DNA of 60,221 nucleotides, taken from Lenisia limosa. Lineage: Eukaryota; Protista; Breviatea. The stretch spans positions 1-60,221 of the forward strand of contig LPNZ01011044.1 in the NCBI GenBank assembly GCA_001655205.1. Direction: 5' to 3'. The notes under the pieces are model-generated. The model was not told the origin of the DNA. It was given only the letters and a program-made list of their open reading frames with translations, and did no database searches. A program made the position numbers and the translations under genes. This document shows positions 1 through 60,221 of the stretch, in pieces (the first letter of the stretch is position 1; each line of letters opens with the position of its first letter).

Positions 1-25
1 GTGTGTGTATGGAGGGGGGTGGGGG

Positions 26-1517
26 TTAAGTGCCTTTGGGTGTGATTTCGCCACAATGCATCACAATCCAGGGATGCTTGAGAACTTCCAAAAGAGGCAA
101 ACGTTTTGAAGGGTCATGAACAAGGAGCTAATAGATAAGTGAAAAACAACCTCTCTTACTTTGTTAATCAGGTCAACAGCAAGATCGCTAAAATGAGGAG
201 GGCAGATTACTTGGACATCTCGAATTAGCTTGTAGGTCTTTTTATCTGTCTCCGCTTCGAATGGCGGTCTTCCACTTAAGAACTCATACATTAGTACTCC
301 AAGTGACCTGCAAGGTGATGATGTACAAAATGGAGTATGGCAGAGGAGCTGAAGCTATCACCAAAACGTGAATGAAATTCTTCCTATCTCTATATTAACT
401 TATATATCAAAATGGTTTTGAATTCGCTGATAAAGCAGAATCGTTGGGCAACCAGAATCAATTCACAACAAGCCATAACTCTATGCAACAAACCAAATAT
501 CAACACCATGGTCATATTCTTGTCCTTCAACCATTTCTGGCGAGAGGTAGTCTAAAGTACCACACAAAGTACTTCTTCTTGAGTGCTAAAAAGTGACATT
601 GGAGTTATTCATACTTTAATATTCCAAAAGAAAAAACGCGGTGAAAAAAAACAACAAAAAAAAACAATCCCTATACCCACTGAATGAACACTCCATCCGA
701 AGTCTGCGATTTTGAGGTCACCATTCAAGCCAAATAATAAATTTTCGGGCTTTATGTCGCGGTGAATTACGTGTTTAGTATGACAGTAGGCAAATGCATC
801 GGCAAGCTGGGCAATATACTGAAAGGAAGTGATACTTGCCAAACACAAAGATCTGAAATAAAGCACCTTGACTCACCTTCGCAGCCACATTTTCAGGATA
901 ATGACCGTGCTTCTGAAGATCTTGGTAAATATCATTCTTGGCAGCATATTCTAGAATTAGATACACTCGGGAGGCATCGTAGAAGTATCCATATAAACGG
1001 AGGATATTGGGGTGTCTGTTGAGTTAGCCAAAAAAAAACGTTAAATAACAGATTGTGAGACATTACAACATATGATAACCCTCCAACCTTAAGTGGCTTT
1101 GGATCTCAATCTCCCTTCTAAGCTGATGTTCAACTTCATTTTCTTGAAGCTGCTTTTTGAAAAGAACCTTGAGCGCAACGATGAACTTGCTCTTCTTTTC
1201 ACGAGCAAGATAGACACGACCAAATTTTCCTTTTCCAAGAGGCTTTCCAATATCAAAGTCACTCAATTGCCATTTTTGGGTATTCTAAAGGAGATAAAAG
1301 AAGATAGAGAGTCAGTGCAGTCCTACAAACAAACCTTTTTATCAACTGATGAAGACTGTGAAACGCGCATTGGCCCCTGACTGAACTGTGTTTTCATCTA
1401 AAAATAAAGTAGTTATATTACAAGCACAGAAAAGCGTAAAACATGCTTCACATCCCAACTTACAAGAGGTTTTGCGATTGTGGAGGGATCTGGTGGAGCT
1501 ATATTAGGCTGCTGCAT
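26..1517 (-). CDS. Aurora-family Ser/Thr kinase (multi-exon)
   Basis: Spliced translation: [50 protein letters not shown] / [13 protein letters not shown] / [10 protein letters not shown] / [10 protein letters not shown] / [16 protein letters not shown] / GRPPFE / LKHPWI. Stop TAA at 26-28. Start is either ATG 1517 (MQQPNIAPP, spliced) or ATG 1397. Confidence 0.95.
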
Positions 1518-1871
1518 ATTTTCAGAATAATTTGACATATATGTACAATGATTCAGACGTCTTACATGCTCTAAACACGCTGTTTTTCAAAATTTCACAT
1601 TTATATAAGAAAAACATAGGTGGTACAGCGGAAAGATTACCAATGCATTCTTCAGGCAAGAAGCAGGTTGTTGAGTGTGGTCTGATTGTGGTTGAGTGTG
1701 GGTTGAGTTGTTGTTGTCAGTGTTGTTTATCAAAATATAGTTTGTGTGTTGTGAAGTTTAGTGTCCAGCGGTGATGTAAGTTGTAGCTAACCGTCCACCC
1801 CCTCCTCTGGAAATTACAAACAAATACGTTAATTCAAGATATCAGGAGGAGATTTACCCTCTTAACTCAAG

Positions 1872-4800
1872 ATGGTCCTACTTTCCAAACGACCTGTAAC
1901 TGCCCCTGTGAGGTCAGCCCCACCTAAGCGTATCGTGCAGAATGCGGACAATGTCATGGTTGCTGTTAGGTTGGTTATTTTATAAGGCATATCAAGGAAG
2001 GCAATCTGTTTGTAAGACTCACCTCCCCCAGGGTTCGACCGTTTTCTGCAAAAGAAATGATTGACCCTCGTTGGTGCAATGTCATCCATGTATGTGGTTT
2101 GGTGTTTGTCAAACTTGTATATATTCAATGAGTTCATTCTCTAGCCTGTTAATGATAAGCTACTGATTTTCGACCCTGACCACGGACAAGCTGCACTCGG
2201 TAAGACTTTAAAAAATTTCGTTCATCTTCAAAGGAATGGATCTGAGACCTGGAGTACCTGCTCACGCAAGGAAACCTAAAGACGCCACGTATGTTTAGAA
2301 CACTATTTTGACTGGGTATAGGTTTTCTTTCGACAGCGTTTTTGATGAAAAATCAACTCAGGTCTGTGGGAACGGTCCCCCCCCCCCCCCNNNNNNNNNN
2401 NNNNNNNNNNNNNNNNNNNNNNNNNNNNNNNNNNNNNNNNNNNNNNNNNNNNNNNNNNNNNNNNNNNNNNNNNNNNNNNNNNNNNGGTGATGAAAGGCGG
2501 AAACTGCACGGTTTTTGCTTACGGAGCAACAGGTAATTTGAGTTTATTGTTAGTTTTAGCAACCCGCTCCTTCGAATTCATCTTCTCTTATTTTTAGGTG
2601 CTGGTAAAACGCATACAATGATGGGAACCTCGGATGATCCAGGCGTGATGTACCGGACAATGGAAGAACTGTTTCACAAGATTGACGTTTGTCCAGCATG
2701 CTGCTTTAATACTGATTGTATTAGGAGGAATCCCAAATTCGCCAATTTCGAGTTGATCTTTCTTATATTGAAGTATACAATGAAAATATCAGAGATTTAT
2801 TGACCGAAGGAGTTCAAGGTTTGCAATACCATGAATGACCGTTTAGGACACAATCCATCGAAAAACTTCAAAGGCCTTCCTCTTAGGCAGAGTGCTGGAA
2901 AAGGTGTCGTGGTTGCTGGTGTCAAAATATACCACCCCACTACTCCCCAACAGGTAGGATTCTGGTGATTTCAAACCATTGATGAACTTAACCATTATTC
3001 AATCTCAAAAACACTTATCATCTGCACTCCCTCGAGATACAGCTAATCTTTCAGGTTATGCACCTCCTCCAACTTGGTAACATGAACCGAAGCATGGCCG
3101 GTACTGAAGCCAACAAAACGTCATCAAGGTCGCATGCGGTACTCCAGGTAAGCTGCTAACATTAATATCTCTTATGAAAGAATAATGTCGGCATCGAAAC
3201 TGTCACCAGTAGTAAATGTAATATGATGTACACACGGACATGAAGCCTTACAGTATTCAGGTTATTGTTGAAAGTCGCGAGCTGAATGGAGTGTCGAACA
3301 AAGTTCAAAGAGGCAAGATATCGCTTATCGATCTTGCAGGATCAGAAAGAGCATCAGCCACACAGGTATGGCCTTTTAAATGGATGAAGGTTAACACGGG
3401 CAGAACAGAGGGGACAGGCTCCAGGAGGGGGCAAATATCAACAAATCTCTTCTCGCACTTGGTGGGTGGGACCAAACAGTTTGGTTCGGTATCAAATGTC
3501 CAGCAAAAGCCCCCAACATGTCGAGTGTATCTCAACTTGAAATGAATATAGTTTAAGGATTATTTTTCAGGTAACTGTATTAATGCCCTTGCTGACTCGT
3601 CATCAAGAGCATCACATGTACCTTATCGAAACTCAAAGCTCACAAGGCTACTCCAGGTTGGGGAGGGGGGTGCACAAACAACATTCATGCTTTCACCCTC
3701 AACAATCAATGATACTTAATAAAGTGGCTTATTTGCTTAGGATTCGCTGGGGGGTAACTGTCGTACAATTATGATTGCTAACGTTTCCCCTTCGTCAATG
3801 TCTTATGAAGATTGTCACAACACTCTTAAGGTTGGACTGGTCAAAGTTCATGGAATGTTTACCGCTTTTAGTATGCAAACAGAGCAAAGAATATTAAAAC
3901 CAAGCAAAATGTTCATCAAGAGAGTTCTGATGTTCATATGGCGGAATATCAACAAAGAATTGTAGAATTACAGGTAGGAGTACTTGTAGAACCTTGTTTA
4001 CATTTAGGCTCAAGTGGAAACGCTAAAAGCGTCCCTTCTTTCCAGGCAGAGTAAGCTTTTTCGAAGCTATTTTCAAAGCACTACTTTTTTTAAAGGGTTA
4101 ATTGTGGTATAAATGTGATTTGTGAACTCTTATATTTGTAGATGCAGCGCCCTCCTCAGTTTCTCTTGATGCTGAATCGGAAAAGGCCAGTGTGATGAAG
4201 GTAGCGAATATTTAGCATTGAGTCACTTCCAAGGGACAAGTTGAGGCGCAGGCAACCAAGTTATTGGCTGCAAAGAGCACATACCTTGACCAAGAAGATA
4301 CATGTAGACGGTTTGCTTTTTTTGCCAGCTTACAGGGTAGAGCCGATTATGAAAGAGAATGGAGACAAGATGCCCTATCCGCATGGGAGTCCCGACCCTC
4401 AGTTGCCGGGTCAGCAGAACCCCTCCCGATCACAACAATCAGACACGAGCTGGATCATTACCTTGAAGTGGCGCACAAAGCAAGATCAGCTCAGGTATGA
4501 CATAGCTCCTTGTTCCGGTATCCCTTAAATAGTTTGTTTTCTTGCTCTAAAAACGGCTGGTCACAGTTTTAGGTTGCGCTACAGGCAGAAGTCGACAGAG
4601 AGTTGGACGTCTTGAATATCATGCAGTCTGAAGTGCGTTTGTTTTCAACTTGTTTTACTCTGGGGTGTTCATTCAACTACTCTCTGTGTATTCCCGTAAC
4701 AATGTTTATGTATTTAGGTCAGCAATCATCTACATCATCCGCTACTTCGAGATCTTATTGACAGTATTATCATTGGAGCCAAGAGAATGGCGGATCTTAT

Positions 4801-6238
4801 TGAGAGCGACAGAGCTGCTGCCATCAGTCAGAGTGTTGCGGGTACTCTCATGAGACAGGTTGGTTATTGATGAAGATGAGGATCTAAGAAGTACAAAATA
4901 AGTTGGACCATGTCCGAACTATCACATCTATTAAGGATAACTCGCAGCATACATATGGGTTGAATAGCTAATCTCTTAGTTGAAGCACGCGCACCGAGTA
5001 GCATTTGGTGCTGATGAAACGGCTAGAGTAAGTCTTAGCCACATTTTCTAATTCTTCATAGGTTGTGGATGCCAAAGAAATGCCCAAGACCTCCTGGGGT
5101 AGGAAATCTCCGAACCAGTCCTATTTATTGATTTAGATGAAGAATTGCCTTCAACCCCTGATGCCAAAACTCCCAAGAGAATGACATATGCCCAGGTAAA
5201 ACATTGACTGTTTCTCATTTCTGAAGAGGTCCGCCCAGGCCAAGAAAGTGATGCTCAGTGTGAAGAAAACGCCAACAAGGTCGAGTCGCCGAAAGTTCCT
5301 CCAGATGCTCCAGAGCCCTGGCGGACAGGTAATCCAGAAATGCTATTTACTTTTTGTAGAATGACCCCATGATGGCCGAGGCGGAGTCTGAGATTTCACA
5401 GCTTAAGAAGAGGGTAAGCTGAAGTTGTGGTCTCACTGTATAGCCAATTGGTACCGCATCTGCTCGTCTTGAGTCTCGGGGAACTATTCTGCCAAATGTC
5501 ACTCCAATGGGTTGGTCAGTGCGTTATTTTTTCTGTGTGTGAAACCAAACCCGAATAGATAGTTATATTTCAGGAACACGGCGTGGTAAGAAGCCGTCAC
5601 CTCCGAGCCAGCCTCGAACGTTATCTTCCCGTCGAGGAAGGCGCTCAGCTGACAGTAGGTTATTACGCAAAATAAGAGGCTATTTCTTTTTTAGAGCGGA
5701 AGTAACCCATATTTTCTTAATTTTGTTTAGAAACACCGACTCTTCCCGCCCTCCCAGAAGCTTTGTAAGAGGGTGCTTTGCTTATAATAGTTTTAATATT
5801 ACTTACAATTGAACAATTTATGATGAATTATTTACTATCCAGCGCCACCCCATCCTTTTCGCGCCCCCTATCAGCTCCTGGAATGTAGGGCCAACTCCAT
5901 TTGTGTCATCTATACAGGATCATGATTCTACTTCTCAAGAGAATACTTTTTGCCCTATTCATACTGCAGGCCTGATTCTGTTGCCCTATTCATACTGCAG
6001 GCCTGATTCTGTTGCCCTATTTATACTGCAGGCCTGATTCTTCGTTGCCGCATGGTCCTGAAGTGGTCAGAAGACGCACCCGATCGAGTAACGACTTCAA
6101 TAACTCCAAATTACCAAGGTTAGCACCTGGCCTGGCGTTTTATTTAAACGAAGAGAGGTTTTCTTATGGTATAGGCGGTCAATGTCTGCAAGTCAACTTG
6201 GAACCATGGATGTAGAAGACGAGCTGGATGAATATTAG
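1872..6238 (+). CDS. Kinesin-8 family motor (KIF18/KIF19/Kip3-like)
   Basis: [133 protein letters not shown]. The tail is low-complexity. The preferred end is TAG 6236-6238 (..DVEDELDEY*); an unspliced alternative ends at TAA 5766-5768. One exon region is interrupted by an N gap. Confidence 0.9.
5950..6041. repeat. 31-bp tandem repeat x3 (TTGCCCTATTCATACTGCAGGCCTGATTCTG), probably in a late kinesin intron
   Basis: Copies at 5950-5980, 5981-6011 and 6012-6041; the third has one substitution and a truncated end. Confidence 0.9.
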
Positions 6239-6396
6239 ACCCCCCCAAACACACACACTACCCCTCTTAGTTGTACAATATATTTGCATTTATTTCCCTG
6301 TTGCTTGTACAAAGGTTCCAATTAAATAATACAAATCAAAATACCAAACATAACCCTAACATAAAGAAGCTAATATAGAAGAAGAGAATACCATGA

Positions 6397-9300
6397 CTAG
6401 GTGATAGACGCTCTGTCGGCGCCTCTCGGCTCCCGTTTGAGAGCGAGCTGATACAAGGCCGTGGAGGACATGCGATCCTCGAGATCCAATCCCAGGGCTG
6501 AACGGTCCTCCTATCCAGTCAAATCTTCACTGGTCCGAAAACAGAGTTGATACGGAAGAAATCAAGATTCTATATTTATTTTGAAAATCTTTCACAAATT
6601 GAAGACAGGGCACGAGATCGAAGTACAAACCGTGATTGACGTAGAGGGAGACACGGACATCATTGATGAGCGTTGTTGGAAGTGAACAATCTAAAAAGTA
6701 GGTTTTCTCAACTTGCTCCTTCTTTACCTTTGAAATGGCTTCATGTACGAACTTGCATCTCGAGAAGTTATGCAAAGAATTGACGCGTCTATATAATCAG
6801 CAAAAGAGTTACGGCAGCATACTTTGGGTTTCCCTCATCAATAAATGTCAAATCTGCCAGGACAACACCAAGGTAAGGGACAATGGCACCATCTAAATTA
6901 TGAGATAGAATCAGCAATACAGTAACAATTAGTGCAGCTTTCCTACTGCTCTTGCTGATAGCCTCTCGATAGCGCTTATAAGACGACCTGAGTGTCAGAA
7001 ATTTCAACAAGAACGATTGTCATACCTTGGGCTCAACAGATCTTCGTATTCATCACGTTGCTCAATAGTCTTCCGCGAACATTCGGCAACAGAGTGCTGC
7101 AATAGTGAAAAAGCGACTGGGGAAAAACATGAAAAAGTGTTGATCAAACATAAATCAACTTCTACTCATTAAAAACCCTTGCCAACCTTCAGTCTAAGTA
7201 CACCAGCATCATTGAGACCACAGTAAATAGCCATGAGACTAAAGAGTCATCTTTCCTGAAAGTAGACAAACCTCGAGTAGTTACCAAGCTGATGGAGAGA
7301 CTTCATCATTCGAACAAAGAGCTCAATCATATACGCTCGTTCACGCACTCCCTCAGGCTAAACAGTGAAAGCTGCTCTATATTCTGTTTTGTTTTTATAT
7401 TCTTTGATTATCCTGAATATATTTTCTTACTCTCACGTACCTTGATGACACTATGGACAACCCATTCAGAGACGGAGTTGAAATGCTGAATAAACGATCT
7501 CAATCTTGGACACGTCTGTTCCAGGCTCTTCTTTGCCCAAGCCTTAAAAAATGAAAGCCACTCTCAGCATCAAGATCACGGGTACACAAAATAGCACCAC
7601 AAATTACGGGGTACTCACTTGGTCGAGGAACTCATCAGGATTGATAGCCAGGAAAAAGGCAAGATCGATGGAAGTCAAGCGGCGTGCCACCTCATCGGAA
7701 CTCTCGGTGAAGAAAAAGAACTTGCCGACGGGCGCTCGACTCTTCCGCCTCCCCATGTCCTGGTGGGTTATTCGTGTCCTTATACTGCTGTCATAGATAA
7801 TCCATATTTGATTTGGATTATCCATTTGCAGTAAAGGTTTGTATGGAAAACATAAGAGACTCAAGGGCACGCCATCAGACCATGAGCGGCCCTGATGAAC
7901 CGCGAATGGTGCTACTTGTGTCCACAGCCTTGGTGCCTAGGGCGGTACTAAGGAGCTTGGGGTCGAATGTGGTTGAAAGCGTGCGCTTGCCTAAAGTCAT
8001 CAGACAACATTCAATCCGTGCATTACCGAATGTTTTGTTGACTTTCTTCTTTTTGGAGAATTCAGGTTGTTGTGCTTGAGGGAGATTCGAATCTGTTCGA
8101 CTTCCGATTCGCTAAAAAGTTACTTTCAAAGCACTCTGGCAAATGACATAATAGCAACCCAGCAAACCTGAAACGCAAGACAGGCCTCAAAGTAGAAAAG
8201 CTCTTCTATATGGGGTGAGATGTGCTTTAATTAATTCTGCTATCTACCTTTTTCTTTTGGTCTAAATGAAACCGGTTTTTTGTTTTCGTCCCTAAAGACA
8301 AGAACCTCTGCGTCACTTTTGGACTAGAAGAAATGAGCTACAAAGCCATTTATCTTACATCTTTGATTTTTTCAATGAGCACTGAAGCATTGATCTCCAA
8401 TACCATATCAGGAGACTTCTTAATGTCCTTCTTATAGAGCATCAAAGTTGCTTCCTAAACAAGTCACAAAACAACTCGTGCCATACATTTCCACTGTTTT
8501 GTTCCATAAGTAGGCGCTTCATTTCGGCGTTTGGCCCACGTCCACGCGTCCGTCTTCGAGGAGCCGCATCCGATGGTGACATCTGGGGGAGGAGGTTAAC
8601 TCTTCCTTGAGACCATAGTATTGATGGATTGGTACATAATGTGCGCAGAAAGTAAATATTGAATGCTATAGTGGCTAGAACTGCCCACATCTTGCAATCT
8701 TGAAGGAGCAGATACAATCAGACGCGCATAGTAAGGCTGCATTTTTTTACTTCCAACCTAAACGATTATTCCTTGAGAACAGAATATAGCCACAGCTCTC
8801 CATAGCAGTCCCCAGCCAACAGCGACGTCACACCACAGGTCTATCATTGAAGGTGGGTCGGTGACTCGACGGTAGATGAAAGTCAGATCCCAATGCTTGC
8901 TCTCATTTTTGAGTGTGAAGATGCAGTCATCAGGATTGGCGAGGGTTTGGATCCCATACCGTCCGGCAACGAACAACGCATTTGAAGCTGAGTCTAAAGA
9001 GTTAAGCATGAAGAAACAGAACAAACCAGAAATGGAGAGAACAAGTTTTTCTTCGAGAATCTGCGTTACTTCCCTGACTGTGGTGGTAGTTCGGAAGGGG
9101 AGAGCCTAAATGTTAGAACGACAGCAACCCTTTATATCTTACTTTGAAGCCTCTGTAGTTGTGCTGGGGAGTATCAACCCACACCCTAATGAACATGTTG
9201 AGCTTCCTAAACGACAAGGATACGGACACTGAGAGTTCCAAAGACTCCAAGGCCTGAACGGTGACGAAAGACACGTGTGTCATTTCAGAAAAAAAAAAGG

Positions 9301-12300
9301 ACTATACAATACATCCTCTGTTCATTTCGACACTACAAGGGAGACGCCATTTTTTGTGAACACACCTCTTCAGCCCGGGTCATTTCGCCTGTCTCGGCTA
9401 CTTCCATTTCGGCAAGCACCAGCTCATCACTTTGCATCAATCGTTCTTCTCCAGTCCTACTCAGTTACACTATTCTTGCCCAGTCCATTTCAAAATAGCA
9501 ATTCACATACGATGTTGTGAGGTAGAGGCGGTATTTTTCAACTTGGTCGGGAGGAATGTTTGCTTTTTCGGCCAGAACATCGATCACTTCAGAAACCTGA
9601 ACTGTCATAATTCTGTCTTTTGAATGCAACTATTGACACAAAAAGAAAACAAGGAAGCAAACGAGCCTCACCAGCATTGTTCCGTTGATGGCGACNNNNN
9701 NNNNNNNNNNNNNNNNNNNNNNNNNNNNNNNNNNNNNNNNNNNNNNNNNNNNNNNNNNNNNNNNNNNNNNAGAAGAATCAGAGACAGCACTTACCAAGGT
9801 CACTAGATTGGCCGAGAAGGAGCGGTGGCGAAGCCATTTGAGCCATGACCTGCACGTGCCGGCAATGTGTGGCTATGTCCTTGAACTAATTCGTGAATTG
9901 CTGGTTTAAAAGAGCTTTCCCAAAAATCATATTCCTCTATCATAGTCAACCAATATTGCTTTTGTAAAACAACGCACCTCTTTTGCCCAGTGTGCGCAAT
10001 CGGGTATGGCGGCGACGNNNNNNNNNNNNNNNNNNNNNNNNNNNNNNNNNNNNNNNNNNNNNNNNNNNNNNNNNNNNNNNNNNNNNNNNNNNNNNNNNNN
10101 NNNNNNNNNNNNNNNNNNNNNNNNNNNNNNNNNNNNNNNNNNNNNNNNNNNNNTACAGGATTGTCGATCGGGTGGCTCGGTAGGAAGTGGTGGAATCTAA
10201 AAATAAGAAACAATCGAGTAGCCATACACACGCACCTATGTGATAACCAGTGCTTGAGAAGTTCAAACACATTGGCCCGGATAAACCAGCGTTGCTTGAG
10301 GTTGAGGTTCGTCTACAACCGTGAAATCGTTGTCTTTGGTCGATGGAGCAGTAGTCTCTTTTGCTCACATCTTCGGGAATATGGAATCGTTGTATGAGCT
10401 TCTCCATGACTTTACATGGCTCTGCAATCAGAGGCAGAGTTACAACAAATTGGTCTCTACATTGTTAAGCAAGGTAATGGTTTTCTGAATCCCCCCCCCC
10501 CCCNNNNNNNNNNNNNNNNNNNNNNNNNNNNNNNNNNNNNNNNNNNNNNNNNNNNNNNNNNNNNNNNNNNNNNNNNNNNNNNNNNACGATTAGCGCATTT
10601 AGTGAACAAGCAGCGAGACTCAATGCAACGTGTGTACCTTGAGTTATGTTATCTCAAGAAAACAAAACAATACATGTCTTATTTCACAACATAAAACCAA
10701 ACACACTTCCTTCAGCTTCGAACATCATTTGAGCACCGGTGGCCTTGGACCACAAATTCACGTCGTCAGGGTTGATAGGTGCCTCGGGGGTCGTTTCTTC
10801 CTTCTTTGCGTCCTTGACATCTTCTTCCGCAGTTTCAGTCAAATCCTCTGCTGGGACTTCGTTCATGGTTTTGTGCAGGTCTTGTTGCTCAAGGCGACTA
10901 GAACGTGACAAACATCGCATCCCCTACTCTTCAAGTTCTTCCTCGTCAAGAAGGCGGACATCCTCAGCATTTCCAGCCTCAATGGCCTGGGCATCGAGGG
11001 TCTAAAGAGATCAGTTGGACTCGGGTCGAACCTGTCGTTGTCTGAGAGGGGCTGGCGAGGGGGGAAGGGATACCGAGGGCGTCGGAGATGACGGTCGCGA
11101 CATGTCCATCAGAGGAATACCAGTTTGTGAGATCATAATGTCGATAATTTGAATCAGCTAAAACAATAATTTAACATACAAAAGAGGACATACCTTCCGA
11201 GCAGCGGTGATGAGAGCATTTGGGTTGTTTCCAGCAATGACAGCATTGGTTGCTGAAACCAAAATGCCGTTTTGGTGGTTGAGAAGATTGAGAATGCTGA
11301 ATGGTTAGGATAACCTCTGGATAAGGTTATATGATGCTCAAATATCGAAAAATTCAGACGTCACAGTAGTAGAATGTAACACTCAATTTGTTCTGTAGCC
11401 CCAAAGCCGCTGCATACCTATCAGGTAAGGCACCAAGAGTGTCTAAACGAGCTTGGATACAAGTTTGCACCGCCTGAGTCCACCTAGAGAACAATAAAAA
11501 TTGAGCAATAAAAGCCTACTCGACAACAGCAGTGGTGGCAGCATTGACAACTTCAACGGTTTGTTTGACTTGAGAAACTTTGGTAACCTGGGAGGGGGAG
11601 GGTGTTAACATGTGTTATCAGAATAAAATATAAACAATTAAGAAGATACATCTCAAAAAAGAGACACATTTCTCACTTGCAGGGTTTTAGACAGAGCTTT
11701 AACGGACAATTCTCGGGCCGCACCACTCGCAGTCGCTGGTCCGGGTCAGATGAGGGTTTCACTTGTGTAAGAAGGCACAATAACGATTTCAATTCTTTAT
11801 TGAAAATACAGCTTTGCGGACTCCAAAAGAGACATGGTTAGCAGCGTGACCTACCAGGGTCCTTTGGCCCCTCGTTTGGAAGAACAGTGTCAACAAAGGC
11901 AGGATGGAATGGAGATGCTTGGCCAGGAAGCTAAAAATGTCACTCCTGCCATCAATAATGTTGACTTACCAAGTTTTTCATTGCAGTACAAATGACGGGG
12001 ATGATCTCCTGGAACAGATGAGAAAACGAGTACATTATATTTTGATATGGTTGTATATCTATGTTTCCCTTGATTATATTTAATGTATTTTGTTGTTCTC
12101 AAAAAGAGAAGAAAAGTCATACCTGCGCGACATCTGCTGGCTTTTTACCGGTTATAGGGCTGCCCGCGGGTGCAGCTGTAACAAGGTTTGTTGCAGTGAC
12201 CAGCTCTTCTAAGGGACATTAGCACAATGTGGGCAAGGAGAAAGAGAAATGGAGCCCTTTTCCTTCCCTCACCCGTCAGTGAATTGATTTTGGAAACCAG

Positions 12301-14265
12301 TTCATTTGTTCGATCATTGAGCCGCTGCAGAATGAGACTTGCCAATTTAGGAAGACAGCATAGCCCCTATCCCCAGAATACCTGTCTTTCACAATTGACC
12401 GCATTACTGAGACGGGTGACGGCTTTGCTTACTGCTTGAGTAGTACTGTTCGTTGCTAGTACCAACGAAGCAGGAAGAAGTTCACCTATGCCTGTAAGAT
12501 TCGTTCCGAGTTATGTGTAAAGTCATCCTTTCAAAGCGGGATCAGGACTGTTCGAATGTGTAACACCTAGCGTGATACGTTGCACTTAGTCATTCTTGAA
12601 TCAGCCTCACCTTCACTCCCGATTAGTCTGCCAGCTGATACGACTACTTCTTTACCAGCCTCAACCAGATCTCGGATCCTTTCCAGGACCTCAGGTGTTT
12701 GGCCTTGTCTAAAATGGTCAAAAGCGAAGTTTTCAATTAAATGTTAAAGAACCCTGAAGCAGACTTGTTTCCCTGGTCCACGCTGATGTGAGCGTCCATC
12801 TCGTAACGGTCCCCAGAATTCTCTGAAGCACGTCTTGACACCTGTACTTCTCCAGGAGACGCAGGGACTGGAAGAAGGCCTGCGAAAAATAATTAACCCG
12901 GTAATAAAGTATACAAACCTTGTGGTGGGGTTGGTCGCGGGTGTATAATGCTTGGTCCAAGGAGTGTCATGATGCTACTGAATTCCTAAAGCATTATCAA
13001 ACGCCTTGCAAAAAAATAAAAGAAGCACAAAGCTCTTGGACACTCATGTTACAAAAACCCAAAACCAGCACAAAAAAAAAACAATTCCTAACTTGCGGAT
13101 AGGTGTCTGCGAGAGGAGAGCTGCATGACTCGGGCGCAGTGTTAGTTGAGAGGGCCGGGGCAGCTGCTAACTCAACATCCATTCCTGAAAGTAACAACAC
13201 AGCTTAGGACATTTTACCTTCAGGGCAACTGTCTTCCACAGCTTCATGAATACGATGGATGAGTCGCTGAAAAAATTAGCACGAAAACAGAACGTTCGTA
13301 TGTGCAACGTTGAAAATTGAAATGGGCGACTTATTAAGAGAAAGCACAATTCATTTTGGCACCCACCTTAGCCGCTTCAGCAACATCGGGCTCTTGGATT
13401 TCTGCGACGGCTGTATGCAAGTCATGGACAGTGTGAACGAGAAAATCGGTAATTTGATCATCTAGGAAAGTGAGGCCTGGGGATGTGCACATTTCAATTA
13501 GCCCCTTCAGACTTCTCATTTTCGCGAAAGCTTGAATAGCCTCCGCCCAAATCATAACTTCCGTCACAACGTCATTGGCCAACTCCACAACCCCGGGGGC
13601 ATTCACTAAAGAGTCAAAGCAGGATTCAAGCCCTCTCTCATAATAACCCCTCAAACAGTCTGACTCTATAAGGTTTGTGACCGTGGTGCCAACAGCTTGC
13701 ATTGCACTCAAAACAGCCTGCTCAGCAACAAAGAACATTTCATCGAAAGCTGAAGGAAACGGGAGGTCCGAAGGGCCTCCTGTCACTACCTGAAGTGTGG
13801 GAAGCGCCCTCATACAAATAGACAGTTATCAAGCAAACCTGAGTTGCCACAGTCACAGCGGCAAGTGTAGCTCTGCCTTCTCTGCCAAGACCAATTCCAG
13901 CCGACTGGTCTCCTTCCAACGACGAATTCGCCAGGACTGGGAGGGAAACTGCGGTGGAACTTGCGGCATCAATTCCAGGGGCTGTACCGTTCACAATGGC
14001 CTGGGGAAATTAGAAGTCTGATGGTCCCAAATCAAAAACAAAGATGACATTTAAGGAGAGAATAATGCCAGAAGAGGCTTACAAGGTGATCACCCTGAGC
14101 TAAAACGGACAAAGAATCGCAGAATCCTGAAATATTTGCCGAAGCTAGTCGTATGACAGGAGATAGATTTGCACCAGCTGCATTAGATGCGATGATAGAC
14201 TCAACCGATGTACAGGCTGATGTGGCAGAAACACCGACGCCCTCTACAAGCGAATCCAGCACCAT
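6397..14265 (-). CDS. Large Ras-family guanine nucleotide exchange factor: N-terminal helical region + REM + RA-like inserts + CDC25 domain
   Basis: CDC25 motifs: RRLTSIDLAFFLAINPDEFLDQ, LGNYSSLMAIYCGLNDAGVLRLK, VPYLGVVLADLTFIDEGNP, C-terminal LYQLALKREPR (TAG 6397-6399). REM: DDVNLWS..AACSLNALI, MEKLIQRFHIP, IRANVFELLKHWL. A canonical intron joins ..EAEGSVF-G (10698) to GTHVALSL (about 10638), linking the upstream helical exons that start at ATG 14265. Three N gaps fall inside the gene. Confidence 0.8.
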
Positions 14266-14597
14266 GAGTGTGCTCGGATAGCGATATTATGGTTCTGCAA
14301 AGCACTTTATCCGATGTTCAAAGCAAAAAGCGACATTCCATTATTCCTGAAAAAAACTCTTCTATATAATCTCAATAATATGATACTGAATCTTGTCTAA
14401 TTACTTTTTACCAGGAAATATACGAAAAAAATGAGCGTTTCTCGTTTCTCGATTAAAGTCGTAAAAATACCCGATATATTTCGATGATTGAAAAACTGTT
14501 GATAAAAATCCAAAAACACATATAGTGCGGTGATAGTGAGATATTGAGTAAAAGCGAGTAAAAATATTGACAAAAAAATAAAACGTGGTCAAGGAAG

Positions 14598-16831
14598 ATG
14601 GTTGATGCACAGGAGCTCTTTGATAAGGCCTCATCTATCGAATCTGTAAATAAAGAGGATGCCATTGAACGTTATATTGAAATAGTCAATTCTGTGAAAG
14701 GTATTTTGGGGGGGAATGCTCGATTGTTGTCCACCAAATGAGTTCATCAATTAAAAACACTTTAAATCAGCTTATTAAGTTTTTTTCTCATTCTTTAGAA
14801 AAATCAAGTGAAGTGACCAAAGTGAAGGAGAAATCTATCTACCGAATCGCTGAACTTAATGCTTCTTTGGGGTGGGTACATTTAAATGGAAGAACATCAA
14901 TAATAGTCCTCTTTCAGGAACAGAGATGCAGTTGCTTCTGTTGCTGTTGATTATCGCCCCTTCTTCCTCACTCTTCCCAAGGCTAGAGCTGCTAAGATAG
15001 GTAGGAATTTAATTGACCATCTAATGTTCAGTTCGCTCTCTTGTTGACATCATTGGGACAATCCCTGATAGCCTTGATGTTCAAATCAAACAGGCGCGTT
15101 CTGCGATTGAATGGGCAAAGGAGCAAGATAGGTTATTCTTAAGATTGAGACTTGAAACAAAACTTTGTTCCCTGTAAGTGGATGTTTCACATCTAATTGT
15201 GGCCCTTTTCTTTATTCACTGATTAAAACCATAGGCTGTACACTGCTTGTGAGTACACCCAGGCCCTTCAGATTCTTGAAAAACTGTCTTTTGAAGTTAG
15301 AAAAATGGTAAGGGCCTTAAAATAAGTGTTTGGAAAAAAAAAAATATTCAGAAGCTTGGCTTAAAATCCACTTTAGGCAGTATTCTCTCTATATATTTAG
15401 CATTTAATTCACCTTAGGATGATAAGCCTCAACTTGTTGAAATTCATCTCCTCGAATCAAAGGTTCACCATTCTGTGAAAAACCTCTCAAAGGCTAAGGT
15501 ATCATATCAAAATATGTTTTTTTTGACAGTGCAGTCCTCTCTGAACGCCGCTCGCACTGCGGCCAACACAATCTATTGCCCTCCTCTTCAGGTTCGATGG
15601 AGTATCGGGGTCGCTGAATAATATTTGCCAAATATTGTTTGCTAACATTTAATGGCCGTCTGCTAACATTTAATGGCCGGAGTTTTTCATTACCCTATTT
15701 GATTGTATCTTATTTCAATTTAGCAAGCCAAGATTGACCTTATGGCTGGAACAATCTACGCAGATGATGATAAGGATTTTGCGGTGAGTATCATATTTGA
15801 AGCTATTTTTTTGACTTGATTTAGACTGCTTATTCATATTTTGTTGAAAGTTATGAGGGCTATCAACAATCCAAGGTTTACGATTTAGCTGCTTTAAGTT
15901 TAGCTGTAAGTGGGAACTATATTGACAGGACACTTTTTTTTCATCAAGGACACAGAAAGGCCTTCCTTACCCTTTATCCTTTTTACAATTCCCTATGACA
16001 CAGGGATTAACCCAATTTTAGCGTATTTGCATGTCACGAGTAATGCTTGATGAAGCAGGAGATATCGATTCACTTGTAACATCCAAAATGTCAGCGCAGT
16101 GGGACGAGGAAATGAGGAAACCAATTGAGGCAATCCAAGAAGTCGCTAAAGCTATCCTTGTAGGTCAATCCTCCAAATCGGTTAACCGTTTAGAATAAAT
16201 CAGTGGAGGAGTTCAATTCTGTCTTATCAGGTCCTCATGGAGATGCTTTGAAAAAGGACCCTGTTTCACACGCTCACATCGCATCACTTTATCAAAGCGT
16301 TTTGTCAAAGGTATGTAGTTTTGTTCTTGCAACACATAGCTGTGTACAAGGGTTATAGTACAATAATATGTGTGATGATTTGGATAACTTCGGCCAGAAA
16401 CCCACTTTTTTGTTTCTCATTTCTACATATTACAAGTTAGCATTTGCTATATGATCATTACCAGTACTAATTTTTTTAGAATGTGATGGTTGTTCTTCAG
16501 CCCTATTCCCTTGTAGACATCCCGTACATTGCTTCTCGACTCAAGCTTTCAAAGCAAGCAGTTGAAGCCAAGTAGGACTCCTGCACCATTTCATTGATCT
16601 TCAGATTAGCACAGATGATTCTTGACGAGGAGCTTGATGGTGTGATGGATCATGCAACAGGATGTTTGATCATTCACTCAAGCCAAGACCGAGCGGTAAG
16701 AGTTTGTACCAAAATGACATGTCCTTTAGGTATTGGCTGCCAAAGCAAAGGAGGTGTTGAGTGAAACAACAGACGTCATTCAATCACTACAGGACAGAGC
16801 AATTGCCCTCAATACGGTTTCATTTTCATAG
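14598..16831 (+). CDS. PSMD11: 26S proteasome lid subunit Rpn6 (PCI domain)
   Basis: [133 protein letters not shown]. Stop TAG 16829-16831; the extreme 3' end is slightly uncertain because a gap follows. Confidence 0.93.
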
Positions 16832-17261
16832 TGACAATGTCTTGGTTTTTTTTTTTTTTTTTTTTTTNNNNNNNNNNNNNNNNNNNNNNNNNNNNNNNNN
16901 NNNNNNNNNNNNNNNNNNNNNNNTTGCATGTGTTTCTCTTTGTATTCTCAGATATTCTGGACACATTCTCTGGTATTCTCGTATTCTCTGAAGCTAGGGG
17001 ACCTGTTGAAATGGTGGGATGTTAGAAAGTGAAGAGTCGAGTGGCCACATAGCCATGAGCATCAAATAATATATCAAATATTTGCGACCGCTGCGGCGGC
17101 GGGGTTTTAAAAATTGTGAAACTTGCTTTTTTGACTATAGATTGACCTTAGAAATCAGTGTTGATTGATTATTTTTATTGGTGGACGGTGCGACAGTTTA
17201 GGACCAACAAGTTTTGTTGGTCAAGAAAAAGAACTGTGCGGGTGTACTCAATACCTAAAAG

Positions 17262-20200
17262 ATGAAGTAAGACCTTCTCTTGCCTAAACAACTCACTATT
17301 AGGATTACTGTTAATTGTGACAGAGCAGAGAGTGCTACTCTTCTTGTCTCTATCCAGCCCTATTATAAAAGAATCTATATCTGGCCTTTCATTATCCTTT
17401 ACGTTGCTGTACTGTGAGTTCCCTTCTCAATTTTGATAATATTTTAGAGCGGTTACATTGAGCACAAGTTTCTTTGATGATTTACTTGTTGCCCCAGACC
17501 TCGAGGAGACAAGTGTTTGTGAGGGTTTCTATGACATCACTGATATATTTGTTTGACTTTTCAGCGTTACATCAATGTTGAGCGTGAATATGACCCCGAG
17601 GATGAATACGATCTACCACCCCCCGAAATGACACATCCTGCGTTGGCAATGCTTGGATTTATTGCAATTATGCAGGTAAGATTCCTCGATTTATTGTCCT
17701 TCCCTTATGCTCATGTATCAGGGACTTGTGTATGTGAGTGCGTTCTGGACCGCCAACATTGAAGCGAAGCTCTCCTGGAGGCCAGCTCGAAACCTGAAGG
17801 AGGCTGAGGCCTGCCTTGTGAACACGAAGCCTCATTGCGGCAAGCCTGTGATCTGCCCCATCAAACGCAATTCGGCTGGTACTCTCGTCATTGAATTTCA
17901 AAACCAAGTAAGTGAGATAGTAACGGAAGTGATTGAGTGGAAGGGAATGATAAATGTGGGTTTGTCTTTCAATGAAAATGATGACACTTCAGACGTTCCG
18001 CTGGCTGCCCAGTTCAATGGATGGGAGCGAGAACCCCTCAAGTGACCCGGTGGTATGGTTGACACTTTATGTTCCCTAATTCTTTCAGTGTGGCTTTGGC
18101 AAAGAGCACGGCGGATTCCATGCCTACAAATTCCATTCAAGTCGCATCATTTCAGAATATGCTGATGGTCTGCTTACCCTGTTTTTGTTCGAATTCCTTG
18201 TCTTTCCCCACTCCTCTCATAAATTTAAGGAGGTCTTACCACAAGCGATGCTGCTGACACTCTTAAACAGTTGGTTCTACTTCCCCAATCGTTTTTAAAG
18301 GTGGATAACTGATTGTTTTTTTAGATACGGGCCAAATGAGGTTAAAGTTCCTCTTCCCAAACTCAAGGACCTTTTGGTTGCACAATTCGTTGCCCCGTTC
18401 TTCCTCTTCCAGGTATTTCTTCTTTCACGTTGAGTAAGTTTATTATTTCTAGGTCTTCTGCATTCTGCTGTGGTCATTGGAGGACTATCTCGTGTATTCG
18501 TTTTCTTCATTGTTGATGTTGGTCTTTTTTGAGTTCACAGTGGCAAAAACGGTGAGAGAGGGGGGGGGGGGGCTGAAAGGNNNNNNNNNNNNNNNNNNNN
18601 NNNNNNNNNNNNNNNNNNNNNNNNNNNNNNNNNCTCTCAGCGCCAGAAGACAGCTTCAACCCTTCGCACTATGGCATCTGCACCTCCTTCAATCCGATGC
18701 AAGCGCAATGGTTAGATCAGCCTGTTTTGTACTGTTGTTTTCTTTATGCTGTCGAAGAGTTGCCCATGTTTTCTTTATGATATCGAAGAATTGCCCATGT
18801 TTACTGAACCTTCCAGGCACATGGCAGTCGGTTGCAGCGAATGAGCTTGTTCCAGGCGATGTGGTGTCTGTTGATGTGACTGAGAACACCCTTCCTGCCG
18901 ATCTTCTCGTAAGAACACGTCTATTTTTTGTTATGAGTATCTTGTGCGTAGTAACGTAGAGATGAGGGTATTTATAGCTTAGCTTCTCTCCGGTGAATGT
19001 ATTGTCAATGAGGCCATGCTAACGGGTGAAACCGCTCCCCAACGCAAGGTTTGCACCATGAATTTCTCCTGCTATTAAAACATCTTAAATATTTCGAATT
19101 ATTGTTTTTTTTAATCAATATAGACATGTGCTCCTCCTTCTATCCAAGACTCTCGCCTCGACGTTGAAAAGCACAAGGACCACGTCCTATTTGGAGGTAC
19201 CACTGTTGTACAAGCCAAACAAGGAAAAAAGAAAAGTTTGTCATTCTCCTCAAAACCATTTGACAATATTAGACTCTGAAAATACCGTGCCAGCCATGGT
19301 CATCAGAACCGGGTTCGACACAAGCCAAGGCCAGCTGATGCGTATTATTATGTTCAGGTGGGTTATCGAGAAGTTTTTAGTTGCTGGATCTTCACCTACA
19401 TGGATTATTTCAATGCATGGTGTGGACACCTTGAGATAATTCACCTTCTTCTGTTATTTCTTCATAGTATAACAAATAATACGAATACGAAATATCTTAT
19501 TCAATGTGTACGGAAAGCAGGTGTCCCAACACAACATGACGATTATAGTGCTGACCGCATCTCGATCAATGACAAAGAAACTGGCTATTTTATCCTGTTC
19601 CTTCTTTCCCTTGCGTCTCTCGCTGCCTACTATGTCTATAAACGAGGTAAGTTATCATTACATTAAAATCAATGTATTTCTCCACCCTACTCATTCTCGT
19701 ATTAACAAATAGGAATTGAAAGAGCGCTCTCTCCCTATAAGCTCATTTTGGAAGTCTGTTTCATTCTCACTTCTGTGGTACCCCCCGAACTTCCAATGGT
19801 TGGCAATTTGTCGGGGTCGCTATATTTTTGATTNNNNNNNNNNNNNNNNNNNNNNNNNNNNNNNNNNNNNNNNNNNNNAGAGAAACAGATTCACTCTTGT
19901 ACACGTCAGGGTTCACAGTATTTAGGAGTTAACTATTGCGGTGAATGCTAGTCTTGGTGCTCTCAGGAAAATGGGTACGAAATTCTCTTTCCTTGCCTAA
20001 TTATTTTAGCGCTATTTTGTACTGAGCCGTTCCGTATTCCTCTTGCAGGAAAAATTGAAATTTGCTGCTTCGATAAAACCCTCACGGTACGTTGTTGTCT
20101 CAGGAGCTCAAAACCTAGTTGACTTCTGACGAAATGGTTGTTCGAGGAGTGTCTGGGTAGGCGTTTTAGCACTTTTATGTTCGTTCTAACTCTTTAGACT

Positions 20201-23200
20201 GAGCGGAAATGACATCACAGCGACAACAGACCTTCCCATCCACATTACCCGCACAATGGCAGCCTGTCAATCTCTGGTATGACAAGCGTTTGATGACTGA
20301 CACCGTAGGTGTTGATTGGAAACAAAATTGAAGGCGAGCCAATGGACAAAGCGTCTATGAAGGCTGTGAAGTGGAGCATCGGTATTGACAAAGTCGCTGG
20401 ATCCGGGGAAACCATGGTCATCAAGGAACGGTACTTCATCACTTCCCCTCTATGTTGGTCTCATGATTTAGGTTCCTTTTCCACCCTGAAACTCGCAGAA
20501 CCACAGTGGTTGCTGAGCGGATTGCGCCTGGATGTATGATGGGGGCGGCTTTCTTACTCCTATTACTGTACTAGACCGTTAAACACCATTATCTGCTTCG
20601 CTTTCTATCTCATCACTAGGTTCTGGGAAGTACTTCACTCTGACGAAGGGTGCTCCTGAAGCGGTGAAACCCCTGCTTACCAAGGTTTCTGGAGTGACAT
20701 TCTGTCTCCGCCCCGAAGTTCATTTTCTCACTGTGGAACAGGTTCCCGAAGACTACGACGCTATTTCACGCTATCATTCCGCTCGCGGGTCTCGCGTCAT
20801 TACAATGGCTCAGGTTGAGTTCCCTTCTTCTGAGTTCTCGGTTTGTGGGGCTCTCTTGAACAGGTTAATTAATGGGGCTCTCTGGGGGTGTTGGTTTTTA
20901 GTAATAGTGATTGTTTCAATAAACCGATGTTTCATTGATGCGACAGTTTCGTCGCAACTCTCAGACCAAAGCCGAAGAAGGACTAGCGTTTGCCGGCTTC
21001 CTCATTCTAGATTGTCCCATCAAGCCTTCTTCTGCCCCTTCTATTGCCACCTTAAGAACAGGAGGACACAAGGTATGGATGTAACTTCCCTTCTTATCCT
21101 CTAGTGTGTCATGATTACTGGTGACAATGCCCTGACAGCCTGCCATGTTGCTCTCGAGGTAGGCTGGATTTCTCCCTCTTTTGTGGCCTTTCTCCATTAA
21201 CAATTCATACCTTCCTTTCCCTTGTATTTCTTGTGAGAGAAAATTCTCACGCTGAAGGTCGGGATGACCGAGAAACCTTTCCTGATTCTTGATACTGACA
21301 ACGATCTCTGGACTACTGTTGATGGAAACAAATCCCTGCCATTCGAACCAAATAAGGTATGCATTCGGTTTCCTCGAGTCTCACTGTCAGCATTCTGTCA
21401 ATTCCATGTGCGAGGACTATGCCCTAGCTGTTTCTGGAGTGGGGCTGGAATGGCTCATTGAAAAAGAGGCGTTGGACGTTCATCTTTTCCACATTGTCGT
21501 TTACGCGAGAACCACCCCTCAGCAAAAGGTAGGGTTTCCATACGGACCAACCCCTTGTTTAGGAAGAAGTGATCACGTCCTTGAGCCGTCAAGGCTACAT
21601 GACATCAATGTGTGGCGATGGAACCAATGACGTTGGCGCCCTCAGACAGGCCCACTGTGGTGGGTGTTCACAATATTGCTTCAACACCCAATTTTCCTGG
21701 ATCATTCAAGCGTTATCTTTTAAGGACTTGCTCTCCTTGGTAGTGCTGACGCGAACACTCCTCAGGCCAAAAGTAAGATTATTTCTCAAAAATTTTGCGA
21801 TTGTATTTAAATACTCTGAAGGTTTGAAGGCGGCACAGGCTAAGTTGAAAGAAAAGAAGACTAAGGCCGATAAAATCGCCCAGGCTGCTGCTCTAATCAA
21901 GGTATATTTTTTTTCAAAAAGGTTTATCTTTTTAGGCACAACAAAATAAGCCAGAACTTACGAAAGAAGAAAAAGTGGCAAAGAAAAAGAAGGAGCTGAA
22001 GGTATATGATTCAATGAACCAAACACATTGCTTTTTTGTATTGATATTTGATTTTAGAAGGTCACGTTAACTCCCTAGGATGCCTGGGCTGAAACCCTGG
22101 AGAAGCTTGCGGAAGCTGAGGATGATGAGAATTCGCTAGTTGCGGTAAGCAGCAGTTGGTCAAACTGACAGAGTAGCTTGGTGATGCGTCCATTGCGGCC
22201 CCCTTCACCTCCAAAGCCTCCAACATCAAGGGAATGGTTTCGCTTGTGCGACAGGTTTGGCCGTGTTTGCGTGATGTAATTTTCAGGGTCGCTGTGCACT
22301 TGTGACAACTCTTCAAATGTACCGAATCCTTGCAATCAACTGTCTTGTATCCGCCTATGCACTTTCTATCCTCTACCTCGAAGGTTGGTTGCTGCAGATA
22401 AGCAGCTGACCAAACAGGTGCCAAGTACAGCGATGTCCAAATGACCCTGATGGGTATCTGCATGGCCGGCTTTTTCTTTATGATCACTCGTGCCCAGCCT
22501 CTGAAAGAGCTCTCCCCACATCGTCCACCTTCTTCAGTTTTCTCAGCTTCAAGTATGCCTCCCTTTGAGTTACTTTGTGCATCCCTTTTGGCAAAACTAA
22601 CAACTTCCAGTGATGCTCTCTATCATTGCCCAATTTTTGGTCCACCTCTACTGTATTTACCTTGCCGTTTTGAATGGACTTGAATATATGGATCCGTAGG
22701 CGGTGCTTATTGTCTTCTTGTTCTTTTTGTTAAGAGATTTTTGTGGATACAACCAAAGCGTTGTTTGATTATTGCGTAGGGAGCGCAAGATTGACTTGGC
22801 AGCTAAATACTCTCCAACACCGTTGAACGCGGTGGTGTTTGTAATGGCTTTTGGAATGCAATTGGCGACATTTGCCATCAATTTCAACGTGAGTCTTCAT
22901 TTTGTACTCTCACTAGGTTTAGGGCCACCCCTGGATGACCGGGCTTTCTGACAACAAACCGCTCAGAAATAGCATGTTCTTTTGCTATGCTGGGCTTATT
23001 GCCATTTGCCTAGGCTCTTTCGACTCCCTCATGACTCTGTTTTCTCTTGACCCATGGCCCGAAAATCTTGGTAGGTTGATTTGACACAATAGTGACTTTC
23101 AAGGACATCAAACTGCCACGATTGTTCTCTTGGACGTAGGAGCTGCCTTCTGTGTGGACCGATTTATCCGATTCCTTATTCCCGTCCAGGTAAGGCTCTA

Positions 23201-23260
23201 TTGCTGCCTTGTTGTGTTAATATTTAGGGTTTGGTGAAAAACAAGTACAAAGGTAACTAA
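17262..23260 (+). CDS. ATP13A1: P5A-type ATPase (Spf1/ATP13A1)
   Basis: [166 protein letters not shown]. Stop TAA 23258-23260. Phosphorylation motif is aberrant (see findings). Confidence 0.95.
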
Positions 23261-23505
23261 GCCTCAAAGGTGGTAATGCATGACTTTTTAGAAAAAACCA
23301 CGGTACATCTCAACATTATATATATCATATCGTATAATACATAATACATGTACATATATTCACCTCCAAGGCTCAATCTAAAAAAACAAGTATCCGAGCA
23401 TACATACTACTAGTCAGGCAGACTCCAGACATTACTAATTCAATCTTGCTGGAGTTCACATTGTGTTGTGACTGAGGTGACTTACTGCTGAGTATCAGAT
23501 TTAAC

Positions 23506-24468
23506 TTAAGCCTCTTTCTTTGCTAGAGTGTCAATAAAGAAAATGTTGTCATACCCTTTTCCATTTCCTCTTGGATTATCTTGTAGAAATCCTCGCGAGC
23601 CGCCTCTCCGGGTTTCTCAAGTTTTCTGTCTTTATCTAGCAGCTTGCCATCAGGATAACGTGAATCAAAGCAGTTCAACAGTTCCTAGGTGGTCAGAGCA
23701 GAATGTGGTAACAGGAAAAAGAGCCCATACCCTTTCCATCAATATTTTAGCAACGTGGAGGAACCACGGAAGAACTTGTCAGCTTGGGTATTAAGCTTGA
23801 CCCAACGACAAGTATTAGCAATCCCATTTGTCAAACTGACAAACCGTAAAAGATTGCGACTATTTGCCAAAATGTCAGGGCATTCTTCAGTGACAAGGCT
23901 ATCCAGCTGTAATAAAAGTTAGAATTTAAGAGATTTGACAATTCAAACCTGGTGCGGGACCAAAGCGGGGCTTCGAGACATTTGGTCCATAATATGACAT
24001 GTACAGTGTTGAATGTGGGAATAGCAAAGGCAATTGTGTCATATGATAAGATACCGACTGCTGTGTTCAGAATGGATCGTAGGCCTTTTCACCGTCTGAA
24101 GAAATGATGGGATAAGATGAAGAAATTGTAGAACGCACTAAGTCATTTGGAAAATACCATATTTCACAATACCTGAAATGAAGAGAGAGATAGAAGCAGG
24201 TTGTAAGGATGCAACCTCCATATATTTGAAAAGGACTTCGTCTGGTTTGTTGGAATCCAGTTCCTGCTTAAACTATGTTAGAAAAAAAGAGAGAAGGTAA
24301 ATATGGGAAAACTACAAACCTTAAAGAGACTCAAAACATCAGTTGGGGGGACACTGGGAATTCCAAAGCTTATCCTCTTGATATTGCTTGAAAGCACGGA
24401 AGTTGCGGCAACAAGGTTACAAGGTTTTCAACATATCCAGAATTCACATCCACAATGATCTGATACAT
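23506..24468 (-). CDS. Hypothetical protein with hydrophobic segments (multi-exon; 5' end uncertain)
   Basis: Several canonical minus-strand GT..AG introns join an open frame ..GIVKYGLRSILNTAVGILSYDTIAFAIPTFNTVHVILWTKCLEAPLWSRTSWIALSLKNALTFWQIVAIFYVLPWFLHVAKILMERELLNCFDSRYPDGKLL..EEMEKAKKEA* (TAA 23506-23508). No family recognised. Confidence 0.5.
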
Positions 24469-24632
24469 TTAATGACACAGAAAAAGGATAAGACAATAAA
24501 ATGTACATATATACATATCATATGTAGTATATGGGATATACAATTTGATATATTTTGATATGTACAAAAAAACATACATAAGGAAAAATTCTCTGACCAA
24601 TAAATTCCGACAGTAACGTGTAATTCCGAATA

Positions 24633-24648
24633 ATTGCGTTAACGCAAT
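24633..24648. promoter_or_regulatory. Perfect 16-bp palindrome ATTGCGTTAACGCAAT in a divergent intergenic region
   Basis: Self-complementary sequence read directly. It lies between the hypothetical gene (-) and the CEBPZ start (+). A regulatory role is only inferred. Confidence 0.4.
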
Positions 24649-24831
24649 CTACTTCGGCTTGCGTGTTTTCTCGGATTTTTTTTTCCTTTTTTTTCCACCC
24701 AACCCATCATAGCAGACAACTTGTTTTTACACTTTTCGTTCGAATTAGTGATCTGGTATTTGAATTTACCAGTTTGAATTCTTATACCCCAGTAGTTTTG
24801 TTGTCGACTTTATAGCAGATTCTCCCCCGTC

Positions 24832-27800
24832 ATGGGGCCTCGTGGAAAGAGATTCAACCCTAAAGGGAAGGGCCCTATCAAGAAACCTGCTAATGTCAAG
24901 AAGGTAACGTGATTGGAGCCAATGGGGACTTCTCCTTACCCATCTAGGATAAAAATGAGTTTAAATACCCTAAAACAAACAAGAAGAATGAGAATAAGCA
25001 GCATAAAGGAAGATCCACGTTTCAACCTGCTCCTGAAGTTGATGCGGAGGAGCAACCAGAAATGTTGGCAACAGCAAATAGCTTTTGTTCTTTTGAAATA
25101 ATTCGATTTCATGGTGTAGTGCTGAATTGACTCCTTGGTGGGATAAAATTACGATTGAAGTTGAAGGACTTCAACCCCGCACAGACACCATTTCGCATCA
25201 TGAAGTTGGTCAATATTGGTGTTCTTTCGAATTTTTTTTCATATGACATAAAGCTTAACGGACGTTATAGCTCACAAACGGGATTATTTGAGGTTGCAGT
25301 GGCACTCCAGCCGTCTTAAATGGGACTGGGAATACCTCTAAACAATAACAACAGATTGTTTTTTTTTTGTTTGACCAAAACCAGATTGCACGCTTGAGAG
25401 CCCAAGCAGAGAAAGAACTGAAGACTGATACCCAGGGATACCTTAAAGGTTTGCTTGTTTTCATGCCCGTATGTAATGTATTTTAGATTTGAGTACCTTT
25501 TTTTTTAATATCATTGTTCACCTTTGTAGCGCACGCGATTTACAGCAAAAGTGAAGCTTCATGGCTCCAACAAGTAGGAACGAAATGATTAGGCCACCTT
25601 ATATTTTAGGTCACCCAAAAAGGTACTAGTGCTGACAAAGTTGTTGGACTTGTTCTTCTGATCCAGGTGGGCTGGAATTATTGGAGAAACTGCAGCTGTA
25701 TCATATAACGATGATTCAGCATTAATCTCACAAATTTCAGGATTCTCCCATGCATCGTGTGGCTGAGCTTGATCATCTTATCAATATGGCTTCAAAGAAA
25801 GTAAGAGGGATTTCAAATAGCTTTAATTAACAATCAGAGTCGACGTGAAGCCTTGATTGCTCTCGATAACCTCAGAGATCTCTTTGCTTCTTATATCCTT
25901 CCCAATGACAGAAAGGTGAGTGTCTTTTTATTTGAAGGGGAGAAGAAGGTATTTGTGTTGATTTTTATTATATTATAAAGCAGATTTTTTTTCATACAAT
26001 GAACATAGTTATTGAGAAACTACATATCGATATATTTTGAAGTAGATTTACCTCATTAGCTCCGATTCTTCCGTGAATCAGTTGCAACAGTAGTTCGCCC
26101 ACCTCCCTCTCTTCTTGCTCTGTTCCTCTTTGAGGAAATTGCCAAGACACGCTTTGCCAACTACATTTCCTGTCTTGAGGTCTGTCTGCTTGAAAATGAT
26201 TGATATATATTGGTGTGGAAAGATAGATCCCTAAGCTCGGTACATTAAGTGACCAAAGAGCCAGCTGGGGTTTTTTTTGGGAGGTTTTTATTGTTAAAAG
26301 TAATCTTAAGGTTTTTTTATTCAAAAATATCATAAAAAGTCCATTTCGCTATTCGAATTTGTTCTTACATCATCAATAATATTGTTATTTACCCTACCCC
26401 GCTGATATTTCAGATTGCATCTCGTGACCCCCTTCGTCTTCATAAGGAGCGTGCAATGCAACATATGGAAAAGATCCTTGAGGAAAAGGTTGAACAAGAA
26501 CAGACACTTTTGACACTGCTGGTGAACAAGATTGTAAGTCGCCCCTCTGCTTTCTTTCTTATCTTCAAGGGTGACCCAGACAAGCAAGTTGCTTCTAAGG
26601 CCATTTATTTATTGCGCAAGCTTCTTGAAGTTCATTTTGCTATGAGAGAAGTTGTTTGTAAGGAAGTGACGAGACTTCTCTTCAGAAAGAACATGCTTTC
26701 CAAAGCAAAGTTAGGATCTCACTGTGAAGAAGCTTCTCACTCTTTAGATACTTTGCAATCAATTTCCTTTGCCAAATCATCTACACTAAGGATGACGCTG
26801 ACCTTGCATCTTCAAACATTGACACATTCCTGGCTACTTTCAGTTCCGTTGTATGTTGGGTATAGAGGTGTCTTCTACTCTGAATATATAACAAAACACT
26901 TGTCTCACACCTTGGTTAGAGCGAGATTTTTTTTACCAATTGCAGGTTGACCCCGTGACTGGAGATATCGAGGAGGGAGATGCGAAGCTGGTCGCCTGTA
27001 TTCTTTCAGGTTTGTACACCGTTTTCTCGGAGACAGTTGCATAAAACATATAGATATTCTATTATCATATCATAATCACTATTTTGCCTAGTATAATATG
27101 ACTTATTATATTTCCCCAAATTTGCGAAAAGGGAATTAATGTTCGGCATTTGTAATTTACTATCCAGGTGTCAATAGAGCTGCACCTTTCGCTAGCCTGT
27201 CCTCTGTTTTATACGAAAAACATCTCACTGCTATTTTCAAGGTAGGCTTCCTTTTTTGAAGTCATGGGTATTAATTATCTTTTAGGTGGTCCATAGCTCA
27301 AGTCTCCCCACTGCCACCCAAGCCCTTGCCCTTCTCTTCCAAATTTCTGTTGCCAACCCTGTAGGCACTCAGCCCAGAATCCTTTTGTTGTTATTGTTTC
27401 TCATTTCAATGATTTCTAGGCTATTGGTGATCGTTTCTACAAGGCTCTTTATGAGATCCTCTTTTCCCCCGCTCTCCGTACCTCCATCAAAATCTCCTTC
27501 TTCCTGAGCCTGCTGTTCAAAGCTATCAAGGTATGTTCCCAGTAGTACAGGTTTTCCTAATTGAACAGGCTGATCCCTCAACAACTCGCGCATGTGCACT
27601 CGTCAAAAGATCAATGCAAGTTTGCTGCCGGCGAATCCTTCAAACATTTTCCAATAATTGTTTAACTGCGTTTTATTTGTTTCAACTAACTCCATCAGCT
27701 GGCTTCCATATTCCCGGCGAACGCTGCTTGTGGTCTTCTCCATTCTCTCTCTTTGGTGTGCGGGGTATTTGACTGGTATTTACACTCGTCGTGGGTCGAG

Positions 27801-29104
27801 AGGTTGGTGCATCGTGTTGTTGATGTTTTCTCTTTTGCATATTTTCTCTGTGATATTGAAAGTGTCGAATAGCAAAAGTGAATTTTCCTTTTGAAAAGCG
27901 CGATTTGCCCATGTGCTTTCTGGTGAAAGGGTCTCACTTCTTAGATCATCAGTGAGCGTCCAGCCTTTGCCAATTACCTCAAGCAGTCCGAGAAATCTCT
28001 GAAAATCCAAAGAGCACGTGCTGAAGCGGAATTGGAGGTCAAGAGAAATGTAAGGGAGGGAAGTAAGTGACTTGGCTCACCGATTTAGGGCGTGACAGTT
28101 GAAAAGGCTCACACGAAAAAACAAAAGAAGAAGCAGCAAAAGAATGTTCACAACCTTGCTGAGGAAACCCAGAAAAAGGTGAATCATTGTTTGAGCTATT
28201 TGTGACCTATTAGATTGAAGAACTCACAGCTGAGAAGGTCATGTCTGTACCCACTTACTCCACCGATGCCCGTGATCCCCTCTACTCCAATGCAGATACG
28301 TCTTGTTTCTGGGAACTGGTGGGAGTCTCTTTTCAACTTGACGTTCTAATTTCTTCAGACCTGTTTGGCTCGTCACATCCATCCTTCTGTCCGTGCCTTT
28401 GCGGAAACAACAATGAAATGCGCCGCAGTACAATACAAGGGTGATCCTTCAAGAGACAATACACTGGCTGACTTCCTCGAGAAATTCATGTGAGTTCTTG
28501 GACGAATTGTTTTATTGTTCAGTCACAAGAAAGAAAAGAAGCGCAAGGCTGGCGGTACCTCTGTGATGCAACCCCTTGTCAAGGTTTGTGATCATTATTT
28601 TTACCGTGTTTTGTTCGCGATTTTGTATTCTCTTGTCTAGATTATTTTGTATTTTTTTTTTGTTTGTTTGTTTGTCCATCACTATTGTAGCCTGATGTAT
28701 CGGAGAAGGATCTTCCTGAGGATCTAAAGGGCTTCCTTGCTGAAGACGAAGAAACTGACGAGTCTGAGATGGAGCGCTATCTCCTGTCAACCCTACCTGA
28801 AGGACGGGCGATGCTTGAGGAAGATGATGACGATGACGATGATGCTGAGTTCGCTAAGGCCTACGAAAACGCAGTCAGTGATGATGAGAGTGATAAGGAA
28901 GGCGATGGTGCCGAGTCAGAGGGAGAGATGGATGAGGAAACCTTCAAGAAACTCTACATGACCAACGACAACGACAAGGAGTTTGAAATGAGTGATGGAG
29001 AGGAGGAGGATGGAGATGACGAATCAGGCTACGATGAAGATCTCTCGGCACTCAATGCTGGGTTTGACTCAGAGTCTGATGAGAATGATAGTGATGATGA
29101 GTAG
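24832..29104 (+). CDS. CEBPZ: CEBPZ/Noc1/Mak21 ribosome biogenesis factor (CBF domain)
   Basis: MGPRGKRFNPK.., GTSADKVVGLVLLIQ/DSPMHRVAELDHLINMASKK, REALIALDNLRDLF, QALALLFQI, DRFYKALYEIL, FLSLLFKAIK, RDPLYSNADTSCFWEL, GDPSRDNTLADFLEKF, and a long acidic D/E tail ending TAG 29102-29104. Confidence 0.9.
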
Positions 29105-29231
29105 ATGATGGTTTTTTTTTGTTTTGTTTTTAGTTTCCTATGCATTTCTTTGGTCCGATACCCTCAAACACCCGTGGTTAAAAATACAATTCCATAATAC
29201 TGTACAAAAAATATTCAAATCAAACCATAAA

Positions 29232-31075
29232 CTACTCGGCCCACTCCCAGAGCTTGATAGAAGGGTCCTTGTCAAGACCACCAGAAGCAATAATTCTCTT
29301 TGTCGGGTGCGTTGCGAGAGCCAAGACAGGGTCATCATGACCTGGCCAGACTTGGACAAGTTGGCCGGAGTGGATGTCCCACACGCAAATGTTGTGATCC
29401 TCACTGCCAGAAACAGCAAGCTTGCCTCCAGCTGTAGTCATCCCAGCAGAAATGCAGAACTACATTGTGAGGTCAATATGGAATATTAATGTTATGGGTG
29501 AGAAATTGACATCGTTGCCTCACCTTTTCAATCTTAGCACCTTTATAAGCCTTGATGACCTTTGATTTGGCCCCAACGCTGTGGAGTTTGACAATTGAAT
29601 CAAGGTAGGTTACCAAGATATATTTTCCATTTGGGCTCAAATTGATGCCTCCCCTAGATCGTCAAAATGTGAAGGTTATATTCTTCCCTATAAATTTCTT
29701 CTTGTCCACGTGAATAGGAAACACTCCCGTACTCACGGACCGTTATAGACCCTCGAACACGATACTTTGTATCAAGTCCAAAATCTCTAGAAAACTGATC
29801 TTCTCTTACGCCTCGACTGCGTCTCGACTCACTCGATTTATCAGTTTTCTCTCCGGGCTCTACCCTTATCATTCACCCATTCAGNNNNNNNNNNNNNNNN
29901 NNNNNNNNNNNNNNNNNNNNNNNNNNNNNNNNNNNNNNNNNNNNNNNNNNNNNNNNNNNCCAGTAACGTCTATGGGTTATGAAACTTGTAAAATGGGCCG
30001 TACAGATATTGTTGATTGTACAGGACTGCTAAAAATAATCCTCACAACTCACATTAAGCCATCAAAAGAGGAAGAAATAATCATAGTTGAATCACGTGAA
30101 AAGTTGACTGACGTGACAGGGTCTGTATGGGCGATAATTGTTCTCACGCAATCCCCTAAAGAGTGAATTGACTGCTGTTGACGATCTTCCAATTTGTGTA
30201 TAAGAAAGGGGTAAAGTTCCGAACTCAATATGTAGGAATGAGAACTGGGACCACAGCATTCCAAACCATTGTGCTTTTTACATTTTACAATTATACTGCA
30301 AAAAATAAAAACTACGTAGAAATGTGAAGTACACAAGGATAGAAAACGCCCCTGTACCAGTGCGTGTGTCCCAAAGCTTAATAGTCTCATCAAAGCTTCC
30401 TGAAGCTACCAAGTTACCCTAGCAAGTGAGCAAAGAAGAATGGAATAGTAACACACCTCTCTATTGAAACAGCAGCAGAACACACAATTGTGGTGTTCTC
30501 TCAGAACTTTCAATGTCATACCCTGCGTTATTAGATGGCAGATGGATTGGGATTCGTAAACTGTGTTGCAAAATTCAGGTATGTTATACCTGGTACTCAC
30601 CGTGTCAACTTCCCAGATTCTCAGCGTCTTGTCATCGGAAGAAGAAACAATGTAAAGGGATTGAGAATCCCATGAAACTTGTGTAATACCCTGAAAACGT
30701 CAAGACAAAAAATAATAACACGAGCGTACAGCTGTGTGGCCAGTGAGAATTTTCACGTTCTTCAGAGTCGCAACATCCCTGAATGATTAAAAACTCACAA
30801 TATAATCGAAGTATTAAATTAAGCTTCAGTCGGAAGAAACACCAGCTCAAACCAGATTGCTATAGTTCTGTCACTTGACGCTGATGCAAGTAGTTTTCCA
30901 TTAGGGGAGAAGGCAAGGCAGGAAATGGCGCGTTTGTGATGCTGGGAGGGAGTGATCAGCAAGAATAGACAAGGGGAGAAGCCCTCTTCACTCCAATTAC
31001 TGTTAGTTCTCCTTTTAGTGAATATTCTGGTTGTGGAACCGGTCGTGAGGGGCGGCTGGGCTCTCCTTCTCTCAT
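29232..31075 (-). CDS. WDR5: WD40-repeat protein WDR5 (COMPASS/MLL core subunit)
   Basis: HKRAISCLAFSPNGKLLASASSDRTIAIW, GITQVSWDS..SSSDDKTLRIW, HHNCVFCCCFN, VASGSFDETIKLWD, AHTDPVTSVNFSRDSTMIISSSFDG, GGKLAVSGSEDHNICVWD, GHDDPVLALATHPT..KDPSIKLW. One N gap at 29885-29959. Confidence 0.88.
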
Positions 31076-31381
31076 GATGTATGAAGAAACACAATCAACT
31101 GTTTCTCTCCTTGGTGGTTTCTGCTCTCTCTCAACTCTCCATACAGCAGGAATGCAGGAATGAATATAACAGAACAAATATTCAAATATTGTAAACTCTT
31201 TTTTGCTGTTTTTCAAACATGATCTTGAGATCAAAAAGTCTGAACTAAAAACATACATCAACCATGTTTCATGTTTCACACATAAATACAAAAAAAACAT
31301 TTTGTGAAATTAGAATACACAAGCCTATCCATTGAAATTTGACCAAGAAGTGGGAAGCTGAAGGAGGGACGAATAACAACA

Positions 31382-33542
31382 CTATGGTGCTGGTTGGGCT
31401 GATAAATGGCTCTTTGCACCATAGTACGTTGAGTGCCAGATGAAAGCCTGAATGGTCATAAGGTTCAGACAACTAACCTGAGAAAGCATGACATCAAGAT
31501 CATCTTCATTGAGATTTTGGGTTGGAAGGTTCTGCATGAACATCATGGCGTCCTGTTGGTTAGTTGTTGTGCTTCACAGGGACATCGCAAACAAACCTGG
31601 CAATCTTTGAGTATTATTTCACGTCCCCTAAAAGTGTGAAAACTGTCAAGTGTTGATCCAAATATCTCACGAGCATGGAAAGGAGAAATAAAAAAGTCAG
31701 ATCATACCAATGGTTGAGAAGTGACACCATGACATACACATGGAACTGCCCAAATCCACCCTATAATGTCAGAAAAGCATTCACATAATAAACTAACCTC
31801 CATTGTGCACCCCCAGTAATTATCCCAAAGCTTCAATAAGAGGTTTGGTGGAAGCTCTCGAATAAGTAGACAGTTAACCCACCTAAAAAGTCAACACTCA
31901 AAATGACACAGTCTCCGCTTACTGGAAAGCAAAGTGCAAGTAGAGAATCTCGTTTTCCGCAAGATATGCTGCAAGCGGTTCTAGAGTGTAAGGGAACGAT
32001 ATAATCACCCCACTATTAATGGAACGCATGAGAAGGTTCATTTGGTTCAATTTCGTTTGGATACCGCGTTGTGCAAAGGTGTAGTTATCCTACAGTTGTG
32101 ATCAAAACATGATGGAATCAGGGGTGGAATATGTTCTATATTCGGGGAAAACAAGAAATAAAAGGTACTGGCGATAAGGCAACAGAAGAGAAAAAAAGAC
32201 CCAATATGTGCTATACCACATATAATTATATATGCATATATAATTATATCATATATACATACATGTACATACATACATACATATAGTATATATATATATA
32301 TACATGTATATATATGTATATCAGAAATAAGAAGAAAGCAACGAGATGTAAACATAAAAAAACATTCAGCCTTCTCACCTGTATATAATCCAGCATTCGT
32401 GTGAAACAAAAGTACACATCAGATTCCATTGCCATCAGATCATCAATGTGAATTTCATCAAGACACGCGCTGTCCTCAATTGAATCTACTTGGTTACAGA
32501 AAGCCCACTATTAGACAACTTACCGGAATAATCAGAAAGAAGAACCAATATTAATGGTGTTGTTAAGTCGTTCATTCCTTGTACATATCCAGATGCTGGA
32601 TGTCTTATAGACCAAATGTACAAAACACGTCTCATTAACTGGAGGTTTAGCGATAAGAAACAAGACGTTATATCATATCTATTCTCACCAGTTGGATTCT
32701 TGGGTCTTGGAAAAGTGTTGATGTTGGTACCGTACGAGGAAGATCAATATCAATCTGTCGAGTAAGTAACAAAGAGATCGATTGTACCTGGTTGAGCATT
32801 TTTTTCTCGCTGGGTGGTCGTTTTGGTTCTGAATCACCCCCAAAATATGCATCAACAAGACGTGAATACTCCGTTCGTTTGCGAGCAAGAATTTCAAGTC
32901 CTATGGTGATAACCAATAATGGAAACAAAGAAAGGGTATATGATAAAGCCTACTTCGTTCGGGGTTAGTGGGGATGACACCAAGAAGAATCCTCCAACAA
33001 AGAGGCCTAACCTCTGCAGGGAAACCTTTCCACGACTTTTCTTGGAGGGTTCCTTTCGTGTTAGGGAAGAATATTCAACATATTAGGTGTGGGGGTACAA
33101 TGGGGGAATAAAAATAAATGAAAATGAAACAACATATCATATCATAAAAGCATTCAAGAATATATTTGAATTCGACTTGGGTTTGAGAGAACAAATGAGT
33201 AACGTGTTAGATAACCCAGAGTATGAGAGAATGCAATTACCACCACAAGCTTACTGAGTTGACAATTTGGACTTGAGAGAATATCGTGAAATTCATGCAA
33301 CTTCTTTCGTCCCCAAGGGCCAATACGATCTCTTTCTTTGGCAGCGTTCTTGAGCGTGATTCAAAACAAGGTGTCAAACTAACAAGTGAGGGGGCAGCTG
33401 GGATATCGGCTAATGCCGATTCTGTACGTTCATGCCCAAGAATAGGACATGTAAAACATCTTCTTCCGGAATCTTCAAAGAATACTTGATGTTTCCATTC
33501 TTCCTTACTCCTACACAATAAGAGGTAAGAAAGGAATTACAT
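31382..33542 (-). CDS. TBC1D22: TBC-domain Rab GAP, TBC1D22/Gyp1 type
   Basis: SWKGFPAEVRPLCWRILLG, LARKRTEY, R-finger IDIDLPRT, Q-finger IRHPASGYVQGMNDL, ESDVYFCFTRMLDYIQ/DNYTFAQRGIQ, FMQNLPTQ. Stop TAG 31382-31384. The probable start codon is split by an intron (AT|G). Confidence 0.9.
32221..32320. repeat. AT-rich (TA)/(TACA) low-complexity microsatellite in a TBC1D22 intron
   Basis: tataattatatatgcatata..tacatacatgtacatacatacatac..tatatatatata read directly. Confidence 0.8.
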
Positions 33543-34274
33543 TTTGGGAAGAGAATCACAATTCCCTGCTAGCTACTCCTTTATTGGCGTATTTGACACA
33601 AATTAACAAAATGCCCCGATAGAAGAAGGGGAAGGTGGAGTGCCTCGTATAGTTACAAAAACAAATGATAAATATCCATGAATTGACAGTTCAGTTCAAT
33701 TCCGTTCTCTATTTATGCCTTTGTTTCCCCAATTTTGGAACCTTTTATCATCGGATTCTTTATTTTGTTTTCTCTTTGCCAAATAAAGTGGTATCAGGAG
33801 GTGCGTCAGGCAAGTATCAGGTATGTTGTTACTTCCCTTCTCCACTCCTCTCATGGTAATGAAGACAACATCTTTATTTTCCACTGAACTGGTTGATACC
33901 CAGTAGCTGTTGACAATATTCCTCGTTTCTGATGCCTCCTTTCCCCCCTCTACAGACCTCCTCTTACCTCACCTCTCACTCTTCAGGAGAATCCAAGGAA
34001 GCGCAGAACAAGATGCTATCAAGAAGTGCTGATTCAAGACCCCTTTCTCCTTCACCAAAATGAAAATAACAAACATATCCAATACATGTTTCATAGGGTT
34101 TAGGTACACATGTACATGTGGTTCAGGGACATTTTCTATTTTATACATTAGAAATTAATTTCTCTATTTACCGTCGCTTTGGATCTCAACAAGAGGAATT
34201 AGTAATACAAGAATACAATACATTATATTAGATGGGAAACAGGAAAATACAATAAGACCTTTACAAGAAGAATA

Positions 34275-37200
34275 CTAGGCAAGGGAGAGTAGCAAGGCGG
34301 TTCCACGCTTTGTCCAATGCTCAGGGTCGGAATCTAGACAATCAAAAATGTCAATAATATAATGAAAATTTTGCAAAATTGTTCAAAATGACAGAGAGTC
34401 CTCCCTACCTCCAGGCTTAAGATCCACAATCACCACAAATGATGAGTGGAGAGGCGATGAGCGAACGGGGTAGGAGTAACACGGGCAGGAATACGCTGAC
34501 TTGCTTGTCTTTCTCCTTGCTTCAACAGGTCTGAAAACGTTACAAACTTAAAAAGCTTCAAAACAACACGGTTCCTTTTGTAGATTCATGCTTTCGAAGG
34601 TTAATACTATCATATTTATGATTACAGCAAAAACACCAGACAAAACAACATACAGGAAGTGGAGCACTGGCATTTCGCAAACAAGCTCCATGGGAGTAGG
34701 CTCAGCTGTAGGGTAAAAAGGAGTGATGAGGAAGGTTCTTTCGAGAGAATGTGACGGTGTGTCCCCCCCCCCCCAGCGGCGTACTTAGACAGTTGTTGTC
34801 ATGATCCCATCCCGCGCCCTCGAGGTTGAGTCCGGAAACATAGATACCATCGGAAGGAGCAGTCTTGATCTATAGCATGAGTGTATGGCCAATAACGGTG
34901 GACATAATCAGTGCCACAGAAATGAATCAAATTCAAATTCAAAAACAAAAAAATAGAGGACAAGAGGCGAAAAAAACGAACGGCTCCCTTTTCTATTCGC
35001 CCCCCCCCCCCNNNNNNNNNNNNNNNNNNNNNNNNNNNNNNNNNNNNNNNNNNNNNNNNNNNNNNNNNNNGGTTGTCGATAGCGGTGTTCAGACGCCTAC
35101 TGGTCTGTTGCAACACAGCAGTGAGTAGCCCACTAAAAGATGAAATGTCAACAGTATCACTAAACAACAATAGGCAACTTGACGGAAGGCTTACGTCGGG
35201 AAGGTGAATGCTCCGAGCCAGAAGCAAATGGGTTGTGTCCCGTCGGCCCAGTTCTGGAAGAACTGGACTCTGTCAATGAGGTCTCTGGTCCATGACGCAA
35301 GCGGCTTGGCTGAGGGGTAGTGTTGTGTCCACACGGGAGGAACCTAGAGCAGTAAGCCAAGCATGGTCACTCGATGTTAAATACGATACATTGTATTACA
35401 TCATATGATATATTAACATCATATGTACTATGTGCATGTGCATGTATGGAAATTATGTTGTGGACATGAGTAATATAAAAAGGTCGCATCAGACAAACCG
35501 CCCAATAGTCATACGTATCGTGTTGCCAAGCCCACCTGGTTCTTGAATAGGCAGTCGAAGATGACCTCGAGCTCAGCAGACATGACAACAAGACCCTTGA
35601 CTGCCTTTTGGAGCAGCTGCAATGTTGTTCGAACCTCGTTCAACAGCTTATTATACCGTTCAACTTCCTGTATCGTTACAAGCAAACAGTTGGACTTACT
35701 TGAACCAGCACAGTGTCGAGAGGAGTGGGGTTCTCGGTTTTTGCCAAGACAATTTCAAGGGGGAGGTTGTCAGGAACGCGGGAGAGAATTTCTCCTGCAA
35801 GTTGGTAGACCTAAAACGTGAGAGGAACCTGGAGGCAAGTTCAGTACCTGGTCTTCAGATGACATTCCGGTGCTGGAGACTGAGCGTCTGGGCTGGAGGG
35901 AAAGAAGGGACTCCAGCAGCTCAAGAGTGTCGTTGACCTGAATAGTCATTAGACTAGCACTCATGCCACAATCCACTGTTTCAAAAGAAGCTAGCACACA
36001 AAACAAGCCCCCCCACCTGGCGTGCGATATCAGCATTAGCATGTTGACCGAAGGCGGCAGGTGAGTCGCTCTGAGGAAGCTGGCCAATATGGTCCAGGTA
36101 AGACTACAGCTATTAGTTTTTGCTGATAACAGAATCCAGTCTTAACACAAAAGCACTCATCAAAGCTTGATCCGGTTCATAAGAAGACCATGAATTTCAA
36201 GAGAGGTTTACCTGGAGTGGCCCATCATCAGGGATGTGGTAGGTCATTAGCTCGGAAAGGGGGTACATCGCCGTGTCCACAGCGTTGGGGTGGAAGCAGA
36301 GATTGATGTAGGTTTTGAGAATGCGCTGATCCCAACGATCCGACACGCGACCACCATAGTTCAGCTCAGATACAAGGAACTGCAAAGGTGAACTTCATGC
36401 AAGGAGCACGGGCAAACAAATATACTAGAACAAAACCCACTTTGATGGCTTCCCAAGGCGTTTCGCTGTTGTTACTGACATACGACCGCAGGATAAGATC
36501 GGACACCTGAAGGAGAAATAAACCTGTTTTGCTGATATTCTATTCTTATTGTATCATCCCGTTGAGGGGCGTACGTGGAAGTCAGAATCATTGAACTCGT
36601 AAACTGTGTTCCAGCCAAGGGTCATAAATTTACGTCTCTCGATCAGAATCCTGGATAGTAATAGATGGGCGTGTTAATTCAAAGAAAACGTAAAATGATC
36701 CTATGCGATAGTAATTGCAGTGAGTCAAAAGCCTTCGCCCACGAATGGAAGAACGTCATAGCATAGAGGAGCTTCTTGTACTTGGCAGCGTTCTCAATGC
36801 GGTCAAAGTGGTTGGAAGGCAGGCTGCGGTAGATCCTCAGCATGTTGGCTCTTAGTCCTGACGGCGCCTCGGTAGTCATTTTCACGCCTCTCTGGAGAAG
36901 GCCAATAGGGAATCTGGAACATGAGACGCGAGACTAATGGTCGCATATGGGATAGAAAGGAGTATTGCTTTGTGAAAGATCTTTGTGCTGGAATCAAAAT
37001 CCTGACGCAATCCAAAGCCCGTCTTGAAAAACCCACAATCCAAAGCCCGCCCTGGCAAACCTTGGGTCTGCAGCGGCCGAGAGCCAAAGGCGGAATTCGG
37101 GATGGGGCTTGAGCCTGCCCAGAGACGATACCACCTGGAAAACGTCAGAAACCCTTCCAAGGCAAAACTGACCCTCTAGTCGTGAGCATCAAGCCAACCT

Positions 37201-40200
37201 TTTCAAGCTGTGGCAGCCATGAAACAAGCAGATGGCAATTGGCAAGGAACACCCAGCATCCGTCGCGGATAGCCGAGTCGATGAGTTTGGCGGCGGCGGC
37301 GGCCTGGCCTTGTCCCAGTGACAGATGCCGCAAGCGGTCTACTCAATCAGGCAAGTCAAGGACCGTATATAAATTCTGTTAGAATGTTTACCCCTCTTTT
37401 GAATACCTGATACGGTAGAATATTCCATTTTGATCATGGTTTACAGAACACCAGCCAACCGAGTTTTCCTTGGCTTTGGGCCAGGGCTTGGAGGGAAGGC
37501 AAAGGATCGACACCAGGAGACAGGACTGCATGGTTAGTAAATTCGTGTTTAGGGTAAGCTGTAGTCTTTTGAAATTACGCAAGAAAAAATATAGAATAAA
37601 TAGAGTCAATTATAACATTCTTACGGAACCAAAAGCCCACTAAAGATCAAGGGCTGGGTCGGGCTTGAGTCGGCGTGGGCAGCACCAAGATCTGATGGTG
37701 GCGGCTCAGTAAACTTGGCACCGATGGTGGATGTGATGAAGGCGGACACAACGGGGATGACTCGATCCGGACGGAGACTGCGGACAACACACTATGTTGT
37801 GAAACTTCAGTGTACTGCATGAGAAACAAGGGAATATTTAATTATGCTCGTAATAGCACCATGGTGATATGGGCTAAAATTAGGGCTTCCCTACGGTCCC
37901 AAAAAAGACTGAATTTCTCGATAATTCCTCGATAGATATTTCAACGGTCTTTTTCGGACCGCAGGGAAGCCCTAAAATACTTGAATCTGCACTGCAGTGG
38001 AATCAAAACAGCACCAAAACAAATAACCAACACTCACCATTCGCTGCATGTCATTGCACTTGGCTTCCCAGTCGCCAGGAAGCGGGTGTGCCTCGGGGGT
38101 GTTGTGGTTGAACCAAGCCTCCCATTCCTCGGGCATTTGCTCAAATGAGTTTGCCAGGTCATGGAATGCAGGAAGATGGTCAAGTTCTGCGAAAAAGTCA
38201 TGTGGTGCCGAAATAGTGTGTCATTCAACTTAGGAAACGCACGGAGTTTCTTGTTTAGCTGGTGTCCCCCCCCCCCCCNNNNNNNNNNNNNNNNNNNNNN
38301 NNNNNNNNNNNNNNNNNNNNNNNNNNNNNNNNNNNNNNNNNNNNNNNNNNNNNNNNNNNNNNNNNNNNNNNNNNNNNNNNNNNNNNNNNNNNNNNNNNNN
38401 NNAAGGTCCTTATCAATCACGACTCCACCACGAATGAAGAAATCGTATTCATCACTGTTAATCTGGGAGTGTCAGCGGAGACAGATAAAAGAGGCACCTA
38501 CTTTCTTTGCTGCTCTGAGGATTCTCACGGCCACATCGAAGGCGAAGAGGAGCTTGTGGCGCTCGAAAAGTCCGCGACAGGTGTTGGCATAAACCGCAAA
38601 GGTGTGAGCGTTGTTGACTGCAACGATTCGGTCGGCCACGTCTGCGGTGTCAGTGTAGCCATGGAGGAAATAGGTGCCAATAAGTGAGGTACCAATACAA
38701 TCAAAATCATTACCCCCCCCCCCCTGATAAAAATACCTTCGGGCTTGGCAGCACTATCAATGCTTCTCATGAAAAGAAGAACGTAAGTGTCAAGACTGTA
38801 TTGATACATTGGGTCAATCTAAACCGTCATTGCGTCATCCAAGGAGCACCTAACCTTAGCGAGATCATTGATGGAGAAGAACAGGAGGGCTGCTCTTTGG
38901 GCTGCCGGTCGATAGACGCCACGCGCCTTGTCAATGTTAGCCTCTGTCGCTTCAGAAACAACAAGGGACTCCTTAATCTCTTCTGATGTCACCTGAAACG
39001 TCACCATTGGGCACTATGAAGGAGCTAACCTTGGATGACTGAAGGGCCATGATCAGCTTCTCGTCATCAAGTAGAGAGCCTTGGGCTGTGGACAGAAGGT
39101 GCAGAATTGAGTCTTCAAGTTCAACGAGTTTCCTCTTGTCTTGGGCAACCTAAAGGTGTGGACAAGTTAATGGGAACTAAAATAGTACAAACAAGGCCAG
39201 AACAAAACAGATGGATTTTGCGGCCTCACACACCTTCACAACCATCTGGTCCTTTTTGGTTTCCAGCTCAGGCCTCTCTCGGCGAACAAGGATCGACAAT
39301 AGTTGCTCCTCAAGTCCTTCCTCCTATAAAGTCAGACTCTTTCGAAAAGCGAAACAGAAAAAATAGTTGCAAAAGGAAACCGCCTGTAAAGATACCCCAG
39401 GAACCTTGACGGCGAAGTTGACGATGGTGGTTCGGGCGCAAACTTCGGGTGCGTAGTGAGGGTTGGTGATGTTGGTGCAGATGTAGAGCTTGAACTCAGG
39501 GTTGTAGTCCACCTCCTTGTCTCCCAGACGAATAACGGGACGCCCGCCTCTCTGCAAACGTCAAATCATTCAAAAAGTCCGTTGAGCAAAGGATTATCGA
39601 CAGATAGATAATTCAGCTGCATATGGAATGGTAATCGAGACGTATGGTATGGGATGGCAATCGAGACGTACCTTAACAATAGACTTCGCGAGAACGGGGT
39701 CCAGAGTGGGGTCAAGGCTCTCTCCAACATCTTCAATGAGCACTGGTGTTCCAAACTAATGGTGGATGTGAGTTGGGAGGAATCAAAATAGTGAAAGTGG
39801 AAAATGAAATATTCCTTGTAATACGAAGCCTCACCTGAATAGCGTTCTCCAAGCTTCTCATATAGTCTGCCTGTTTGAAGTCAATGACCTTAAGGCCACG
39901 TTCCTTCTCCAGCGCTTGCACCCATCTTCTGGCCTGTCCCTGAGGATCAACCATAAGCGGCCAACGCCGGCCCTGGGTAACCAAAATACCGTTCTCCGTT
40001 CTACAAAGCGTTAAACTGTGGCTGAAGAAGAGCCGAAATTCAACAATGGTTCGCTCATCACTCACGAGAACGTGTCTGCGGGAAGGCCGTGGAGGGTCCA
40101 GTCACGAGCCTCGGTCGCCGACGCAAGGAATGTGGTCAGGCTGAAGTTCGGGTCTGAGGGGATACCAAGAGATTTAACCTGGGGTGTCATGAGCTCGTGA

Positions 40201-43200
40201 CACACTTTCTCACCTTCGCCATCCAAGTGGACTGAATCAGGACACGTCTCAGCTCCGCAGGGTACGGTCCAGCGGAACTCAAGAAGGCCGAGCCGAGCAG
40301 ACAGTCACCGACAACCCATCCCAGGCGCTGTTCGAGGTCCTTGATGGAGCTCTCCCAACGTTCGCGCTCAGACGCCAGGCCGGTAACGAGTTGTTCGGCC
40401 CTGTTGAGCCTGCGCTCGGTTTCCTGGGAGTGAGATTGGAGCAAGAATATCCACGAAATAAAGGGTTCAAATAAGGAGAACCAAAACAAAGTGGCTTACT
40501 TCGGCCTCAGCACGGAGTCGCTCCTTCTTTGAGACGTTGGCATCATATTGAGCCTTCAAGCTAGAGTGGTGAGAAGAAACACTTTGTGATATGCTCTCTC
40601 TAGCACAACTACGCAACTTTTATGTATAACATGTTCACAATCGATAATCTTCCGAGTTGGCTCACGTAATGATTCTCTCGGTAATGCCTTGGAGCTTGTC
40701 TCTTCCTGATTTGAGCAAGGCCTGTTTCTTGGCAAGAGTGTCGGTTGCCACTTTCACTGCTGCGCGCTTTGGAGCAACCTGCAATGTAAATCCTGATTTC
40801 GGTACACGGTCATCCTAGATTGAGAACTGGCTACAGACCTGTCGGTAGATGTGACCGTACTGCTGCATGGCCAGCACCCACATTGAAAGTCCTTTGGCGG
40901 CAGTGGACACCTGGGTTACGTCACAATTGTAAAGTAAGAGATATGTTCCCTGTGATAAAACCGAATCATTATTGATCCCAGTTTGGGCTGTCCATGAGAT
41001 AGTAAAGTGAACTTTGCTCCTTTCCAAAAAGCACAGCACATCTCCGAGCAAACCTTTCCAATAACACTTGGCTTGAACTCAGGGTCATTGCACTGACGAT
41101 CGATTTTCTTGAGAATGCCATCCGACATCGCATCCTACAGTGGTCATTTGGCCCAACAACTCCGGCGTTACCTTGTCGTAGTTGATGAGATGACTCATAA
41201 AATTCGGGTCATTGAGCTGTCTCTTTGCTTCGGCCCAAGACGCCTCGCATTTCATGAGGACCATGACTGCGTTCATAACCTGCGCAATGAGAGGCAGTAC
41301 AGGGGCAAACCTTCTCAACCAGAATGGGCGGCTTGGAATAAGCCTTGACCTCTGCAAGGTCCTGCTTGTGGAGGCTCTCGAGAGCCTTGCGTGCGGCTGC
41401 CAAGGCGGGAAGGGCTGCGTCGAGTTCTGCCTGAGCCTGCTCTGCAACTTCCTTCACCTCCGCTTCCTCTCGTGCAACCTGAAGAGTCACATTTATCACA
41501 ACATATGTGTTTTAAAAGCATTGGAGCAGGCAGCCGGTCAAACCTTTTCGGTCTCGGCTTGAACCTGCTTGGCCTGGTCATCAGCCTCCCTCCGCTGTTG
41601 GACAATGACGACGAGGAACTCTTCACATTGGTTCTGGAAGGTGAGCAACAGAGAAGGTGACAAACCTGGAGGGTTGCGACCTCCGTTTTAGTGATCTCCA
41701 GTTGGCCACCCATCTCCTCAACCGTACTGCGCGTGTCATCGAGTTTCGAGAGACCTGGGCAGTGAAGACAGCAACGTCGCAATTGGTGCTTTTCATAGTG
41801 AAGATGAAGGGAATTGCCCTATTTGAGGCCTACCGTTCTTGAGTTTAATTGCCGCACTGGACAACTCGGCCCTTTTGCGCTTAAGTAATGTCACGTATCC
41901 TTCAACAAAGTCCAGGAAGTTGGTTGGGGTGATGTAGTTCCTGGTGAGGGTAATAACAAAAAGCCGTATCGACAAGTACGTTTGCGAAATTTAACTTGAG
42001 TTTTAAAAGGGAAGTGATGATACGATCCCAATAAGATTTTACCCAATACATACGCTGGCATAAAGCCATACCTTCTTCCCATTTCAGTGAGCATTCTTTG
42101 GTTAACCTTCTTGACATCGGAGGTACTCTCGACAAATACCTACGAGGTGACAAGTTGTTCAAATCGCAGTTAGCTGAGTTTCAACTACAAACCTGGATTA
42201 CAGCGTCCCTGATTTCCTTGGGGCCGAGGTCAACGTCAGTCACAAACTTCTCTGCCACCTCCTGAAAGGTGAGTCTTTACTCTAATGTTTAAGCTTCAAT
42301 TCAATTGTGGTCATCATGATAAGCGGCCCAGTGACCTTGAGGGCGTCGCTGGGCCAGTCAGAGAACCAGTCAATAGTGGTGCAAGCCACTAGGGCAGGGT
42401 ACATCCTGAGCCGTCTCCTGAACACTTCACCAACAGGGCTGAAGCAAAGGATCATGTGGAGGTTCTTGCGTGCCTGTTGTCTAAAGGCGAGCTGAAATGT
42501 GAGAACGGGAAGACTGCTCTATACAGGAAGAACAAGAGGCGTACCCATGAGCTGTCGCTGAGGTGGGAAAGGCCGAGGGTCTGTGCAGCGACCCGACAGT
42601 TGTCACGGATGTTTTGAATTTCGTCCGCAGCAAAGAGGTTGGGAACCAGGCCTGAAAAGGGATGAAGTAAACGAGATGAACGAACCGCTGCTCAAAATGT
42701 TGTTGATGTCCTCGACAAAGGCCTCATTGACGATTTGTGCGTCAGAGAGAAGGAAGGCCACGGGCTTGTTTTCAACACCCGCCATCATAAGAACGGTCTT
42801 AATGTCCTCGCGGAACTCTTGGTGTCTGTAGTTCTTCGTAACTTCGATCTGAGGAGTTAACAGGGAGCACAAGCAGGTAGCTAACCTGGTAAATGGTGTA
42901 CTCCGCAATGAAAGCTGCCAATCTCGAGAGGCTCTGTCGGCCGCTGCCACCAACTCCGACAACCAAAGCGTGGCCTCGCGGTTGCGAGATGATTCGGTGG
43001 ATACGAAGAATGTGCTAAAGGGTAAGACCAGGGACGAATGTCGAGAAATGGCGATCATTTCATGTTACATAAAGCCGAAGCCGTCAACAAGGCTAAGTAG
43101 TAGATGGCCTGCGAACCTGAAGGGCCGAGTTGAACAACACCAAATCCTGTGGAATGAGTCCCGGCTCGTGGTTGAATTCCTCCAGATACTCCTCCATTGT

Positions 43201-46200
43201 GGACCTGAGCTGGTCCTTGTCACTGAAACGTCAGACTGTTCAAAAGCCTCCTACCTGATCTCTTCGTAGAACGGGTTCTCGGCATCGCGGCGCAACGCAC
43301 ACGAAAAGATGGGTCCCTGGAGAATAAACAGAGCACGAGTCCATCCTACGTTGGGCGTATTCCTGGTGACTCTCTGCCACGAGGTTGAGAAGACGGACGT
43401 CAACCTGTCGGACAGAACACCTTGCAGCCACGTACGGTCGGCATCGTCCACCAGACGGTCGCTAAACACACGTTGGCATTCGTGGACCCAAAGCTTGACC
43501 ACTCGCTCAGGACTGTCATGGTAGTCTCTGTGGGCCTGTAGCAAGCCGGACACAACACGTGACATGTCTGGAGGGTCAGAACCCAAGCCAAAGGCTTACC
43601 TCTGAGGTTGAAGAGGTAGTGCGACTTGGATGGGGTTGGAAGGAGTTCGGCAACAACCCTCTTGTAGACATCGTATGTTGCTTGAGTGATGGGGTCACCT
43701 AAGATGTGAGACAAGCATACGCGAATTGTTCAATTGCCAACAAGGAGGCTGTAATGTAACCAAGTACCAATCAGCCCCTCAAACTCATTGCGCGGACCTC
43801 CTCGTCGAAGTCCTTAAACTTGCTGGAAATGAGGGAGGACAGGATCCTCTTGACCTCGCTTTCGGCTGGGAAGGGAAGAAGGAAGGTGCGGAACCGTGAC
43901 AGAACGCGGCGTGATATCTCTTGCCGTCCGCCACCGGGAGGAGCCATTGCGGCAACCAGGTTCATGCCTTGCACTTGTCTTGGCACCTGCTTAACTCGGT
44001 CATACCAGAAGCCGTGGTCAATCCAGAGACGAAGCAGCTCAAGCGGTGGCTGGCTGCCAAAGGTGTCCTGAAATGATTAGTGGAAGAAAAAAAGCGAATC
44101 TCAACATAACATGCCCTGGGTCTGCGACGATAAAAAAAATAATACAATCGATTAAAAGATAACCATAACATATGCCTACCTTGGCTGGAAGGTTGAGGTC
44201 ATCAATGAAGCAAACTAAGCGCCGAGCACCAACAGGAACAACAACGTCCTGATGGGTCAATAGGGAGCATAATCAAAAGAAAAGAATAATGCTTCAACAC
44301 AAACTTCAAGAGGGAGGGGACAAACCTTTGTTCGCTTTTCGAAATTGGCTTCGATATTATCCTGAACAGAAGCGGCCGTGGTTCTCGAGGAGAGATTGAC
44401 AGTGATGTTGTTGAATCGCGCAGTGTCAAGATTGTTCAAAGTGTTTTCAACAATAACAGTTTTACCAACACCTGAACAATGAAACTGACCAAAAATAGAG
44501 CAGTACCAAACACTCTTCATTTAGGGATTGAAATTGATCTTATGATCTACATCCCCAACATACCAGTTTCACCAATGAGAAGCACATGGTGTCCTGCTTG
44601 CAGGAGGGCACTTGTCACATATTCGGTTCTCATTGTGTCGATGGTGGGGACCAGAGAGTCTGCAGGGTTCTTTCCAGGAGGGGGGGTCCAGTTCTAAAAT
44701 CGTGATAAAAAGAAAAGAAGGTGAAAGAAGAGAGATGTGAAAATACATACCGCCGGGATTCGATCAGCCCAATGGCTCCATCCTTTCTTCTTGACATCAA
44801 CAAAGTATTCATAAACAGTGTCCTGGAATGTGAGACGAAGCAACAGGGAAAAGGAGGCATGTGAGACGAAACAACAGGGGAAAAAAGGCATACTCTGGCG
44901 GGGACTTGTCCCTCTAGTTCTCTGAGGAACATATCGATTCTCTTTTGTGATGGGCTATCAACAGTAGCGCCGATGGACCACACCACACAGAAAAGGAACC
45001 AAAGCTCAGCCATTCTCTGCAGGAGTCAGCACTGAGGCAAGACGTACCAGGTAGAAGTCACCATCCGAGGCTGAAACGCCGTTGGCAGCAGTAGCGAATA
45101 CGTCGAAGAGGGCACAGAGTGTTTTGACGGCGGAAATGTCGTCCGTGTGCACCTGTACAATAAAAAGAGACCATCGCAAAATCAAAGGAGACCATGGCCA
45201 AATGCACAAAGGATGGCCCCAAAAAAAAGAAAGAAATCTGGCTTTGCATACCAGTTCAGAGCAGGCCTTCTTTCTGAATTTGAGTGTGGGCTCGACGTAG
45301 AGATTGATGAGCTTAGCAAGGAGATCCTTTAGATCTCTTTCGTCCTTTCGGCCGGCCAGCCAGCTGTTGATATAGGGTCTCCAGCTATCCAGTAAATGCA
45401 ATCACGACCTGGGCCTACCCGAGAGAAGCCTGGTCAAGGTAAACCATGCCACAACGAGACACAGTAGCTGGGGAGGCTTGGGAGAGGTCTTCTACTTCGA
45501 AGATAAGCGAAACGTTAGGAGTGACCGCAATACGTTCTCCATTGTTGAGGGTAAGAAGCTAAAAAATGAGAAAGGAAGTCGAAAGGATTGCATCACAAGC
45601 TTTAACCTAAGGGACCAACCTTGTTGTCATCAAGGACAGTGTTCATTGATTCGACCCAAAGAGTGTCAACAGGACCGTCGAGAATGACCCATCTCAGATC
45701 TTCGGATCCATCGTCCTGTTCCGTCAGTGGTATTCGGCTAGGTTACAAACAACTAAAATAACAACACATTGCAGAGACCTGTTGCTAATAACAGTGTTGC
45801 AGAATAATCTGTGGCAACAATCATCACTCATTTCCTTCTTTACTCCTCAGAAGCACCAAAGTAGCCATGTGTCCTCCCTTTCACCTGCGTGACGTTCCTC
45901 ATGATGGATGAGAGGACTCCGTCGGTCCATTCGCGGGTCGTGTTGTCGTACTCTCCGAAGAGTTCTCCCATGGTCACCGACTTGGGGTTGACAATGTTTG
46001 TGCGAACAGGCTTATGGCCGCTAACTTTCTAAAGACGTAAACAACGAGAAAGAAAAGTTGGTTGGGATACCATGGGGATGGGAATGGGGGAGCTGAAACT
46101 GAAATGTCCTCAAAACGAACCTCTTTGGCAAGTCTGGTGAGGGCTCTCTCAAGAAGCTGCCATGAAGTTGTTTTACCACTTCCAGTAAGTCCGACGACCA

Positions 46201-48924
46201 TAACACCATGCCTGGTTTGCAAGGTTTGGTACAACTCAACAACCTGGGGGTCAAAGCATCGAGCGCACCAACCTTTTGAACGAGAGAGGCGTGGAGTTGA
46301 AGGCCGCTTTCAAAGAATTCCGCTTCAATTGCTCCTCTGGACGGTTAGAGAAATAACGGTGCGGGTTGAGAGCAAACCTGAGTTCGGAAAGCGTTGGCGG
46401 CGGAAGCTCGGTTCCAGGGAAAAGGTCAGAGAGAACTCCTCTAAAGGTGTCAAGATAGAAGAGAGGGATAATGAGGTTTTACACTCCAGATAAACTAATC
46501 CAGTATAGCAGATTCTCCCTCATACCTAAACAGCGGAACGTCAGCACTGACAAGCTTCGGAAGATTCATGTCCGTGATAGCCTGGGTGTGAGACCACTTT
46601 GCTGCCTACCTTGACAAGGACCAGATCTTCGGACCATTCTGTTGAGTCGCCGCCCTTTGGTTCCGAAGCAATTGTCCGGGACAAGTTGCCGGCGGCCACA
46701 AGCACGGACTTGATGGCCCTGTGCTGTTAACAACAACGCGGCAAAAACAGCATTCATTACCTGAGGCCAAAATCGTAGTGGTCTTGCTTTGAGAGCTGTT
46801 GTTTGCTGAGCTTGTAGAGGGTATCGATCTTGCGTGACAGACTCTTTGCGGTCTGTTTGGTGAGCAGCTTGGCAAGGGACAAACCTTGAATCCCTCGGAG
46901 TAGAGCATGATTTCAGCAATGTAACCCGAGTCAGGAACGACCATAGAAATGGGGCGGAAGAGGGACTTGAGATTGTCCGGAAGCTCAGTACGACCTGATG
47001 CATTAGGACCGACGGAACGTCGTCTGAAGTGACCCTACCGGCATATCCAGGGTTCATGGTGATGAAGATACCACAAGTCGGGTTGAGTGGAATGTCCGAT
47101 CCTTCAAACACAAAATGGCTAACTTGTCGTTTGATAGCATCCAGAAGAGAGGAAATCTGCAGGTGTCAACCAGAATAATGAGAACTGACTTGTTGGGCGA
47201 CCACGGACAGCACTTCCACATCGATGCGGTTGAACTCATCAAGACAAGACCAGGCGCCGGATTGGGCGAAGCCAGTGAGCAGACGGCCCAACGAAACGAC
47301 ATCCATACTCTCAGAGCAGTTAAAGACAATGACGTACTTAGCAAGGGCCTTGCCCAGGTCCTTGACCGTCTCAGTTTTACCTAGTGAAGTCAGTACCATT
47401 GAATGGAGAGAATTGCATTGTCTGTAAAGGGACTGTGCATACCGGTTCCAGCAGGACCCTGAGGGTTGCCGCCTCGTCTCAAATGAAGAGCAGTGGTGAG
47501 TGTCATGTAGCATCGGTCGGTGAGTGGCGTGATAACAAGGCGCCCGGTGTTGCCGACATATTCGTTCCCGTAGTCAAAAGAGGCCTCGTTTTGAGCAATC
47601 CGACAGACGTCCTTCTCCTATACACGGTAAGCTACTGGCAAGGCTCACCTTGTCCCAAAAGAAGCGCAGCTGGGAAGACCAGTCGAAGGCGTTGGCAGAT
47701 ACGACGCCAACACGGGCGAGTCGGTCGATCACGTCCCTGTTATGGACCTAGAACGTCACCCAGGCTGCAAGAAAGGTCTCAAACCTCGATGGTGAGCAGG
47801 GCAACAATGCGGCGGCGGACCAGAGCGCTGACAGGCTCGTCCAACAGCGACGTCAGCCGGGTCAGGAGGGCTGCCCACTTCTTGCGCAGTGTTCTAAGTA
47901 TGAGTGTGGGTTCATCATAAACTCTCCAATAACAAAGACACAGACAACCTACCTCAGAGTGTGCCTTCCGTCGCCCGCGAGGGCTCTTTCTACTTCCCCA
48001 GTCCAGGCAATCTATCGTGTTAGTAGGACGAAGGTAAACAGTGGGTTGAAATGAGACTTTTCGCTTACCTGACTGGCAGTAATGAGCGACTGACCGGGCC
48101 AATCTTGGACCCACTGCCCCTTTTTGGCTCGGCGCAAGGCGGCAATACAGCCTTGGAGAGACTTGTTGATTGTGGTCTGAGTTGTCAAGATGCAAAAAGT
48201 AATATAATATCAGATGGAAACCCCCTAGCAGGCTCTCAAAAAAGAAGAGAAGGCTGACGACGAAAACAAACCTGCATTTCAGACTCCACCGCAAGCAGCC
48301 AGTTTTCAACGGCTCCGTCAGCCGACACGGACTCGGAAAAGTTAACTACCTCACCATCAGGCCCAATGATTCCGTCGGCTTGCTTCTTGACCTGAAATGT
48401 AAGGAAGAGCGCGAGCTTACGTCCTTGCTACGGCCGCCTGCTTGGACCGCTTGGTTGGTGAACACGAGATGATGGATGGCAGAGAAGCACTTCTTCATAT
48501 GGGGCTGTACTGCGTCCACATTGCGTGATTGACCGAGAATTTCGAGAAGGTCATCGTTAGACAAGAAATAGAACCTAGAATATGAGTAAACGCGTTCAAA
48601 TGGCAAACCGAGGGAAGATTCGTCTTTTCGTTTCAAGGTACTCGTCAAGACTCTTCTGGACAAGTTCGAGCTTTTCGCTCATTTCAGCCAGGTTAGCAGA
48701 GAGGTTGTTTGCCATGGTGCCACGAAGGGCATTGGGATCTTCAGCAAGAAAGGCCATGGAAGTCTGGGCAATTAAGTCCAAGTCTACCAACAAACCTTCC
48801 ACATGACATTGATGGTGTCGAATAAGGAGGCCTCCTTCGGCAACTGGCTTCGGATGTCTTCGGACGCAGCGAAGATCGACTCGAGATACATCCATGAGCG
48901 TTGTACCTTGGAGGGTTACCCAAA

Positions 48925-48992
<68 letters not shown>

Positions 48993-51900
48993 AAGTAAGA
49001 CAGAAGCCAAACCAATAAGATCTTTTCGACTGTCTCGAGTACATGGCTCAACGTTCTTTCCCATTCTTCAACACGATCGCAGAAGGCCTGAGGTATTAGC
49101 TCTGAGTTCAAAAAATAGGAATTCGTCCCCAAAAAAAAATAGACTTGTTAAACACTGTCAGTTTCCATCTGTTCGGACAGAAGTGAAGCCCTTGGCAAAC
49201 CTTAAAGTAAGGTGACGCCTTCATGGTTTGGAGAGTGACCAAGTTGTCATCAAGTGTTTGGAAGACTTCCTCAGCGGAGCGCAAACGATGGTAGTTCGTC
49301 TACACACGTTACAAAGGAGATTTGCCTTGGTCATAGCTCTAAGCTCAAAAACCACCCTACTTTGTAAACAACAACATCAAGCTGGACTTCTTTCCAGGTG
49401 TTGGAGAGCTTTTCGAGTGCCTGGAGCATCAGAAAAAAGCGGGCATCAGGAGACGCACCTGTTCAATTGCAAGCTCCTTGTTCGCTGCCAGTGCCAGGGT
49501 GCCGATGATCTCTGCGTGTTGGTCAAGGCCGAGTGCGAACACTTTTTCCAAGGTGAACGCTGGGTCATCGGGGGTGAGTGTCCGTCCGAGCTCAGTTTGA
49601 AGGTCGTTCCAATGCCTCTCTCGAAGGGCCTGGCGGATTAGTTCTGTTACACTGCAGCAGACTACTTACCGGGTTGCTCAGGTCAGAAAGAATAGGTAAC
49701 GTGCGTTTGAAGGAGTCGACACGGTCCCTGAGGGCGGTCCAGGCATCCCAGTGCTTTGTGTCTCGGCCAAGACGCACGGCCTTCTTCATAAAGTCGAACG
49801 TTGTGGTTTCAAGTTCTAAATCGTAAGACGCAAATCTACGCCCAATATTTGAATATGACTACAGCTCCAAACAGCAGACCTGGGAGGTTGATTTGCCTGA
49901 AGCTGCAGACGCGCCACTGCTGCCAAAGAGTGTCCCAACTGTCTGTCAGTGTCCAAACGTTCTCAAGAAGGCCGAGGTCGCGGGTCATGCTTGCAAGGTC
50001 TTTCTGGACCGGGGGGTCGAGACCAAAAATAACCTGGCCGCTCCTAAGCCGTGCCTCGGTTTCACGTTGTTTTGAGACGGCAAACTTGAACTCGTTGATG
50101 GCCTCGAGGGCGGCGGGTGCCACCGGGCCGGGGCTGAAGGGCTGAAAGGTGAGTAACAGCGGAAACGACCCACTCCTTTGGCCTTGAATTCGGCGTAAAG
50201 GCCTGAGACCACGCGGCCGAATTCGTCGGTGCTTCGGACCAACTCCGCCTTGAACCTGCAGTGTGAGCAAGAACAAGCGCCATTAGCACAAACCTGTCAC
50301 GCGCCTTATGAAGGTCTCTGTCCGCTTGAGCTATCACTGAGTTGAAGGCCTATCGAAAGGTTAGCAAAGGTGTGAGTGACTTACCTCCCATTCTGTCGTG
50401 ATACTGGCCAGACTATCAAGTTCGTCTGAAGGCACCATGACTTCGAAGCGCTCCAGAAGAGCGTACTGGTTACGAAGTGGTGTGAAGCGAGCCTGACAGA
50501 TGAGATGGGAAGGGGGGTGTTTAGCTAATAGATTTCTTTGTCTCCTTTAATAATAGTCAGGACTAACTACAACAGAAATACAAAATCACCTGTATCGTAG
50601 GCACGCTTTGGGTGGTACGTTTGAGGAACGCAAGCGCCACCCCTACAGACTCCAAAGTGGTCGGTAACTCCCTAAACGTCATGAGTATCCACAATGGCAA
50701 CAATGATTCCCACTGGTCCGCAATACCATCCCCGAGAGTACCTCAGTTTCTCACTTGACGTCTCGAACATCGTTTTGAGAGCGGTCAACTCCGTCTTGGC
50801 ACTGTTGTGAACAAGGTTGGCGAACCCAGCTTGCCAGGCCACACAGAGATTGATCAAAGATGACTTCAACGGCGATGCGTCCAACCGGAGACAGCCCGCT
50901 ACTACGGAAGCTTCCTCGGCCTATTATGTCACTCGCCTTGAAAACAAGACCCAATAGAACCGCATTAAGTACCTCCTCATACCTGGACATCTGCAGCCAA
51001 ATCCCTATATCTCTGAATGTCTCCAGCAACAGTGTTCAAAGATGGTTTGCCCTTTGCATAGCGTCGAAGGAAAGCAGATCTATTTGGGTTAACGGTGAAG
51101 ATTAATAAGACAACAAACCTGTCCAGTTCCCAGATGTTCTTGTGGCGATCCCAGGTGACTGAATACCGGGACACAAGACTACCGTTTCCAGAAAGCCCCG
51201 TCATAATAGCAACATGAGCCTTGAGAATATCCTACAGCATTACAACGGAACCGGAACACTCACATCATCCGACGACGTGGTGGCAAAGAAGGAGGGTAGC
51301 CCAGTTGGCCGCAGCGGTTCTCCAACTTCACCAAGGTTGACCGCCTCTGACAGACGCGGAATACCCTATATTCGTAATGATTGATTTAAACTGCAGAAGC
51401 AAGGTTGGAGCCACAACTCACTTCAATAGTCGAAATAAGTCCCTTGCAGATCTTTGTCACGGTCTTGGTGATATCTGAAGTGGTGACTACAGCTCAAAGA
51501 TGGCAAAGCTAACCCGTTGGTGGGGGGCGGAACTCAACGTTCTGGTTATCAAGCACTACGTCAACCTTTTAAGTCAGCAAGCAGTATTCAAAAAATGCAA
51601 AGAAAGGTAAATGATACAACAAATAAATGCAGTATGGGTGAATGGCCAACCGAGAAGAGGGGAGGGGGAGGCTGGTTGGCCTCACCGTTGATAGCAACGG
51701 AAATTTCGTGAAGTGCGTGTCGAGTGGCAAGACGAAGGGCTTCGTCGAAGGACTAGAACATAAGAAAGGCAGTGGGCCTACCTTGTCCACGGCCTGCACA
51801 AAAGCGATCCACTGCGTTGCAACACCAGGTCCGTCACCAGCAAAAATAGTAAACGTCGTGTCCAAGGTGTTCCTAAACAATGAAAACACAGCACCTTGCA

Positions 51901-54900
51901 TTGTATGCTTCAAAACACAGCACCTTGCACTGTATGCTCGGCTTACACGATGAGTGCATGCTTTTGCTTCAGTATGACAGCGGCGTTTTTTTGGTGCTCG
52001 TCTTGGAGGCTAGCAAATGCACCAAGTTCCATAGTTGTCTGATAATAAGTATTTCCCTGTGAATAACATACCTTTCTCTGAAGGTGCATGATGGATAACC
52101 TAGACGTTTCCTCGCAGATCACGGCGATCTTGGCCTTGGCCGCATGGAAGTCCTGTACAAGCTTTCGAAGCTCCTCGATGACAATTAAGCTCTCCTTCAC
52201 AAAGTGATCGACGCCGGTTTTCGTTGCCCACGCGAGACGGCTCAGCCCAGGATGTAATTTGCGATCCACTGAAGTGTAAGGGAGCGTTAAAGTCCACCAC
52301 TGTTCACATACCGACAGCAAGCCGCTCAGTGAACAAAATTCGCTCCCCGGTCGACAACGCGTCCAGGACACTGTTGTATGACGCAGCCTGGAGGGTTATT
52401 GTGATTTCGGAGATTGGTTCAATATTAAATCTTTGGTGGTGGAGGATAGCGCAAACAAATACCGATAAATATAAGAGAAAATCATACAGTTGTTACTACA
52501 TGTGCTTTTTTTTTTTTTCAAGTTTCCTACCAGAACAATTAGCTGCTCCTTGAGGACGGATAAGCGGTCTCTTTGTTTGTACACATCCATAGCATGGTAG
52601 GGGATCTCAAGTCGGAGCATTTCCCAATAGCGAACTTCCTCTAAAAGGCGCTGGAGCTGAGGATCGAAATGGCTGAAATGGTTAACACTTAGAAGAGCAA
52701 AGTGCAGTCTACCCACCATTTGATAGTGCCACTCGGTGTGCGAGCCAATAACTTGGATTCGAGTTTACGTGAAGAATTCGAACCAATAACATCAATCCAT
52801 TCCTGGTATTGCCTCTTGATGTACTCATCTAAACGAATAACAAAACGCAAAACAACATTACCCAAGGCAAGAGTTGTTTGATCGTGGAGTGTTTCTGCTT
52901 CTTCCGCCTCTCGACTAGTTGGGAGGGATGGAGTGTTCCTGAGAGAATGAGTCAATACAGCGTCTCAGGCCTACTGGAGTTGTTGCCATTGTTTGTCGCA
53001 TCTGTTTCTGAGTGTTCGCGCCCAAATGGCAGCTCCTGCGTATTGTGGCAAATCCCGGCCAAGTGGAGGGTTGGATTTAGTTCGGTCAAACTGTCTCTTC
53101 ACTGCGATTGTATCCTGAAGTGTCAAAAGGTCAGCAGGCAGTTGAGGGTGCGTAATCCAACCTTTATGTAGACGGTGTAGAGAGAGGAGACTTTCCTTGA
53201 CACGGCTCTGATTACGCCTTCACGCCTCGCCAAGGTGCCGAAACTCGTAACAACATCAATTCCGCCGGACACTGTAGATACGCTCCTGCAGTGTCAGCCC
53301 CAACAAAGGAAAGCAGATGACATACGAGTCAAAGGCAGAAGACACGATGTTTTGAATAATAACTTCTAGATCCCTCACGCCGTGCTTGAAAGAGTTGAAA
53401 CCGTCATGCCACTTAGTTGCCTGGAGAGTGAGCGACTATCGACATATCCCTGACTTTGACATCAAGTGCAGTGCCTTCCAGTTGCCGAAGTTGGGTCAGA
53501 AGGTTGCAGAATGAATTTCCAACCTAAAACGTTGGAAAAGAAAGCCAAGACAAGAATAAATTCCACCCTTCATAAAAATAAGAAGCCCCATTAGCTACCT
53601 CTTCGAGACTTTGCGTGACATCTTGACCTCTTGTTCCTCCGAAAATGGGGACCATACTCTGAAAGGTTACCGATGCCATTCCCTTTTGTACCAACCCGGC
53701 CATCAGGAGCCACGAATGTAAATTGACTCCGAGTGTCGCAGACTTCAAGGAGGTCACGGCAGCGTTGAACAAATGCATCAACCTGACCATAAATTCAGGG
53801 CAAAAATTGTTACGATGTAGTATTTATGATGGTTTAACCAAACAAACCTGAGCGAAGATACTTGATGGCCCGACATTCCAGGTTTTTGTTTGCCCCCCAT
53901 CAGCGGCGGCGGNNNNNNNNNNNNNNNNNNNNNNNNNNNNNNNNNNNNNNNNNNNNNNNNNNNNNNNNNNNNNNNNNNNNNNNNNNNNNNNNNNNNNNNN
54001 NNNNNNNNNNNNNNNNNNNNNNNNNNNNNNNAGCTCGGAATAACAGAAACCACTTCACCTAAGGAATAAGGAGACGTAAAACAGAAGCAAGACGCACCGG
54101 CAAAGATGTCAGGAAGGGAAATGCGAGCACAGCATTGAGTGATGATTTGAGAAGAGACTCGTCCGAGAAGAGCAGCAAGGCGGTCGGTGGCTGTGGTGTG
54201 AAATTACTGATCATATGCGGGCGGAGGGATGAGGGAACTATGCAAACAGCTCACCTGCAAAATATATATAGCAATGAGAAATAAAAAATAAGCTAGTATC
54301 TGACCGAAGAGATATTGGATTATAGTATAATATAATTCACCCAATCATTTGCCTTATAACTCTGTGCAAACAGCTTTCTGATGGCCTCCCCAGCAAACCT
54401 GCAAAATAGGCAGAAGTTGCGCTAATGTCTCTGATACCCTCTAGAAGACTTGCAAGAATATCCTCCATTTCGGGGGGAGATGCCTAAAAAAAAAAATAAC
54501 AACGGGGGATGGACTAGTACCTTAAAATTCATCCTTGAACAAATAGCCCCCCCCCCCNNNNNNNNNNNNNNNNNNNNNNNNNNNNNNNNNNNNNNNNNNN
54601 NNNNNNNNNNNNNNNNNNNNNNNNNNNNNNNNNNNNNNNNNNNNNNNNNNNNNNNNNNNNNNNNNNNNNNNNNNNNNNNNNNNNNNNNNNNNNNNNNNNN
54701 NNNNNNNNNNNNNGGAGTCTTTGATTTGGGACACAAGCTCCAGGAACGGCGGAAGGTAGGAAGACTTGGCATCCTGTGGGTTAGTTAACTCACGGGATGA
54801 ACAGAGAACATACCTCCAAGACTTCAAGGATTCTCACGACACCCGGCTGCTGAACCTGTCCTTTGATACCGGTGAGATCCACGGTCCGGTCCTCCCAGAA

Positions 54901-55812
54901 GGCTAACTCCGCGAGAGGCCCGCCGGCATCAGCATTGCGGTCTCCTAGGATGTCCATGGCACTGTGCACTTCTTTGACTTGCCTCGTCCAGTGGATTAAG
55001 GCGGCTAGAGTATTATTATCTCCAAAAGGCTACTTACACTCTAATCTCTGAATAAGATCCTTGTCCTGTGCGGATTTGTGGACGTCAGAGAGGTCTTCAG
55101 CGGGAACGTACAAAACCGTTGTGCCACGGGCTAAGTGAACCGCCTCCGTAAGTGACGCCATGAACCTGTGAAGCTGCCCTGTGAATTCCTTCTTCAGCGA
55201 GTCAGGCCAAGCTAAAAGGTGAAATCAGCGTTTATGCTTGCAACGCACCGGTAGATCTGAGTAGTGACGGGGCAAAGACCGCGTTCATTTGGGTGAGTAA
55301 GGCTCTGAGGGGAGGGCCCGTCACCGTGCCACACTGTTACCGTCAGGATTTGTTCAATAGAGTATTCAATAAGAAAATAACTGCAACATGCTGACCAGCA
55401 TAAACTTGTGCATTGTCGCGAGAGTGGGTTGAGGGCTTGGAATTCGAATGATATACCAAAGACGAGACACTTCTTCGGACGGAACTCTGGGCTGGACAAC
55501 AATTCCGAGATTTGGATCTTCAAAAGACTATTTCGCATTAAAAACAATACAAAGAAAACCTGAGAGGGCAACTAAATCACACCAGCAAACCACTACAAGG
55601 CGTGGGTTCTCAGATTCCCCCTCTAAGAAGGCGTTGATCACTTCATCGTACTCAGATTGCCATGATACGCGCCCTTCAGTGGCCTCAGATGCCCCACGAG
55701 TGAGTCTAGCCCTGATCCACTTTGCTAGCTCCTCAAAGTTCTCTCTCTCATCTGTCTGATTGGGTGTAATTATTGATGTTGCTAATGGAGGAACCACAGT
55801 TGGTTCGGGCAT
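34275..55812 (-). CDS. DNAH2: Axonemal inner-arm dynein heavy chain, I1/f beta type (DNAH2 / Chlamydomonas DHC10-like)
   Basis: AAA1 [59 protein letters not shown]; AAA2 GLTGSGKT; AAA3 GETGVGKT; AAA4 [10 protein letters not shown]; stalk/AAA5 [12 protein letters not shown]; C-terminus [14 protein letters not shown] (TAG 34275-34277), matching my recollection of DNAH2/DHC10 ends. A long N-terminal tail starts at ATG 55812 after a 5'UTR intron. Several N gaps. Confidence 0.9.
37883..37972. mobile_element. Putative 90-bp MITE (non-autonomous TIR element) in a dynein intron
   Basis: Left arm GGGCTTCCCTACGGTCCCAAAAAAGAC versus reverse complement of right arm GGGCTTCCCTGCGGTCCGAAAAAGAC (2 mismatches, 1 indel). 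Flanked by TA on both sides, or by AAAT/AAAT if the ends are drawn at 37881/37974. Confidence 0.7.
48924..48999. repeat. (AAAG)n microsatellite followed by (TAAG)3, in a dynein intron
   Basis: About 16 AAAG units read directly; the sense strand is (CTTT)n. Confidence 0.95.
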
Positions 55813-56158
55813 ATTCGCCCTGAAATTTGAGGAAATCAACAAACAGAGGGTTTTGGCAAAGTTACAAGCTTAAACCAGTATAAATAAGATAAATGTTCAA
55901 AATATTACGTAAATATAAAGCCTTTAGCGTTTAGAAGGCGAAAAACGACGAAAGAATTTTTAGGTTTTTTCTCCATTCTCCGTCCCGGGGAGGGCATATT
56001 TTGTCCATTTTTTTATTTTCCCAGAAAAAAAAAACCCTTTACTTTTGACTTGCTGCATCAGTTCATTTTTACTGTGTTTTTATCAGCTGTGCGCTTCACA
56101 GATTTTGATAAAATTTGTTCACATTTCTTTATTTCTTCTCTGACGTCTCGTAGAGCAG

Positions 56159-58832
56159 ATGGTTGCCCCAAAACAACATCAGCTTCAGCCACAGGTTTTG
56201 GCCTCAGAGGCCTCAAAGGAAATCAAAGAAAACCCAGTGGCAAGTTCGTGGGTGTATGATTCGTTTGATATTCCGAGGGAATATATGACTCCTGTACTGA
56301 TGATATCTCCTTTTTTCAAAGAAATACATTCATTTATTGCTTTAGAACCAAAGACTGAGACTGTGGCCGCAAGTGAGTTATTGCCTCTTCTATTCAGGCG
56401 CTTCTGCCATCATGAACTGCTGTTTCCATGTTTCACATTTGCTTTCTTTTAATAAGACACCTTCTGTCGTTCCTCTAGAGCTTTTCCCTTCTGGAATGTT
56501 GTGTCTCCATTGCTTATTTGTCTTAGCTGATGTCCACATTGAGCAACTTGACGTTGATGAGACGGTTTCAAAAGGTGAGCTTGGCTTAATCTGTTCGTTT
56601 GTTTTCATCTTTTTGGGTATCTCAACTTTATTCCAGCCCGGATAGCCTTCTTGGTTTTGCTTTTTTACAATTAAAAAATACACAAAAAAACATAGAGATG
56701 ACGATAGAGATGACATAGAAAGCCAGAGACAAGACAGTCTCTCCTTTACTCTGTTGTTTATGTTCTTTCACACTGCTGCGCCTTCCAAGGCACTGATGTT
56801 ACATTTTGGAGCAAAATAGCAGAATATTGCACCAAAGGATAAAATCTAACTTCAATGCTTCTTTTTGAAGTTCCTGATCTCCATCTCACCCCTCTTCTTC
56901 CTTCTTCACAAAATGTAGCAACGGCAACTGTCAGCTCTTCTATTTTCAACCAGACCAATGTAGGCCCAAGGAGAGCCCTTTGGTGACGCTTACTTTTAAA
57001 AGGGGACCAATTGATATATGTAATTTCAACATTTCAACTCTTTCGCACAACCTTGATTTCACAGACTATTATCGGAGCTGGAATCCTCTCAACCCCACTT
57101 GTGTTTTCTTGGTTGGTCTCGAGGGTGGCTTGATCCCCACTGATATTATAGGAATGGAGCTCTTTTGCAGACTGGACTACTTTTTGTGGCCGCATTAGTC
57201 ATGGGCTGGACTGCAGGTGTGATTCTTGTTACTTACTCATGGTATAGCGTTTCTTGTGAAAGCAGGTGATATGGCAAAAACAACAAATTACCGCCAACTT
57301 GTCAAGACTGCGCTTGGTCCTAAGTGGGCTAAGTTACTTCTCATTGGACAGGTAAGCGGCTTTTTCTTTTCTATAATCTCGGTTCATCATTTGATTGCTT
57401 TTCTTCCTCTTGAATTTTATATTTTTTTTATTAACACTGGCAGATTATGACCATGAGCGGTACTATGGTTATTTATACTATTCTTGTGGCTGACTTCGGT
57501 AGGAAGTGTCTCCTACGTTTTCTTATAACCGCGCAGGAACAAATGTACTCGCAGACTTTGGGGTCAGCGTATCACGGTTGACAGTTCTCTTGGTAGTTGG
57601 TGAGTTACTTTTGATCTTAAATATAACTTTTCAGGATGTGGAATCATGCTCCCACTCTGCTTGTTGAAATCTCTCAACGCGCTGCGTTTCAGCTCAGTCA
57701 TGGCAATTGTGTTCATTTTATACTTCATTTGCGCGAGTACTGGTGACTCTGTTGTTCAGGTGAGGTTTGGTGCAAGAAAAAAGCTGGAAACTGATATTTG
57801 GGACTTTTAGTGTTCCTGTACACTCATCTATACAGACAACTCTTCATGGTGTGTCTTCGTCATTTGGATTAGTGACCTTGTCTTCAAACCTGTTCCTCTC
57901 TGTTCCGATCACTTTGATGGCGTTCCAGTCACATGTCATGATCTTGCCAATTTATTCTGAGTTGAAGGGTATGTTCATCGGTTTTTTCTGATTTCAATCC
58001 AGCTGTTGGAGAGACCAAGGAGGAGAAGGCCAAAAACAAGCGTCGTGATATGCTGAAGGTCATCACAGTGTCTTTCACTCTCTGTGCTTTCTTGGTATGC
58101 TGCTAATAATTTACGAATCCTTCTTTGTTCATTTCGCTGCGATGAAGTCGTCTTTTTTCCTCACACAAATAGTATCTTCTTGCTGGCATGGCTGGATTCA
58201 TGCGTTGGGGTGACCGCATTGATAGCGGAAATGTCCTCAACATTTACTCTGATTACGAGGTTTGTGTCCAATCTTACAATCAAAGCTAACGGAATAGGAT
58301 GAACTGATGGCTCCTTGGATGTTCACACTTGCACAGTCCCTCTTTCTCTTCGTTATTGTCTTTAGGTATGGAAAAGTGGACTGTCTGTCTTATTTTATTT
58401 GTTAGTTACCCTTTGATTTGTTTCGCTGTTCGAGTTGGAGTTGAAGACCTTGTTTTCCCTGAAACTAAGCCGTCGTATGCTCGTGGAGCTCTGATTTCAG
58501 TCGTATTCTTTTCCTTCTCTATTCTTATTGGCTACTTGGTCTCAGGTGGGTTGAGTTTTTTTTTATTCCTTGTAATACTTAAGATGTGAGCATTGTTTTC
58601 TCAATTATCGGCTCTGTTGCTGCGCCCTTAACTTCTTTGATTTTCCCTTGCATGTCATTTTACCAAATGCAAAAGAACACTGGAAAGGTCACGATTGAAT
58701 CATATTTGTGAGCTGGGTTAATTTAAATATATTTTTCGGTAGTTTTTTTGTTCTGATTTTTGTAGTGCAATTGTGATCACCTTTGTTGGCATTTTTCTTG
58801 GTATTGCAGGTCTCTACGTTACTCTTGCCTAA
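56159..58832 (+). CDS. Amino acid transporter, SLC38/AVT (Aa_trans/AAAP) family
   Basis: TIIGAGILSTP, NYRQLVKTALGPKW, IMLPLCLLKSLNALRFSSVMAI, SVPITLMAFQSHVMILPIYSEL, LFVSYPLICFAVR, VFSIIGSVAAPLTSLIFP. Stop TAA 58830-58832. N-terminal exons are less certain. Confidence 0.88.
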
Positions 58833-59015
58833 TTATTGTTCTTTTCTTTCTTTTTTCGAGCTGTTGTGAGCGCCCTGTGAACCATACCATTCACCAATGC
58901 AATTTGTTGAATATTATCCGGCAGCACTCCACATCATGCCACATCGTCTAATAAGCATATTATGGTATAGTATCATATCTTCTTCAGATCGATATGATAT
59001 GGTATGTAAAGTAAA

Positions 59016-59400
59016 CTACTGTGATATACATATTTGCAAAGATAATACAGGCGAAAAGGATAAAATGGTGTGCAGCTGAATATCATCAAAGTAAGAAATA
59101 TTATTCAGAAATGAAACGATGTTAGCTATTACATCCTCGTTCATAAAACTCCAAAAGAAGCAACTCAGAAGCTCAGTTAACGATTTTCTGTTTGAAGCTC
59201 CTAGAACTACACCAATTAGAGAGAGACAGACAAACCAGTTGGAGTATGAAGACGACTGCTTTTTAGACTGTGCGTAAGCATCCATGAAAGAAACGGTATC
59301 CTCAGTGTTGGGTTGTGCAGATTGAATTACAGGGTGGTGGAACAAGTGATACCTGCTCAAAGATGACCTGTGCTATGAGAAGGGAAGTCAACAATTTTGC
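59016..59400 (-). CDS. Possible 3' part of an unidentified gene
   Basis: Open frame DTVSFMDAYAQSKKQSSSYSNW with plausible GT/AG sites. Upstream exons may lie in or beyond the gap at 59453-59525. No family recognised. Confidence 0.25.
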
Positions 59401-59637
59401 CCCTTTGGGGCATATATCAATAGTAAATACCCTTTCAACCCCCCCCCCCCCCNNNNNNNNNNNNNNNNNNNNNNNNNNNNNNNNNNNNNNNNNNNNNNNN
59501 NNNNNNNNNNNNNNNNNNNNNNNNNCAGTTCAGTTCATTGGCGGTCATTAAATTTTCCCAGGAATGATTGATTTTGAGGCTTTTCTCTATCTCTTTCTCT
59601 TATATGCAGCTTATATGTACAGTATTAAAACTAAATC

Positions 59638-60110
59638 AAGTTTGAAAGAGGGAAACCCCCAAAACTCTCATCCCCTTTTGGAATGTTCTTTACCGTAAAC
59701 TTTTAAGCAAAATTGCAGTTCTAAATACCTTTAACACAATTAGGAAGATAATTCAAGAACATTCCGTGTGAAATGACCCAAATATAGCACATATACAGAG
59801 TGAACATATATGCTGAAAACAACATTCTAAAATTGAGTGAAATGTAAACCTTAAAAAAATATTCATCCAACAGGTGATCATCTATTTCATTGGGTGATCA
59901 TCAAGAGCACCCCCTTTTAAGTGAGAATCTCATCCAAACAATCCTTTCGGAATGTAGTCTTTAGTAATATCATATTTTCATATTTTAAGCTTCTGAGTAC
60001 TTAGTCTTTTCTCCCTATGCCTCTATAGGCACTTGTTGTCTTTAATTCAATTAAAGGTTAGTATATTGATAAACTACCGCGAATTTTGAGGGTTTCCCAC
60101 TGTCAAACTT
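59638..60110. mobile_element. 473-bp AT-rich element bounded by 32-bp imperfect inverted repeats (possible decayed MITE)
   Basis: 59638-59669 AAGTTTGAAAGAGGGAAACCCCCAAAACTCTC versus reverse complement of 60079-60110 AAGTTTGACAGTGGGAAACCCTCAAAATTCGC: 27/32 identical. No clear TSD. Confidence 0.45.
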
Positions 60111-60221
60111 CTCGTCCTCGGTCAAGTTGTTTTCCCTACAGAAAAAGGGCACATGTGCTGTAGTTAATTAAAAAAAAATCGACTCAGATGTGTCTTTGTA
60201 ACCATTTTATATAAAATACCT

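What the first reader, a model, noticed from the sequence alone, without database searches (positions are those of the whole stretch)
20063..20133. P5A-ATPase phosphorylation motif reads DKTLT instead of the near-invariant DKTGT
Seen: exon codons TGC TGC TTC GAT AAA ACC CTC ACG (CCFDKTLT), then a 32-nt GT-AG intron (20087-20118), then TTG ACT TCT GAC GAA (LTSDE). Reading through the intron hits a stop, and the other AG (20103) also gives a stop, so this splice is forced. The result is [12 protein letters not shown] where ATP13A1/Spf1 have CCFDKT-G-TLTSD. Known: DKTGT is the P-type ATPase signature around the phosphorylated Asp. The Asp is intact and the rest of the gene (PPELP, KGAPE, TGDN, GDGTND) looks undecayed. 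Inference: this is either a naturally variant catalytic loop or a partially disabled P5A. Oddly, the junction also spells GGT ACG TTG (G-T-L) five nucleotides after DKT, so an unusual splicing or intron-sliding history, or an assembly artefact, is not excluded.
Basis: partly seen in the sequence, partly recalled or inferred. Interest (0 to 1): 0.72.

Follow-up and report, generated by a model that had tools for sequence, protein, structure and literature searches.

The report
P5A pump with DKTLT phosphorylation loop
An intact, transcribed gene for the endoplasmic-reticulum P5A pump of a short-intron protist really does carry leucine where about 270 other P5-type pumps checked here carry glycine, next to the aspartate that is phosphorylated; this is a rare natural variant, and whether the pump still works is untested.

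Summary
Window 20063-20086 reads CCFDKTLT. A 32-nt GT..AG intron (20087-20118) follows, and the exon resumes with LTSDE. An independent contig build of the DNA run (word depth 40) matches the window letter for letter. A spliced polyA-RNA contig covers the exon with no differing letter. No single excision of 15-60 nt, whatever its ends, yields DKTG. CTC encodes Leu elsewhere in this same gene.

The gene (17262-23260, + strand) can be read as 42 exons and 1189 codons, with 41 GT..AG introns and no internal stop. It has the P5A hallmarks: PPELPME, best matches to ATP13A1/Spf1, and intact TGE, KGAPE, TGDN, GDGTND and the loop Asp, Lys and both Thr. It keeps 146 of 167 columns that are at least 97% conserved in 82 full-length P5A proteins.

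Gly is present at this position in all 120 P5A homologues fetched, and in every complete P5 loop among 150 representative fragments.

Assembly artefact, alternative splicing and codon reassignment are therefore excluded. I could not decide whether the enzyme is active or impaired. I favour an active pump with altered kinetics, because the wider HAD fold leaves this position free. Relatives from other breviates could not be reached.

Novelty: new variant of a known kind. Interest: moderate.

The parts
17262..23260 (+). P5A-type ATPase gene (ATP13A1/Spf1 orthologue): 42 exons, 41 GT..AG introns of 32-191 nt, 1189 codons, ATG at 17262, TAA at 23258-23260
   Evidence: Exon model and per-exon translation; tblastn with three full-length P5A proteins; 15 introns printed as RNA joints plus 8 inferred from the totals
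20010..20086 (+). Exon 19, encoding (A)[25 protein letters not shown]
   Evidence: PDB match: [22 protein letters not shown] of ATP13A1, E 7e-9
20072..20074 (+). GAT, the aspartate that is phosphorylated in P-type ATPases
   Evidence: aligned to the D of DKTGT
20081..20083 (+). CTC = Leu at the glycine position of DKTGT
   Evidence: The DNA contig is identical and the RNA contig shows no difference. The aligned column is G in 82 of 82 references. CTC aligns to conserved Leu elsewhere in the gene
20087..20118 (+). Intron 19, 32 nt, GTACGT..CTAG. 32 nt is the shortest intron class in this gene (five introns)
   Evidence: joint and piece totals and depth arithmetic
20119..20156 (+). Exon 20, [12 protein letters not shown](G), which completes DKTLT-LTSD
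19022..19033 (+). A-domain dephosphorylation motif, reading TGET where P5A proteins usually have TGES
19781..19798 (+). PPELPM of transmembrane helix 4. The E at 19926-19928 in the next exon completes the P5A signature PP[D/E]LPxE
   Evidence: motif definition from PMC10654040
20646..20660 (+). KGAPE nucleotide-binding motif
21117..21128 (+). TGDN motif of the P domain
   Evidence: RNA joints on both sides of this exon
21614..21631 (+). GDGTND motif of the P domain

Best explanation
This is the organism's P5A-type ATPase, the orthologue of human ATP13A1 and yeast Spf1, which is the endoplasmic-reticulum pump that pulls wrongly inserted membrane helices back out. Its phosphorylation loop genuinely reads D-K-T-L-T in the genome and in spliced mRNA (shown). 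The gene is otherwise complete, expressed and conserved (shown). I infer that it is a lineage-specific substitution in a working gene, not decay or error. The enzyme most likely still forms the aspartyl-phosphate on the Asp at 20072-74, because every residue known to carry out the chemistry is kept. The position three residues after the Asp is free to vary in the wider HAD phosphotransferase fold. The bulky Leu probably changes loop flexibility and so the rates of phosphorylation or dephosphorylation, rather than abolishing them (inferred, not tested).
For: Sequence and forced splice. DNA: an independent contig build at depth 40.5 has 0 differences. RNA: a spliced contig lies over exons 19-22 with no differing letter, and the totals of 23 joints and 32 pieces are met only if it carries 3 joints (worked through with the model). 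No second DKTG-encoding site exists in the 60-kb window. CTC is Leu at columns that are Leu in 82/82, 81/82 and 81/82 references. Integrity: 42 exons, 1189 codons, no stop, all introns GT..AG. TGE, PPELPME, KGAPE, TGDN, QQK and GDGTND are present. 146 of 167 near-invariant columns are kept. Conserved exons are 47-51% identical to P5A proteins of dictyostelids, animals and Capsaspora. GGN to CTC needs at least two base changes, so this is not a single recent hit or a one-base error. HAD motif I is written DXDX[T/V], meaning the fourth position is not fixed (PMC3946280). P5A is typically single-copy (PMC10654040), so this is probably the only copy.
Against: Gly at this position is present in all 120 P5A homologues fetched, all 82 aligned full-length ones, and every complete P5 loop among 150 representative fragments. 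That points to strong selection within P-type ATPases, which the wider HAD argument does not address. The gene has more changes at near-invariant columns (21) than any of the 82 references (maximum 18, median 0). The A-domain motif also deviates (TGET), so constraint may be relaxed. Expression is low (RNA contig depths 2-29). No relative from the same lineage was found to show whether the Leu is conserved. The DNA run is probably the source of the assembly, and both runs come from one study. The exact RNA joint at 20086/20119 was not printed.
Confidence: 0.55

Rival explanations
1. The Leu is real but cripples catalysis. On this reading the protein is a slow or dead pump, kept for a function that needs no phosphorylation (for example binding helices), or it is tolerated because the pump matters less in this anaerobic protist.
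For: Gly is invariant in every P5 loop sampled. This gene is the most divergent at near-invariant columns (21 of 167). A second signature motif is altered (TGET). Yeast survives without Spf1 (PMC10654040).
Against: A dead enzyme would not be expected to keep D, K, both T, TGE, KGAPE, TGDN and GDGTND, or an unbroken 1189-codon frame across 41 introns. Most of the 21 changes are conservative. Other P5A proteins also vary at the last position of TGES: SGES in 4 and TGEG in 1.
Confidence: 0.3
2. This is a diverged duplicate, and a second canonical DKTGT P5A elsewhere in the genome does the normal job.
For: Only this window could be read. The gene is unusually divergent.
Against: P5A is typically one gene per species (PMC10654040). 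No other P5A was noted in 726 windows of this genome (weak evidence). The gene keeps all P5A-specific motifs and is expressed.
Confidence: 0.1
3. It is an artefact: an assembly or sequencing error, an alternative splice, RNA editing, or a reassigned codon restores DKTGT in the real protein.
For: An N run sits 200 nt upstream. Earlier notes on this genome report non-AG splice sites. GGT ACG TTG lies 5 nt downstream.
Against: The DNA contig at depth 40 is identical, and the N run is only a mis-sized gap inside an intron. The change needs at least two bases. No excision of any kind gives DKTG. The RNA contig has no differing letter and no indel, and it is spliced. CTC is Leu elsewhere in the gene. 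No spare exon exists in the window.
Confidence: 0.03

Closest known systems
Human ATP13A1 and yeast Spf1 (P5A-ATPases, ER transmembrane-helix dislocases; PDB 9jbx, 6xmp)
   Same: Best PDB matches for the loop exon and the A-domain exon. PPELPME in helix 4, KGAPE, TGDN, GDGTND, overall order and length (1189 codons) all agree. Conserved exons are 47-51% identical to P5A proteins.
   Different: DKTLT instead of DKTGT, and TGET instead of TGES. There are 21 changes at columns that are at least 97% conserved in 82 P5A proteins.
HAD-superfamily phosphotransferases (motif I DXDX[T/V])
   Same: Same fold and the same chemistry of an aspartyl-phosphate on the first Asp. The position three after the Asp is not fixed in this superfamily (PMC3946280). 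That is why a non-Gly residue there need not abolish phosphoryl transfer.
   Different: These are soluble phosphatases without the A, N and membrane domains. Within P-type ATPases this position is Gly and forms part of the defining signature.
Sphaeroforma arctica P5A (P0122)
   Same: A natural P5A with a deviant signature motif (TGEG for TGES) and many changes at near-invariant columns (18 of 176). This shows that divergent but complete P5A genes exist.
   Different: It keeps DKTGT. Its variation is in the A-domain motif only.

Membership tests
P-type ATPase superfamily | Signature D-K-T-G-T-[LIVM]-[TI] around the phosphorylated Asp | tested here: not met
   The sequence reads D-K-T-L-T-L-T. 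Six of the seven positions are met; the Gly is Leu.
P-type ATPase superfamily | A-domain TGE motif (dephosphorylation glutamate) | tested here: met
   [10 protein letters not shown] at 19022-33, aligned to LTGESVPQMK of ATP13A1. The last position is T rather than S.
P-type ATPase superfamily | P- and N-domain motifs KGAPE, TGDN and GDGxND, plus the conserved Lys before GDG | tested here: met
   KGAPE at 20646-60, TGDN at 21117-28, QQK at 21520-28, GDGTND at 21614-31.
P-type ATPase superfamily | Formation of an acid-stable aspartyl-phosphate during the cycle | not testable with these tools
   Needs the expressed protein and labelled ATP.
P5A subfamily (ATP13A1/Spf1) | PP[D/E]LPxE in transmembrane helix 4 (P5B has PPALP) | tested here: met
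   PPELPM at 19781-98 plus E at 19926-28. Definition from PMC10654040.
P5A subfamily (ATP13A1/Spf1) | Closer in sequence to P5A than to P5B pumps | tested here: met
   Loop exon: ATP13A1/Spf1 E 7e-9 to 4e-8, against ATP13A2 at 1e-3. All top full-length matches are P5A.
P5A subfamily (ATP13A1/Spf1) | Extra N-terminal helices Ma/Mb and an N-terminal domain | tested here: inconclusive
   Exons 2-8 encode about 250 residues before the YGPNE block, including a hydrophobic [12 protein letters not shown] stretch. Similarity there is weak (tblastn E 0.64), and no Pfam match was found per exon.
P5A subfamily (ATP13A1/Spf1) | P5A-I marks KR...KGAP in the N domain (PMC7065118) | tested here: inconclusive
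   KGAPE is present. The KR position reads RR (ETRRTTVV).
P5A subfamily (ATP13A1/Spf1) | ER location and helix-dislocase activity | not testable with these tools
   Needs cell biology and biochemistry.

The most novel reading that the evidence does not exclude
The only P5A pump of a free-living eukaryote cannot be phosphorylated normally, because the signature glycine is replaced by leucine, yet it is kept intact and expressed. That would mean the ER helix-removal function can be served, at least in part, without the classical P-type phosphoenzyme cycle.
Probability: 0.15. Interest if true: 0.65.

Novelty: new variant of a known kind. Interest (0 to 1): 0.4.

Why it matters
DKTGT is the sequence by which P-type ATPases are recognised, and genome inventories discard candidates that lack it (PMC10763278). 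A natural, expressed P5A reading DKTLT has three consequences.

- Strict motif filters would miss a real pump.
- It provides a ready-made natural test of whether the glycine is needed for phosphoenzyme formation or only tunes its kinetics.
- If the pump turns out inactive, it would raise the question of how a eukaryote copes with, or re-uses, a disabled ER helix dislocase.

It is a single residue in a single organism, with no biochemical data, so its present weight is moderate.

Tried and rejected
1. Read laying printed 15 of 23 joints, and the one at 20086/20119 was among the 8 omitted. I reconstructed it from the totals and the bin depths.

2. The word search with the 56-aa stop-free piece found no candidate. 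It also missed fragments that the exhaustive search later found, so this blank says nothing.

3. The exhaustive representative search returned no self hit and no close relative, only P5 fragments at up to 85% identity.

4. The metagenome scan for CCFDKT followed by x and T, with x not G, A, V, D or E, stopped at 120 rows. All but one were chance matches.

5. I tried to rank this organism's own protein or a sister breviate's protein first by aligning exon pieces with a full-length P5A. MAFFT scattered the fragments (A1; local trials), and the expected score gain was too small, so the third word search was not spent.

6. No ORF with a start codon covers exon 19, so exact-sequence look-ups of called genes were not possible.

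7. Pfam on single exons gave only sub-threshold E1-E2_ATPase matches.

8. Paper searches for DKTLT and for the SERCA Gly354 found nothing relevant.

9. Rfam found nothing in the window. Earlier findings searched by sequence gave a blank.

10. Rejected readings:
   - Intron sliding, or use of GGT ACG TTG: it lies 5 nt out of frame, and every 27-nt excision that would use it has non-canonical ends.
   - Translational bypass: the RNA is spliced.
   - A hidden alternative exon in the N gap: the gap is really 16 nt.

Full report
**What is in the sequence**

One search shows TGC TGC TTC GAT AAA ACC CTC ACG at 20063-20086. GT follows at 20087-88, AG lies at 20117-18, and TTG ACT TCT GAC GAA starts at 20119.

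A PDB sequence search of the stop-free piece 19952-20086 matched human ATP13A1 and yeast Spf1 over [26 protein letters not shown], against [22 protein letters not shown], with E 7e-9 to 4e-8. The P5B pump ATP13A2 scored only 1e-3.

**Can splicing give Gly?**

I enumerated every single excision of 15-60 nt around the site, whatever its ends.

- 265 excisions leave an open frame, and none produces DKTG.
- The only stop-free GT..AG choice is 20086/20119, giving [20 protein letters not shown]. This aligns residue for residue with the consensus DKTGTLTSD.
- Earlier notes of this scan (unchecked leads) report micro-introns ending in TG or GG in this genome. I therefore also considered GT(20087)..TG(20121). 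It gives DKTLT-TSDE, still with Leu and one residue short.
- The GGT ACG TTG at 20086-94 lies 5 nt out of frame with DKT. Every 27-nt excision that would join it to ACT TCT has non-canonical ends.
- That string is simply the exon's last G followed by a GTACG donor. GTAC donors occur in 3 of this gene's 41 introns.

**Reads**

The look-up of sequencing runs returned two runs from one study: X1 (holds all sampled words, probably the source of the assembly) and X2 (polyA metatranscriptomic RNA). Both are held as contigs.

- An X1 contig of 11,274 nt at word depth 40.5 covers 18634-23400 with no differing letter.
- Its only departure is that 29 of the 45 N at 19834-19878 are absent. The gap is therefore really 16 nt, and it lies inside intron 17.
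- X2 gave seven spliced contigs over the gene, with no differing letters and no indels.
- The tool printed 15 of 23 joints, all GT..AG, and 10 of 32 pieces. The joint at 20086/20119 was among those not printed.
- Using the exon model, the totals can be accounted for only one way:
  - joints: 1+4+2+3+3+3+7 = 23;
  - pieces: 2 from X1 plus 30 from X2.
- This requires the contig that gives depth in 19864-20454 to have four pieces and three joints, that is exons 19, 20, 21 and 22.
- Its depth in bin 20061-20257 (1.51) equals 2.40 x 124/197. The 124 nt are 26+38+60 nt of exon with the 32-nt and 41-nt introns removed.
- Depth alone cannot separate the AG acceptor from the TG acceptor 3 nt downstream. 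It does rule out intron retention.
- So the RNA carries CTC and is spliced here. The exact acceptor is inferred from the canonical AG and from the alignment.

**The gene**

I used three full-length P5A proteins as tblastn guides, the RNA joints and GT..AG sites.

- The gene reads as 42 exons from ATG 17262 to TAA 23258-60. It has 1189 codons and no internal stop.
- There are 41 GT..AG introns of 32-191 nt. Five are exactly 32 nt, so the intron in question is ordinary for this gene.
- Two donor choices remain unresolved: exon 6 at 18049 or 18052, and exon 25 at 20813 or 20840. Both are in frame. The depth arithmetic favours 18052.
- Motifs verified: TGET 19022-33, PPELPM 19781-98 plus E 19926-28, DKTLT 20072-86, KGAPE 20646-60, TGDN 21117-28, QQK 21520-28, GDGTND 21614-31.
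- PP[D/E]LPxE is the P5A mark (PMC10654040).
- Exon peptides were handled one by one throughout.

**How unusual is the Leu?**

- The exhaustive representative search with the 56-aa piece found 575 proteins at E up to 1e-3.
- The best 150 break down as follows:
  - 145 read DKTGT;
  - three read DKTG and one reads DKTV, then run into an intron;
  - one reads CCFDETGT;
  - two further DKT strings lie outside the loop.
- None of the 150 has Leu.
- A word search seeded with the Sphaeroforma P5A gave 4516 homologues. All 120 listed read DKTGTLT.
- In an alignment of 82 full-length P5A proteins the column is Gly in 82 of 82.
- No paper in the library has DKTLT in an ATPase context.
- A metagenome pattern scan for non-Gly variants returned almost only chance matches. 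The one true P5 context was a soil contig reading DKTRT with a frameshift just after it, probably a decayed copy.
- GGN to CTC needs at least two base changes.
- CTC aligns to Leu columns elsewhere in this gene, including columns that are Leu in 82/82 and 81/82 references. A reassigned codon is therefore excluded.
- No other DKTG-encoding site exists in the window.

**Is the gene under constraint?**

- Conserved exons are 47-51% identical to P5A proteins of dictyostelids, animals and Capsaspora.
- Of 167 covered columns that are at least 97% conserved in the 82 references, the window keeps 146.
- The 21 changes are mostly conservative (V/I, S/T, K/R, L/I, F/L, D/E).
- The non-conservative ones include the Gly-to-Leu, an invariant Glu-to-Ala in [10 protein letters not shown], and FSSxLKRMS becoming FHPETRRTT.
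- This is more change than in any reference (maximum 18 of 176, in Sphaeroforma; median 0).
- The reference set is biased towards animals and towards sequences similar to the seed.
- The A-domain motif TGET is a mild deviation. Among the homologues TGES occurs 108 times, SGES 4 times and TGEG once.

**Interpretation**

Shown:
- a real, expressed, complete P5A gene with Leu at the signature Gly.

Inferred:
- It is probably the organism's only P5A, since P5A is typically single-copy (PMC10654040).
- It probably still works, because all residues that carry out phosphoryl transfer and hydrolysis are kept.
- The wider HAD fold writes its first motif as DXDX[T/V], with this position free (PMC3946280).
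- Against this stands the complete invariance of Gly in the P5 pumps sampled, together with this gene's above-average divergence.

My estimates are roughly 0.55 for an active pump with altered kinetics, 0.3 for an impaired pump or pseudo-pump, 0.1 for a diverged duplicate beside a canonical copy, and 0.03 for an artefact.

**Organism**

- The tools code it as 'organism A'.
- Earlier notes of this scan call this genome the breviate Lenisia limosa. I did not test this.
- The run data (2016, polyA metatranscriptome plus a 71-Mb contig set) and the roughly equal distance of this P5A to amoebozoan, holozoan and animal proteins are compatible with that name.
- This gene's introns (all GT..AG, at least 32 nt) differ from the 21-26-nt GT..TG introns those notes describe.

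**Comparison with what is known, and verdict**

- The locus works like ATP13A1/Spf1 and is a member of the P5A subfamily on every sequence criterion tested.
- It fails the strict P-type signature at one of seven positions.
- It is a new variant of a known kind. Interest is moderate (0.4).
- It matters for motif-based inventories of pumps (PMC10763278) and as a natural test of what the glycine does.
- It remains one residue in one organism until biochemistry or sister lineages are examined.

Noticed in passing
window 19022-19033: The A-domain dephosphorylation motif reads TGET instead of TGES. Among about 113 P5A homologues, TGES occurs 108 times, SGES 4 times and TGEG once (Sphaeroforma); TGET was not seen.
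   Followed up: partly
window 19834-19878: The N run of 45 is too long by 29: the contig of run X1 bridges it with 16 letters. It lies inside intron 17 (19799-19925), so it hides no exon.
   Followed up: yes
window 17262-23260: All 41 introns of this gene are GT..AG and at least 32 nt long (mode 32-34). Earlier notes on the 'same genome' describe abundant 21-26-nt introns ending in TG or GG. Either the genome has two intron classes, or the assembly holds more than one eukaryote.
   Followed up: no
window 20086-20094: GGT ACG TTG (G-T-L) spans the exon's last G and the first 8 nt of intron 19, 5 nt out of frame with DKT. It is explained as the exon's final G plus a GTACG donor. A historical trace cannot be ruled out, but no splice can use it.
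   Followed up: yes
window 18325-18412 and 20472-20533: Non-conservative changes occur at columns invariant in 82 P5A proteins. One is Glu to Ala in [10 protein letters not shown]. Another is FSSxLKRMS becoming FHPETRRTT (S to P, K to R, M to T). This gene has the most such changes of all sequences compared (21 of 167).
   Followed up: partly
window 18049-18053 and 20813-20841: Two exon ends have two in-frame GT donors each (exon 6: 18049 or 18052; exon 25: 20813 or 20840). RNA depth arithmetic favours 18052. There is no RNA over exon 25.
   Followed up: partly
L039:1199-1221 (minus strand): A soil metagenome contig carries a P5-type loop reading [24 protein letters not shown], followed by a frameshift. 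It is probably a decayed P5 copy or a poor contig, and it was the only true P5 context among 120 pattern matches.
   Followed up: partly
P0090 (117-aa metagenomic fragment): A P5 fragment whose loop reads CCFDETGT (Lys to Glu next to the phosphorylated Asp). It is another rare variant of the signature, of unknown standing.
   Followed up: no
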